Shown: positions 1 through 41,338 of the stretch, piece by piece | Numbering within the stretch: the stretch's first letter is position 1 | How the letters are laid out: each line of letters opens with the position of its first letter | Virus record (IMG/VR): IMGVR_UViG_3300008266_007976 | Location: 1 to 41,338 of that record | Source: a virus | Taxonomy: Duplodnaviria; Caudoviricetes | Strand: one strand, 5' to 3' | Length of the DNA: 41,338 nucleotides | The notes under the pieces: model-generated | What the model saw: only the letters and a program-made list of their open reading frames with translations | Told to the model about the DNA's origin: nothing | Databases searched by the model: none | Made by a program: the position numbers and the translations under genes

Positions 1-20
1 GAGGAAAGGGGCGGGGAGTG

Positions 21-150
21 TGTGACGGTGTGACATTATCGCGTCACATGCGTCACAAGCGTCACTTCATGTGCGGTTAATTGTGCGGCAGAAAATGAGC
101 GTCACAGTTGTCACAGCGTCACACGTGTCACATGCGTCACAAGCGTCACA
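21..150. repeat. Cluster of GTCAC(A) repeats at ~9-bp spacing (iteron-like)
   Basis: GTCAC(A) starts at 43, 52, 61, 101, 110, 118, 127, 136 and 145. Inverted TGTGAC occurs at 21 and 29. The 23-mer gtcacatgcgtcacaagcgtcac occurs at 43-65 and 127-149. Confidence 0.9.
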
Positions 151-215
151 TGCATTCACGCGAACCGCGTAAAAACCCCTGCGGCGCAATCCGTTTGCAT
201 GGGCGCGGCCTGCTG

Positions 216-1277
216 TCAGTACGCCGATGCCGTGCCCGTCCGCTGAATCGGAGCAAGCCCCAGATGCCGCTCCCAGCGGTCCGCCATGACGGAAGCGGTG
301 TAATGCTGCCACGCAATGCGGCGGGCTGAGTCTGCCAGCGTGTGCCGAAACGTGTGAGCAGTCAGGATGGCGGCTGCAATCTCCGCAGGGGAACAGTCGA
401 GCCGGACGGGAACCCCGAGGTCTTGACCGTGGTCGCGCCGCAGCTGCGCGGCAAAGGGCCAATCTGCGTACACAGTCGGCACGCCGGCAATCCACGCCTC
501 GCACAGGGCAATCGGGTGGGCCTCTGTCTCGGATGGCAGCACGAACACGTCAGAGGCTGCCAGTACGTCGCCAACATGATCCTGCGGTGGCAGCACGCGG
601 ACACGCGGGTTCTGCGCCATGGCCTTCGTCCATCCGGCCTGATCCGGCCCCGCAATCAGCACCACCCAGCTGGACGGCAGCCAATCAAGAGCAGAAACCA
701 GCGCCCATGGCCGTTTCTCCGCGCAGATTCGCCCGCAGAACGTGGCAACACGCTCCTCCGGCTTGATGCCAAGCCGCTCACGCATGGCGCTCCTACCAGC
801 CCGCGGCGTGCATCGGTCAACCTCTGCGCCGTTTGGGATGTAAATGCCGCTGCCGCGAACTGGCCAGACGTTGAGGCTGTTGTCGGACACCGCAAGCAAT
901 TCGACGCCGGGGACGGCGCCCATGCGGCTGGTGACGTTGTCTCCCCACTGGTTTCCGGGACTGCCGTGGCTGACCGCTATCAGCCGGCCGCGGAAGATCC
1001 TGCGGAAATCCGCGAGTTGGTTCCATGCCCATGCAATGACGATGTCGCACCGCTCCGCGAATTGCGCAGCATGATCCCCGGTCATGATCGGGCCAAGCGT
1101 GTGCGCCTCCGCTGCCAGCGGGCCCTGATCGGTGTGGGAGAGGAAGCCGGCAATGTCTGCGCCGTGCAAATGCTTGGCCAACGTCAGCACCCACCGCTCG
1201 GCTCCACCGCACCCGAATCCCGGCGTAATGAATCCCACGCGCTTCCGTGCGCCACCGTAATGCCCCCGGCGACTCAT
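216..1277 (-). CDS. GT-B fold glycosyltransferase, family 4-like (353 aa)
   Basis: N-terminal GGAER motif, FCGRICAEKRP, and DVFVLPSETEAHPIALCEAWIAGVP (ExxxxxxxE). ATG at 1277 overlaps the upstream stop (ATGA). Confidence 0.9.
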   Translation of the reverse strand: MSRRGHYGGARKRVGFITPGFGCGGAERWVLTLAKHLHGADIAGFLSHTDQGPLAAEAHTLGPIMTGDHAAQFAERCDIVIAWAWNQLADFRRIFRGRLIAVSHGSPGNQWGDNVTSRMGAVPGVELLAVSDNSLNVWPVRGSGIYIPNGAEVDRCTPRAGRSAMRERLGIKPEERVATFCGRICAEKRPWALVSALDWLPSSWVVLIAGPDQAGWTKAMAQNPRVRVLPPQDHVGDVLAASDVFVLPSETEAHPIALCEAWIAGVPTVYADWPFAAQLRRDHGQDLGVPVRLDCSPAEIAAAILTAHTFRHTLADSARRIAWQHYTASVMADRWERHLGLAPIQRTGTASAY

Positions 1278-2962
1278 GAAACCAGATTGCCGGAGCAATG
1301 CACAGCGAGCCCGAATCCGCTGCCGTAGCTTGGGTGGCTGGTGACATCCACCCACACGCCTGCGCCTCTGCGCAGATTGCGGACGGCTGTCGCTTCGGTG
1401 TAGTATGCGCCGGCTGGGAGCGTCCACGTTGCTGCCGTCTGACTGTCCACCATGATCTTGCCCGAGATGGCGTCGGTGGCTGTGCTGTTCACCGCAATCA
1501 TCCAGACGCCGTCCTTGATGGCTACCGGGGAAACGTCTGCGGCCACGGCGCCCAGCGGTACCGCGGTGTCTGGGCTGAGAATCTCCTGTCCCCAGCTTCC
1601 GCGCAGCCCGGTCGTGTCGCTCAGTTCCCGTTGATAGACCACGCCACCAGTCTCAATGTCGTGATAGGCCACGAGAATTGACTTGGTGGTGACGTGAATC
1701 CGGGTGGCCAGCTTGCGGCGGTCGTCATGCCAGAGCAGCTGATTCCCGGCTGGATCTGACCCGGTGAGGTTGAGGGTGTCGGCCACGTTGCCGTCCCGCA
1801 TGATGTTCCCGGACACGTTGACCAGCGGCACGCCGCGGAGCGTGAGCCATTCCGTGAAATGAACGTGCCCGCAGAGGATGCCATCCACCTGGGCAAATTC
1901 CGGCCAGTCCATGGCTGCCACCACGCGGTTGGCCTCCTCGGAAACCGTGAGTGCCGGGTGATGGAACGCCACAAGCTTCCACCGGGCTGTGGAAAGCGCC
2001 AACTGCTGGACGAACCATTGATGCTGCACGCTGCCCACCGCGTTGCCATCCGGCTCCACCAGCGTCATGGCGCTGTTTACTCCGGAGTGCAGCACGAACA
2101 CGTCGAGCAGGCCATTCCCGAAACTCTTGCGGTAGTAGCGGGTGTTGCTGCCCAGATAACTGAACTTGCTCGCGTGCGCTGCCCAGTCGTTCACGTCGTG
2201 GTTCCCGAGTGCCGGGTAAACCTTTTGCGCGGCCACCAGCGAATCGAACGGTGCCCACGACTGCGCGAACGTCGCGGGGGCGTAGTGGTTGTCCCCAATA
2301 AACAGAGCAGCGTCCACGCTCCACCCGGCAATCAGGCTGGCCAGTGCGGTGGCGGTGGCTCCCGGTGTGCCAGTGTCGCTGACGGCTGCCAGCGTAAGCC
2401 GCTGCGCCGTGATTGGTCCGGTCCACAGTTGCCAGTCTCCCACGGCCGTGCTGCGGGCGAAATAGATCCCGCGGGAATCACGCTGGTATCCGAGTTGTCC
2501 GGCCCGGGCTGGATTCACTGCACCGCGGGCCGCGTCGTCCGCCCATGAAGGAACGTCCTGCAATCCCTCGGCCGGCACCGTGATGCCCGGTTCGATGCCT
2601 GCCACCTGCATGTCCCCGATCTGCATCGTGAGCATGGTGAGGCGGTCCAGCGCATCCTCCACCGACTCCGCAGGGAAGCGGGAACCCTCCGGAAGGTCGA
2701 GAGGCTGCGTGAACGGCACCCACCGGAATACGATCACCTCGGTGGTGCTGGGGTATGCCGCGGCGGTTGTCACGTATGGCGCTGCGCCTTCGGGATCGTG
2801 AACGGTGAAGGCTGCGCTGCCAAGGTCTGTCTCGGTTTCGCCGACAATGATCCGCACACGGATGTTTCCGGCGTCCCGCAAGAACGGGAAGGTGATGGCG
2901 TAGGGCTGCGTGGTACTACCGTTACCCTGGTAGCGGATGGCGCGGACGTTGGTGGAGATCAT
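1274..2962 (-). CDS. Tail fibre/spike with T7 gp17-like N-terminal anchor and a calcineurin-like metallophosphoesterase domain (562 aa)
   Basis: N-terminus YQGNGSTTQPYAITFPFL...ESVEDALDRLTML is typical of podovirus fibre anchors. The central domain has SDTG, GDNHY, GNHD, FHHP and GHVH metal-binding motifs. Confidence 0.85.
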   Translation of the reverse strand: MISTNVRAIRYQGNGSTTQPYAITFPFLRDAGNIRVRIIVGETETDLGSAAFTVHDPEGAAPYVTTAAAYPSTTEVIVFRWVPFTQPLDLPEGSRFPAESVEDALDRLTMLTMQIGDMQVAGIEPGITVPAEGLQDVPSWADDAARGAVNPARAGQLGYQRDSRGIYFARSTAVGDWQLWTGPITAQRLTLAAVSDTGTPGATATALASLIAGWSVDAALFIGDNHYAPATFAQSWAPFDSLVAAQKVYPALGNHDVNDWAAHASKFSYLGSNTRYYRKSFGNGLLDVFVLHSGVNSAMTLVEPDGNAVGSVQHQWFVQQLALSTARWKLVAFHHPALTVSEEANRVVAAMDWPEFAQVDGILCGHVHFTEWLTLRGVPLVNVSGNIMRDGNVADTLNLTGSDPAGNQLLWHDDRRKLATRIHVTTKSILVAYHDIETGGVVYQRELSDTTGLRGSWGQEILSPDTAVPLGAVAADVSPVAIKDGVWMIAVNSTATDAISGKIMVDSQTAATWTLPAGAYYTEATAVRNLRRGAGVWVDVTSHPSYGSGFGLAVHCSGNLVS

Positions 2963-3531
2963 GAGAGTAGAACGTAGGTGATGCGCTGGCGCTTGTATCC
3001 CGGATTGCCCCACAAGCGAACGGCTTCCGACTTGGCCAGATTGTAGAAGGCGTCCCACTGCGCCGGCGGAATGGTCTGGCATCCCTCGGACGAAGTGCCG
3101 CGATTGCCTCCCCGGTGGATGTTGATTCCGAACATCCCGGTATCGGGTCCGGTGCCGTCGCGGTCCACGGTAACGGGTCCGAGTCGCTGGCAGATTGCCG
3201 GGTGGGCAAACGTGCCGTTGTGCGTGTCGAACTTGTAAACGTCCCAGATTCCCGGCTGGAGGACCGCCATTCCCTTCCGTGATGCGGTGGCGGGCCGGAA
3301 TCCGGACGGGTCCGTGTTGGCGTTGAAAGCCGCAAACGCTTCGGGCGTCCAGATGAAGATGGCGTCGTCGTAAATGCCACGGTCATTGCGGCCCACGGCT
3401 CCCATGCTGTCCCGGTAGTATCCCCGGATCCCAGCGAGGAAGAACGGTGGCAACACCCATTGCGGATACGCCCGATGAATCCGCTCCAGCAATGCGTGGC
3501 GGGTGAGATTGGGACGGCTCGGTGGAATCAT
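2959..3531 (-). CDS. Putative endolysin, L,D-transpeptidase (YkuD)-like Cys peptidase (190 aa)
   Basis: GINIHRGG...SSEGCQT matches the HxG...SxGC catalytic motif; also GIRGY...YDD and NTDPS. Adjacent to a lipoprotein gene at the end of the late operon. Confidence 0.75.
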   Translation of the reverse strand: MIPPSRPNLTRHALLERIHRAYPQWVLPPFFLAGIRGYYRDSMGAVGRNDRGIYDDAIFIWTPEAFAAFNANTDPSGFRPATASRKGMAVLQPGIWDVYKFDTHNGTFAHPAICQRLGPVTVDRDGTGPDTGMFGINIHRGGNRGTSSEGCQTIPPAQWDAFYNLAKSEAVRLWGNPGYKRQRITYVLLS

Positions 3532-3698
3532 GGGATTTCCTTCTCGGCGTCTGCGATGCCCTGCTTGATGCCGCTGTGAACGGAAGCAAAGAACGGCGAG
3601 TAGTTGCGGAGGAGCCACAACAACGCGTCTTTCACGGCCTTGCGGGCGAAAGCGCCAGCGGCTGCAATGGATTCCGGTGAGGGTGCGGGAGGTGCCAT
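3528..3698 (-). CDS. Small hypothetical protein in the lysis region (56 aa)
   Basis: MAPPAPSPESIAAAGAFARKAVKDALLWLLRNY...; its stop overlaps the endolysin ATG. Confidence 0.6.
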   Translation of the reverse strand: MAPPAPSPESIAAAGAFARKAVKDALLWLLRNYSPFFASVHSGIKQGIADAEKEIP

Positions 3699-3703
3699 GG
3701 TGG

Positions 3704-3820
3704 TTACTTGGTGACGGTGACGGTGACGGCTTCGGTGGTCGGCTCGTAGCTGACGGAGAACGCGGGCAGTGCCGTGCATCCAGTCAGGGAAGCGGCTGCA
3801 AGTGCGAGGATGGTACGCAT
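3704..3820 (-). CDS. Small lipoprotein, possibly spanin-like (38 aa; absent from the ORF track)
   Basis: Hand translation MRTILALAAASLTGCTALPAFSVSYEPTTEAVTVTVTK* shows a signal peptide with an LTGC lipobox. Confidence 0.7.
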   Translation of the reverse strand: MRTILALAAASLTGCTALPAFSVSYEPTTEAVTVTVTK

Positions 3821-3834
3821 GCGCGGAGTGTGGT

Positions 3835-6800
3835 TCACTTCAGCATGCTCTGCAATCCCAGAATCCGTTCACGGAGTTCCTGTTGTTTCTCCGGATCTTT
3901 CTCCCGGCCAAGCTTGTTCTTGAGGGAGTTGATTCGTTTCTGCGTTTCGTCGTCTGTTTCGATGATGTTGTCGGCCACGCGGAATGCCTGATCTGTGATC
4001 CCGGCGACCACCGCAGGGAACGCGGACAGTCCCTTCATGACGCCAGTGAATCGCTTCCCGTACCATTCCACGGCCTCGGCTTCGCCATCCGGCGGGCCTT
4101 TGATGATGGCCACGGCGTCGGCTGCTGCCTTCCCGGTGGCGGCCAGCGGCCCGGTGTCCCCACTGAAGTCATCCACGATCTCCCGGATGAGCGGCAGGCC
4201 GGCGGCTGGGCCAAGGAGGATGGAGCGGGCAAAGTCCCATGCCTCCCAGTTCTTTTCATCCAGCCACTGGTCGTCGTCGTCGTCGCGCCAGTCCATCCAT
4301 GCGCTGGAAATGATCTGAAGCATGGGGCCAACCACGAGGTGGGACAGTGCCAGCACCCGAATGTCGTCCGGCGTGGCCTTGCCCTTCGTGGCGGCTGCCA
4401 GTGCGGAAATCCACATGCTGGCCTTTTGCCGGCTGTCCCCGCCGAACATGAGCAGCAGCTTTCCCCACCCGGTCTGCTCAAACAGTGATCGGTCTGTCAC
4501 TTCCACGGGCTGCGCGGTTTGCGTCACGATCCGCTCGGTTTCGGCCAGTGCTTGGCGCTTGGCAGCGGCCTGCCGGAGGTGGTAATCGTAGGCAATGGCG
4601 GCGCTGAAGCTTGTGAACATGGCGTCCACGTAGCCAATCAGTTCCATCCCGGCGCGAAGGAAGTTGCGGCGGCGGGTCGGTGCGGCGAGGAATGTCTTGG
4701 CCACGGCGCTGCGAACTTCCGGGGAGAAACCGCCTTCGATGCGGCGCTGGATGATGTCGCTCTGCCAGATGTCTTTCACGTCCAATCGGCCGGCAATAAA
4801 CTTGCCCACGCCGCTCATGTACTCCCGGAGTGGGATCTTAAAGGCGGCACCGAGCGCGGCGGTGCTTTGCTTCAGCAGCGTGCCAACTTTCCACGCCAGC
4901 GCGGTGGTGGCCTGCCAGTCGAGCATAGTCTGGTACAGGCGGCTGTAGCCGATTTGCAGACCGTTCCCCTCCAGTGATTCCATCCATTGGTTGACCACGG
5001 CCAGCATTTCCGGGCCGTGGGCGGCCACGATCTGCTGCTTCACGTCGGGATCTGCGAACACGCCACGGAGTTCCCGAGCCAGCGGTGCCATCGCCTTCCA
5101 GTGCGCGGTCTGGTTGGCGTGCCCGAAAAACACCTCGAAGGCGTTCTCCAGTCGCGGGGCGGCTTGGTGCGCCTTCCGGCCTTTGAGGAATCCAGCGCGG
5201 AATCCGCCCTCCACCAGTCCGGCCTGCGCCGGGTCCATGGCCTTCTCGGCTCCCCTGCTCCACCATTTGCCGGGTGCGTAGTTCTCAATTTGCGGCAGCG
5301 GAACCCCGAACATGCCCTCGAAGAGCGATGAAAGCGGGAAGTATCCCGTCCGGTATTCGTCCGCCATGAAGGCCCGCATGTCCTTGGCCAGTGGTGAAAG
5401 GCCGGCTTCGATCTCGGCCAGCGTCTCGGCTGTCCATCCGGCAATCTCCAGCGGGCGGGTGTATTGCGCCTGCGCGGCCAGCATGGTGAGGTAGATGCCT
5501 TCGGCCTGCGTCAGTTCCACTTCCTCCTCTGTGCCGGGTTCCCAGCGTGTAATCGTCACAAATGTTGCAGTCGAGTCCCGGCCTGCCTGCATGTTTTTGA
5601 GACGCCGCCCGGTAGTGGCGGCAATTCCACGGGCCGTGGACATATCAACGGAAAGCGCCATGAACGCATCCTCGGCGTCGGCAATTTCCTGCGCGTTGTA
5701 TCCCAGTGCGGCAAGGTTTGGGATGCTTTCAATGGGGATGCGCTCTTCCACGAGCCTGCCGGGTCGGCGAACGGCGCTCACGGTGCGCTCACTGATAAGC
5801 GTCCACAGTTCCTGCTCTGTCTTCGTGCGGTTGTTCCCGGTCGATTTCCGGGCCGCAGCGAACCATCGGCGGTTCATGTCGCGCATCTCGTCGGTGCGCT
5901 GGTGCATCGCTGCCATGGCGCGGTCTGCCCACTCGGTGGCCAGCGGCGCGTCCTTGCCCAGGAGGATTGTGAGAATCTCCCGGAATGACCGGAGCCGGAG
6001 AACGCCACCATTCAGCATTCCGCCGATCCGCTTGGCGGCATCGCCCTGGGCGAGGATTGCGGATGTCTTCGCGGCCGGCAATGCAGCGGAAACCCCGGCC
6101 ACCTTTGCGGCCACGTCGGCAAGGCGGGCCTCTTCGATGGTGCGCCAGTAGTTCCGCCCAGTCTGGTAAACCTGCATTGCCTGTGCCAGTGCGGCCTCAA
6201 GGTCGGCGGCATCGTGCAGTGGAACGCGGTCCTTCATGGCATCCAGCCCCCCGAACGTGTCGAGAATCTGCTGCCGTTCCCACACGTTGGCCTGCTCCTC
6301 CGGTGTGGCAGCGTCTGCCAGTTCCTGCTCCAGCGCCACCCGGCGGGCGTCCACGTCGGCTGCGGACAGGTCCAGCACGGCGGCCACGGCATCGAAGTAG
6401 CGGTGCGCCTCGGCTCCAAGCTTTCCGGTCGGCTTTTCACCGGGCTTCCGGGTGGGCATGGCGCGGTCCACCAGTGCGCGGATTTCCTTAATGGCATCGG
6501 CCCGCAGCGTGCGTTCCAGTTCCTTGTCGAGGATTTCCACGCGGCGTTCGATCTCCTTGGCCATGGCCTCCTGTGTGCCGAGTCGGGCGAGAGCGAGCCA
6601 TCCGCCAACCTTTCCGCGAACCTCGGCCGGGAATGCTGCCAGCACGGCGTCAAGCGTCCGCATGGCGCGGGTCAGCACGGCGCGGTCGTCCCAGTCGGCA
6701 CGCTGCCACTGGTCCATGCGTTTCCTCCAGGCTTCCGTCTCGGTGGCGGCCTGCTTGGCTGCGGCCATGGCAACGGTGTTGTTCCCGGTGGCCTCGGCAA

Positions 6801-9800
6801 CGTAGGCGTCGGCGGCATTCTCTGCTTCGGCGCGGGCTTCAGTGAGAGCCACCTTGTAGTCGTTTACCCACTCTTCCGCCCACTCCTTGGCTTCCTGCGC
6901 GGTGGCTTTAAGTGCGGTCTGGTAGTCGTCCCAGATCCCGGTGAGGCGCTCATTCTCCGCAAGCTCCCGGCTGATGGCGTCCCATAGCATGTCCGGCGTG
7001 ACATCGGCTGCGGTGGTTCCGGATGGGAATACTTCCGGCATCACGCCGAACAATTCCTGCGCCACCACGTCGGGCCGGCCATTGCCGGAGAACAGAATCC
7101 GCGGGAGTTCGTGGCTGCCGTCCCATGACGCAGGGTTCACGTACTCGCCTTTCCCGGCGTATCGCTGCGCCCTCCGGTAGCTCATGAGCGTCCCTTTGTA
7201 CCGCCCACCTTCCTTCTTGGAGAGGTAGCTGATGACGGGTCCGTCCCAGAAACCGGAGTCCCGGTAAATCTGTGAGACGCTGCGGGCATAGTCCTCGTCC
7301 ACCTTTTCCACCAGTTCGATGCGCTTGAAGGTCTGCCGCACTCCTGCCTCGCGGGAAATGGCCTGCCCGGTCTTCTCTTCGATTCCGCGGGCTTCGAGTT
7401 GGTTGGCAAGCTCTGCCCGGTAGGCGTCGGCGCGTCCCCGGCGGATGTCCTGTGCGCTGGCCAGCGTCACGCCGGCCTGCACAAGCAGTTCCTCTTCCCG
7501 GAGGGCTTGGCGGATGTCCTGCTCGCTGTCGAGGCTGGCCACGCTCCGGCGCTCCACGAACCCGGCGCCCTTCCGGTTCCGGAGGAAGGCGTCCCGCAGT
7601 GCGGTCAGGTTCTCACGGGCGCGGGCCACCATGTCGAGGCGGGCCTGCGGACTGCGGGCCATGCGGGCCTCCACGTTGGCGGCCACGTTGTCGAGCATGG
7701 CCTCGGGCTGGAGGGAGAAGGATGCCTCTATCTCTGCTCCGGTGGAGGCGCGTCCAGTTCCAGCGCCATCACCTGCTCGAAGGTCATTTCCTTGCCCAGT
7801 TCCGCCTTGTAGCGGCGTTGGGCCTCCAGAAGGTTGGCCACCATTTGCGGGTCCAGCCCATACCGGGCGCTCAATTCCTCGCGCAAGGAGTTGTTGTCTA
7901 GCTTCGTCATCGGGCAAAGACTGCCAGATGGCGCGGGTTTGCTCAAGCAGTTTCTTGCCCTTTTCGTCCCGCCCATAGAGTCCCCGGACGGCTTCCCATG
8001 TGATGCTCTGCATTTGCCGCGGGAGGATACCCCGCTCGGCTGCGGCCTCTTGGTACGCGGCCAGATAGAGGTAATAAACTCCGGCGATTCCGTAAACTTC
8101 ACTCTTCCCGGCTGCGCCGAAGTTGTCTTCGACTTCTCGGGCGCTGGAACCGAACGGCATCAGGTGAGCGGCGGCCACCGCATGCGTGTCCATGGTGGTG
8201 TCACCAAAGGCGCTGTTGGGCGCAATGATGTTGTTGTAGAACGACCGTACCTTGTGCATGTCGCCAACTTCCTCGGAGATGTTCTCAAGGCTGCCGTCTT
8301 TGATGATGCTGATGCACTTGAGGATTTCCACGGTGCTTCCCCATGTGTTCGTTCCGGGGTTTCCATTGTCCCGGATGAACGTCCCCATGGTTTTGCCCTC
8401 CGGGGTGAGTGCATTGTAGGTGCGCCCGAACTTATACTGGGCCAGCAGTCTCACTGTCCAAGCTTGCAGAATTGGAGTGCTTACCATTTGGGCCAGCGTC
8501 TTGCCTTTGGCCAACTCAAAAAGGTCACGCCGCTCCTGCTTCAATGCTTCCAGCCTGCTGCGGTTTTCTTCCAAACGGGCGTTTCGCTGTGCCTTGGTTT
8601 CATTCGGTTGCTTTGGTGCTTTTTGGCTATCCTTCAGCACGGCAGCTTGAGCGATGTCCTCGCCGGCCGTGTCCAGCATGTCCTGCGTGACGGTCGTGCC
8701 CTGATCGCTCAACCAGATTTCAATCACCTGCTCGGCTTGGGTCACGTTCATGAACCAATCCTTTTGCGGGGACAGGCAGGCCATGATTGCGGCGGTCTGC
8801 TGCGGCGTGAGTTTCCACTGCTTGGCGAGGCGCTTGGCGATGCGGTTGGCACCATCATACCACTGCGTGGCGCGTGCGCGGAGTTCCGCAGGGAACTTGT
8901 CATGCAGCGCCAGCAGGTTGGTTTTCATCCAGTCGATGAGTTTGCGGGCCTTCTTTGCCGGATCCTGCTCTGCCAGAATGTCCTTTGGCAGGTGCGAATA
9001 ATTCATCTTGGCCATGTGAGCGGCCAGAATCTTGGGCGGGATATTGTCGAAGGAGATGTTGTCCTTGTTGGTGGTCGCCTTGGGGTTGGCCTTGGTGCCC
9101 TTCTTCGAGGTTCCTACACGGAACTTATCGTCCTTTTTGGTCGGCTTGCTGATCTGCGCTACCTTTGTGAGGCTGAACGAAATCTCCGGCCTCGTCACGT
9201 CGAACCGCTGCGACAACGGCACGAGGTTCCCGGCTTCGTCGTAGGTGAACGGGTCTGCGGATTTGATCTGCTCCGGCTCAAAGGCGATGTAGTTGTTGCC
9301 GTACAGGAACGGGCCTTCTGGGTCATCCATCTCGCTCGGCATCACAATGCCATCGTATCCCTGCGACTTGAGGAATTGCGTGAATTCCAAAGCGCTTTCA
9401 GTGAGTTCAAGTTCCGGACTGTCAGGCTCATATCCTGTGCCGCGGAAATCCATGAACCTGTCGTCATGTTCCGGAACCCACTTGGGATTCCTCAGATTCA
9501 CGAACCATTTGGTGGTTTTCCCGGCATTGTGCGCTTCTGCATCACGCCGCTGCTCAGTCATGTAGAAAAACGGCGCTCTGATAATGCCGCCCTCCATAAT
9601 CTCGGCACCACTGTGGTATGCTTGGCGCATGCCTTTGGACTTCGCCACGGCATCCACCATCGCCTGCGCTTCCTGCTCCGCCGCAGCATCCCCGGCCTTG
9701 GCGCGGCGTTCGAGGTCTGCGTGGCGGGCGTCTTGCTCGGTCAGGTTGAACGCCCACACGTCGTCACCTTCTTCCCGCGGATTGTAAATCAGGTCCGCTT

Positions 9801-12800
9801 CATCCTGCACGTCCTTGGCAGCTTCGATGCCGGGGGCCACGCCAGTCACCCGTTGCAGGAACGATTCCAGTGGGAACTCTTCGCCCTTGGCGCGGCTTTC
9901 GGCCATGGCGCGGTTGAGCCGGATGGCCTGCTTGATGATCGTCTTGAGCCACTGCACCCGACTCTTGAGGTAATCGAAAACCGACTTGGCCACGCCTTCG
10001 GACTCGGCTGCCTTCAGCTTGGCACGTGTTCCCTTCCGGTATTCCCGTACAATGCGCGGCACGGTGGCGGTGCCGGCCTGTCCGGCGCGGGCCTTTCCGG
10101 TGACGTAAATCTGGGTAAGCAGGGAAAGCGCCTCCTTCACCGCCAGCGAATCCTTCGCGGCGTCGGTTCCGGTGTAGCCGAATAGGTACTGGCCACCTGT
10201 GCGCTTCTCAATCTCCCTAATCTTGGCGGCGAACGTGGCAGTGGTTTCCTCCCCACTCCGCAGCATCGCGGTCGCGTCGGCTTCGACGCGTTCCTCCAGT
10301 ACGGTGTAGGGGGATGCTCCACGGGCCACCTGGACGACGGCTGTGGCCACGCCTTCCCGCACTTCCATCTCGCTCTGTCCTCCCACCATGAGCGTGCGCA
10401 GGTCCACCTTCTTCCCCTTGTTGGCGGCCTCGTAAATCTCCACCCGGTTCTGGAGATTTGTGATGTAGTTCTGCGCGGCGGTGCGCTCCGCCAGCGTGGC
10501 GTCGGGATCGTTGGCGATTGCGGTCTGCTCCTCAATCACCTCGGCCACGCTCATGCTGTCGCGGATTGTCGTCTGGCTGGCTCCGGTCGGCGCGTTGGGC
10601 CGCATGTCGAGGGCTTCGGAAATCTCAGCCAGCGCGGCCACGTTTGCCCAGTCCTGCGCTTCGTCACTGATGCGCTCAATGACATCGGCGGCTTCCTGCG
10701 CGGAAGCGGCTTCGATGGCGCTGCCGTCATTGGCTACCACCGTGAAGCTTCCGTCGCTGTTCCGGCGGACGGCGCGGATTCCCACGGCGTCGGACTGCTC
10801 GGCCAGATCCCGGGCTGCTGCCATTTCCTCGTCGGCAATTGCGCCGGCTGCGGTTTCCTGCCACGCCACGTCCGGTTCGGTGTCGGCGTCCCGCTGCGCG
10901 TAGCCATCGGCCACCGCTTCCATCTTGGCCTGCACGGTCGGGGCGGCCTTCACCGCTTCGATGGCTTCGTCGCTCATGCCCACGGCTTTCATGGCTGCGG
11001 TCGAAGACATAAGTTCCCGGCTGGCTGCGGAGTCCCGGGCCACGTTCACGCCTGCGCCAATGAGGGCGAGTGGTGCCACGGCAAGCAGGGTGCGGAGGTC
11101 GAACATCTCGTAGTTCCGCCAGTCGGCATTCGGCACGTCTTCCTTGAGGCTGGCCAGCAGATCCTGCGCGAGCATCGGCGTGGCGTCCTGTAGCTTCTCA
11201 ATCGTGTACTCGGCTCCGGTGGCCACGGCTCCGTAGATGGCGAACCGGGCGAGCGGGTTCCCGCCGGGTCCGGCCAGTGCGTTCATGGCCTTGTTGAATC
11301 CGGGAAGCTTCCCGATCAGTCCCATCTGCTGAATCTTCTCCAACCCGGCCTGCACGGGTGCGGCAGCCCATGCCAGCACGCCAGCGTCTGCCACCTTCAT
11401 CGTGGGATTGCTGTTGAGCAGGTTGGCAAGGTTCTGGTCTGCGAATGACGCGGCGGTCATGGCCATGCCGGCGTAAGGGATTGCGGTGGTCGCCATGTAG
11501 CCAAGGGATCCGGCCACGTCGTAAACGGCTTGCTCTGCCAGCTTCCCGGCCGCGGTCTTCGCTGAGGTGAGAATCGGGTCGATGACGGACACGGTGGCCT
11601 CCCGCAGCAGGGACCGGGCGATGTCCCGGCGGGCGATGGCCTGCCGCTCCTCGGTAACCAGCGCGGCGGTTTCCGGCGTGGGCGTTCCCATCATTGGCGC
11701 GGTGCTGGTCAGGCTGCTCAAGATGTCCCACGATGCACCGAGTGACCGGGCAATGGGCCGCCGGAATGATGCCACGATCTTGTCCCACATGTCCCGCCCA
11801 TCGGGATCCTTCCGGGTTTCCGCGAGGGCTCGGACTGTCGGCATGACCACGCTCCGCAGCGTCTCGGGGTCCATGTCCTCTAGGGGGGCCATGGCGTCCG
11901 TGATCTGCTTGGTCATGGCGGCAAGCCGCACGACTTCGCCACCGCCCATCATAGATTCAGCGCCTTCACCTTCGGCGCGGGATGCTGCCAGAATGTTCTC
12001 CACCACGCTGCGGACCTTCTCGCGGAGAGGCGCGGCCTTGTCGTCGGCCTGTCCGTAGACGGCGCGGAACTGCTGGAAGAAGTCCTGCTTGTCGGCTGCT
12101 GGCGACCACGCCGGGGATTTGCGGGCGGCCTCCTTCCACTGGGCAAATGCTTCCGCCACCGGGAGTCCGGCGAGTCCGGCACGCCACGCATTGCGGGCAA
12201 GGCTCGCTTCGTTGATCGCTTTGGTTTCGGCGTCCTGCTTGGTATCCACCGGGAACATGAGCGGGCCGTGCATCGATGCCGGCACGTTGGTGGGCAGTTG
12301 CTGCTGGCTGGGTGACGGGTCGCGGCCTGCGATAATCCACCGCAGTTTCTGCCGCTCTCCGGCGGCTTCCCGCAGCTTTCCGGCCACGGCGGCGTCTGAT
12401 CCTCGCGGCGCGGTTTCCCCGAACATCTCGACTGCGAGGGCGTCACGAGCGGCGTCCCGGTCTGCTGCCAGCACGGACGGCGGCTTGTTGGCATCCCATA
12501 CAGAGCCGGAGATATTCACCCGGCGGCTGGCTCGCTCGGCCAGCATGGAGTCGATCAAGAGTGCGTCCTTGGCTGCGGCCTGCTGCTCCGGCGCCGCGGT
12601 CAGGATCGTGTCGAGTTGCAGGCGCTTGGCCTCTCCGTCTGGGTCCAGAGCCAGAGCATCAAGGCGGCTGAGACGCTGACGCTGCGCTTCCAGATCCTTC
12701 TCTCTGGGGGCCGATACCCGAAAAGCGCGGTACTGGTTGACCTGCGCCAACCAGAATGATCGCTCAGATTCCGGCGCGGCGGCGGGCCCGCCCGCTCCCA

Positions 12801-12852
12801 TGATCTGTTCGTATTCATCGTCTGTGAGAATGCCGGGGGGTGTAGGGATCAT
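3835..12852 (-). CDS. Giant internal virion/ejection protein, polyvalent (about 3005 aa)
   Basis: Third gene after the nozzle/GNAT genes, with TGATG coupling at 12850-12854. Helical Ala-rich scaffold with inserted ART-like (~9170-9740) and HhH/DUF7178-like (~7870-9000) modules. Confidence 0.85.
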   Translation of the reverse strand: MIPTPPGILTDDEYEQIMGAGGPAAAPESERSFWLAQVNQYRAFRVSAPREKDLEAQRQRLSRLDALALDPDGEAKRLQLDTILTAAPEQQAAAKDALLIDSMLAERASRRVNISGSVWDANKPPSVLAADRDAARDALAVEMFGETAPRGSDAAVAGKLREAAGERQKLRWIIAGRDPSPSQQQLPTNVPASMHGPLMFPVDTKQDAETKAINEASLARNAWRAGLAGLPVAEAFAQWKEAARKSPAWSPAADKQDFFQQFRAVYGQADDKAAPLREKVRSVVENILAASRAEGEGAESMMGGGEVVRLAAMTKQITDAMAPLEDMDPETLRSVVMPTVRALAETRKDPDGRDMWDKIVASFRRPIARSLGASWDILSSLTSTAPMMGTPTPETAALVTEERQAIARRDIARSLLREATVSVIDPILTSAKTAAGKLAEQAVYDVAGSLGYMATTAIPYAGMAMTAASFADQNLANLLNSNPTMKVADAGVLAWAAAPVQAGLEKIQQMGLIGKLPGFNKAMNALAGPGGNPLARFAIYGAVATGAEYTIEKLQDATPMLAQDLLASLKEDVPNADWRNYEMFDLRTLLAVAPLALIGAGVNVARDSAASRELMSSTAAMKAVGMSDEAIEAVKAAPTVQAKMEAVADGYAQRDADTEPDVAWQETAAGAIADEEMAAARDLAEQSDAVGIRAVRRNSDGSFTVVANDGSAIEAASAQEAADVIERISDEAQDWANVAALAEISEALDMRPNAPTGASQTTIRDSMSVAEVIEEQTAIANDPDATLAERTAAQNYITNLQNRVEIYEAANKGKKVDLRTLMVGGQSEMEVREGVATAVVQVARGASPYTVLEERVEADATAMLRSGEETTATFAAKIREIEKRTGGQYLFGYTGTDAAKDSLAVKEALSLLTQIYVTGKARAGQAGTATVPRIVREYRKGTRAKLKAAESEGVAKSVFDYLKSRVQWLKTIIKQAIRLNRAMAESRAKGEEFPLESFLQRVTGVAPGIEAAKDVQDEADLIYNPREEGDDVWAFNLTEQDARHADLERRAKAGDAAAEQEAQAMVDAVAKSKGMRQAYHSGAEIMEGGIIRAPFFYMTEQRRDAEAHNAGKTTKWFVNLRNPKWVPEHDDRFMDFRGTGYEPDSPELELTESALEFTQFLKSQGYDGIVMPSEMDDPEGPFLYGNNYIAFEPEQIKSADPFTYDEAGNLVPLSQRFDVTRPEISFSLTKVAQISKPTKKDDKFRVGTSKKGTKANPKATTNKDNISFDNIPPKILAAHMAKMNYSHLPKDILAEQDPAKKARKLIDWMKTNLLALHDKFPAELRARATQWYDGANRIAKRLAKQWKLTPQQTAAIMACLSPQKDWFMNVTQAEQVIEIWLSDQGTTVTQDMLDTAGEDIAQAAVLKDSQKAPKQPNETKAQRNARLEENRSRLEALKQERRDLFELAKGKTLAQMVSTPILQAWTVRLLAQYKFGRTYNALTPEGKTMGTFIRDNGNPGTNTWGSTVEILKCISIIKDGSLENISEEVGDMHKVRSFYNNIIAPNSAFGDTTMDTHAVAAAHLMPFGSSAREVEDNFGAAGKSEVYGIAGVYYLYLAAYQEAAAERGILPRQMQSITWEAVRGLYGRDEKGKKLLEQTRAIWQSLPDDEARQQLLARGIERPVWAGPANGGQPSGGPTPLQGGTGQGNDLRAGDGAGTGRASTGAEIEASFSLQPEAMLDNVAANVEARMARSPQARLDMVARARENLTALRDAFLRNRKGAGFVERRSVASLDSEQDIRQALREEELLVQAGVTLASAQDIRRGRADAYRAELANQLEARGIEEKTGQAISREAGVRQTFKRIELVEKVDEDYARSVSQIYRDSGFWDGPVISYLSKKEGGRYKGTLMSYRRAQRYAGKGEYVNPASWDGSHELPRILFSGNGRPDVVAQELFGVMPEVFPSGTTAADVTPDMLWDAISRELAENERLTGIWDDYQTALKATAQEAKEWAEEWVNDYKVALTEARAEAENAADAYVAEATGNNTVAMAAAKQAATETEAWRKRMDQWQRADWDDRAVLTRAMRTLDAVLAAFPAEVRGKVGGWLALARLGTQEAMAKEIERRVEILDKELERTLRADAIKEIRALVDRAMPTRKPGEKPTGKLGAEAHRYFDAVAAVLDLSAADVDARRVALEQELADAATPEEQANVWERQQILDTFGGLDAMKDRVPLHDAADLEAALAQAMQVYQTGRNYWRTIEEARLADVAAKVAGVSAALPAAKTSAILAQGDAAKRIGGMLNGGVLRLRSFREILTILLGKDAPLATEWADRAMAAMHQRTDEMRDMNRRWFAAARKSTGNNRTKTEQELWTLISERTVSAVRRPGRLVEERIPIESIPNLAALGYNAQEIADAEDAFMALSVDMSTARGIAATTGRRLKNMQAGRDSTATFVTITRWEPGTEEEVELTQAEGIYLTMLAAQAQYTRPLEIAGWTAETLAEIEAGLSPLAKDMRAFMADEYRTGYFPLSSLFEGMFGVPLPQIENYAPGKWWSRGAEKAMDPAQAGLVEGGFRAGFLKGRKAHQAAPRLENAFEVFFGHANQTAHWKAMAPLARELRGVFADPDVKQQIVAAHGPEMLAVVNQWMESLEGNGLQIGYSRLYQTMLDWQATTALAWKVGTLLKQSTAALGAAFKIPLREYMSGVGKFIAGRLDVKDIWQSDIIQRRIEGGFSPEVRSAVAKTFLAAPTRRRNFLRAGMELIGYVDAMFTSFSAAIAYDYHLRQAAAKRQALAETERIVTQTAQPVEVTDRSLFEQTGWGKLLLMFGGDSRQKASMWISALAAATKGKATPDDIRVLALSHLVVGPMLQIISSAWMDWRDDDDDQWLDEKNWEAWDFARSILLGPAAGLPLIREIVDDFSGDTGPLAATGKAAADAVAIIKGPPDGEAEAVEWYGKRFTGVMKGLSAFPAVVAGITDQAFRVADNIIETDDETQKRINSLKNKLGREKDPEKQQELRERILGLQSMLK
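7728..7910 (-). CDS. Candidate nested (overprinted) 60-aa helical protein inside the giant gene
   Basis: MTKLDNNSLREELSARYGLDPQMVANLLEAQRRYKAELGKEMTFEQVMALELDAPPPEQR is protein-like, while the host frame here is a Gly-rich low-complexity linker. Confidence 0.55.
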   Translation of the reverse strand: MTKLDNNSLREELSARYGLDPQMVANLLEAQRRYKAELGKEMTFEQVMALELDAPPPEQR

Positions 12853-14888
12853 CAGAGTTTGCGGAATGAGGTGACAGGCGTGTCGTTGTCGGTGCTGGGA
12901 GCCTGCGGGCTGTAGATGTCCCAGCGGCCACGGAGGCGGTTGCTGGTGCGGTCCATCCACCGTCCCCGGTGCGTGCGCCCATCGGAATACGTGAGTTCGA
13001 TCTCGTCACCAGGGCGAACGCCGGCAGCACGCAGTTCCCGTTCTTTGTCCGGACTGACGGCGATGTCACCGGCCTGTAGCTGCATCGGGTGGGAGTCGCC
13101 GCGCTTGGCTGCCTTGATCGCTTCCTGCCCGGAGAACGATCCGATTCCCATTGAGGAATAGGTGTCCGGCGTCTCGTCATTGGGGTAGCCGTAGGAAGTC
13201 ACGCGGCCAGTCGTGCGGGCCTGCGGGCCTGTAGCACCAACGGCTCCTTGTGCGCCACTGGGAAATAGCGTGGAATCCGGAGCCTCTCCAGTGTCCTGCA
13301 TTCCCTGTGCCCGCTCAAGGCGTCCGCGGATGTTGAACCATGTGGCAGGAGTGGGCTGCCCAACGCTGACGGCAGAGGTCGTGTCGAGGATTTTGGCTGC
13401 GTCCGTTTCACGGATGATGGTTCCGGAAATGCTCTGGATCTGCTCGCGAACCTGCTGCGGTGTGGCGTTCGGGTTGGACTGGAGCCACCGATCCATCTCA
13501 ATTTCCAGATTGGCGCGGCGGAGCTGGGCGTCTGCCTGCTTGGCGGTGTCGATCCTTTCCTGCTTCGTGACCGGGTCCACGCTGCGGAAGGCTCCGAGTT
13601 GGCCGTTTTCGTACAGGGCTTTGACCTGCTCGGTCTTGTAGGCTTCCACCACGTCACCGACAACGGGGGCGCGGGCGTTCCATTTGTCGTTCAGTGGTCC
13701 GGTGATTTTGCCACGTAGTGTTTCCGGCAGCGTCTGCGTGGCTGCCATGATTTCCACGTAGCGGTCGCGGGCTTCCTGCGCACCGGGGCCGCCCATGCGC
13801 TCAAGGTCGTAGGCGTCCACTGCGTCCAGCATTTTCCCGAACCGGGCCGTGATGGCTTCCGGCGTGTTGTAATCCGCCTTGGCCCGCTCGGCTGCCATCT
13901 GGTCGAAGGCTCCAAGGAACTTGGCGCGGTCGGCTGGACGCAGGCCATTGGGCAGCGCGGCCTCCAGCCCGGCGCGGGTCTGCTCCGCGATCGGCTTCGA
14001 GGTGAATCCAGAAAACACGTCGGCGGCATCATTCATGCGGCGTGCCCGCACGCTGTTTACAATCTGCTGCGCGGTGGAAACGTCGCTCAGAGTCTTTCCG
14101 CTCCGCCACTGCTCGGACTGAATCTCCTGCTCCGTCGCGTCTGGGTCGGCCTCGGCCTTGGCCAGCAATGCCATCTGCGCCTGTTGCTCGGCGGTTGCTT
14201 TGGCCTCCCGTTCTGCCTGCTCCTTGGCGTTAATTACCAATCCCTGTACCTTTGGTAGTTCGGTGGCTGGCAGCAGGTTGGAAGCGATTCCCTGCTGCGC
14301 CAGCGTCTCCGCGGTTCCCCAGTCGCGATTATTGATGGCCGTCATGATCTGCGCGGACACGGCGTCGGCGGCGCGGGTGTGGCTGGTCCGGATGCTGTCA
14401 ATGCGTGCCGCGGCCACCTTCCGGGTTTGCCATTGTGTGATCCGGTCGGTGATGGCTTCCCGGGCCGCCGGGGAAAGCGGGTTCTTCGCGGGGTCGAGAA
14501 TCGTGCTGGCTGCCTTGGCTGCGATGCGTTCCGCGATGGCCGGCCATTTGGTTTCGTCCAGTTCGGACTGCTTGGCCACGTCCAGTTCGGCGTCGAACTG
14601 CTCAAGCGCCGTCACGGCATCATGCTCCTTCCGCAGGTTAATCATGTCCTGCTGCGCCTTCTCGGCTTGGAAGAGGGCGTCACCGGTGCGCTCAATGGCT
14701 CCGCCGATGCGGCCAATGGCGGCGGCCTGTGCCACAAAACCGCGCTCATCGATCTCCACCGGGCGCTGCGCTCGCATCGATGGGGCGAGGTCGATGCTGA
14801 ATCCTCTGGTGTCCGGCGTGGCCGGGAGGGCAGGAGCGCGGGCCGGAACCAGCGGCGTGCTGTCCATGATTCGTGGGATGCGTGCCAT
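12852..14888 (-). CDS. Internal virion/ejection protein with C-terminal 3D/DPBB (RlpA/MltA-like) lytic transglycosylase domain (678 aa)
   Basis: Helical body. The C-terminus VTSYGY...DIAVSPD...GDEIEL...WMDRT...RWDIY matches the 3D/DPBB pattern. Confidence 0.75.
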   Translation of the reverse strand: MARIPRIMDSTPLVPARAPALPATPDTRGFSIDLAPSMRAQRPVEIDERGFVAQAAAIGRIGGAIERTGDALFQAEKAQQDMINLRKEHDAVTALEQFDAELDVAKQSELDETKWPAIAERIAAKAASTILDPAKNPLSPAAREAITDRITQWQTRKVAAARIDSIRTSHTRAADAVSAQIMTAINNRDWGTAETLAQQGIASNLLPATELPKVQGLVINAKEQAEREAKATAEQQAQMALLAKAEADPDATEQEIQSEQWRSGKTLSDVSTAQQIVNSVRARRMNDAADVFSGFTSKPIAEQTRAGLEAALPNGLRPADRAKFLGAFDQMAAERAKADYNTPEAITARFGKMLDAVDAYDLERMGGPGAQEARDRYVEIMAATQTLPETLRGKITGPLNDKWNARAPVVGDVVEAYKTEQVKALYENGQLGAFRSVDPVTKQERIDTAKQADAQLRRANLEIEMDRWLQSNPNATPQQVREQIQSISGTIIRETDAAKILDTTSAVSVGQPTPATWFNIRGRLERAQGMQDTGEAPDSTLFPSGAQGAVGATGPQARTTGRVTSYGYPNDETPDTYSSMGIGSFSGQEAIKAAKRGDSHPMQLQAGDIAVSPDKERELRAAGVRPGDEIELTYSDGRTHRGRWMDRTSNRLRGRWDIYSPQAPSTDNDTPVTSFRKL

Positions 14889-15589
14889 CAGAGTCTCGGG
14901 GTGGTGATCTGTTTCAACTGACTGCGGCGGGTGCCGTACTGCATCGCGCCTTCGAGCAATGTGCCGGCGGCTCCAAACATCTGCCCGGTGCTGGCGGCGC
15001 GGCTGCCACGGTAATCAATGGACGCCTGCGCCAGTCCGGTGGCCACCTGCTGCTTGGCTGCCATGCCTGCAAGGATGGCGCTTCCCCGGTTCAGTCCGGC
15101 GACTCGGCTCTGGTAATCCAGTCCGGAGGCTCGCGTAAACCGGGCGCGGCGGTTCATTTCGTCGGCAGCGCGTGCGTTGGCTTCGCTGAATGCCTGATCC
15201 TCGGCAGACCGCAGCAGCAGTTCCAGAGGGCTTCCGGTAGTGTCCACCACGCCACGGGCGGCAATGGCTGCGCGTTGCTCCGCGAGGGCGCGGCTGAAGT
15301 CCTCCCGCTGCCTGCGGATGTTTTCCTGCGCGGCGCGGCTTTCGTACTCGGCTGCGTTCCGCTCGTTCTGGGCGTCAATGGCCAGCGCCTGCGCGGACTG
15401 CTGCGCGGAAATCTCCTGCATGCGGGACTGCATGAGGGCGATGGCTCCCTGCTGCCGGATGGCCTGCTGCTGACTGAGCAGGTTCGTGCGGGCCAGCGCG
15501 TCCTGCTCGCGTCCGGCTCGGATCTGGGAGTAAGCGGAAACGCCAGCCCCGGCGAGTCCGATCAAGGGTGCGGCTGCGGCGAGAAACAT
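14888..15589 (-). CDS. Small internal virion/ejection protein, T7 gp14-like position (233 aa)
   Basis: Hydrophobic Gly/Ala N-terminus, Gln/Ala coiled coil and the AARGVVDTTGSPL motif; synteny. Confidence 0.75.
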   Translation of the reverse strand: MFLAAAAPLIGLAGAGVSAYSQIRAGREQDALARTNLLSQQQAIRQQGAIALMQSRMQEISAQQSAQALAIDAQNERNAAEYESRAAQENIRRQREDFSRALAEQRAAIAARGVVDTTGSPLELLLRSAEDQAFSEANARAADEMNRRARFTRASGLDYQSRVAGLNRGSAILAGMAAKQQVATGLAQASIDYRGSRAASTGQMFGAAGTLLEGAMQYGTRRSQLKQITTPRL

Positions 15590-15969
15590 ACGGCTGTGGC
15601 GTAAAGCGGCACTGGTTCCATCCAACCCCGCTTGTGAAGGTGTTGCGCAATTGTGTGGGTGGTGTGCGCCTGCGCGGCCACGCACCCCATGGTTTCTGCG
15701 ACTGCAAGACAGACCGCCATGAGTTGGTCGAACGCGGCAGCGGCCTCGGCGTAGGAAAGTCCCGGGCGGGTCACGGCATGGTCGAGGAACGCCACCGGGG
15801 CGCCCTGCGCCATGTACAGGGCCAGCGCGGCGACCGGGCCGGCGGCGTCGTGCATGACGTAGGTGGTGCGCGGAAGGACGGCGGCATTCAGTTCCCGGCC
15901 ACGTTCCTGATACCAATGGCACAGGAATGGCACGTCATCGGGCTGGAGAATGCGGGGGCCGTCAATCAT
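15562..15969 (-). CDS. GNAT-fold protein, T7 gp13-like position
   Basis: LPRTTYVM...VAALALY...AFLDHAVTRPG pattern; lies between the nozzle and the ejection proteins. Confidence 0.6.
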   Translation of the reverse strand: MIDGPRILQPDDVPFLCHWYQERGRELNAAVLPRTTYVMHDAAGPVAALALYMAQGAPVAFLDHAVTRPGLSYAEAAAAFDQLMAVCLAVAETMGCVAAQAHTTHTIAQHLHKRGWMEPVPLYATAVCFSPQPHP

Positions 15970-18232
15970 AGGCGGTGGTCTGGGTCGCGATGGCGAGGAC
16001 GTTCATTGGTCCCGGGCCGGAAGTCCGGAGCGTCACGTCGAGGTTGTCGCGGTGATTGGACTGAAAGGCCAGTTCGTCCGTTTTGCCAGTGAAGAGTGGG
16101 GGCGCTTCGTCCATCAGGTCATCCCCGGAGCGGGTCTTGATGGGATACCATGGGCCTTCGGGGCCGTCCGCGTATTCCATCGGCCCGGTCTGCCAGAGGA
16201 TCAGCCGCATCTCGGCGGTGCGCCATTTCCTTCCGGCGCTGGTTCCGGTCTGGGTGACAACGTCGAACGTGTACGGCTGGAGGGTCGAGGTGTAAGGCAA
16301 TCCCACGATGAGGGTGCTGGCTGCCAGTTGCAGCGCGATGGATCCGGCTACCACGCGGCGAGCCGGCTGCACGGCTCCATCCGCCCACACGGCGACCTCG
16401 CGGCCTTCGAGGTGGGCAAGATTCCCCCAGGTGGCGGTTGGCGTGGCGCTGGTCTGAATGGTGGCGGCGTCAAGGTGGCACAGGGTTGGCGTGGTTCCGG
16501 CCTGCATCTTCACCCAGTGGTCGGGGTCAAACCGTTCCACCCGGCGGGTCGGGCCTGCGTCGGTGGTGCGCTGCACAATCATCCACACCTCGTCCGCGAT
16601 GTCTTCTCCGGGGAGAACCGCCACGCTCTCGACCAGTCCATCCGTCGAATGCTGCGCCCATGCGATGACCTCGGCCTCGCGCAGGTATGTGCAGGAAAGC
16701 AGCCGGCCGTCACTGGTGGCTCCCCAGATTGTGGGGTCGGGAGCGGAGGCGAATGCCAACTGCGTGATTCCGCCGGAAACGGTCATGTGGTCGGCCAGTT
16801 CCGTCAGGTCGAGTGCCTTGTAGTTGGATTCCTCAAAGGCATAGACGTATTCCCGGACCTTCCGCCCCCCGCGCTGGACAAACAACACGACACTGCCAAC
16901 CAGTTGCGCCTGCTGCCGTGCGCTTCCGAACCCGGTCTTCCGCTTGGCGACGGGCGGGTTGGCCTGCGTGATAACTCCTCCGGCGGCATCCAGCAGCCAC
17001 TCGTCTCCCTCGGTGCCGACAATCAACCCATCCACACTGGCCATCCACGCGATGGGGTTGGCCTCCTGCGCGGCAATCGTGACCGAGTAAGCGGCGTCCT
17101 CGGCGTCGATGGTCTGGAAGTTGTTCCAGTCATTGATGGCGCTTCCCCAGATGGTCTGCGGTTGCGCGGCGGTTCCGGCAAACGTGAGACGCTGCTGGTG
17201 GAGGGCAATGGCGGATGGGTATCCCCTGCGCACGCTCCACGCTCCCTCCCGCCAGCGGGCGGTGGCCGTGCTGGCGAACGGCTCGGAAATCACGGTGACG
17301 GCGCACTGGGTGGCGCTGGTTACGCTGTCCACGCGGACAAGGCCGTGGAGTTCCACGTCCACTGGTTCGATGATTGCCCTGGGCGAGACTGTACCGAATC
17401 CGCTTCCGGTGTACCGCAAACGAACCTTCGTGAGCCGCTCAAAGCGACCGTTGGCTGTGACGTTCCGGTCTTTGGTGGAAGTGTAGCTGCGCAGCACCTG
17501 CCACTGGTTGTCCTCGTCGAGGGTTTCCACGTAGAGCGTTCCTGACCAGTCTCCGGTCGTGTAGAGATCCCACGCCCCGAGAATCTGAAGTGTGCCGTCT
17601 GTCTGTCCGTTGGCGGTCAGCACAAGGGCGGTGCTGGTCGTCTCGCGGGCGTGCGTGATCTGGTAGTAGGCACCAACGTCCCCGGCGGTAAACCAGTTTG
17701 CGGATGCGATCAGCTGGGCGGGTGTTGCGCCGGCTGCGGGCTGCACGCGCATGGTCAGGCTGGTGACGTTCTCGTCCCGCGTCGCTGGCCACCGCCATGC
17801 GAATGGCGCAAAGGTCCATGATGCGTCCGTGATCCGGCGCAATTCATGCACCGGGAGTTCCGGGTGGACGAAAAAGACGAGGTCATTGACCTGCGTGAAC
17901 TGCACGGTGGCGGCCTGTTCCTCGGCCCATGGCGCGGCAAGCTCCACGTCCAGCCGGACACCGTCCTTCCACACACGGAGATACTGGTGCCCGAGTTCGA
18001 GCATGTACCTGTCGGTGGCGGATGCGGCAAATGGAATGAGGCGGGCGCGGCGGTCTGGGAACTTGGCGGGTCCAAGGTGCATCATGCCCGGTCGGCGGCG
18101 TGTTCCTCCAAGCGGACGCGGCACGGTGTTCCGCAGCAGGCGTGCGCCCTTCCGCAGCTTCTCAAGGTCGTAGCGGCCTGCAAGCTCCGGCGTCAGTTCG
18201 CCGGCGTTCCACGCATTGGTCAGCAGGTTCAT
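15962..18232 (-). CDS. Tail tubular protein B / nozzle (756 aa)
   Basis: NAWNAGELTPELAGRYD, GGTRRRPG, GYPSAIALHQQRLTFAG, VIAWAQH and IVGLPY motifs. Confidence 0.9.
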   Translation of the reverse strand: MNLLTNAWNAGELTPELAGRYDLEKLRKGARLLRNTVPRPLGGTRRRPGMMHLGPAKFPDRRARLIPFAASATDRYMLELGHQYLRVWKDGVRLDVELAAPWAEEQAATVQFTQVNDLVFFVHPELPVHELRRITDASWTFAPFAWRWPATRDENVTSLTMRVQPAAGATPAQLIASANWFTAGDVGAYYQITHARETTSTALVLTANGQTDGTLQILGAWDLYTTGDWSGTLYVETLDEDNQWQVLRSYTSTKDRNVTANGRFERLTKVRLRYTGSGFGTVSPRAIIEPVDVELHGLVRVDSVTSATQCAVTVISEPFASTATARWREGAWSVRRGYPSAIALHQQRLTFAGTAAQPQTIWGSAINDWNNFQTIDAEDAAYSVTIAAQEANPIAWMASVDGLIVGTEGDEWLLDAAGGVITQANPPVAKRKTGFGSARQQAQLVGSVVLFVQRGGRKVREYVYAFEESNYKALDLTELADHMTVSGGITQLAFASAPDPTIWGATSDGRLLSCTYLREAEVIAWAQHSTDGLVESVAVLPGEDIADEVWMIVQRTTDAGPTRRVERFDPDHWVKMQAGTTPTLCHLDAATIQTSATPTATWGNLAHLEGREVAVWADGAVQPARRVVAGSIALQLAASTLIVGLPYTSTLQPYTFDVVTQTGTSAGRKWRTAEMRLILWQTGPMEYADGPEGPWYPIKTRSGDDLMDEAPPLFTGKTDELAFQSNHRDNLDVTLRTSGPGPMNVLAIATQTTAYD

Positions 18233-18624
18233 AGAGTCGCCGCTTGAATGAACGCCTCGTCCATTTCGGCACTGGTCATTCCGAGTGCTTGCCCGATCAT
18301 AAGGACCATCGGGTGAGTCCGCGGAATTGTAAGCGTGTAGTCCCAGCGCTGTTTCGCCTCCGCCCGCTGCATCTGGTCGGGGATCTCATCGATGAGTGCA
18401 TCCACCTGGTCGAGCTTGCCAGCGTAGAGCAGCCAAGTGCGGAGCTGCACGGGCAGCAGTGCGTCAGGCACAGTCGGAACCCGTGTCGCATACGTGTAGC
18501 CCGCAGCGATTGCAGCCGACAGCAGCATGATGGTCGCCCCATCTGGTGGAGTCCATGGCGTGATGCCGTCCCACCGGATTACGTTAGTGATCTGCCCGCC
18601 TATGATTTCCGCGTAATTGTCCAT
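18229..18624 (-). CDS. Putative tail fibre assembly chaperone (131 aa)
   Basis: Follows the fibre gene. Motifs YAEIIGGQITNVIRWDG, QLRTWL, W-x-Y...R-x-HP and MDEAFIQAATL. Confidence 0.7.
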   Translation of the reverse strand: MDNYAEIIGGQITNVIRWDGITPWTPPDGATIMLLSAAIAAGYTYATRVPTVPDALLPVQLRTWLLYAGKLDQVDALIDEIPDQMQRAEAKQRWDYTLTIPRTHPMVLMIGQALGMTSAEMDEAFIQAATL

Positions 18625-18625
18625 C

Positions 18626-21583
18626 TTAAAGGTATGTAATAATGATAGCAATGCCAGCACCGCCGCTTCCTCCGTTGCCTCCGGCTGTTGTTCCGCCACA
18701 TCCACCCGCCCCGCCGCCGCCGTAATTGCCTCCATTGCCTCCGTTGCCTCCCGCTCCTGTGTTTGACCCACGGCCAATGCCGCCTCCCATCCCAATAATT
18801 GATGCAGTGCTTATGCCATTGTTTCCGCTCCCGCCAACGGTCGTGTTTGCTGCGGTGCCCGGGAATTGGCGCACGTTAGCTGGCCCAATTGCCTGCCCGT
18901 CTCGAGACGCCCCGACTGCGTTGGCTGTGCTTACGCCCCCGCCTCCGGATGCCCCGGCGGGGATGTAGAATGATGATGCACTCATCGCCGCCGGGGCGGC
19001 GACAGACCCAGCCGTTCCTGCGTTGGTGTTTTGATTTTGCAGGCCAATGGTGCATCCCGCGGAAATTGAAGCGCCGCCAGTTCCCCCCGTGGTCGTTCCG
19101 CCGATGCCCTTCGCTCCGCCCTTTGCTTCGTATCCCGCGAAACTGGTCGCTCCTCCATCCGTTCCGTCTGATCCGCTCACGCCAACTGCGCTGCCTCCGG
19201 CACCTCCAGTTCCCCCTGCGCCTACTGCGACAGATTCGGTTGAGCCTAGGACGGACGACAGCAAACTGATTTGGACGATGGCAGCGCCCGCGCCCCCGCC
19301 GCCGCCGGGCCTATCGGTGCCAGTCGTATCGCATCTACCGCCGCCACCGCCGCCACCGCCGCCGATCATGATAATGTCGACTTTTCTGGGCGTGGTTGGT
19401 GACGGGTTTGTCCACGTATCTGCACCCGTGTAGACCTTAACGTCTACGTTTCCATTTACCGTGTCTCCATTCATGGAGAGACCCATCCCAAGCAGTAGCT
19501 CGCGCACTTCCGTCGTCCCCGCAGTCCCCCGCCCAAGCAGGCGAGACGCTGCGGAAACCGTCTGCATCTTGGCGTAGGTGACGGCTCCGTTATCAATCGT
19601 CCACGTCGCCCCGCTGGAGGATACGGTGATGTCGCCCTTGTCTCCGTCTGTTACTCCGCTTCCACCCGGTGGGACTGCCCATGTGCCATCCGAACGCAAG
19701 AAGTTCGTGGTGCCAGCGGGGGCCTGTGGAACCAGACCTTTAGCCGATGTGCTGAAGGGGTTTAGCATTGCCGTAACCTGCGCGGCAGTCAGGTCTAATG
19801 GTGCCGCCGACGATCCGGTGTTGTTTCCTTTGATGGTTCCGGCCGCCATGGCCGCCATCAGTGAATTTGTGACTGTTGACTGGGTGGCAAGATTTCCAAG
19901 CGCGAGCGCTACTCTGGCATCCGCCGGGGATCGCCAGACTGCATTTCCCATGTCATCAGAGACGACCATCCAGTCCTCTGCTGGTACGCCTGCGACGTAG
20001 AGGGCTTGGTTGTTGGAGTTGACCCACACGCCGTTGAGACTGTCGTAGGTCAGCAGCTGCCCTTCCTGCGGAGAGGAAATCACGACATCGTGCAGCTCTT
20101 CAAGCTCGTAGCCGTTGTCGATTTTGATGAGGATCATCCCAACCGTGGACGAAACCCGCTCCACCCATCCGATGCGGACCGCGTGCGCTGGAGCGGCTGG
20201 GGGCGTCTGCGTGATCTGCCCGGTGGTTTCGGACAGGTAGAGCAATGCGCCGGCCGTGAATCCGTTGGTGTTGAGGTTCCGCATCGGGCCTGCCCGCTGC
20301 ACCAGCCCGGTGGCTCCGGCTGCAATGGTGTGCGCCACCAGTCCAATGGTTCCGGCGCTGGTGGCCTCTGTGCTGGCGTCTGCGAGTTTGACGGCGGTGC
20401 GGTTGCCCTGGGCTCCGGAGACGTAGACGGGTTGGCCTTTGGTGAGCGTGGTCCCGCTATCGTTGTACACCCGCGTGAATTCCTGCATTGGAATTTCCGC
20501 AGTGATGCCGCCCAAGCCCACGGCGAGCGCGGTTTCATCGGGATCGTACCGAATGACGCCGTTGGAAATTGCCAGCGTGGACGATGTGGAAAGCGTGATG
20601 GAATCGACGCCAATGTTTCCGGCGTCACTCACTGTGACGGCGCTGCCCTTGAGCAGTTTCCCGGAGGTGCCAGAAAAGCGCGGCAGTGTGTTGTTTACGC
20701 TGGAGGATGGGCCAACCACGTCCCCGCTTCCAGGCACGCCGCCACCCGGTGCGCTCCAGGTGGGAACGCCAGCCACCAGCGCCAGCACGTAGGTGTCGGT
20801 GGCGGTTCCGGCAAAGCGGGCCGCAGGGAAGGTGCCAGTCGTGATCTGGTCGGCGCTGTGGGTGTGGGAAAGCGCGGCCTTTCCGGCAAGCGCAGCCACA
20901 AGGTCGGCTTGGTCTGCCAGCGTTCCGCCGATGCTTCCCCACGTTGCTGTGCCTCCCGGCGTCGTGCCTCCGGATCCTCCTCCGCAGTACCATGCGGACA
21001 TGCGCCCCTCGCGCTCCTCGAGGATCTCGGATTGATCCAGCCGGGTGACGCGGGGCTGGCTCTCCACGGCGTCGGCCTCGCGGGCCTGATCGCGGATGGC
21101 GGCGGCCATCTGCTCCATTTGCTGGCCAGCCTGCGGGTCGAGCCGGAGGCTGGGCGCGATTGCTGCGGCGAGCCTGTAGGCGAAGTAGGAACAGAAGACA
21201 CTGTCCCAATCGGTCACGTCAATGGCGTCGGCCACGTACCGCACCCGGCATTCGGCGGAGTTGGTCAGGATGCTGCGGCCCTCTACAGCGTAATCGGTCA
21301 GTCGGGTGCCTCCGGGGCGCTGGTTGACGCTCAGAACGCGCAGGCAGTCTTCCGGGAGTGGGTACGCATAACCCCAATCAAAAGGGGGCGCGGCCTCTGC
21401 GGCGGTCAGGAGGGCGCGGCGAATGGCAAAATTCCAGTCATAGTCCCGCAGGCACAGCCGGCGCGTGTGGTCGAATGCCCTTCTGCAATGCTCCGCTGCC
21501 GGGGACCGCTCGGAGTAGTCGGAGATTCTGGCCTGCCCGAGGTGGGCCAGCGCCATGTTGCAGAGTTCGGTGGGCGTCGTCAT
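18626..21583 (-). CDS. Tail tubular protein A (adaptor) fused to a Gly-rich tail fibre (985 aa)
   Basis: The first ~190 aa (ELCNMALAHLG, WNFAIRRA, AYPLPEDCLRV) are adaptor-like. They continue without a stop into fibre modules (GDVVGPSSS, DGDKGDITV, Gly-rich C-terminus). Confidence 0.85.
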   Translation of the reverse strand: MTTPTELCNMALAHLGQARISDYSERSPAAEHCRRAFDHTRRLCLRDYDWNFAIRRALLTAAEAAPPFDWGYAYPLPEDCLRVLSVNQRPGGTRLTDYAVEGRSILTNSAECRVRYVADAIDVTDWDSVFCSYFAYRLAAAIAPSLRLDPQAGQQMEQMAAAIRDQAREADAVESQPRVTRLDQSEILEEREGRMSAWYCGGGSGGTTPGGTATWGSIGGTLADQADLVAALAGKAALSHTHSADQITTGTFPAARFAGTATDTYVLALVAGVPTWSAPGGGVPGSGDVVGPSSSVNNTLPRFSGTSGKLLKGSAVTVSDAGNIGVDSITLSTSSTLAISNGVIRYDPDETALAVGLGGITAEIPMQEFTRVYNDSGTTLTKGQPVYVSGAQGNRTAVKLADASTEATSAGTIGLVAHTIAAGATGLVQRAGPMRNLNTNGFTAGALLYLSETTGQITQTPPAAPAHAVRIGWVERVSSTVGMILIKIDNGYELEELHDVVISSPQEGQLLTYDSLNGVWVNSNNQALYVAGVPAEDWMVVSDDMGNAVWRSPADARVALALGNLATQSTVTNSLMAAMAAGTIKGNNTGSSAAPLDLTAAQVTAMLNPFSTSAKGLVPQAPAGTTNFLRSDGTWAVPPGGSGVTDGDKGDITVSSSGATWTIDNGAVTYAKMQTVSAASRLLGRGTAGTTEVRELLLGMGLSMNGDTVNGNVDVKVYTGADTWTNPSPTTPRKVDIIMIGGGGGGGGGRCDTTGTDRPGGGGGAGAAIVQISLLSSVLGSTESVAVGAGGTGGAGGSAVGVSGSDGTDGGATSFAGYEAKGGAKGIGGTTTGGTGGASISAGCTIGLQNQNTNAGTAGSVAAPAAMSASSFYIPAGASGGGGVSTANAVGASRDGQAIGPANVRQFPGTAANTTVGGSGNNGISTASIIGMGGGIGRGSNTGAGGNGGNGGNYGGGGAGGCGGTTAGGNGGSGGAGIAIIITYL

Positions 21584-21588
21584 GCGGG

Positions 21589-21631
21589 AAAAAAGGGCAG
21601 GGTGCCCCGCTGGTCAAACGGGGCACCCTGC
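21589..21631 (-). terminator. Rho-independent terminator after the capsid/decoration genes
   Basis: Perfect 13-bp stem gcagggtgccccg/cggggcaccctgc followed by T6 on the minus strand. Confidence 0.85.
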
Positions 21632-21636
21632 TGCGG

Positions 21637-22104
21637 TCAGGCTTCGACGGTGCGGAAGGCAAGCTCGACGACGAACTTGGCTGCGGCATTGGTCGTGGTG
21701 ACGGTCGTGAACTGAATCCGGAGCGAATCCGTGTCACTCAGGACGGCTGGCTCCGTGTTTGCTGTGGCGGCAAATGCCAGCGAACTGGCGGCGGTGCCGT
21801 TGGCGTGCGTGAGTCCGGCGGTGATGTCGGTCGCGGTCCCGGCCGCGTTTACTCGCTGAAGCTTGCTCACCAGAGAATACGTTCCGGAGATGTGCCGGAT
21901 TCGGCACTGCTCTGGAATGATCTGGTAGCCGCTTTCCGTGAGGCGTTGGCAAAGCTCGTGCCACTCGTTGGCAACCTCGTTTCCGAGCAGTGTGACCTCG
22001 AACCGGGCGTGTTTGACCGGGCTGAAGAGTCGCTGCCCCGGAATGACCACAAGGCGGCCGGGGTTGCGTTGGGCTGTGGAGATGTCGGAGAATCCGTTGG
22101 CCAT
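21637..22104 (-). CDS. Probable capsid decoration/minor capsid protein (155 aa)
   Basis: Beta-rich Thr/Ala protein directly after the major capsid gene and before the terminator. Confidence 0.6.
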   Translation of the reverse strand: MANGFSDISTAQRNPGRLVVIPGQRLFSPVKHARFEVTLLGNEVANEWHELCQRLTESGYQIIPEQCRIRHISGTYSLVSKLQRVNAAGTATDITAGLTHANGTAASSLAFAATANTEPAVLSDTDSLRIQFTTVTTTNAAAKFVVELAFRTVEA

Positions 22105-22138
22105 AATATTGGATGGTTACTGGTTTGGGTGCTGTGGA

Positions 22139-23080
22139 TTACGACTGCTTGCAGGCAACCAGCTGAACGCCGGGATCCAGAGCGCGCATGGCGCCGAATG
22201 CCATTTGGCTCAAGAACTGGATGGCATTCCGCTTCATGGGCAGGCGGTCGATGGTCAGGGTCTGGATGATTGGGCTGACCTTAAAGGCGCGACGGGTGAA
22301 CGCCACGCAAGTCCGGGTGGTGGTGGCTGTGACAAACGGCAGGCGGTTGGTCATGATGACGTTGTACCCCATCAGCTTGGCGGGCGTGCCCATGCTGTCT
22401 GCGGCCAGCCATTTGCCGATGATTTCGGCCCAGTAGTCGTTCGGGCTGGTGGCGATGAATGAGGCCAGCTCGATCTTCTGCCGCGGAGAAATGGCGAGGT
22501 ACATCTCTTCCTGCGTGGGGTCGATTTCGGCAGTCTCGAAACGCGTGGTTGCCTCAAGGATCTTCCAGGGCGTCAGGCCTTTGTCACCGGCGCTTTCGCC
22601 AGGCCCGACGTACCCAACGGCGATCTGACTGGTTGCCGGAAGTGGGATGGCCGTGGTGTATGGGTCCGGCCCGCCCACAGCGTCGGCAATGGCGGCCGCG
22701 ATGAAAACGTCGTCGAGTTGACGGTTGGCCGCAGCCTTCATGGTGCTGATGACATCACCGTCAGGAATCGCCTGCCGTTCGAGCCACTGGTTGTCCCATT
22801 TGTCACGCGTGACAGGGATGTCGAAGTTGCGCATGGAGCCGCGCCGAGCGCCGCCGGAGATTTCCTGCGGGTTCGTGTCGCCGAATCGTTGGCCAGTGGT
22901 TTCACGGGCGAGGACGACATCAAGGTCTTGCCAGATGTAATCCTTGGCGGTCCAGTCGGCGGCGGTCATGCCGGCGTTGGCGAATTTCTGATTCTGCTGC
23001 TGGAGAACCATGTCCCAGCTTGTGGAGAACTGTCGTTTGAAATGAGCCGGAATGTCGAGGCTCGCGGAATAATCGGACAT
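22139..23080 (-). CDS. Major capsid protein (313 aa)
   Basis: FKRQFSTSWDMVLQQ, AAANRQLDDVFIAA, LMGYNVIMTNRLP and FGAMR motifs; follows the scaffold gene. Confidence 0.88.
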   Translation of the reverse strand: MSDYSASLDIPAHFKRQFSTSWDMVLQQQNQKFANAGMTAADWTAKDYIWQDLDVVLARETTGQRFGDTNPQEISGGARRGSMRNFDIPVTRDKWDNQWLERQAIPDGDVISTMKAAANRQLDDVFIAAAIADAVGGPDPYTTAIPLPATSQIAVGYVGPGESAGDKGLTPWKILEATTRFETAEIDPTQEEMYLAISPRQKIELASFIATSPNDYWAEIIGKWLAADSMGTPAKLMGYNVIMTNRLPFVTATTTRTCVAFTRRAFKVSPIIQTLTIDRLPMKRNAIQFLSQMAFGAMRALDPGVQLVACKQS

Positions 23081-23222
23081 TGTATTGAGAAGTGGAGGTT
23101 GTTACCTCGCCGTTCTCGGTAGGCCGCGCTTGCGGGCCGGAGGCTGCGGTGGTGCGTCCGGTAGGCCGCGGCGTGCGGGTCGGACGCAGGAAATCAGGGG
23201 CCTCGTGTGCGTATTGCAACGC

Positions 23223-23263
23223 AAAAAAAGAGACCCGGCGGGTGCTCAAATCCCACCGGGCCT
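23223..23263 (-). terminator. Intrinsic terminator-like hairpin upstream of the capsid gene
   Basis: Minus strand gaggcccggtggg...cccgccgggtctc followed by T7. Confidence 0.7.
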
Positions 23264-23299
23264 CCCCCGTGCTTTCATCATGTCGTCGCTGACGTGGCG

Positions 23300-23327
23300 A
23301 GAATGCCATCTTCGCAGCGGTCGTCAA
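23300..23327 (-). promoter_or_regulatory. Possible sigma70-type promoter
   Basis: TTGACG-16 nt-CATTCT with TG just upstream of the -10 element. Confidence 0.35.
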
Positions 23328-23336
23328 GAGTTTTGC

Positions 23337-23531
23337 GCAGTGTTCAAAGAAGGGGAAGACTGACCCTGTCCGGAGCCATCCTCCGGCTCTATGCCTGCAC
23401 GGCGTCCAGTATGCGCAGCCCGCGTGTGGTCAAGAAAGAACCCCGCCCTGTTTCCAAGGCGGGGCCGGCAGTGTTCACCAAGGTCGAACTCACAAACCGC
23501 TCCGGAGCCATCCTCCGGCTGCTATGCCTGC
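23337..23531 (-). repeat. Two copies of a ~63-nt unit with conserved ends and a variable core (candidate small RNAs)
   Basis: On + strand: gcagtgttca-[22/23 nt variable]-tccggagccatcctccggct(g)ctatgcctgc at 23337-23398 and 23468-23531. Confidence 0.85.
23432..23464 (-). terminator. Terminator-like hairpin between the two repeat units
   Basis: Minus strand ccccgcc-ttggaaacag-ggcgggg followed by ttctttctt. Confidence 0.6.
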
Positions 23532-23535
23532 CAGA

Positions 23536-24414
23536 TTATGGCACCTGTTTCCAGAGTGCTGTCACCTTTGCGGCCACGGCGCTGTGACGCGGGTGGCTGC
23601 TGCTGACGAATGCGGCGTGGTCCGGGTTGTTCGGGTTGGTCTGGATGTCCCGGGCCAGATCGGCTGGGCTGAGATTGGCAACGGACGGCGCGGGGATGTG
23701 TCCTGCGGGCCGCAGTTTGGTGGCCAGTGCGGCAAACGCATCGACCGCTGCCACTCCAATGAAGGCGTCGCTGGTCGGGTCGAAGGCTTCCGCTGGCAGG
23801 TATTCGGCGGCGGCTTGGCGGGCTTCGGCGAGAATCGCGTTGGCGTTGTCTCCATGGCGCTGCCGGAGTTCCGCCTGGTCGGCTTCGATGAATCCCTGAC
23901 GCAGTTGCGCGGCTTGATCCTGCGCGGCCTTCTGCCGCTGCATGTCGAAGGCGGCGAGGCGCTGGGCTTCGGCGGGAGTTAACCCCAGCTCATGGGCCAC
24001 GGCGCGGAATTCAGCGGTGGCAGTTTTCCAGTCTGTGCCTTCCGGCAGACCTTCGGGGGCGGGGATGTCGTAGGCGTCCGGCGTCTCCGGTGCGCCGCGT
24101 ACCTTCCGCAGTTCCACCTGGAATGCCTGCTGCTCTTCCGGCGTGGCGTGTTCCCCTGGAAGCTTCAGTCCCTTGGAGCGGGCCGCCTGCATGTTGTCCC
24201 GGTGGGATTTCAGCAGCGTCCCGAGGTCGGGATACTGTGCGGCCATGGCGCGGAAGTCCCCAAGGGATTCTGGCAGCTTCGAGGTCCAGTCCGCTGCGAA
24301 CTTCCCGGAGTCGTCCGCGAAAAGCGCGGCGTGCCACGGCGCGGCCTGTGGCGGTTCGGGCGTCGGTGGCGCTGGTGGTGCGGGCGTGGGTGCTGGTGGT
24401 GCTTGTTCGCTCAT
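23536..24414 (-). CDS. Capsid scaffolding protein (292 aa)
   Basis: Pro-rich N-terminus, RGAPETPDAY and AHELGLTPAEAQ motifs, C-terminal SHPRH; lies between portal and capsid genes. Confidence 0.85.
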   Translation of the reverse strand: MSEQAPPAPTPAPPAPPTPEPPQAAPWHAALFADDSGKFAADWTSKLPESLGDFRAMAAQYPDLGTLLKSHRDNMQAARSKGLKLPGEHATPEEQQAFQVELRKVRGAPETPDAYDIPAPEGLPEGTDWKTATAEFRAVAHELGLTPAEAQRLAAFDMQRQKAAQDQAAQLRQGFIEADQAELRQRHGDNANAILAEARQAAAEYLPAEAFDPTSDAFIGVAAVDAFAALATKLRPAGHIPAPSVANLSPADLARDIQTNPNNPDHAAFVSSSHPRHSAVAAKVTALWKQVP

Positions 24415-24740
24415 TGGATTCGTGGTTCGTTCAGAAGGGCTTCGATGTTCCAGCCCGCGGCGCGAAGCGTGGGCATGGCATCGGGATGGAAAATCTGCAC
24501 CCACTTGATGAACGCGGGCGACTGCTCCCCGGCGAGCCAATGGAATTGGACGCCTGCCTCACGGGCGAGGGCGAGCAATGCGCCGACAGTCCAGGCTTGG
24601 CGCTGTTCTTGCGTGGGCGCTTCTCCGGTTCCGCCAACGGAGGCGATGGCGACGGATTCAACCTGCGGTTTCCGGCGGCGGCGTTTTGGAGGTGAGGGTT
24701 GGGTATCGGAGGGCGGCGTAGGTTCGGTCGTCTCGCTCAT
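24411..24740 (-). CDS. Hypothetical protein (109 aa)
   Basis: Intact ORF whose stop overlaps the scaffold ATG. Confidence 0.55.
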   Translation of the reverse strand: MSETTEPTPPSDTQPSPPKRRRRKPQVESVAIASVGGTGEAPTQEQRQAWTVGALLALAREAGVQFHWLAGEQSPAFIKWVQIFHPDAMPTLRAAGWNIEALLNEPRIQ

Positions 24741-24978
24741 GGTGTGTGGCTGGGTCGATGGTTGTGCTGCGAATGAGGGCGGACACGATTTCTCTGCGTC
24801 CGATTTCTCGGGCCACGTCCTCCGGTGTCCTGCCTTCCGGAGGATACATGGGATGGGCCACTGCCATCAGGCATTCGGCCAGATCGGTCCCGGCTTGGCC
24901 GGAGAGTGCGGAGCGTGCGGAGTCGCGGAAGCGGTCGAGCAGCCCCACGCGGGCGAGTTGGTTTTCCAGCGGAGTCAT
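24658..24978 (-). CDS. Small post-portal protein, Bbp19-like (106 aa)
   Basis: G-x-D-L...EIGRREIV pattern; coupled to the portal stop by ATGA. Confidence 0.6.
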   Translation of the reverse strand: MTPLENQLARVGLLDRFRDSARSALSGQAGTDLAECLMAVAHPMYPPEGRTPEDVAREIGRREIVSALIRSTTIDPATHHERDDRTYAALRYPTLTSKTPPPETAG

Positions 24979-26591
24979 ATCATGCCAGCCTGCGCGGCTT
25001 GGGCCGCAAGCTCTGGCTGCTTGGCGGCAAGGTCAAGCATTTGCTGCTGCTGCGCCTGCTGGGCCTGCGCCTGCCGGATCTCGGCTACGGCGTCGGGGTC
25101 GTTGATCCAGTCGGCTGGAACGCCACGCCCACGGGCAATCTCGCGGAGGGCTTGGTCGAGGTTCAGATTGTCGAGCAGGGACGGCTGCGCTTGGATGAGC
25201 GGACCCATCTCCCCAACAGTGGAGAGCAGGGCTTCGGAGTTGAGGCTGTCCACAGCGAAGGCCAGACGGCTGGTCTGCACCGTGGCTGGGAAGAGGATCT
25301 GCTGTCCGCTTGGCGTGTCTGCCACGGCGTCCGGCGGCACCTCGCCAAACCTCCCCGAAATGACCAGCCTCATGAAGACGGCTTCGAGGAGCGGGTTCAA
25401 GAATTCCGTGGTCAGCAGGGTGAATGCCGGACTGATCTGGCCAACCTGCTCACGCTGGCGGGCGAGGATCTCGGTGGCGGTCATCTCCCGGTCGATGGGT
25501 GAGACGGCCTCGAAGAGCGTGGCATGGAAGGCGCGGCGGATGAATTGCTCCCTCCGCTCCAGCACGTCCATTCCGATCCGGTAATCGGCTCCGGAATCTG
25601 CCCAAGTCTGCGGCGCGTCGGCCATGTCGCGCACCTGCGTCACTCCGCCGGCGCTCAGATCGATGTGGCCAACGGCTCCCGTTTTGGCGATGATGCGCGG
25701 CTCCACGCCTAGCTGCATGCGGGCGTCGAGGAGGCGGTTGACCTTGTTCACGCCTTCGATGTCGGCAATGCTGATGATGGCTGGGCTGATTCCCCACACG
25801 GAATCGTCGTGCCACCGGAGCCAGCGGCTCACGAATACGGGCATTGATTCAAAGCCGGATTCCGCCGTGATCTTCTTGGACGCCTTGTGAATCTGGTAGC
25901 TGGCCACCGGGAGTCCGAACGGGCCACCGCGTGGGTTTCGGTCGGCCGGGGCGCGGGGGACAATGGCATGCAGGAATTCGTGCAGCGTGTTGCCCTTGTT
26001 GCCGCTCACCTCTTTCTGGCACTGGTCCGGCGCGTCTGGTCCGAACAGTTCGACCGCTTGGCGTGCGGTCAGTCGATACTTCCGAAAGACCCGGTCGGCA
26101 ATGCCGGCTGCGTTCTCGGAGAATCTGAATGATCCGGCGGGCCAAAGCTTGAAGTTGAGCGCGGCACCGTTGCGGCCCGGTTCGACCATCATGGCTGCGG
26201 TCCCGTAGGTGCATCGCTCAAGGTGGAACTGGTGGGCGACGGTGTAGAAATTGGAGTTCCCGAGAATCCGGTGGGCTTTCTGGCTGCTTTGGGCGAGCCA
26301 TGACTTAAGGGCTTCCGATCCCTCACGGCCTTCGGTTGGCTCCCACCGGAACCATGGAGTCTGTGACGGTGTCGTCCATCCAAGCAGGCCGGAGGTCAGA
26401 ACCCGCAGGGAGTCCTGGGCAATGGCTGCATACTTCCGGATGGAGGGCGACGGTGTGTTGCTGGCCGTGGAAAACGTGAGCCAGCGTTCCGGCAGGCAAA
26501 GTTCCGCGCATTCCCGCCAGATGTTTTCCCAACTGGTCGCGTCACCGTCCAGCTGTGCGAGTTCTTCGAGTAGGCGTTCGGCCAGCGTCAT
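24975..26591 (-). CDS. Portal (head-tail connector) protein (538 aa)
   Basis: TPSQTPWF, SNFY, RWLRW...WGISP and MTATEILAR motifs of T7/BPP-1-type portals. Confidence 0.93.
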   Translation of the reverse strand: MTLAERLLEELAQLDGDATSWENIWRECAELCLPERWLTFSTASNTPSPSIRKYAAIAQDSLRVLTSGLLGWTTPSQTPWFRWEPTEGREGSEALKSWLAQSSQKAHRILGNSNFYTVAHQFHLERCTYGTAAMMVEPGRNGAALNFKLWPAGSFRFSENAAGIADRVFRKYRLTARQAVELFGPDAPDQCQKEVSGNKGNTLHEFLHAIVPRAPADRNPRGGPFGLPVASYQIHKASKKITAESGFESMPVFVSRWLRWHDDSVWGISPAIISIADIEGVNKVNRLLDARMQLGVEPRIIAKTGAVGHIDLSAGGVTQVRDMADAPQTWADSGADYRIGMDVLERREQFIRRAFHATLFEAVSPIDREMTATEILARQREQVGQISPAFTLLTTEFLNPLLEAVFMRLVISGRFGEVPPDAVADTPSGQQILFPATVQTSRLAFAVDSLNSEALLSTVGEMGPLIQAQPSLLDNLNLDQALREIARGRGVPADWINDPDAVAEIRQAQAQQAQQQQMLDLAAKQPELAAQAAQAGMI

Positions 26592-26866
26592 AGGATGGTT
26601 GGGCTTCCAAGCATCGAACCGCTCACGGACTGCGCGAACCCGTATCGGCGTCCGGCTGCTCGGCTCATCTCGCGGCGCTGGGCTGCGGCGTCAGAGGCTG
26701 ACCGGGTTGCCATCGGGGCCATCGGCTCCGGTGCGGGCGGGGCCAATTGCTTCTGGGCCTTCAGCTGCTTCTCCATCAGTTTCATCTTCTGGCTGAATTG
26801 GCGCTGCGACTGCTTGCGGTTGGCCTCTGCTTCCTTCTGGGCGGCGTTGGAATTTCCGGATCTCAT
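26588..26866 (-). CDS. Small pre-portal virion protein (92 aa)
   Basis: Basic, Ala/Gln-rich, PPAPEP, ends LGSPTIL; coupled to the portal start. Confidence 0.6.
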   Translation of the reverse strand: MRSGNSNAAQKEAEANRKQSQRQFSQKMKLMEKQLKAQKQLAPPAPEPMAPMATRSASDAAAQRREMSRAAGRRYGFAQSVSGSMLGSPTIL

Positions 26867-27173
26867 GGGCGTTCCGGAAAATCCTGCGGCCGTGCCGATG
26901 ATACACAAGTGCGGATATTTCCGGTCTTGACTCCAAAAATGCCAGCAATTCCCCGAGGTCACCAGCGGCTGCCCACACGTACCAGAGGGCAGAACCGGGA
27001 TGCGCCTGCCACGGGTCGGCCATCTGCTGCCAGCCCCCCACCGGGCGGGCCATGACGAATGCGGTGGCCGTGGAGAGGATCAACCCATGGGATAGGTGGG
27101 CGGCCATGGCGTCGGCAAATCCGACTCCCGGCGTGTTCTCGTGCATGGCCATGGCGGTTTCCGCGGGCGTCAT
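26691..27173 (-). CDS. Hypothetical protein after TerL (160 aa)
   Basis: ATGA-coupled to TerL. Motifs AFVMARPV and WYVWAAAGDL; the C-terminal part overlaps the next gene. Confidence 0.65.
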   Translation of the reverse strand: MTPAETAMAMHENTPGVGFADAMAAHLSHGLILSTATAFVMARPVGGWQQMADPWQAHPGSALWYVWAAAGDLGELLAFLESRPEISALVYHRHGRRIFRNAHEIRKFQRRPEGSRGQPQAVAAPIQPEDETDGEAAEGPEAIGPARTGADGPDGNPVSL

Positions 27174-28672
27174 TGGTAGCGGGTGACGCGGACGGGTCCG
27201 GCGGATGCCAGGGGCGCTGGGTCGTAGAGGTGCAGCCCATCGGCCATGGCCTGCGCGAGTTGTCGGGCGGCGTCGGCGGTGTGGGAGCAATGGTCATGCA
27301 CCGGGATTTCCCGGCCGCCCTCCACCTTCCGGCGGTAGTTCTCAAGGCAGCCCAGTCCGGATGGCAGGTCTGCGCCAGTCTCGGAGATTCGTGGCACGTC
27401 GGTGCGCTTGTCGAAGTAGGAGCGCGAGAGAACCTTCCGGAGTTCCCCGATTCCGAGCCAGATATTGCTGACTCTCGGCACCGTGCGGATGCTGATGTCG
27501 GGAATGCCGGCGGCCACCAGTTGGCTGCGGTAGGACAGACCGGACCCTCTGTCTCTGGTGTCCACGTCGTGAGGGAACAGGTTCAGCGCGATGGGGCGGC
27601 CCATCTCTTGGGACCATGCGCGGATCTGGTCGGCGGTCTGCGCGGCCCCGGTCCCGGTCTGCTCGTAGTGTCGGAGCCAGAGAATCTGGTTGGGCATAAC
27701 CTGCACGAGCCACGCGGCGGCTGCGTCGGCAATCCCGATGTCCCACACGGTCAGGAGCGGCACGCCGGGTTCGGGGTCCAGTTGCATCACTCGGCCCTTG
27801 GCGCGGGCCTGTGTAACTTGCGGGTAAATCTGTCCGGCCACCACGCTGCGGATGCACTCGTCGGGAGTGCTGGGGAACTGGGTGAACATGTCCGGTCCCT
27901 GCACGCGGGCGCGGGCAACGTACCATGCTTGTTGTGCGCGGGTGAGCTGGATGCCATGCTCCGTACCAAGCTGCTCGAAGTAGGCAGCCTGCTCCGCCGG
28001 GGCGACCCAGGTGAGCGGCTGGCCGTGGGTAGACAGGGCGTCCTTGAACAGGGCGTAGGCCTCGCCGTAGGTTCCGCCCTCCATCGTAGTTTCGATGTCG
28101 ATGCGGCCTCCGGTTGGAACGGCATTCAGCGATTGGCGGCGAATCCTCGCGGCCTTCTGCGGGTTCTCCACTGACAACGGGCCAGCCTCTGACCAGTGCA
28201 GGCGCTGCGGTGTGCCGCCCACAAAGCTCACTCCCGCCTCCTGCTTGCTGCCGTTGCTCCATTCCAGCGTCGAAGCATTCTGCTTTAGAAGCGGGTTGGC
28301 CTTGTGGATCCAGCGCCATAGGGTGCCGATCTCCCGGCGCGGGTGCTGCGGGCCTGCCGTCCATGCCGTGCTGGCGATGTCGATCTTCCCCTCGGCATGC
28401 ACTTGGGTGAGGTCGATGTGGGCGGCGTGGATTCCTCCCGGCGTCCAGATACAGGCGTCGAGGTTGTCGATGACGATGGCGGTGGAGATTCCCAGCTTCC
28501 GGGCTTTCGGCACGAAGTTCCGGTTATGGCGGGTCGTGAGGAATCGCCACTGCTCCGGGCGCGGCACGAACGGAACCAGCTGTCCGGAGGCGTCCCGGAT
28601 CTGGTACAGGTTGGCCAGCCTCCATTCCCGGCTCTGGAGGCGGCTGGCGAATTCTCGTTCTGCGGGGGTCAT
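27170..28672 (-). CDS. terL: Terminase large subunit (500 aa)
   Basis: WRLANLYQI, KARKLGIST (Walker A-like), LHWSE, IETT, WDIGIAD nuclease motif, PHD, and HDHCSHTADA. Confidence 0.92.
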   Translation of the reverse strand: MTPAEREFASRLQSREWRLANLYQIRDASGQLVPFVPRPEQWRFLTTRHNRNFVPKARKLGISTAIVIDNLDACIWTPGGIHAAHIDLTQVHAEGKIDIASTAWTAGPQHPRREIGTLWRWIHKANPLLKQNASTLEWSNGSKQEAGVSFVGGTPQRLHWSEAGPLSVENPQKAARIRRQSLNAVPTGGRIDIETTMEGGTYGEAYALFKDALSTHGQPLTWVAPAEQAAYFEQLGTEHGIQLTRAQQAWYVARARVQGPDMFTQFPSTPDECIRSVVAGQIYPQVTQARAKGRVMQLDPEPGVPLLTVWDIGIADAAAAWLVQVMPNQILWLRHYEQTGTGAAQTADQIRAWSQEMGRPIALNLFPHDVDTRDRGSGLSYRSQLVAAGIPDISIRTVPRVSNIWLGIGELRKVLSRSYFDKRTDVPRISETGADLPSGLGCLENYRRKVEGGREIPVHDHCSHTADAARQLAQAMADGLHLYDPAPLASAGPVRVTRYQ

Positions 28673-29019
28673 GGGTTGCAGTCCTCGCACAAATAGGAAC
28701 CCGCTCCGTTGGATCGGAAGAGAAGGCTGCCGCAATGCAGGCACCTGCCGTGCGGATCTTCTGCGCCATCAGGCAATGGTTCGTAGAACACCGGGGTAGT
28801 CGGCCACTGATGCGCCGTTGGGTCGACGACGCCCCCTTCCGGCGTCACGCACCACCAATGCGGACGGAGGTGGACGCCTACCATCGCATGACCCCGAACG
28901 CGGCGAAGTTCAGGAAACGCCATGACAAGCGCCAGCGTTGCCTCCGCGCATTGCAGGCTTGCGGATTCCGTCGTGGGATAGTGTCCGGCTATCCAATGGG
29001 TGTATTGATCGGCGCTCAT
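28669..29019 (-). CDS. Cys-His-Asp (transglutaminase/papain-like) protein with a C-terminal Zn ribbon (116 aa)
   Basis: QCAEAT...HWWC...VVDPTAHQW, then CLHC...CEDC; ATGA-coupled on both sides. Confidence 0.6.
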   Translation of the reverse strand: MSADQYTHWIAGHYPTTESASLQCAEATLALVMAFPELRRVRGHAMVGVHLRPHWWCVTPEGGVVDPTAHQWPTTPVFYEPLPDGAEDPHGRCLHCGSLLFRSNGAGSYLCEDCNP

Positions 29020-29540
29020 GTCGGCTGATACGTTCCCTTGACCACGGCGAAGACGACCATTTCCGCCGCGTGCAGTGACGGGCCTTCGGTCTGCGCCTTG
29101 TCCCATCCGTTCATCCGCATGAGGTGGCCAGCGGCTGCCAGCTTGTCCGGCATCTCCACCCGCTTCACCGCGCCGTTTTCATGATACTCGACCTTGTGGG
29201 CAATCCTGTGTTCCGGCGTGACTTCCGCAATCGGCGTGCGGATGACGGCTGCGAAAAAGCTTTGGAGTTCGTCTCGGCTGATCTCGCTGCGCGATGCCTG
29301 CTGTTCCTTGAGCCAATGAATGCGGGCGGCTACCTCGGGGCGCATGAGAATCAGCTTGGCGCTCCGGCGGTGGTGCGGCTCAAGCGTGGTGTCATTGGCC
29401 ACCTCCCGGTAAACCTCGGCATCGCCCATCTCTGGATTGGAAAGGAGGTGCTGGACAAACGCTTCCGTAAATCGGTCCTGCAACGGATGCTCTGGGCCAA
29501 GGAGTAGCTTCGGGGCGACCTTACGTTTTACGGAGGGCAT
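29016..29540 (-). CDS. terS: Terminase small subunit (174 aa)
   Basis: AKLILMRPEVAARIHWL helix and VEMPDKLAAAGHL motif; upstream of TerL. Confidence 0.75.
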   Translation of the reverse strand: MPSVKRKVAPKLLLGPEHPLQDRFTEAFVQHLLSNPEMGDAEVYREVANDTTLEPHHRRSAKLILMRPEVAARIHWLKEQQASRSEISRDELQSFFAAVIRTPIAEVTPEHRIAHKVEYHENGAVKRVEMPDKLAAAGHLMRMNGWDKAQTEGPSLHAAEMVVFAVVKGTYQPT

Positions 29541-30154
29541 CGGAGGGCATAGTCTGTGGTTTCGCATTCGAGGATCACGGAACCGCCGCGGTGCATGCGG
29601 CTGCTGATCCTGGTGTCCGCTTGGTCCCACTCGGAGGTGGGCAGGTTGGTGGTAATGATTGTCCACTTTCCAAGGCGGAAGTTCAACAGATTGTAAAACA
29701 GCCCGATGGTGGCATGTGTGCGGTGTTCGGCGCCGGCGTCGTCGATGACCAGCACCTCAGCCTCGCGGGCAATGTCGATGCGCCGGCGGATGTCTGTGTG
29801 TTCCTGCCATCGGGCGGCGGTGTCCGGCCAGTTGAGGAATTTGGTTGGCGTGGTGCTGCGCAGGTGCGGTCTGACTGCGTCGAGAATCATGGTGGCCAGT
29901 AGCGTCTTCCCGGTTCCGTTCCCGGCTCCGGCGCGTCCGTACAGGGTCAACCAGATTGGCGGCTGGCGGTGGATGATGGCGGCCGCGTACCGTTCCCCCC
30001 ACTTCCGCATCTTGCGGAGGACCGGGTCGTCGAACGTTTGGAACCCGTCAAAAGTCGGTGGGGAGGAAGTCCCCGTCGAGGGCGGCCGGGTTTGCTCTGG
30101 GCGTTGCTGCCACGTTTCTTGTAGGCTGGCGATTCTCTGGGCGATAGTTTGCAT
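29528..30154 (-). CDS. DnaC/IstB-like AAA+ ATPase (helicase loader)
   Basis: LYG...GTGKT Walker A, VLVIDDAGAE Walker B, TIITTNL and RISSR. Confidence 0.88.
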   Translation of the reverse strand: MQTIAQRIASLQETWQQRPEQTRPPSTGTSSPPTFDGFQTFDDPVLRKMRKWGERYAAAIIHRQPPIWLTLYGRAGAGNGTGKTLLATMILDAVRPHLRSTTPTKFLNWPDTAARWQEHTDIRRRIDIAREAEVLVIDDAGAEHRTHATIGLFYNLLNFRLGKWTIITTNLPTSEWDQADTRISSRMHRGGSVILECETTDYALRCPP

Positions 30155-30638
30155 GGGTTTCCAGTTTGTGGAGGTTCAAGCCCTGCCAGTTTCCGGCAAT
30201 GGCTGCGGTGATGCGGTCGGCCACGATCTGCGGGCCATGGGATTGCGTGAATGCCTCCACCGAGTTGGCGGACAGGCGGGCGGCCTGTGCGGTCCATGGA
30301 AGCCGCAGGCGGCTGGTCGGGTGGGATGCGCGGTTCTGACGGTAAGTCTGCCATTCCTTCCACGCTGCCAGCACCTGTGGGCCTACGCATTCCGGCGGGC
30401 TAATAGTACATGCTTCCGGCTCCGGGCCGTAGGTGGTGCGCTTCGGCTTGGGAACCTGCTCCTCGACGGGAGGCGGTTCCGGTGGTGGCACTGAGCGGCG
30501 CAGTCTCCACGCGGCCGTCCGCTCGGCGCTGGTGCCTTTACCGGGCCGCATCTCAACCGTCCCGTCCGGAGCAACGCGGACGGTGTAGCGGTGGGTGGCG
30601 GCGGCCTCCATAAGCCGGATGAGTTCCTCGGGGGTCAT
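30048..30638 (-). CDS. Putative replication initiator (196 aa)
   Basis: SAERTAAWRLRR, AWKEWQTYR and AIAGNWQGL motifs; immediately upstream of the DnaC-like gene. Confidence 0.7.
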   Translation of the reverse strand: MTPEELIRLMEAAATHRYTVRVAPDGTVEMRPGKGTSAERTAAWRLRRSVPPPEPPPVEEQVPKPKRTTYGPEPEACTISPPECVGPQVLAAWKEWQTYRQNRASHPTSRLRLPWTAQAARLSANSVEAFTQSHGPQIVADRITAAIAGNWQGLNLHKLETHANYRPENRQPTRNVAATPRANPAALDGDFLPTDF

Positions 30639-30859
30639 GGCATCAGCAGTTCCGCCTGTGAAATCCACCCGCCGTTGCCATCCGCGATCCGGTTTCCGTC
30701 CGGGCTGGCGTAGGCTTTGGGGCCGGGTTTCAGTCCATGGCTGCGGACGGCGCGGATGGCGTCGGCCTTGGTGCTGGCCATGGCGTAGCAGGAGATTCCG
30801 TTTCCGTTCAAGGAGACTCCCCAGCGGCGGAATCCGCGGGGCCAGTGAGAGCATTTCAT
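30635..30859 (-). CDS. Hypothetical protein (74 aa)
   Basis: ATGA-coupled at both ends; GGGGG SD-like element upstream. Confidence 0.6.
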   Translation of the reverse strand: MKCSHWPRGFRRWGVSLNGNGISCYAMASTKADAIRAVRSHGLKPGPKAYASPDGNRIADGNGGWISQAELLMP

Positions 30860-31008
30860 GAGTCCCCCCTTTCCAGATCAATGTCGCAGCCGTCCTGATC
30901 TTCCGCAGCGCAACCGATGTGCATCCGGTCGCCAGCGCCTCCCCATGGATCCGGAACCGTTGGTTGGCCGTCCTCAATTTCCTCGCCGCAGTAAGCGCAG
31001 ACACTCAT
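30856..31008 (-). CDS. Small Zn-finger-like protein (50 aa; absent from the ORF track)
   Basis: Hand translation MSVCAYCGEEIEDG...MHIGCAAED...ERGDS* (CxxC...HxxC); GGAGG SD and ATGA coupling. Confidence 0.65.
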   Translation of the reverse strand: MSVCAYCGEEIEDGQPTVPDPWGGAGDRMHIGCAAEDQDGCDIDLERGDS

Positions 31009-31295
31009 TCGGCACCTCCTCCGCTCAATTCCTCAAGCTCAAGCGCCCGGTATGCCAGCAGGTCCACAAGGCTGTCCTCGTGGCTCGGAGTCGCTTCCAA
31101 GCGGGCAAGCTTCACGCATTGCAGGAAGCACCAGACCTGCTCGTTGGTCAGTATGATTCCTGTGTGCCGCCCGAATAGTTGGGCAATTCGGGCCGCGCTG
31201 CGTTCCCGCTTCGCTCCGGTCCCGCTGGTGTCGTATTCGGTGCCGCTCCGTTTGATGGCGTGCAGCGCCCTGGTGAGTATTTCTTCGGCTGTCAT
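31005..31295 (-). CDS. DUF6378-like (nucleotide pyrophosphatase-like, all-alpha) protein (96 aa)
   Basis: RSAARIAQLF...VKLAR...HEDSLVDLLAY signature. Confidence 0.75.
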   Translation of the reverse strand: MTAEEILTRALHAIKRSGTEYDTSGTGAKRERSAARIAQLFGRHTGIILTNEQVWCFLQCVKLARLEATPSHEDSLVDLLAYRALELEELSGGGAE

Positions 31296-31507
31296 TTGAT
31301 TCGGTAGTGGTTGGTTCCGGCCGCAATGCGGCACGCTTCGGCGGAAAGGCGTCCTTGGCAGAGTGCGCCACAGGTCTGCTTGCGGTCCCACGATGACCGG
31401 GTGGCTTTCGGACTGGGCCACATCGGCTCCAGGCATACGCGGCAGAGTTTGGTTTCCGTCTCTCGCCATGTGGCGGAGCGGGTTGGGGATGGCACCTTGA
31501 GACTCAC
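31292..31507 (-). CDS. Zn-finger protein (71 aa, GTG start)
   Basis: CRVC...TCGALC; GGAGG SD with GTGA overlap. Confidence 0.6.
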   Translation of the reverse strand: MSLKVPSPTRSATWRETETKLCRVCLEPMWPSPKATRSSWDRKQTCGALCQGRLSAEACRIAAGTNHYRIK

Positions 31508-31896
31508 GCTGCACCTCCCTTCTCGGACTGGCAGATGCATGGCACCTGCGCCAGTTCCAATTCTGTTTCGAGGGTCGCCACCGCCCATCCGGCGCTGAAC
31601 ACATACCACGCCATCCATTTGTTGTCCGTCTCGCTCTTGAGCGGGCAGGCGATAACCTCATCCATAAGGCGCGGCGAGCATGTCCACAGCCACGCCTTCT
31701 TGGCGAGGTGGAGGCGGTCAGGGATTTCCCTGCCAATGGTGCGCCACCAAAGCTCGAAGTCAGCTCGGACATCGCCATTCTGCCCGGCGTGTTCAAGCCT
31801 TTCATGGTAGGTAAGCGGAACGTCTATGATGAAGAGGCCATGCTCCCGTTCCTCGTGCGTGGGGGCGTCGGGTTCGTAGTGGTCGTGGATGTTCAT
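31504..31896 (-). CDS. Hypothetical protein (130 aa)
   Basis: Coupled ORF ending in EKGGAA. Confidence 0.65.
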   Translation of the reverse strand: MNIHDHYEPDAPTHEEREHGLFIIDVPLTYHERLEHAGQNGDVRADFELWWRTIGREIPDRLHLAKKAWLWTCSPRLMDEVIACPLKSETDNKWMAWYVFSAGWAVATLETELELAQVPCICQSEKGGAA

Positions 31897-32105
31897 AGGC
31901 GTGTCAGGTTCTTGGTTGGGATGTAGACTTCGGAACCGCCTGCCGTGATGGCGACGGCTTCGGGATCAGGGACATTTCTGCCGTCCTGATCTGCGGCACG
32001 GTCCACGACGGTGACGACTGCGCCAGCTTGCAATCCTACGTAACCGCGTAGGCTTGTGCGTTCGGCTTCGCAGTCTTCCTTGAGCGTCATGCGGACACGT
32101 TTCAT
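31893..32105 (-). CDS. Small SH3-like beta protein (70 aa)
   Basis: GAVVTVVD...VYIPTKNL pattern; coupled ORF. Confidence 0.55.
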   Translation of the reverse strand: MKRVRMTLKEDCEAERTSLRGYVGLQAGAVVTVVDRAADQDGRNVPDPEAVAITAGGSEVYIPTKNLTRL

Positions 32106-32782
32106 TACAGCAACGGAATTTGAGTGGTGCGGCGGCCTTCGATGAATTGATGCAGCGCCAGCATTTTGTCTGGTCGTGTCGGGTCACGGAACCATCCGGT
32201 TCCGTCTGCGGACTGCACGCCTAGGCGGTCGCACGTTTCCAGTAGTTCGACCGTGTTGACGCGGCCAACATGCACGGGTCGGCCAGTGGCCACCCATGAT
32301 TCGACTGTTGACCATTTCCAGCGGCTGGTGCCTCCCACAAAAACTACGTCAGCAGCCGGCGGAACGTCGGAGGGGGTCATGCCATCCTGTACCGCAAACG
32401 CCAACGGCCAGCCATATCGTGCGGCCACGGGAGCATATACGGACCACAGACGCAGCGTGGCTTCGGCGTCTGCGACTTGGTCGGGAACCAGCACCCATTG
32501 CGGCCGGAGATTGGACTGGCGAATGCGGGAAAGCATGTCGAGCCACGCCTGTTCATTCCATGGCTGCTGGGTTGTCCATGCGGTGAATGCGTCGTTATCC
32601 AATGCGAATGGCATCCATGTGCGCAGCTTTGTCTTCGGCGCTGCGGTTGGGCCAATGAGCCACCCGATTTTGCCGGGGTATCGACCAGCCCAGAAATGCA
32701 CTTCCGGACTGCTGTGGTTTCCCGGCATGACCATCATGGGGGCGCGGCGCGTGCGTGCCAAGCATTGTGCCCAGTGCATCAC
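32105..32782 (-). CDS. TGT/DpdA-like TIM-barrel transglycosylase (start may be 32737)
   Basis: FALDNDAF, VPD, VQDG, FVGG, VHVGRVN and SADGTGW correspond to TGT-family motifs. Confidence 0.7.
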   Translation of the reverse strand: MMHWAQCLARTRRAPMMVMPGNHSSPEVHFWAGRYPGKIGWLIGPTAAPKTKLRTWMPFALDNDAFTAWTTQQPWNEQAWLDMLSRIRQSNLRPQWVLVPDQVADAEATLRLWSVYAPVAARYGWPLAFAVQDGMTPSDVPPAADVVFVGGTSRWKWSTVESWVATGRPVHVGRVNTVELLETCDRLGVQSADGTGWFRDPTRPDKMLALHQFIEGRRTTQIPLL

Positions 32783-32916
32783 TCTGATTTGGTGGTGGGG
32801 TTTCCGCCGCGGGTGGCGGCTTCATGGAATAGCAGGCCAACGCCAAACACGGCCCCGAGCAGGAAGCACAGGAAGCACAGGATGACGCATAGTCCGGCGG
32901 GAATTCGGTCGTTCAT
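32779..32916 (-). CDS. Small membrane protein (45 aa)
   Basis: One hydrophobic segment, LCVILCFLCFLLGAVFGVGLLF; ATGA-coupled to the resolvase stop. Confidence 0.55.
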   Translation of the reverse strand: MNDRIPAGLCVILCFLCFLLGAVFGVGLLFHEAATRGGNPTTKSE

Positions 32917-33464
32917 AGGTGGATGCGGCGAATGTGTTCGGCGATCAGGGCTGCATCGACCATCCCGGTGTCGGGCTTGCGGCATCTTTGCGGAATGAAT
33001 GATTCGTGCGGCCAGAGTTCGCGGGCCAGTGCTATGGCTGCGGGCTTTGTCTGATCTTTTTCGAGGCGTCCCAGTAGGCATCGTTGCCACGATGCTTTCG
33101 AGTTCCCGCTGTTGGCGGATGTCCATTCATATCCGGCCAGTTCAATGGTGGAAATGGCGAGTCCCCATGAGATGGCCATGGATCTCATTGCGTTTTTGCT
33201 GCGGCTGTGGCGCGGGCAAAGTTCGATGGCGACGAGGATTTTCAAGTCCCGAGGTGGGCGCATAACGTGATCTTTGTAGGCGGCGTCATTGTGCAGAGTT
33301 TTCAAACAGTTTAGGAGCATGGTGGGGAAAATGCGGTTCGCGTTGAGGTGCCTGTCGAAGCAGGTTGGCATGGTGGTCGCGGTGATGAGGGCGCCGGCCA
33401 TATTGAGAAGCGCGAGGCCCCCGGTGATGCCGTTGTCGATTCCGATGATGTGCGTGGGTTTCAT
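32913..33464 (-). CDS. RuvC-like Holliday junction resolvase
   Basis: IIGIDNGITGGLA, a central IE, and DAALIA motifs. Confidence 0.85.
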   Translation of the reverse strand: MKPTHIIGIDNGITGGLALLNMAGALITATTMPTCFDRHLNANRIFPTMLLNCLKTLHNDAAYKDHVMRPPRDLKILVAIELCPRHSRSKNAMRSMAISWGLAISTIELAGYEWTSANSGNSKASWQRCLLGRLEKDQTKPAAIALARELWPHESFIPQRCRKPDTGMVDAALIAEHIRRIHL

Positions 33465-33467
33465 GGT

Positions 33468-35162
33468 TCAGAATTGTTGAGTTGCTGCGGATCCGTCGTT
33501 GATGGTGTCGAAGCCCAGCATTTTCCGTCTGGCTCGCTCCACCATCTTCTCGGAAATCGTGCCCTGCACGCAGGGGATCCACTGCTCGGAGGCGGTCACG
33601 CCGCCCACCCGGTCCACCCGTCCGGTGGCCTGCCGCATGTGGACGGGGTTGTCCGAGGGGAAAATGTAGGCGCTGCGGGGTCGGTCGCCTGTGGTGTCGT
33701 GGAGGCTGACGCTGGCCCCGCCTGCTCCGATCTGATTGATGAGCAGGAATTCCCGGTTCGCTTGAAACTGCCGCTCGAAGTATTGACGGCGGGCCAGCGG
33801 CTGGCCACCATAGAAGCCCGCGTTGGTGTTGAGCATCTTGGCCAATGCCGTGCGGGTTTCCGTGAAGCTCACGAACACGGCAACACTGCGGCCTCCGCGG
33901 ATGTCGGCGCGGATCCGCTCCGCGATGGGTTCAACTAGGGCTTTCTCGGCGGCCTGCCAGATCCTCATGCGGCAGCGTCTCCATTCGATCTCATACTGCC
34001 GGGTTCCGCGGAGGCGGGCGAGGTGGGCTTCGGTGTCGTTCCAGAGTTGGGCGATGCGTTCGCCGGCTGCGCAGCGGATGGGAAGCACGGTGATGGAAGT
34101 CTCCGGGCATTCCTCCCCGAGGTCCTGCTTGCGGACCCGACAGCCCCGGCGCGGGAAGAGTTTGGCATTGATCCGGGCCAGCGCGGAGAAGTCTCCGTCC
34201 CATTTCCATGTCTTTGATCCCTTCGGCTTGCTGCACCCATGCCGCACAAGGAAGCGGTTCCAGTCCTCGGCTCCGTCGTGCAGTCCGACAATGCGGCCGG
34301 CGAATCGGAATTCGCGGGGGTCGATGGCGATGGTGGCGGAGGCGGCGATGATCGGAATGCCCTGCCTCACGGCTCCGGAGCAGAGGGCGACGTTCAGCGT
34401 GTCGTCATGCCGGAGGGCCTGCGCCTCGTCGAGAATGAGAATGATGTCGTCCGGCGACTGCCACACAAAGGTTCCGTCATCGCGCTGGGCGACAACGTGC
34501 GGGCGGTTGCCGCTCCGGAGTCCCTCATAGGTTCCGATGAAGTGCGGCTCTGTCCCGAAATGCTGGAATGCACGCTCCCACCCGGCGCGGCCCACGACCG
34601 GGCAGAGGACGACCACCTTCCGGCCTGTGGCCAGCGCGGCGGCCAGTCCCATGTACGTCTTCCCGGTCCCCATGTCAGAAAAATCCACGGCTCCGGGGTA
34701 TCCCCATTCCTGCTTCCCGTGGGTCAGGGAGCGGAATAGCTGGCGGGCTGGTATCACCTGATACCCTCGCAGCTTCCCTTCGAGGTCATGCGGCAGCGGG
34801 TCCAGCACAAGTTCCGGCTCCGGGAGGTCCAGCGTCCCGGTGGCCTGCTCGGCGCGGCGGGCGTCGAGGCGGGCAATCTTCTCCAGCGTGACGGGCGTCA
34901 GGCAGCCGTCGATGGTGAGCCACTGCTGCAACGTCGTCTTGTCGTTCCAGCTATTGAGTCCCCACCCGGCGCGGGTCATGGCTCCGCCGTAGGTCTTCCA
35001 CCAAATGCGGAACCGGGCTTCATCCGGGAGATTGATCGGGACGGCCCGGAAAAGGCATAGCCCCGCCGCCGTCCTGCGCGGCGACGGGGTCGGAGGCGCA
35101 GACCACCAGTCCGGCCACGCAGGAGGAACGAGGAATCGGCTGGCTGGCGGCGCTGCGGTCAT
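33468..35162 (-). CDS. SF2 (SNF2-like) helicase (564 aa)
   Basis: LRGYQ, DMGTGKT, LDEAQ, SAT, GGASVSL and QATGRVDRVG motifs. Confidence 0.9.
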   Translation of the reverse strand: MTAAPPASRFLVPPAWPDWWSAPPTPSPRRTAAGLCLFRAVPINLPDEARFRIWWKTYGGAMTRAGWGLNSWNDKTTLQQWLTIDGCLTPVTLEKIARLDARRAEQATGTLDLPEPELVLDPLPHDLEGKLRGYQVIPARQLFRSLTHGKQEWGYPGAVDFSDMGTGKTYMGLAAALATGRKVVVLCPVVGRAGWERAFQHFGTEPHFIGTYEGLRSGNRPHVVAQRDDGTFVWQSPDDIILILDEAQALRHDDTLNVALCSGAVRQGIPIIAASATIAIDPREFRFAGRIVGLHDGAEDWNRFLVRHGCSKPKGSKTWKWDGDFSALARINAKLFPRRGCRVRKQDLGEECPETSITVLPIRCAAGERIAQLWNDTEAHLARLRGTRQYEIEWRRCRMRIWQAAEKALVEPIAERIRADIRGGRSVAVFVSFTETRTALAKMLNTNAGFYGGQPLARRQYFERQFQANREFLLINQIGAGGASVSLHDTTGDRPRSAYIFPSDNPVHMRQATGRVDRVGGVTASEQWIPCVQGTISEKMVERARRKMLGFDTINDGSAATQQF

Positions 35163-35518
35163 AGCGTGCGGAATGAGGTTCCGGCGAGTTCGTACCCGTA
35201 GACGGTCAGGCCATCGTCGCGCCAACCTTTGGCCACAGATTCATCAGTGGTGGTGTGGAAAAGCCCCGGATCGGATGCGCTGCGGATTGCCCACACGGTT
35301 TCCGGCTCTTCGGCGTAGATTACGAATTTTCTGCCGCTGAAAATGCACGCAACGGTTGGTCCTTGGGTGATGTCCTTCCAGTGTTCATTGTCCCGATCCC
35401 GCCAGACGATTCTCTTCCCGGCATGAATGGCGGTGTAGATGGCTGCCAGTTCTCCGCAGATTTCCCGGAATCTGTCGGGACTGCAATTTGGCCAAGTGTC
35501 TTGGGGGGCCGGAATCAT
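35159..35518 (-). CDS. Hypothetical protein (119 aa)
   Basis: AGGAGG SD plus ATGA coupling. Confidence 0.7.
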   Translation of the reverse strand: MIPAPQDTWPNCSPDRFREICGELAAIYTAIHAGKRIVWRDRDNEHWKDITQGPTVACIFSGRKFVIYAEEPETVWAIRSASDPGLFHTTTDESVAKGWRDDGLTVYGYELAGTSFRTL

Positions 35519-35718
35519 GACTGGCCTCCTTTCTTGATGGCGATAAGTGCCTGTTCCCGGACTGACTGCGGAACCTCCATCGTGTGGTAGATGTCGAACA
35601 AGGCCTGCCGGAGTTGGTGGATGCGGTCGCGTTGGCGCTTGATCGTGCGGGCCATGTCCAAAGCGCAGTATGCGCCGGCGGCCACGGCGATGACTTGCAG
35701 AACCTGCTGAAGTGTCAT
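35515..35718 (-). CDS. Small membrane-anchored protein (67 aa)
   Basis: MTLQQVLQVIAVAAGAYCAL...KKGGQS; SD plus ATGA junction. Confidence 0.7.
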   Translation of the reverse strand: MTLQQVLQVIAVAAGAYCALDMARTIKRQRDRIHQLRQALFDIYHTMEVPQSVREQALIAIKKGGQS

Positions 35719-35921
35719 TCGGCACCTCCTTCCGTGGCCGTGAAAGCATCGGTTGGCGTGCTGGCCATTGTTGCCTGCGAGGCTTTGAACGCCTGTCGCA
35801 GTAGTTCGTGGTAGCGGAGGCGGGCGTCGTGGTACGGGAATTCGTTTTCGATGGTCATTTGTTCCGCCGGGAGTCCGGGAGATACCATGCGAACGATCAG
35901 TTGAACTTTGGCGCGTTTCAT
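35715..35921 (-). CDS. Hypothetical protein (68 aa)
   Basis: MKRAKVQL...EGGAE; SD plus ATGA junction. Confidence 0.7.
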   Translation of the reverse strand: MKRAKVQLIVRMVSPGLPAEQMTIENEFPYHDARLRYHELLRQAFKASQATMASTPTDAFTATEGGAE

Positions 35922-36091
35922 TCCGCACCTCCCTTCCATCCATGCGGGCGCGTCTGGCGATGCTGTTTACGCCGTTTCCGTTGGTTGGGCGCAGGATGCC
36001 ACGGGATTCCGTGGGCGCTCGGGTGGTAGGGCATGTGGTAACTGCCCTCCATGGCTGTGTAGGCCAGTATCGTAATTACATGCTGGTTCAT
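35918..36091 (-). CDS. Hypothetical basic protein (57 aa)
   Basis: MNQHVIT...KGGAE; SD plus ATGA junction. Confidence 0.65.
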   Translation of the reverse strand: MNQHVITILAYTAMEGSYHMPYHPSAHGIPWHPAPNQRKRRKQHRQTRPHGWKGGAE

Positions 36092-36348
36092 TCGGCACCT
36101 CCTTCCGACCATGATGGAGGCACCGCCGGAAACCACTGCGATCCATCCATGATGCCAATGCCCGTATTTACTTTGTCGGCACGGATCCAGCATGCGGCTT
36201 GGATTGTGAGTATTTCATCCGCATAATCCGGCTCTGGATCCCATGGTTGCAAAACCACCTCAAAACATTTCCAGTGTACGGCTTTCCATTTTGTAGTCTG
36301 CCGCACCCACCACCACCCAATGTCATCGGGTCTTAGTTTTGGGCTCAT
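36088..36348 (-). CDS. Hypothetical Trp-rich protein (86 aa)
   Basis: GWWWVR motif; ends in EGGAE; SD plus ATGA junction. Confidence 0.7.
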   Translation of the reverse strand: MSPKLRPDDIGWWWVRQTTKWKAVHWKCFEVVLQPWDPEPDYADEILTIQAACWIRADKVNTGIGIMDGSQWFPAVPPSWSEGGAE

Positions 36349-36863
36349 TCAGCACCTCCTTCATCGGTAAGTTCCTCGTCGTTGAACATGGTCAACTGCC
36401 TGTCTTCTTCCGGGATCCGTTCGTGGCGAATCGCTTCCCATGTGTCGGTCCTGACCAGCGTGCGGCGGTCGGGGTCCACGATCATGCTGCCGCTCTCGTC
36501 GGTCCCGGCGGTTTCCCAGATCCAGACGCACTCCACCGCCCGCGTGTCGGCGCCCCGGTCGATCAGGATGCGGCTGCGGTTGATGGCGGACTGCGTTTCC
36601 TCAAGGCGGGCCTTGAACTGGTCGCTCGCTGCCTTGGCTTCGCTTCGGATCTGGTCCGCGAGGCTTAGGTTGTCCGTGAGTTTGTGGGCCTCTTCGATCA
36701 TCTCGGATTCCGTGAGCGGCACAGAAAGGCCGCAGACTTCCTTCCGCTCCGGCCAGTCGGCCTGACGGCTGATGATGTCCGGGATGAACGGCAGAGCATT
36801 GGGCGGCTGGGCCGCGGGTTCGGTTGGTTCCATTGGTGGTGGTGTTTTTGGTTTCGGTGGCAT
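36345..36863 (-). CDS. Hypothetical phage protein (172 aa)
   Basis: VPLTESE helix/coiled coil, then VECVW...LVRTDT...RQLTMF; ends in EGGAE. Confidence 0.75.
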   Translation of the reverse strand: MPPKPKTPPPMEPTEPAAQPPNALPFIPDIISRQADWPERKEVCGLSVPLTESEMIEEAHKLTDNLSLADQIRSEAKAASDQFKARLEETQSAINRSRILIDRGADTRAVECVWIWETAGTDESGSMIVDPDRRTLVRTDTWEAIRHERIPEEDRQLTMFNDEELTDEGGAE

Positions 36864-36865
36864 AA

Positions 36866-37864
36866 TCAGAAGATGGGTGGGAGGTTGATATGGATGGCGC
36901 CCGCGTCGTCTTCGGTGATGGGCCAGAGTTGGCGCAGGATTTCCGGGGTAAGCGGGCGGCCGGCTGCCTGCTCGGCTGCGGTTTCGCGGGCGCTGCGCAA
37001 AAACATGTCGAGGCGCGTGATACCCTCCTCGCCGGGGTCCAGCCCGAGAATCCGGCGGGCCTTCGCCAGTGGCATGTCCGGGTGATAGTGCGCGGCGTCG
37101 GTCGGCGTGTTCTCCACCTCGAAGGCGCGGGCATGGAACGGCGCGGTTGTGCTGACCACCACAAAGACGAACCGGGCGGGCCGGAATCCGGTGGCCAGTT
37201 CGTGGTGGTGGAGATACCAGGCGGCCTGTATCCAGTAGCCACGTTCCCAGCATTCGGAAATCCACTGCTTCACGCCACGCTGGCCAGCGACGTTGTGCCG
37301 GGTCGTCTTCACGTCGATGACGGCAGAGTGGTCGATGGCTATGCGGTCGGTGCGCCATTTGCGCCAGAAACCGTTCGACCGGATGACTCCGCTGGCTTCG
37401 TTGAGGGCCGGGATCGTCAACCAGTGCTGCGCTTCGGCGTGACCACGAATGGCGCGGAGGAGTGCGGCAGCCTTGGCAATGTGGTCGGGGGTTACCAATA
37501 GCTTGCCGGGGTTGGCGTCTCGCGTGGCGCGGGCGGCTTTGGTTCCCAGTCCATCGGTCGGACTGGCCACCATCCATTCGAGGTGGTTGGCCGGGTCCAA
37601 TTTGTGCGGTTCGAGTGCGGCCCAATGGGCAAGTCGGCCCATCGTGAAGCTTTCGGCGCGGCTTGGAGAATCGTACACGTCCACCTCGGGAGTGGTGAGT
37701 TGGTCGAGCATGTGGCCGGGTGTGGCCGGCTTGAGCGTCGAGGCGCTGACGGCGGGGAGTGCGTGGTACTGCTCTTCCGGGATCTCGTAGTAGTTCCGCA
37801 GGCGGGCCGGGCTGAACGCGGCCAGTCGGCTGGTCGGGTCGAAGTATGGCTGGAAGTCTTTCAT
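36866..37864 (-). CDS. RecE/ExoVIII-like PD-(D/E)XK exonuclease, DUF3799-like (332 aa)
   Basis: YHALPAVSASTLK, GRLAHWAALEP, RTDRI, IDVKTT and YWIQAAWY motifs. Confidence 0.88.
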   Translation of the reverse strand: MKDFQPYFDPTSRLAAFSPARLRNYYEIPEEQYHALPAVSASTLKPATPGHMLDQLTTPEVDVYDSPSRAESFTMGRLAHWAALEPHKLDPANHLEWMVASPTDGLGTKAARATRDANPGKLLVTPDHIAKAAALLRAIRGHAEAQHWLTIPALNEASGVIRSNGFWRKWRTDRIAIDHSAVIDVKTTRHNVAGQRGVKQWISECWERGYWIQAAWYLHHHELATGFRPARFVFVVVSTTAPFHARAFEVENTPTDAAHYHPDMPLAKARRILGLDPGEEGITRLDMFLRSARETAAEQAAGRPLTPEILRQLWPITEDDAGAIHINLPPIF

Positions 37865-38607
37865 GACTTGGATGCGGCGAAGATTGCGCGTGCGGCGGCG
37901 CGAAGTTCGTCCGGACTGCACTGGTCGATGCCATCCGGCCAAGTTCCGCCGGCTTCCTCGGTCCACTGTGCCCAGGAGGATCCGGAGTTTTCCAGCCTGC
38001 CCACGATCCAGTCGGCAACGTAGGCCAGCAAGCCAGCGTGGTCCGGGTTGGATTTCCAGAGGGCCAGACGGGCGCGGTGGTCGATGTCCCCGAGCGTGGC
38101 GGAACCGTCCGGCGTGGGCGCGTCAGCCCATGCGCCGTCCATCAATGCCGGCCAGTTGTCCGGATTGCTGGAAACCGTCGCGCCGGCTGCGCGGCCTACC
38201 TGACTGGCGGCGCGGCGGGCGTCGTCGTCGTCCCCGGTGGCCACGCCGAAGGCTGCGCACAGGGCGTACCGCTGGGCGTAGGTGGTGGCGGACCCAAACC
38301 GCTGGGCGAAATTGACTCCGCGGTTTCCTTCAGGCATCGGGTATTCCCCCGCCCATTCCTCAACCTCACCGGATGCGGCATGGACAATGCGAACCGTCAT
38401 GCCCTGCACGATCTGCGTGCCGACTTCCCGGATTGCTCCGTGACGGAATGAGACTGCCAGACCGTGGTCGGTCAGGTGCGGCCGCAGCAGTTCCCAGATG
38501 TCGGCCAGCGTGGCGTATTTGGCATGCAGCGAATCGTTTTTCCGGTACTTGACGCAGACCAGCCCGGCGGACTGCATTGCGTGGATTGCTTTGGCGATGT
38601 GGCTCAT
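37861..38607 (-). CDS. ERF-family single-strand annealing protein (248 aa)
   Basis: KYATLADI and AQRFGSATTYAQRYALCAAFGVATGDDDD signature. Confidence 0.92.
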   Translation of the reverse strand: MSHIAKAIHAMQSAGLVCVKYRKNDSLHAKYATLADIWELLRPHLTDHGLAVSFRHGAIREVGTQIVQGMTVRIVHAASGEVEEWAGEYPMPEGNRGVNFAQRFGSATTYAQRYALCAAFGVATGDDDDARRAASQVGRAAGATVSSNPDNWPALMDGAWADAPTPDGSATLGDIDHRARLALWKSNPDHAGLLAYVADWIVGRLENSGSSWAQWTEEAGGTWPDGIDQCSPDELRAAARAIFAASKS

Positions 38608-38810
38608 TTCGTGGTTCCTTCGAGAATTGTTAAGCCTCGCCATCCGGATTTTATGACTTCGCGGTCTATCCCCTCGGCTCTATGTGTGCATTTCACGCAC
38701 CAGTCCGTTTTTGCCGGATTGACGGCAGAGGCAAGTTTGAGGTATCCCGGAGCGCAGTAACCACAAATATGCCGGACAAGAGGGCGGGTGGTTTTTTCGA
38801 TGTGGCTCAT
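38604..38810 (-). CDS. Small Zn-finger protein (68 aa)
   Basis: CGYC...CVKC; ATGA-coupled. Confidence 0.65.
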   Translation of the reverse strand: MSHIEKTTRPLVRHICGYCAPGYLKLASAVNPAKTDWCVKCTHRAEGIDREVIKSGWRGLTILEGTTK

Positions 38811-38977
38811 GGCAGTGCGGAGAGAATGAGTTCAGCGGTCTGCCAGATTCCGGCCAGTCCCAGCCAGAGAAAACAGAGCGCGAGCATGAGGCAGCCAAAC
38901 CGCTCCAAGATGGTGCGGGGCCACGCGAGGTCCTGCGTGTCGAGGGTGTCGAAGGTGTCGAGTTCTTTGGGGTCCAT
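38807..38977 (-). CDS. Small membrane protein (56 aa)
   Basis: MDPKELDTF... with a C-terminal hydrophobic helix. Confidence 0.55.
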   Translation of the reverse strand: MDPKELDTFDTLDTQDLAWPRTILERFGCLMLALCFLWLGLAGIWQTAELILSALP

Positions 38978-38996
38978 ATGGCGACAGGGTGAGGGC

Positions 38997-40055
38997 TCAG
39001 AGTTCGGCGGCAATCTCGTCGTAATACGCAAGCGCGGCAACGGCTGCGGCGGCGTAGTCCCCGGAGAGGTCCGGCATGACATCCCGGAGCGCGGCGGCTA
39101 GTCCGCGGGCGGCGTCTGGCAGTTTGCCGAGTGCGTTCTGGTGCGCGGCGAGGCGTTCGGCCATGGCCTTGGATTTCTTGAGTAGCTCTTCCTCAGCGGC
39201 TTTGCGCTCCGCTTCACGCTCCGCTTCGATGCGTCGGCGTTCGGCGGCGGCTTCGGCATCGCGTTTGCGCTGCTCTTCGGCTGCGGCTTTGCGCTCCGCT
39301 TCCGCCTTGGTGCGTTCCTCGGCCAGTTTCTCCTCGGCGGCGCGGCGCTCGGCGTCGGCCTTGGCCTTGGCTGCCCGGGCTTCCTCAAGTTCCGCCTGGC
39401 GTTTGCGCTCGGCTTCCTCTGCTTCTTTGCGCTTCCGCTCGGCTTCGGCTGCTGCCTCGGCGGCCTTCCGCTTCTGCTCACTGTCCCATGCAATGCGCAG
39501 TTCCTTCTGGGTTCCCAGCACCTCCACAAAGCCGGCTTCGTCGTCCGGCCATGGCGGCAGCGGAAGTCCGGGGATGGCATACGGCGCAATTGCGGCCTGC
39601 CGTTCTGCGAGGCGGGCGGCGGCGGCCTGCTCTTCCCGGCGCTTCAGTTCGTTCTCGACTCCGGCGAGGTGGTCTTCGATGCGTTCACACCGGGACCGGA
39701 AGTCTGCGCGGGCCTTGTCGAGTTTGCGCCCGATCTCCAGCACGCCGGCTTTGAGGTCTGCGTGCAGCTTGTCCGCTTCGACTCGCGACGGGCGGAAGAT
39801 GTCGAGCCGGAGGCGGCGGGCTTGGGCAGCCTTGGCCTTGATGATCTCCGGACTGTCGTCGTCACTGATCTTGATGCTCATAGCCTGCGCTTCGGCTCCA
39901 TCGATGCGGGCGATGAGCGGCGCGAACCGTTCAGCCCCGTCGGCGCGGGGCATGAGTTCCAGAGAGACTGGCATCGGGCCAGTGAGAACCTCAGGGGTTT
40001 CCTGAGAAACGAGGGCGACTTCGACGGGGGCGGTTGGGAATAGCGGGGAGTTCAT
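38997..40055 (-). CDS. Coiled-coil protein of the recombination module (352 aa)
   Basis: ARRLRLDIFRPSRVEADKLHADLK...GRKLD followed by an E/A/R/K-rich coiled coil; upstream of ERF/RecE. Confidence 0.75.
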   Translation of the reverse strand: MNSPLFPTAPVEVALVSQETPEVLTGPMPVSLELMPRADGAERFAPLIARIDGAEAQAMSIKISDDDSPEIIKAKAAQARRLRLDIFRPSRVEADKLHADLKAGVLEIGRKLDKARADFRSRCERIEDHLAGVENELKRREEQAAAARLAERQAAIAPYAIPGLPLPPWPDDEAGFVEVLGTQKELRIAWDSEQKRKAAEAAAEAERKRKEAEEAERKRQAELEEARAAKAKADAERRAAEEKLAEERTKAEAERKAAAEEQRKRDAEAAAERRRIEAEREAERKAAEEELLKKSKAMAERLAAHQNALGKLPDAARGLAAALRDVMPDLSGDYAAAAVAALAYYDEIAAEL

Positions 40056-40075
40056 GGGATTGGATTTGGTTGGGG

Positions 40076-40462
40076 TTATTCTTCTTCGTCTGGCAGGAGT
40101 GTAGGCGGAACCCACGATGCGTTCGGGACTCTCCAGACGGAAACGTCCTCGCCCTTTCCTTCGCGGACGAGGGCGTGGGTGATGTTTCCGCGTTCCATGT
40201 CTCTGATGATAGGCTTGTGCCACCATGCGTCCTTCGCCCCACAGCAACCCACCGGAACCATTCCACGGTCCTTGGCGTCCTGCTTGCTCAGGATCTCCGT
40301 CACCCGGGTTGGGTTGCGCATCTCGGTGGCGCAGTCGATTTCTGCCAGCGCCTTCCGGCGTGCGCCCTCCATGTATTCGGCGAGCATCCGGTCGGCCAGT
40401 TTTGGCATGCGGACTGCCGCAATGGCGTCCCGGTAGTCGTTCAGCTTTTCGATGTCGTTCAT
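40076..40462 (-). CDS. Hypothetical protein (128 aa)
   Basis: MNDIEKLNDYRDAI...; ATGA-coupled to the upstream gene. Confidence 0.7.
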   Translation of the reverse strand: MNDIEKLNDYRDAIAAVRMPKLADRMLAEYMEGARRKALAEIDCATEMRNPTRVTEILSKQDAKDRGMVPVGCCGAKDAWWHKPIIRDMERGNITHALVREGKGEDVSVWRVPNASWVPPTLLPDEEE

Positions 40463-40614
40463 GGGATTGTGAGGGCTGCGGTGAGAGCTTTGGTGCATTC
40501 GGCCAGCGTTGCCTCCCATCGGGAGAGCGCGGCGGCGTCGTTTTCCGCTTCGGCTGCGGCCACGCGGGCGGCAGCAATGCGGAAGCGGTATCGGGCGATT
40601 GTGAGTTCTGGCAT
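40459..40614 (-). CDS. Small Ala-rich helical protein (51 aa; absent from the ORF track)
   Basis: Hand translation MPELTIARYRFRIAAARVAAAEAENDAAALSRWEATLAECTKALTAALTIP*. Confidence 0.6.
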   Translation of the reverse strand: MPELTIARYRFRIAAARVAAAEAENDAAALSRWEATLAECTKALTAALTIP

Positions 40615-40632
40615 GTGATGCGGTGGTTTGGA

Positions 40633-40680
40633 TTAGGCGGTGGCGGCACGGTAGTCCGCGAGTTTGTCGATGTCGTTCAT
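40633..40680 (-). CDS. 15-aa mini-ORF or gene remnant
   Basis: MNDIDKLADYRAATA*; ATGA-coupled to the upstream gene and similar to the N-terminus of 40076-40462. Confidence 0.45.
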   Translation of the reverse strand: MNDIDKLADYRAATA

Positions 40681-40895
40681 ACTTGGTGTGTGGCGTAGTA
40701 GGTGAGGTAGTAGCTGATGGACATGCGTCGGGTTTCTTCGGCTTGCTCCAAGGCATAGCCGGCCATTCGGATGGCTTTTTTGTCGCGGGATGCTACTGCG
40801 GCGTCCCATTGGCGTCCCGCTTCTGCGAACTCGTCGATGGCGAGTCTGGCGGAGCGGCCTGCGGAGGTAGTGGTGTCGATGCAATCACGGTGCAT
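40677..40895 (-). CDS. Hypothetical early protein (72 aa)
   Basis: MHRDCIDTTT...; helical composition; first gene after a short intergenic gap. Confidence 0.6.
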   Translation of the reverse strand: MHRDCIDTTTSAGRSARLAIDEFAEAGRQWDAAVASRDKKAIRMAGYALEQAEETRRMSISYYLTYYATHQV

Positions 40896-40901
40896 GCGAC
40901 C

Positions 40902-40930
40902 ACCATGCCGGACGCCATCACGCCCGTCCA
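40902..40930 (-). promoter_or_regulatory. Possible early promoter driving a leaderless transcript
   Basis: TGGACG-17 nt-CATGGT-6 nt-ATG; weak match to consensus. Confidence 0.3.
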
Positions 40931-40959
40931 AACTTTTCTGCTACGCAAGTGCGTATGCG

Positions 40960-41256
40960 TCAAACCACCGCCGGAGCCTGCCCGCTGGGCGGATCATCCC
41001 GGTGGCGCTTCCGGGGAGAAAGCGGCCTGTCCCTGATGGCCACAAGCTCCCGGATGTCGATGCCGTCAACGTGCTGGGATAGGATCACCATGGCCTGCCA
41101 GAGTTTGGCTCGGTCTTCCTCGCAGTCCTCTAATTTCGAGGCCTGCTGCCGGAACTGTCTGGCAATCCAGATCCACAGTGTAGTGATGGCGCCAGTCAGG
41201 CCAGTCCAGACAAGGGCTGCGGGTAGGGTGCCGACAGATTCGGCCAGAGCGATCAT
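40960..41256 (-). CDS. Single-TM membrane protein, holin-like (98 aa)
   Basis: Hydrophobic LVWTGLTGAITTLWIWIA followed by a short coiled coil (KLEDCEEDRAKLW) and a charged tail. Confidence 0.55.
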   Translation of the reverse strand: MIALAESVGTLPAALVWTGLTGAITTLWIWIARQFRQQASKLEDCEEDRAKLWQAMVILSQHVDGIDIRELVAIRDRPLSPRKRHRDDPPSGQAPAVV

Positions 41257-41338
41257 TTCGAAGTCATGGGGCTGACTCGTTGAACCGCAAGAAAAATTGG
41301 TGCCTGAGGGGTGGGGATTGGAGGGGGAGGATAGATAG

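Follow-up and report, generated by a model that had tools for sequence, protein, structure and literature searches.

A candidate inhibitor gene nested in the +1 frame of a giant phage gene, behind a predicted HhH-GPD glycosylase domain

The giant gene and its nested reading frame

The virus record analysed here (41,338 bases, referred to in its full length as the window) contains a podovirus-like virion cluster encoding a head-tail connector, capsid and tail proteins, followed by ORFs of 344, 678, and 3041 aa. The 3041-aa ORF (3835..12960, minus strand) is the last large gene of the cluster. Its product carries an ART-PolyVal domain (aa 1132-1236; 32 bits against a cut-off of 31.2) and a DUF7178 domain (aa 1280-1702, with the Pfam match beginning at aa 1336). 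Because these two domains occur together in a protein encoded among virion genes, it fits the polyvalent proteins, which the main text of Iyer (2017, PMC5512222) presents as giant multi-effector proteins. The likeness includes the combination of several conflict-type domains in one large protein and the position of ART-PolyVal among late virion genes: the DUF7178 domain is surrounded by conflict effectors, namely ART in the window and PBECR5 and RadC in relatives, which also carry LPD22. From the gene position and by analogy with the proteins treated in the main text of PMC5512222, we infer that the 3041-aa protein is an ejection protein that is packaged and injected.

The giant gene contains, on its own strand but shifted to +1, a 60-codon ORF (7728..7910, minus strand) that runs from an ATG at 7910 to a TAG at 7728-7730, spanning main-frame codons 1684-1743. 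The gap between its end and an SFSL motif at aa 1747 (7711..7722, minus strand) is three codons; this motif marks a module boundary and closes a cassette that a second SFSL, at 9180, opens. An overprinted 60-aa gene on the strand of the giant gene, stopping just before the SFSL boundary, had been proposed in the first-pass annotation, and the coordinates, together with the codon statistics given below, confirm it. The same annotation placed the gene in a Gly/Thr/Pro linker after the enzyme domain. The main frame does stay open across the nested gene and encodes such a linker, but the nested start lies outside it, as the first ~17 codons of the nested gene coincide with the conserved end of the enzyme domain.

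Over aa 1681-1740, main-frame third-position GC is only 0.37, the remaining 49 bins ranging over 0.57-0.88; the three codon positions over the nested ORF follow the usual pattern of the giant gene, offset by one base. A codon model trained on the giant gene was applied to alternative-frame ATG ORFs of at least 35 aa. The nested ORF scored 27.1 and was the sole positive among 24 such ORFs in the giant gene (the next scored -10.2), while none of the 27 alternative-frame ATG ORFs in seven other genes was positive. Among relatives, positive scores were obtained for 14 of 40 partner ORFs, with a median of -3.4 versus -20.4 for 260 other ORFs. An assembly frameshift was considered as the origin of the nested ORF and ruled out: four public DNA runs contain no insertion or deletion across 7500-8300, and another assembly carries an identical 3,180-nt copy of the locus. 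Strain variants in the nested ORF are very few, comprising one synonymous and two non-synonymous changes in the +1 frame, all three being non-synonymous in the main frame.

Conservation was assessed in the best 80 of 394 viral stretches matching the enzyme domain, which yielded 78 loci and, at 95% identity, 54 representatives. The conserved Trp of the P-x-W motif that ends the enzyme domain, denoted W, served as the reference point for counts in all frames. After W, the main frame stays open for at least 45 codons in 48 of the 54 representatives and meets a stop within three codons in the remaining six, where the small gene comes next as a conventional neighbour. None of the 48 nested loci, which share ancestry and hence are not 48 independent trials, and whose enzyme domains are just 38-55% identical to that of the window, has a +1 stop between W-10 and W+39. 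This stretch amounts to ~2,390 codons, in which ~80-125 stops would be expected at the flanking rates (0.03-0.05 stops per codon, with bins ranging over 0.013-0.074); the +2 frame of the same loci is not depleted of stops. An ATG is present within W-20 to W-3 in 51 of 54 loci, compared with 3-42 of 54 in 14 control windows.

Selection was examined along 38 minimum-spanning-tree edges among 59 unique nested loci, nine singletons being left unused. In the enzyme core, differences at main-frame codon positions 1, 2, and 3 number 102, 52, and 390, respectively, and in the linker 241, 93, and 86, position 1 of the main frame being position 3 of the +1 frame. Changed codons of the linker are synonymous in 189 and non-synonymous in 151 cases if read in the +1 frame, versus 49 and 286 in the main frame. 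Identity over the linker is higher in the +1 frame than in the main frame on 32 of the 38 edges, lower on one and tied on five. An intermediate substitution pattern, as double coding would give, is seen in the 15 codons before W. Since the variable codon position switches to that of the +1 frame, the Gly/Thr/Pro linker is largely a shadow of the nested gene. The frame thus lies wholly inside another one, is conserved in relatives and is under purifying selection specific to +1; the nested 60-codon ORF is real and under selection. A conserved alternative-frame ORF in homologues and frame-specific selection were the two evolutionary checks suggested in the first-pass annotation, and both gave a positive result.

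Partner types and their linkage to the enzyme

The +1 products of the 54 representatives comprise type A (17, including the window) and type B (37, 29 of which were aligned). Type A partners share 26-39% identity with the window peptide, and homology between types A and B was not detected (E 0.09). The product of locus L116 seems intermediate between the two, by eye only. Partners are net acidic in 17 of 17 cases for type A and 31 of 37 for type B. The window peptide has no match in Pfam or PHROG, and the 29 type B members have no credible match to a known family. A protein search with the window peptide returned a single match, a 97% variant, and searches with type A partners led to already known contigs, two window-identical copies and one chance match (L158).

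Linkage between the two genes is tight among the closest viral relatives. A small gene lies directly behind the enzyme in 54/54 representatives (drawn from the best 80 of 394 matches), and a type B query used alone retrieved 19 loci, many of them near-identical; in all 19 the partner is in +1 and the enzyme immediately precedes it. Matches to the type B profile (E<=0.001) extend to 1,611 protein clusters at 50% identity, tandem forms among them. Where the enzyme gene ends, the partner may overlap the enzyme stop in the +1 frame (e.g., L015, L023, L061, L066, and L075), and L027, L117, L132, and L137 encode it separately, in frame 0 or +2. Every free form seen belongs to type B.

A quick maximum-likelihood tree was built from 82 rows, omitting 20 similar representatives as well as several loci that were partial or duplicates, and is unrooted. 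Type A, together with L116, forms one branch (SH-aLRT 99), and partner type follows the enzyme clade. Free and nested forms alternate on the tree, at least five changes of the free label being forced by well-supported branches; the direction between free and nested forms cannot be set, because the tree has no root. It had been suggested in the first-pass annotation that the effector was captured with its small partner gene as a cassette. Free-standing pairs of this kind do exist, but the direction of capture is not borne out, given the alternation of forms and the confinement of free ones to type B.

Among 42 loci on genome contigs, 27 have a partner recognized by profile (E<=0.05; three weak), four have an unclassified +1 ORF only, recognized by eye, nine have none, and two are uninformative. 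One of three cultured phages carries a partner, none being detected in the other two. Rhodobacteraceae phage LS06-2018-MD07 (L099), Bradyrhizobium elkanii WSM2783 (L133), and Jannaschia seohaensis (L107) are culturable and carry the nested form. The 11 partnerless enzymes retain the Asp motif in all cases and the HhH Lys motif in nine; a linked antidote is therefore not obligatory. The type B profile, used without a positive control, found no partner elsewhere in any of five records of partnerless genomes. A decayed relic of the nested gene was also sought at the partnerless loci but found no support, with 0/11 clearly above shuffles in a procedure that recovered only five or six of eight positive controls. 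Downstream of the partnerless enzyme in L100, L111, L112, L129, and L139 there is a shared unnamed main-frame domain starting with A-P-D/N-P, which might replace the nested inhibitor in cis.

The arrangement also varies in other respects. The nested gene is 100-120 aa long in L009, L010, L011, L025, L041, L035, L051, L060, and L064, where it reaches well into the next main-frame part and sometimes encodes a second helical segment. In the database protein P0156 the C-terminal part of the enzyme is fused in frame to a type B partner, and P0122 and P0149 contain two tandem type B units each. In L143 (Verrucomicrobiales) the nested gene is intact, but the reading frame is broken a short way ahead of the type A start, which could be an assembly error or a broken host gene. 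The polyvalent gene of L005 has in its +1 frame (1806-1995) another nested ORF (63 aa) with a positive score, located in a linker before an unnamed 160-aa domain; in its relatives L145-L149 the +1 stretch is open at the same place, with no clear shared sequence.

Predicted enzyme fold, complex and expression signal

The DUF7178 domain is encoded at 7855..9123 (minus strand). An AlphaFold model of the domain, based on 54 sequences, has a pLDDT of 94. The top match in a wide structural search was Thermotoga 8-oxoguanine glycosylase (OGG; Z 9.3, rmsd 3.8, 184 aligned), followed by the queuine-salvage family DUF2419 (Z 8.3 and 8.0), AGOG (Z 7.5), and then Mag1, endonuclease III, ROS1, OGG1, and MutY. 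All but three of the 23 listed rows with Z >=5.0 are HhH-GPD glycosylases or DUF2419, these Z-scores being modest for a helical protein. Foldseek with the whole enzyme model returned nothing at E<=0.001, and sequence relatives of the enzyme were not found among solved structures (PDB).

The predicted two-domain helical fold, a conserved HhH lysine and a downstream aspartate are the features of the HhH-GPD superfamily. The lysine (aa 1570, residue 291 of the domain, HKVR motif; 8251..8253, minus strand) and the aspartate (aa 1591, residue 312 of the domain, DTH motif; 8188..8190, minus strand) are invariant in 54/54 representatives and are the putative catalytic residues. By analogy with the chemistry of endonuclease III and OGG, they would be the equivalents of K120 and D138 of endonuclease III. 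OGG, AGOG, endonuclease III, MutY, and the queuine-salvage DUF2419 thus resemble the domain in the predicted fold and in the invariant Lys and Asp in HhH-type motifs, but identity is 4-13% and the phage domain has large insertions. The DUF7178 domain is predicted to have an HhH-GPD DNA-glycosylase (glycosylase/AP-lyase) fold, and the model and structural search support the first-pass assignment of an HhH/DUF7178-like domain upstream of the nested gene. No paper found in the literature searched names DUF7178.

The nested peptide is modelled by AF2 as a three-helix bundle (pLDDT 79), for which no fold match was found at Z >=5. Structure co-prediction of peptide and domain, also proposed in the first-pass annotation, gave a 1:1 complex for the window pair with an ipSAE of 0.92 (runs 0.92, 0.82, and 0.93), versus 0.01 for the best control. 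At least 88% of the contacts are common to the runs, with a partner pLDDT of at least 77. The mark used for co-folds is reached by 116 of 157 solved complexes and by 2 of 215 mismatched pairs, counts that are only approximate with the alignments used. Recall of a like complex is made less likely by the lack of a sequence relative of the enzyme among solved structures.

On the enzyme, the predicted interface includes residues 119-120 (P119-Q120), 260-268 (W261-L268), and 287-292 (G287-V292, with K291); the HhH lysine would be covered in the complex, as would the S-P-Q wedge motif and Trp261. An insertion specific to type A (residues 157-219) contributes to the interface. HhH enzymes hold DNA on the face covered in the co-fold, and the peptide is predicted to sit on this DNA-binding face. 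The enzyme side contributes four K/R and four D/E among 41 residues, and the partner side seven D/E and two K/R among 31. Since hydrophobic residues prevail and charge complementarity is not strong, the interface points only loosely to DNA mimicry.

A candidate internal promoter for a leaderless transcript precedes the nested start (7918..7946, minus strand). It consists of TTGAGC (7946-7941), a 17-nt spacer and CAGTCT (7923-7918), followed by 7 nt to the ATG. In type A loci, a TTG is found 7-8 codons before a conserved aromatic residue in 20/20 cases, with 5.9 expected from the codon use of each gene, and the residue encoded at this site varies (L, V, I, or F). The full layout (TTG, 16-18 nt, and an nAnnnT hexamer whose end lies 6-10 nt ahead of the ATG) is present in 14 of these 20 loci, compared with 2.8 of 20 expected from synonymous resampling and 3 of 235 other +1 ATGs, the pattern having been defined after inspection and on related loci. 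A cruder promoter scan of all 54 representatives gave a mean z of 1.14, with 20 values above 1.64. A strict scan of the window found no promoter, the second (-10) hexamer of the window copy being weak. Because the pattern is post hoc, the loci are related and the second hexamer of the window is poor, the signal is treated as a lead only; as such, the conserved TTG and hexamer may represent the promoter layout of a leaderless mRNA. Shine-Dalgarno-like motifs precede a candidate ATG in 32/54 representatives, including many type B starts. The missing Shine-Dalgarno motif at 7910 was considered as counter-evidence and discarded, as almost none of the 17 other starts in the window has one.

Proposed role of the nested protein

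We consider it probable, at roughly 0.7, that the nested peptide is the cognate inhibitor of the enzyme and that it is nested so that the enzyme-antidote cassette fits inside the polyprotein. The co-fold alone cannot separate an inhibitor from an activator. The small protein could instead be a true binding partner with a chaperone, activating or specificity role, for example as an aid to folding or packaging. Linkage and co-fold are also compatible with such a role, partnerless enzymes with intact motifs persist, and part of the interface lies on the type A-specific insertion; it is nevertheless unlikely, since the HhH lysine and the wedge motif, at which DNA would be bound, fall within the predicted footprint, and a promoter-like signal of its own is consistent with the partner being expressed independently of the enzyme. 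The nature of the closest folds, 8-oxoguanine glycosylases and a queuine-salvage enzyme, and the 11 enzymes without partner would suit a harmless enzyme of phage DNA repair (such as that of oxidized guanine) or nucleotide salvage, which the nested protein only times. The domain sits, however, among the conflict effectors ART, PBECR5, and RadC, and we know of no repair glycosylase that requires a linked inhibitor, so that a harmless function appears quite improbable.

There is little to recommend ribosomal frameshifting, by which the +1 frame would provide an alternative C-terminus and a shorter enzyme-partner fusion. The in-frame fusion of the enzyme end with a type B partner in P0156 resembles such a product, but may be an assembly indel; the conservation of the ATG in 51/54 loci, the +1 stops shortly upstream in many of them, the Shine-Dalgarno-like motifs in 32/54 and the wholly separate genes in four loci all argue against it. 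An untranslated nested ORF, arising by chance or passively from the main frame, is hardly credible: the codon model is positive for only 14/40 partner ORFs in relatives, but stop depletion, the switch of the variable position and the free-standing homologues contradict this explanation.

If the nested peptide is the inhibitor, the phage could house what is probably a DNA-damaging enzyme in a probable virion protein without self-harm. The enzyme would excise bases and nick DNA, with host DNA or a host base modification favoured as the target by slightly better than even odds. The giant protein would be packaged and injected, and the first to act would be the enzyme brought in with it. The inhibitor would have a separate source, a leaderless mRNA from a weak host-type promoter; it would turn the injected enzyme off after transcription of phage genes has begun, and would also neutralize new enzyme during assembly, guarding replicating and packaging DNA. 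In prophage-borne relatives it may additionally protect the lysogen. A tyrosine integrase or serine recombinase domain was not found in the window genome; lysogen immunity therefore may not apply to the window phage, and lytic self-protection fits better. Nesting could have originated by loss of the enzyme stop codon and purging of stops from the main frame across the partner, and would enable the enzyme-partner pair to move as one block within the polyprotein.

Small genes lying wholly within a larger one on the same strand are known from lambda Rz/Rz1 and comS/srfA. The embedded spanins Rz/Rz1 are co-acting membrane subunits whose products interact, and embedded, overlapped and separate forms of their genes coexist; comS lies inside srfA, and ComS acts on an unrelated pathway. 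Unlike the pair proposed here, neither is an enzyme-inhibitor pair. Ugi, a small acidic inhibitor of host uracil glycosylase, is similar to the nested protein in covering the catalytic/DNA-binding pocket (here by prediction), but its target has a fold other than the HhH-GPD fold predicted here. As proposed, the present pair functions in the manner of MuF toxin-immunity pairs, and its architecture resembles that of lambda Rz/Rz1, but it is neither.

In the MuF polymorphic toxin-immunity pairs of temperate phages, as described by Jamet (2017, PMC5576092), a C-terminal toxin is accompanied by a small gene of its own standing. The common features are an effector on a protein of the phage structural region and a small ORF directly behind it, an arrangement that the free type B loci match. 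In contrast to those pairs, the window has an internal effector whose small gene is contained in the same gene, in +1, and the enzyme is a predicted HhH-GPD glycosylase. No MuF match to Pfam was obtained for the giant protein, in which the DUF7178 domain is an internal one followed by 1,300 aa. Small acidic proteins covering the pocket, and more than one unrelated partner family per enzyme (here types A and B), also occur with the RehhI immunity proteins, several unrelated families of which are reported to serve one toxin (10.64898/2026.09.22.753552); Rehh itself is an HNH-derived DNase, unlike the predicted HhH-GPD enzyme.

The main text of PMC5512222 does not contain the words "glycosylase," "overlap" or "linker," and no description of a nested partner gene was found there, although its supplement could list the domain under another name. 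In the literature searched, which mostly excludes subscription journals, no report of the enzyme-partner pair or of nested genes in polyvalent proteins was found. The inhibitor reading, if true, would show how a polyvalent virion protein can harbour a toxic domain internally while the antidote stays linked to it, a question for which no treatment was found in PMC5512222. DUF7178 gains a predicted fold, candidate catalytic residues and a candidate inhibitor, making cloning and assay practical. The loci form a natural series from separate through overlapping to fully nested genes, and the same 200 bases hold the main frame, a second frame and a promoter-like signal. The 1,611 clusters matched by the type B profile alone imply a large class of missed genes, which gene finders usually overlook. 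It is possible, though we would not give it even odds, that phages can stack toxic enzymes in the injected polyprotein because the linker behind each enzyme holds, in a shifted frame, the antidote to it together with a promoter for that antidote. The "disordered linkers" of polyvalent proteins would then be a large hidden layer of inhibitors, and the enzymes of the present family would be undescribed weaponized HhH-GPD glycosylases, timed off by an early-made inhibitor.

Relatives of the locus lie in large bacterial contigs, and the closest enzyme relatives in genome bins belong to Opitutia and Verrucomicrobiales, which suggests a verrucomicrobial host. One metagenome contig of 85,543 bases contains the locus twice (L150 and L151), 41,460 bases apart, each copy being window-identical over 3,180 bases. 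The spacing points to a unit of ~41.5 kb for the genome and to near-completeness of the window, although the record has a completeness rating of 78%. Elsewhere in the window, at 1274-3082 and 216-1427 (both minus strand), the N-terminus of a tail protein is fused to a calcineurin-like phosphoesterase and adjoins a group 1 glycosyltransferase gene.
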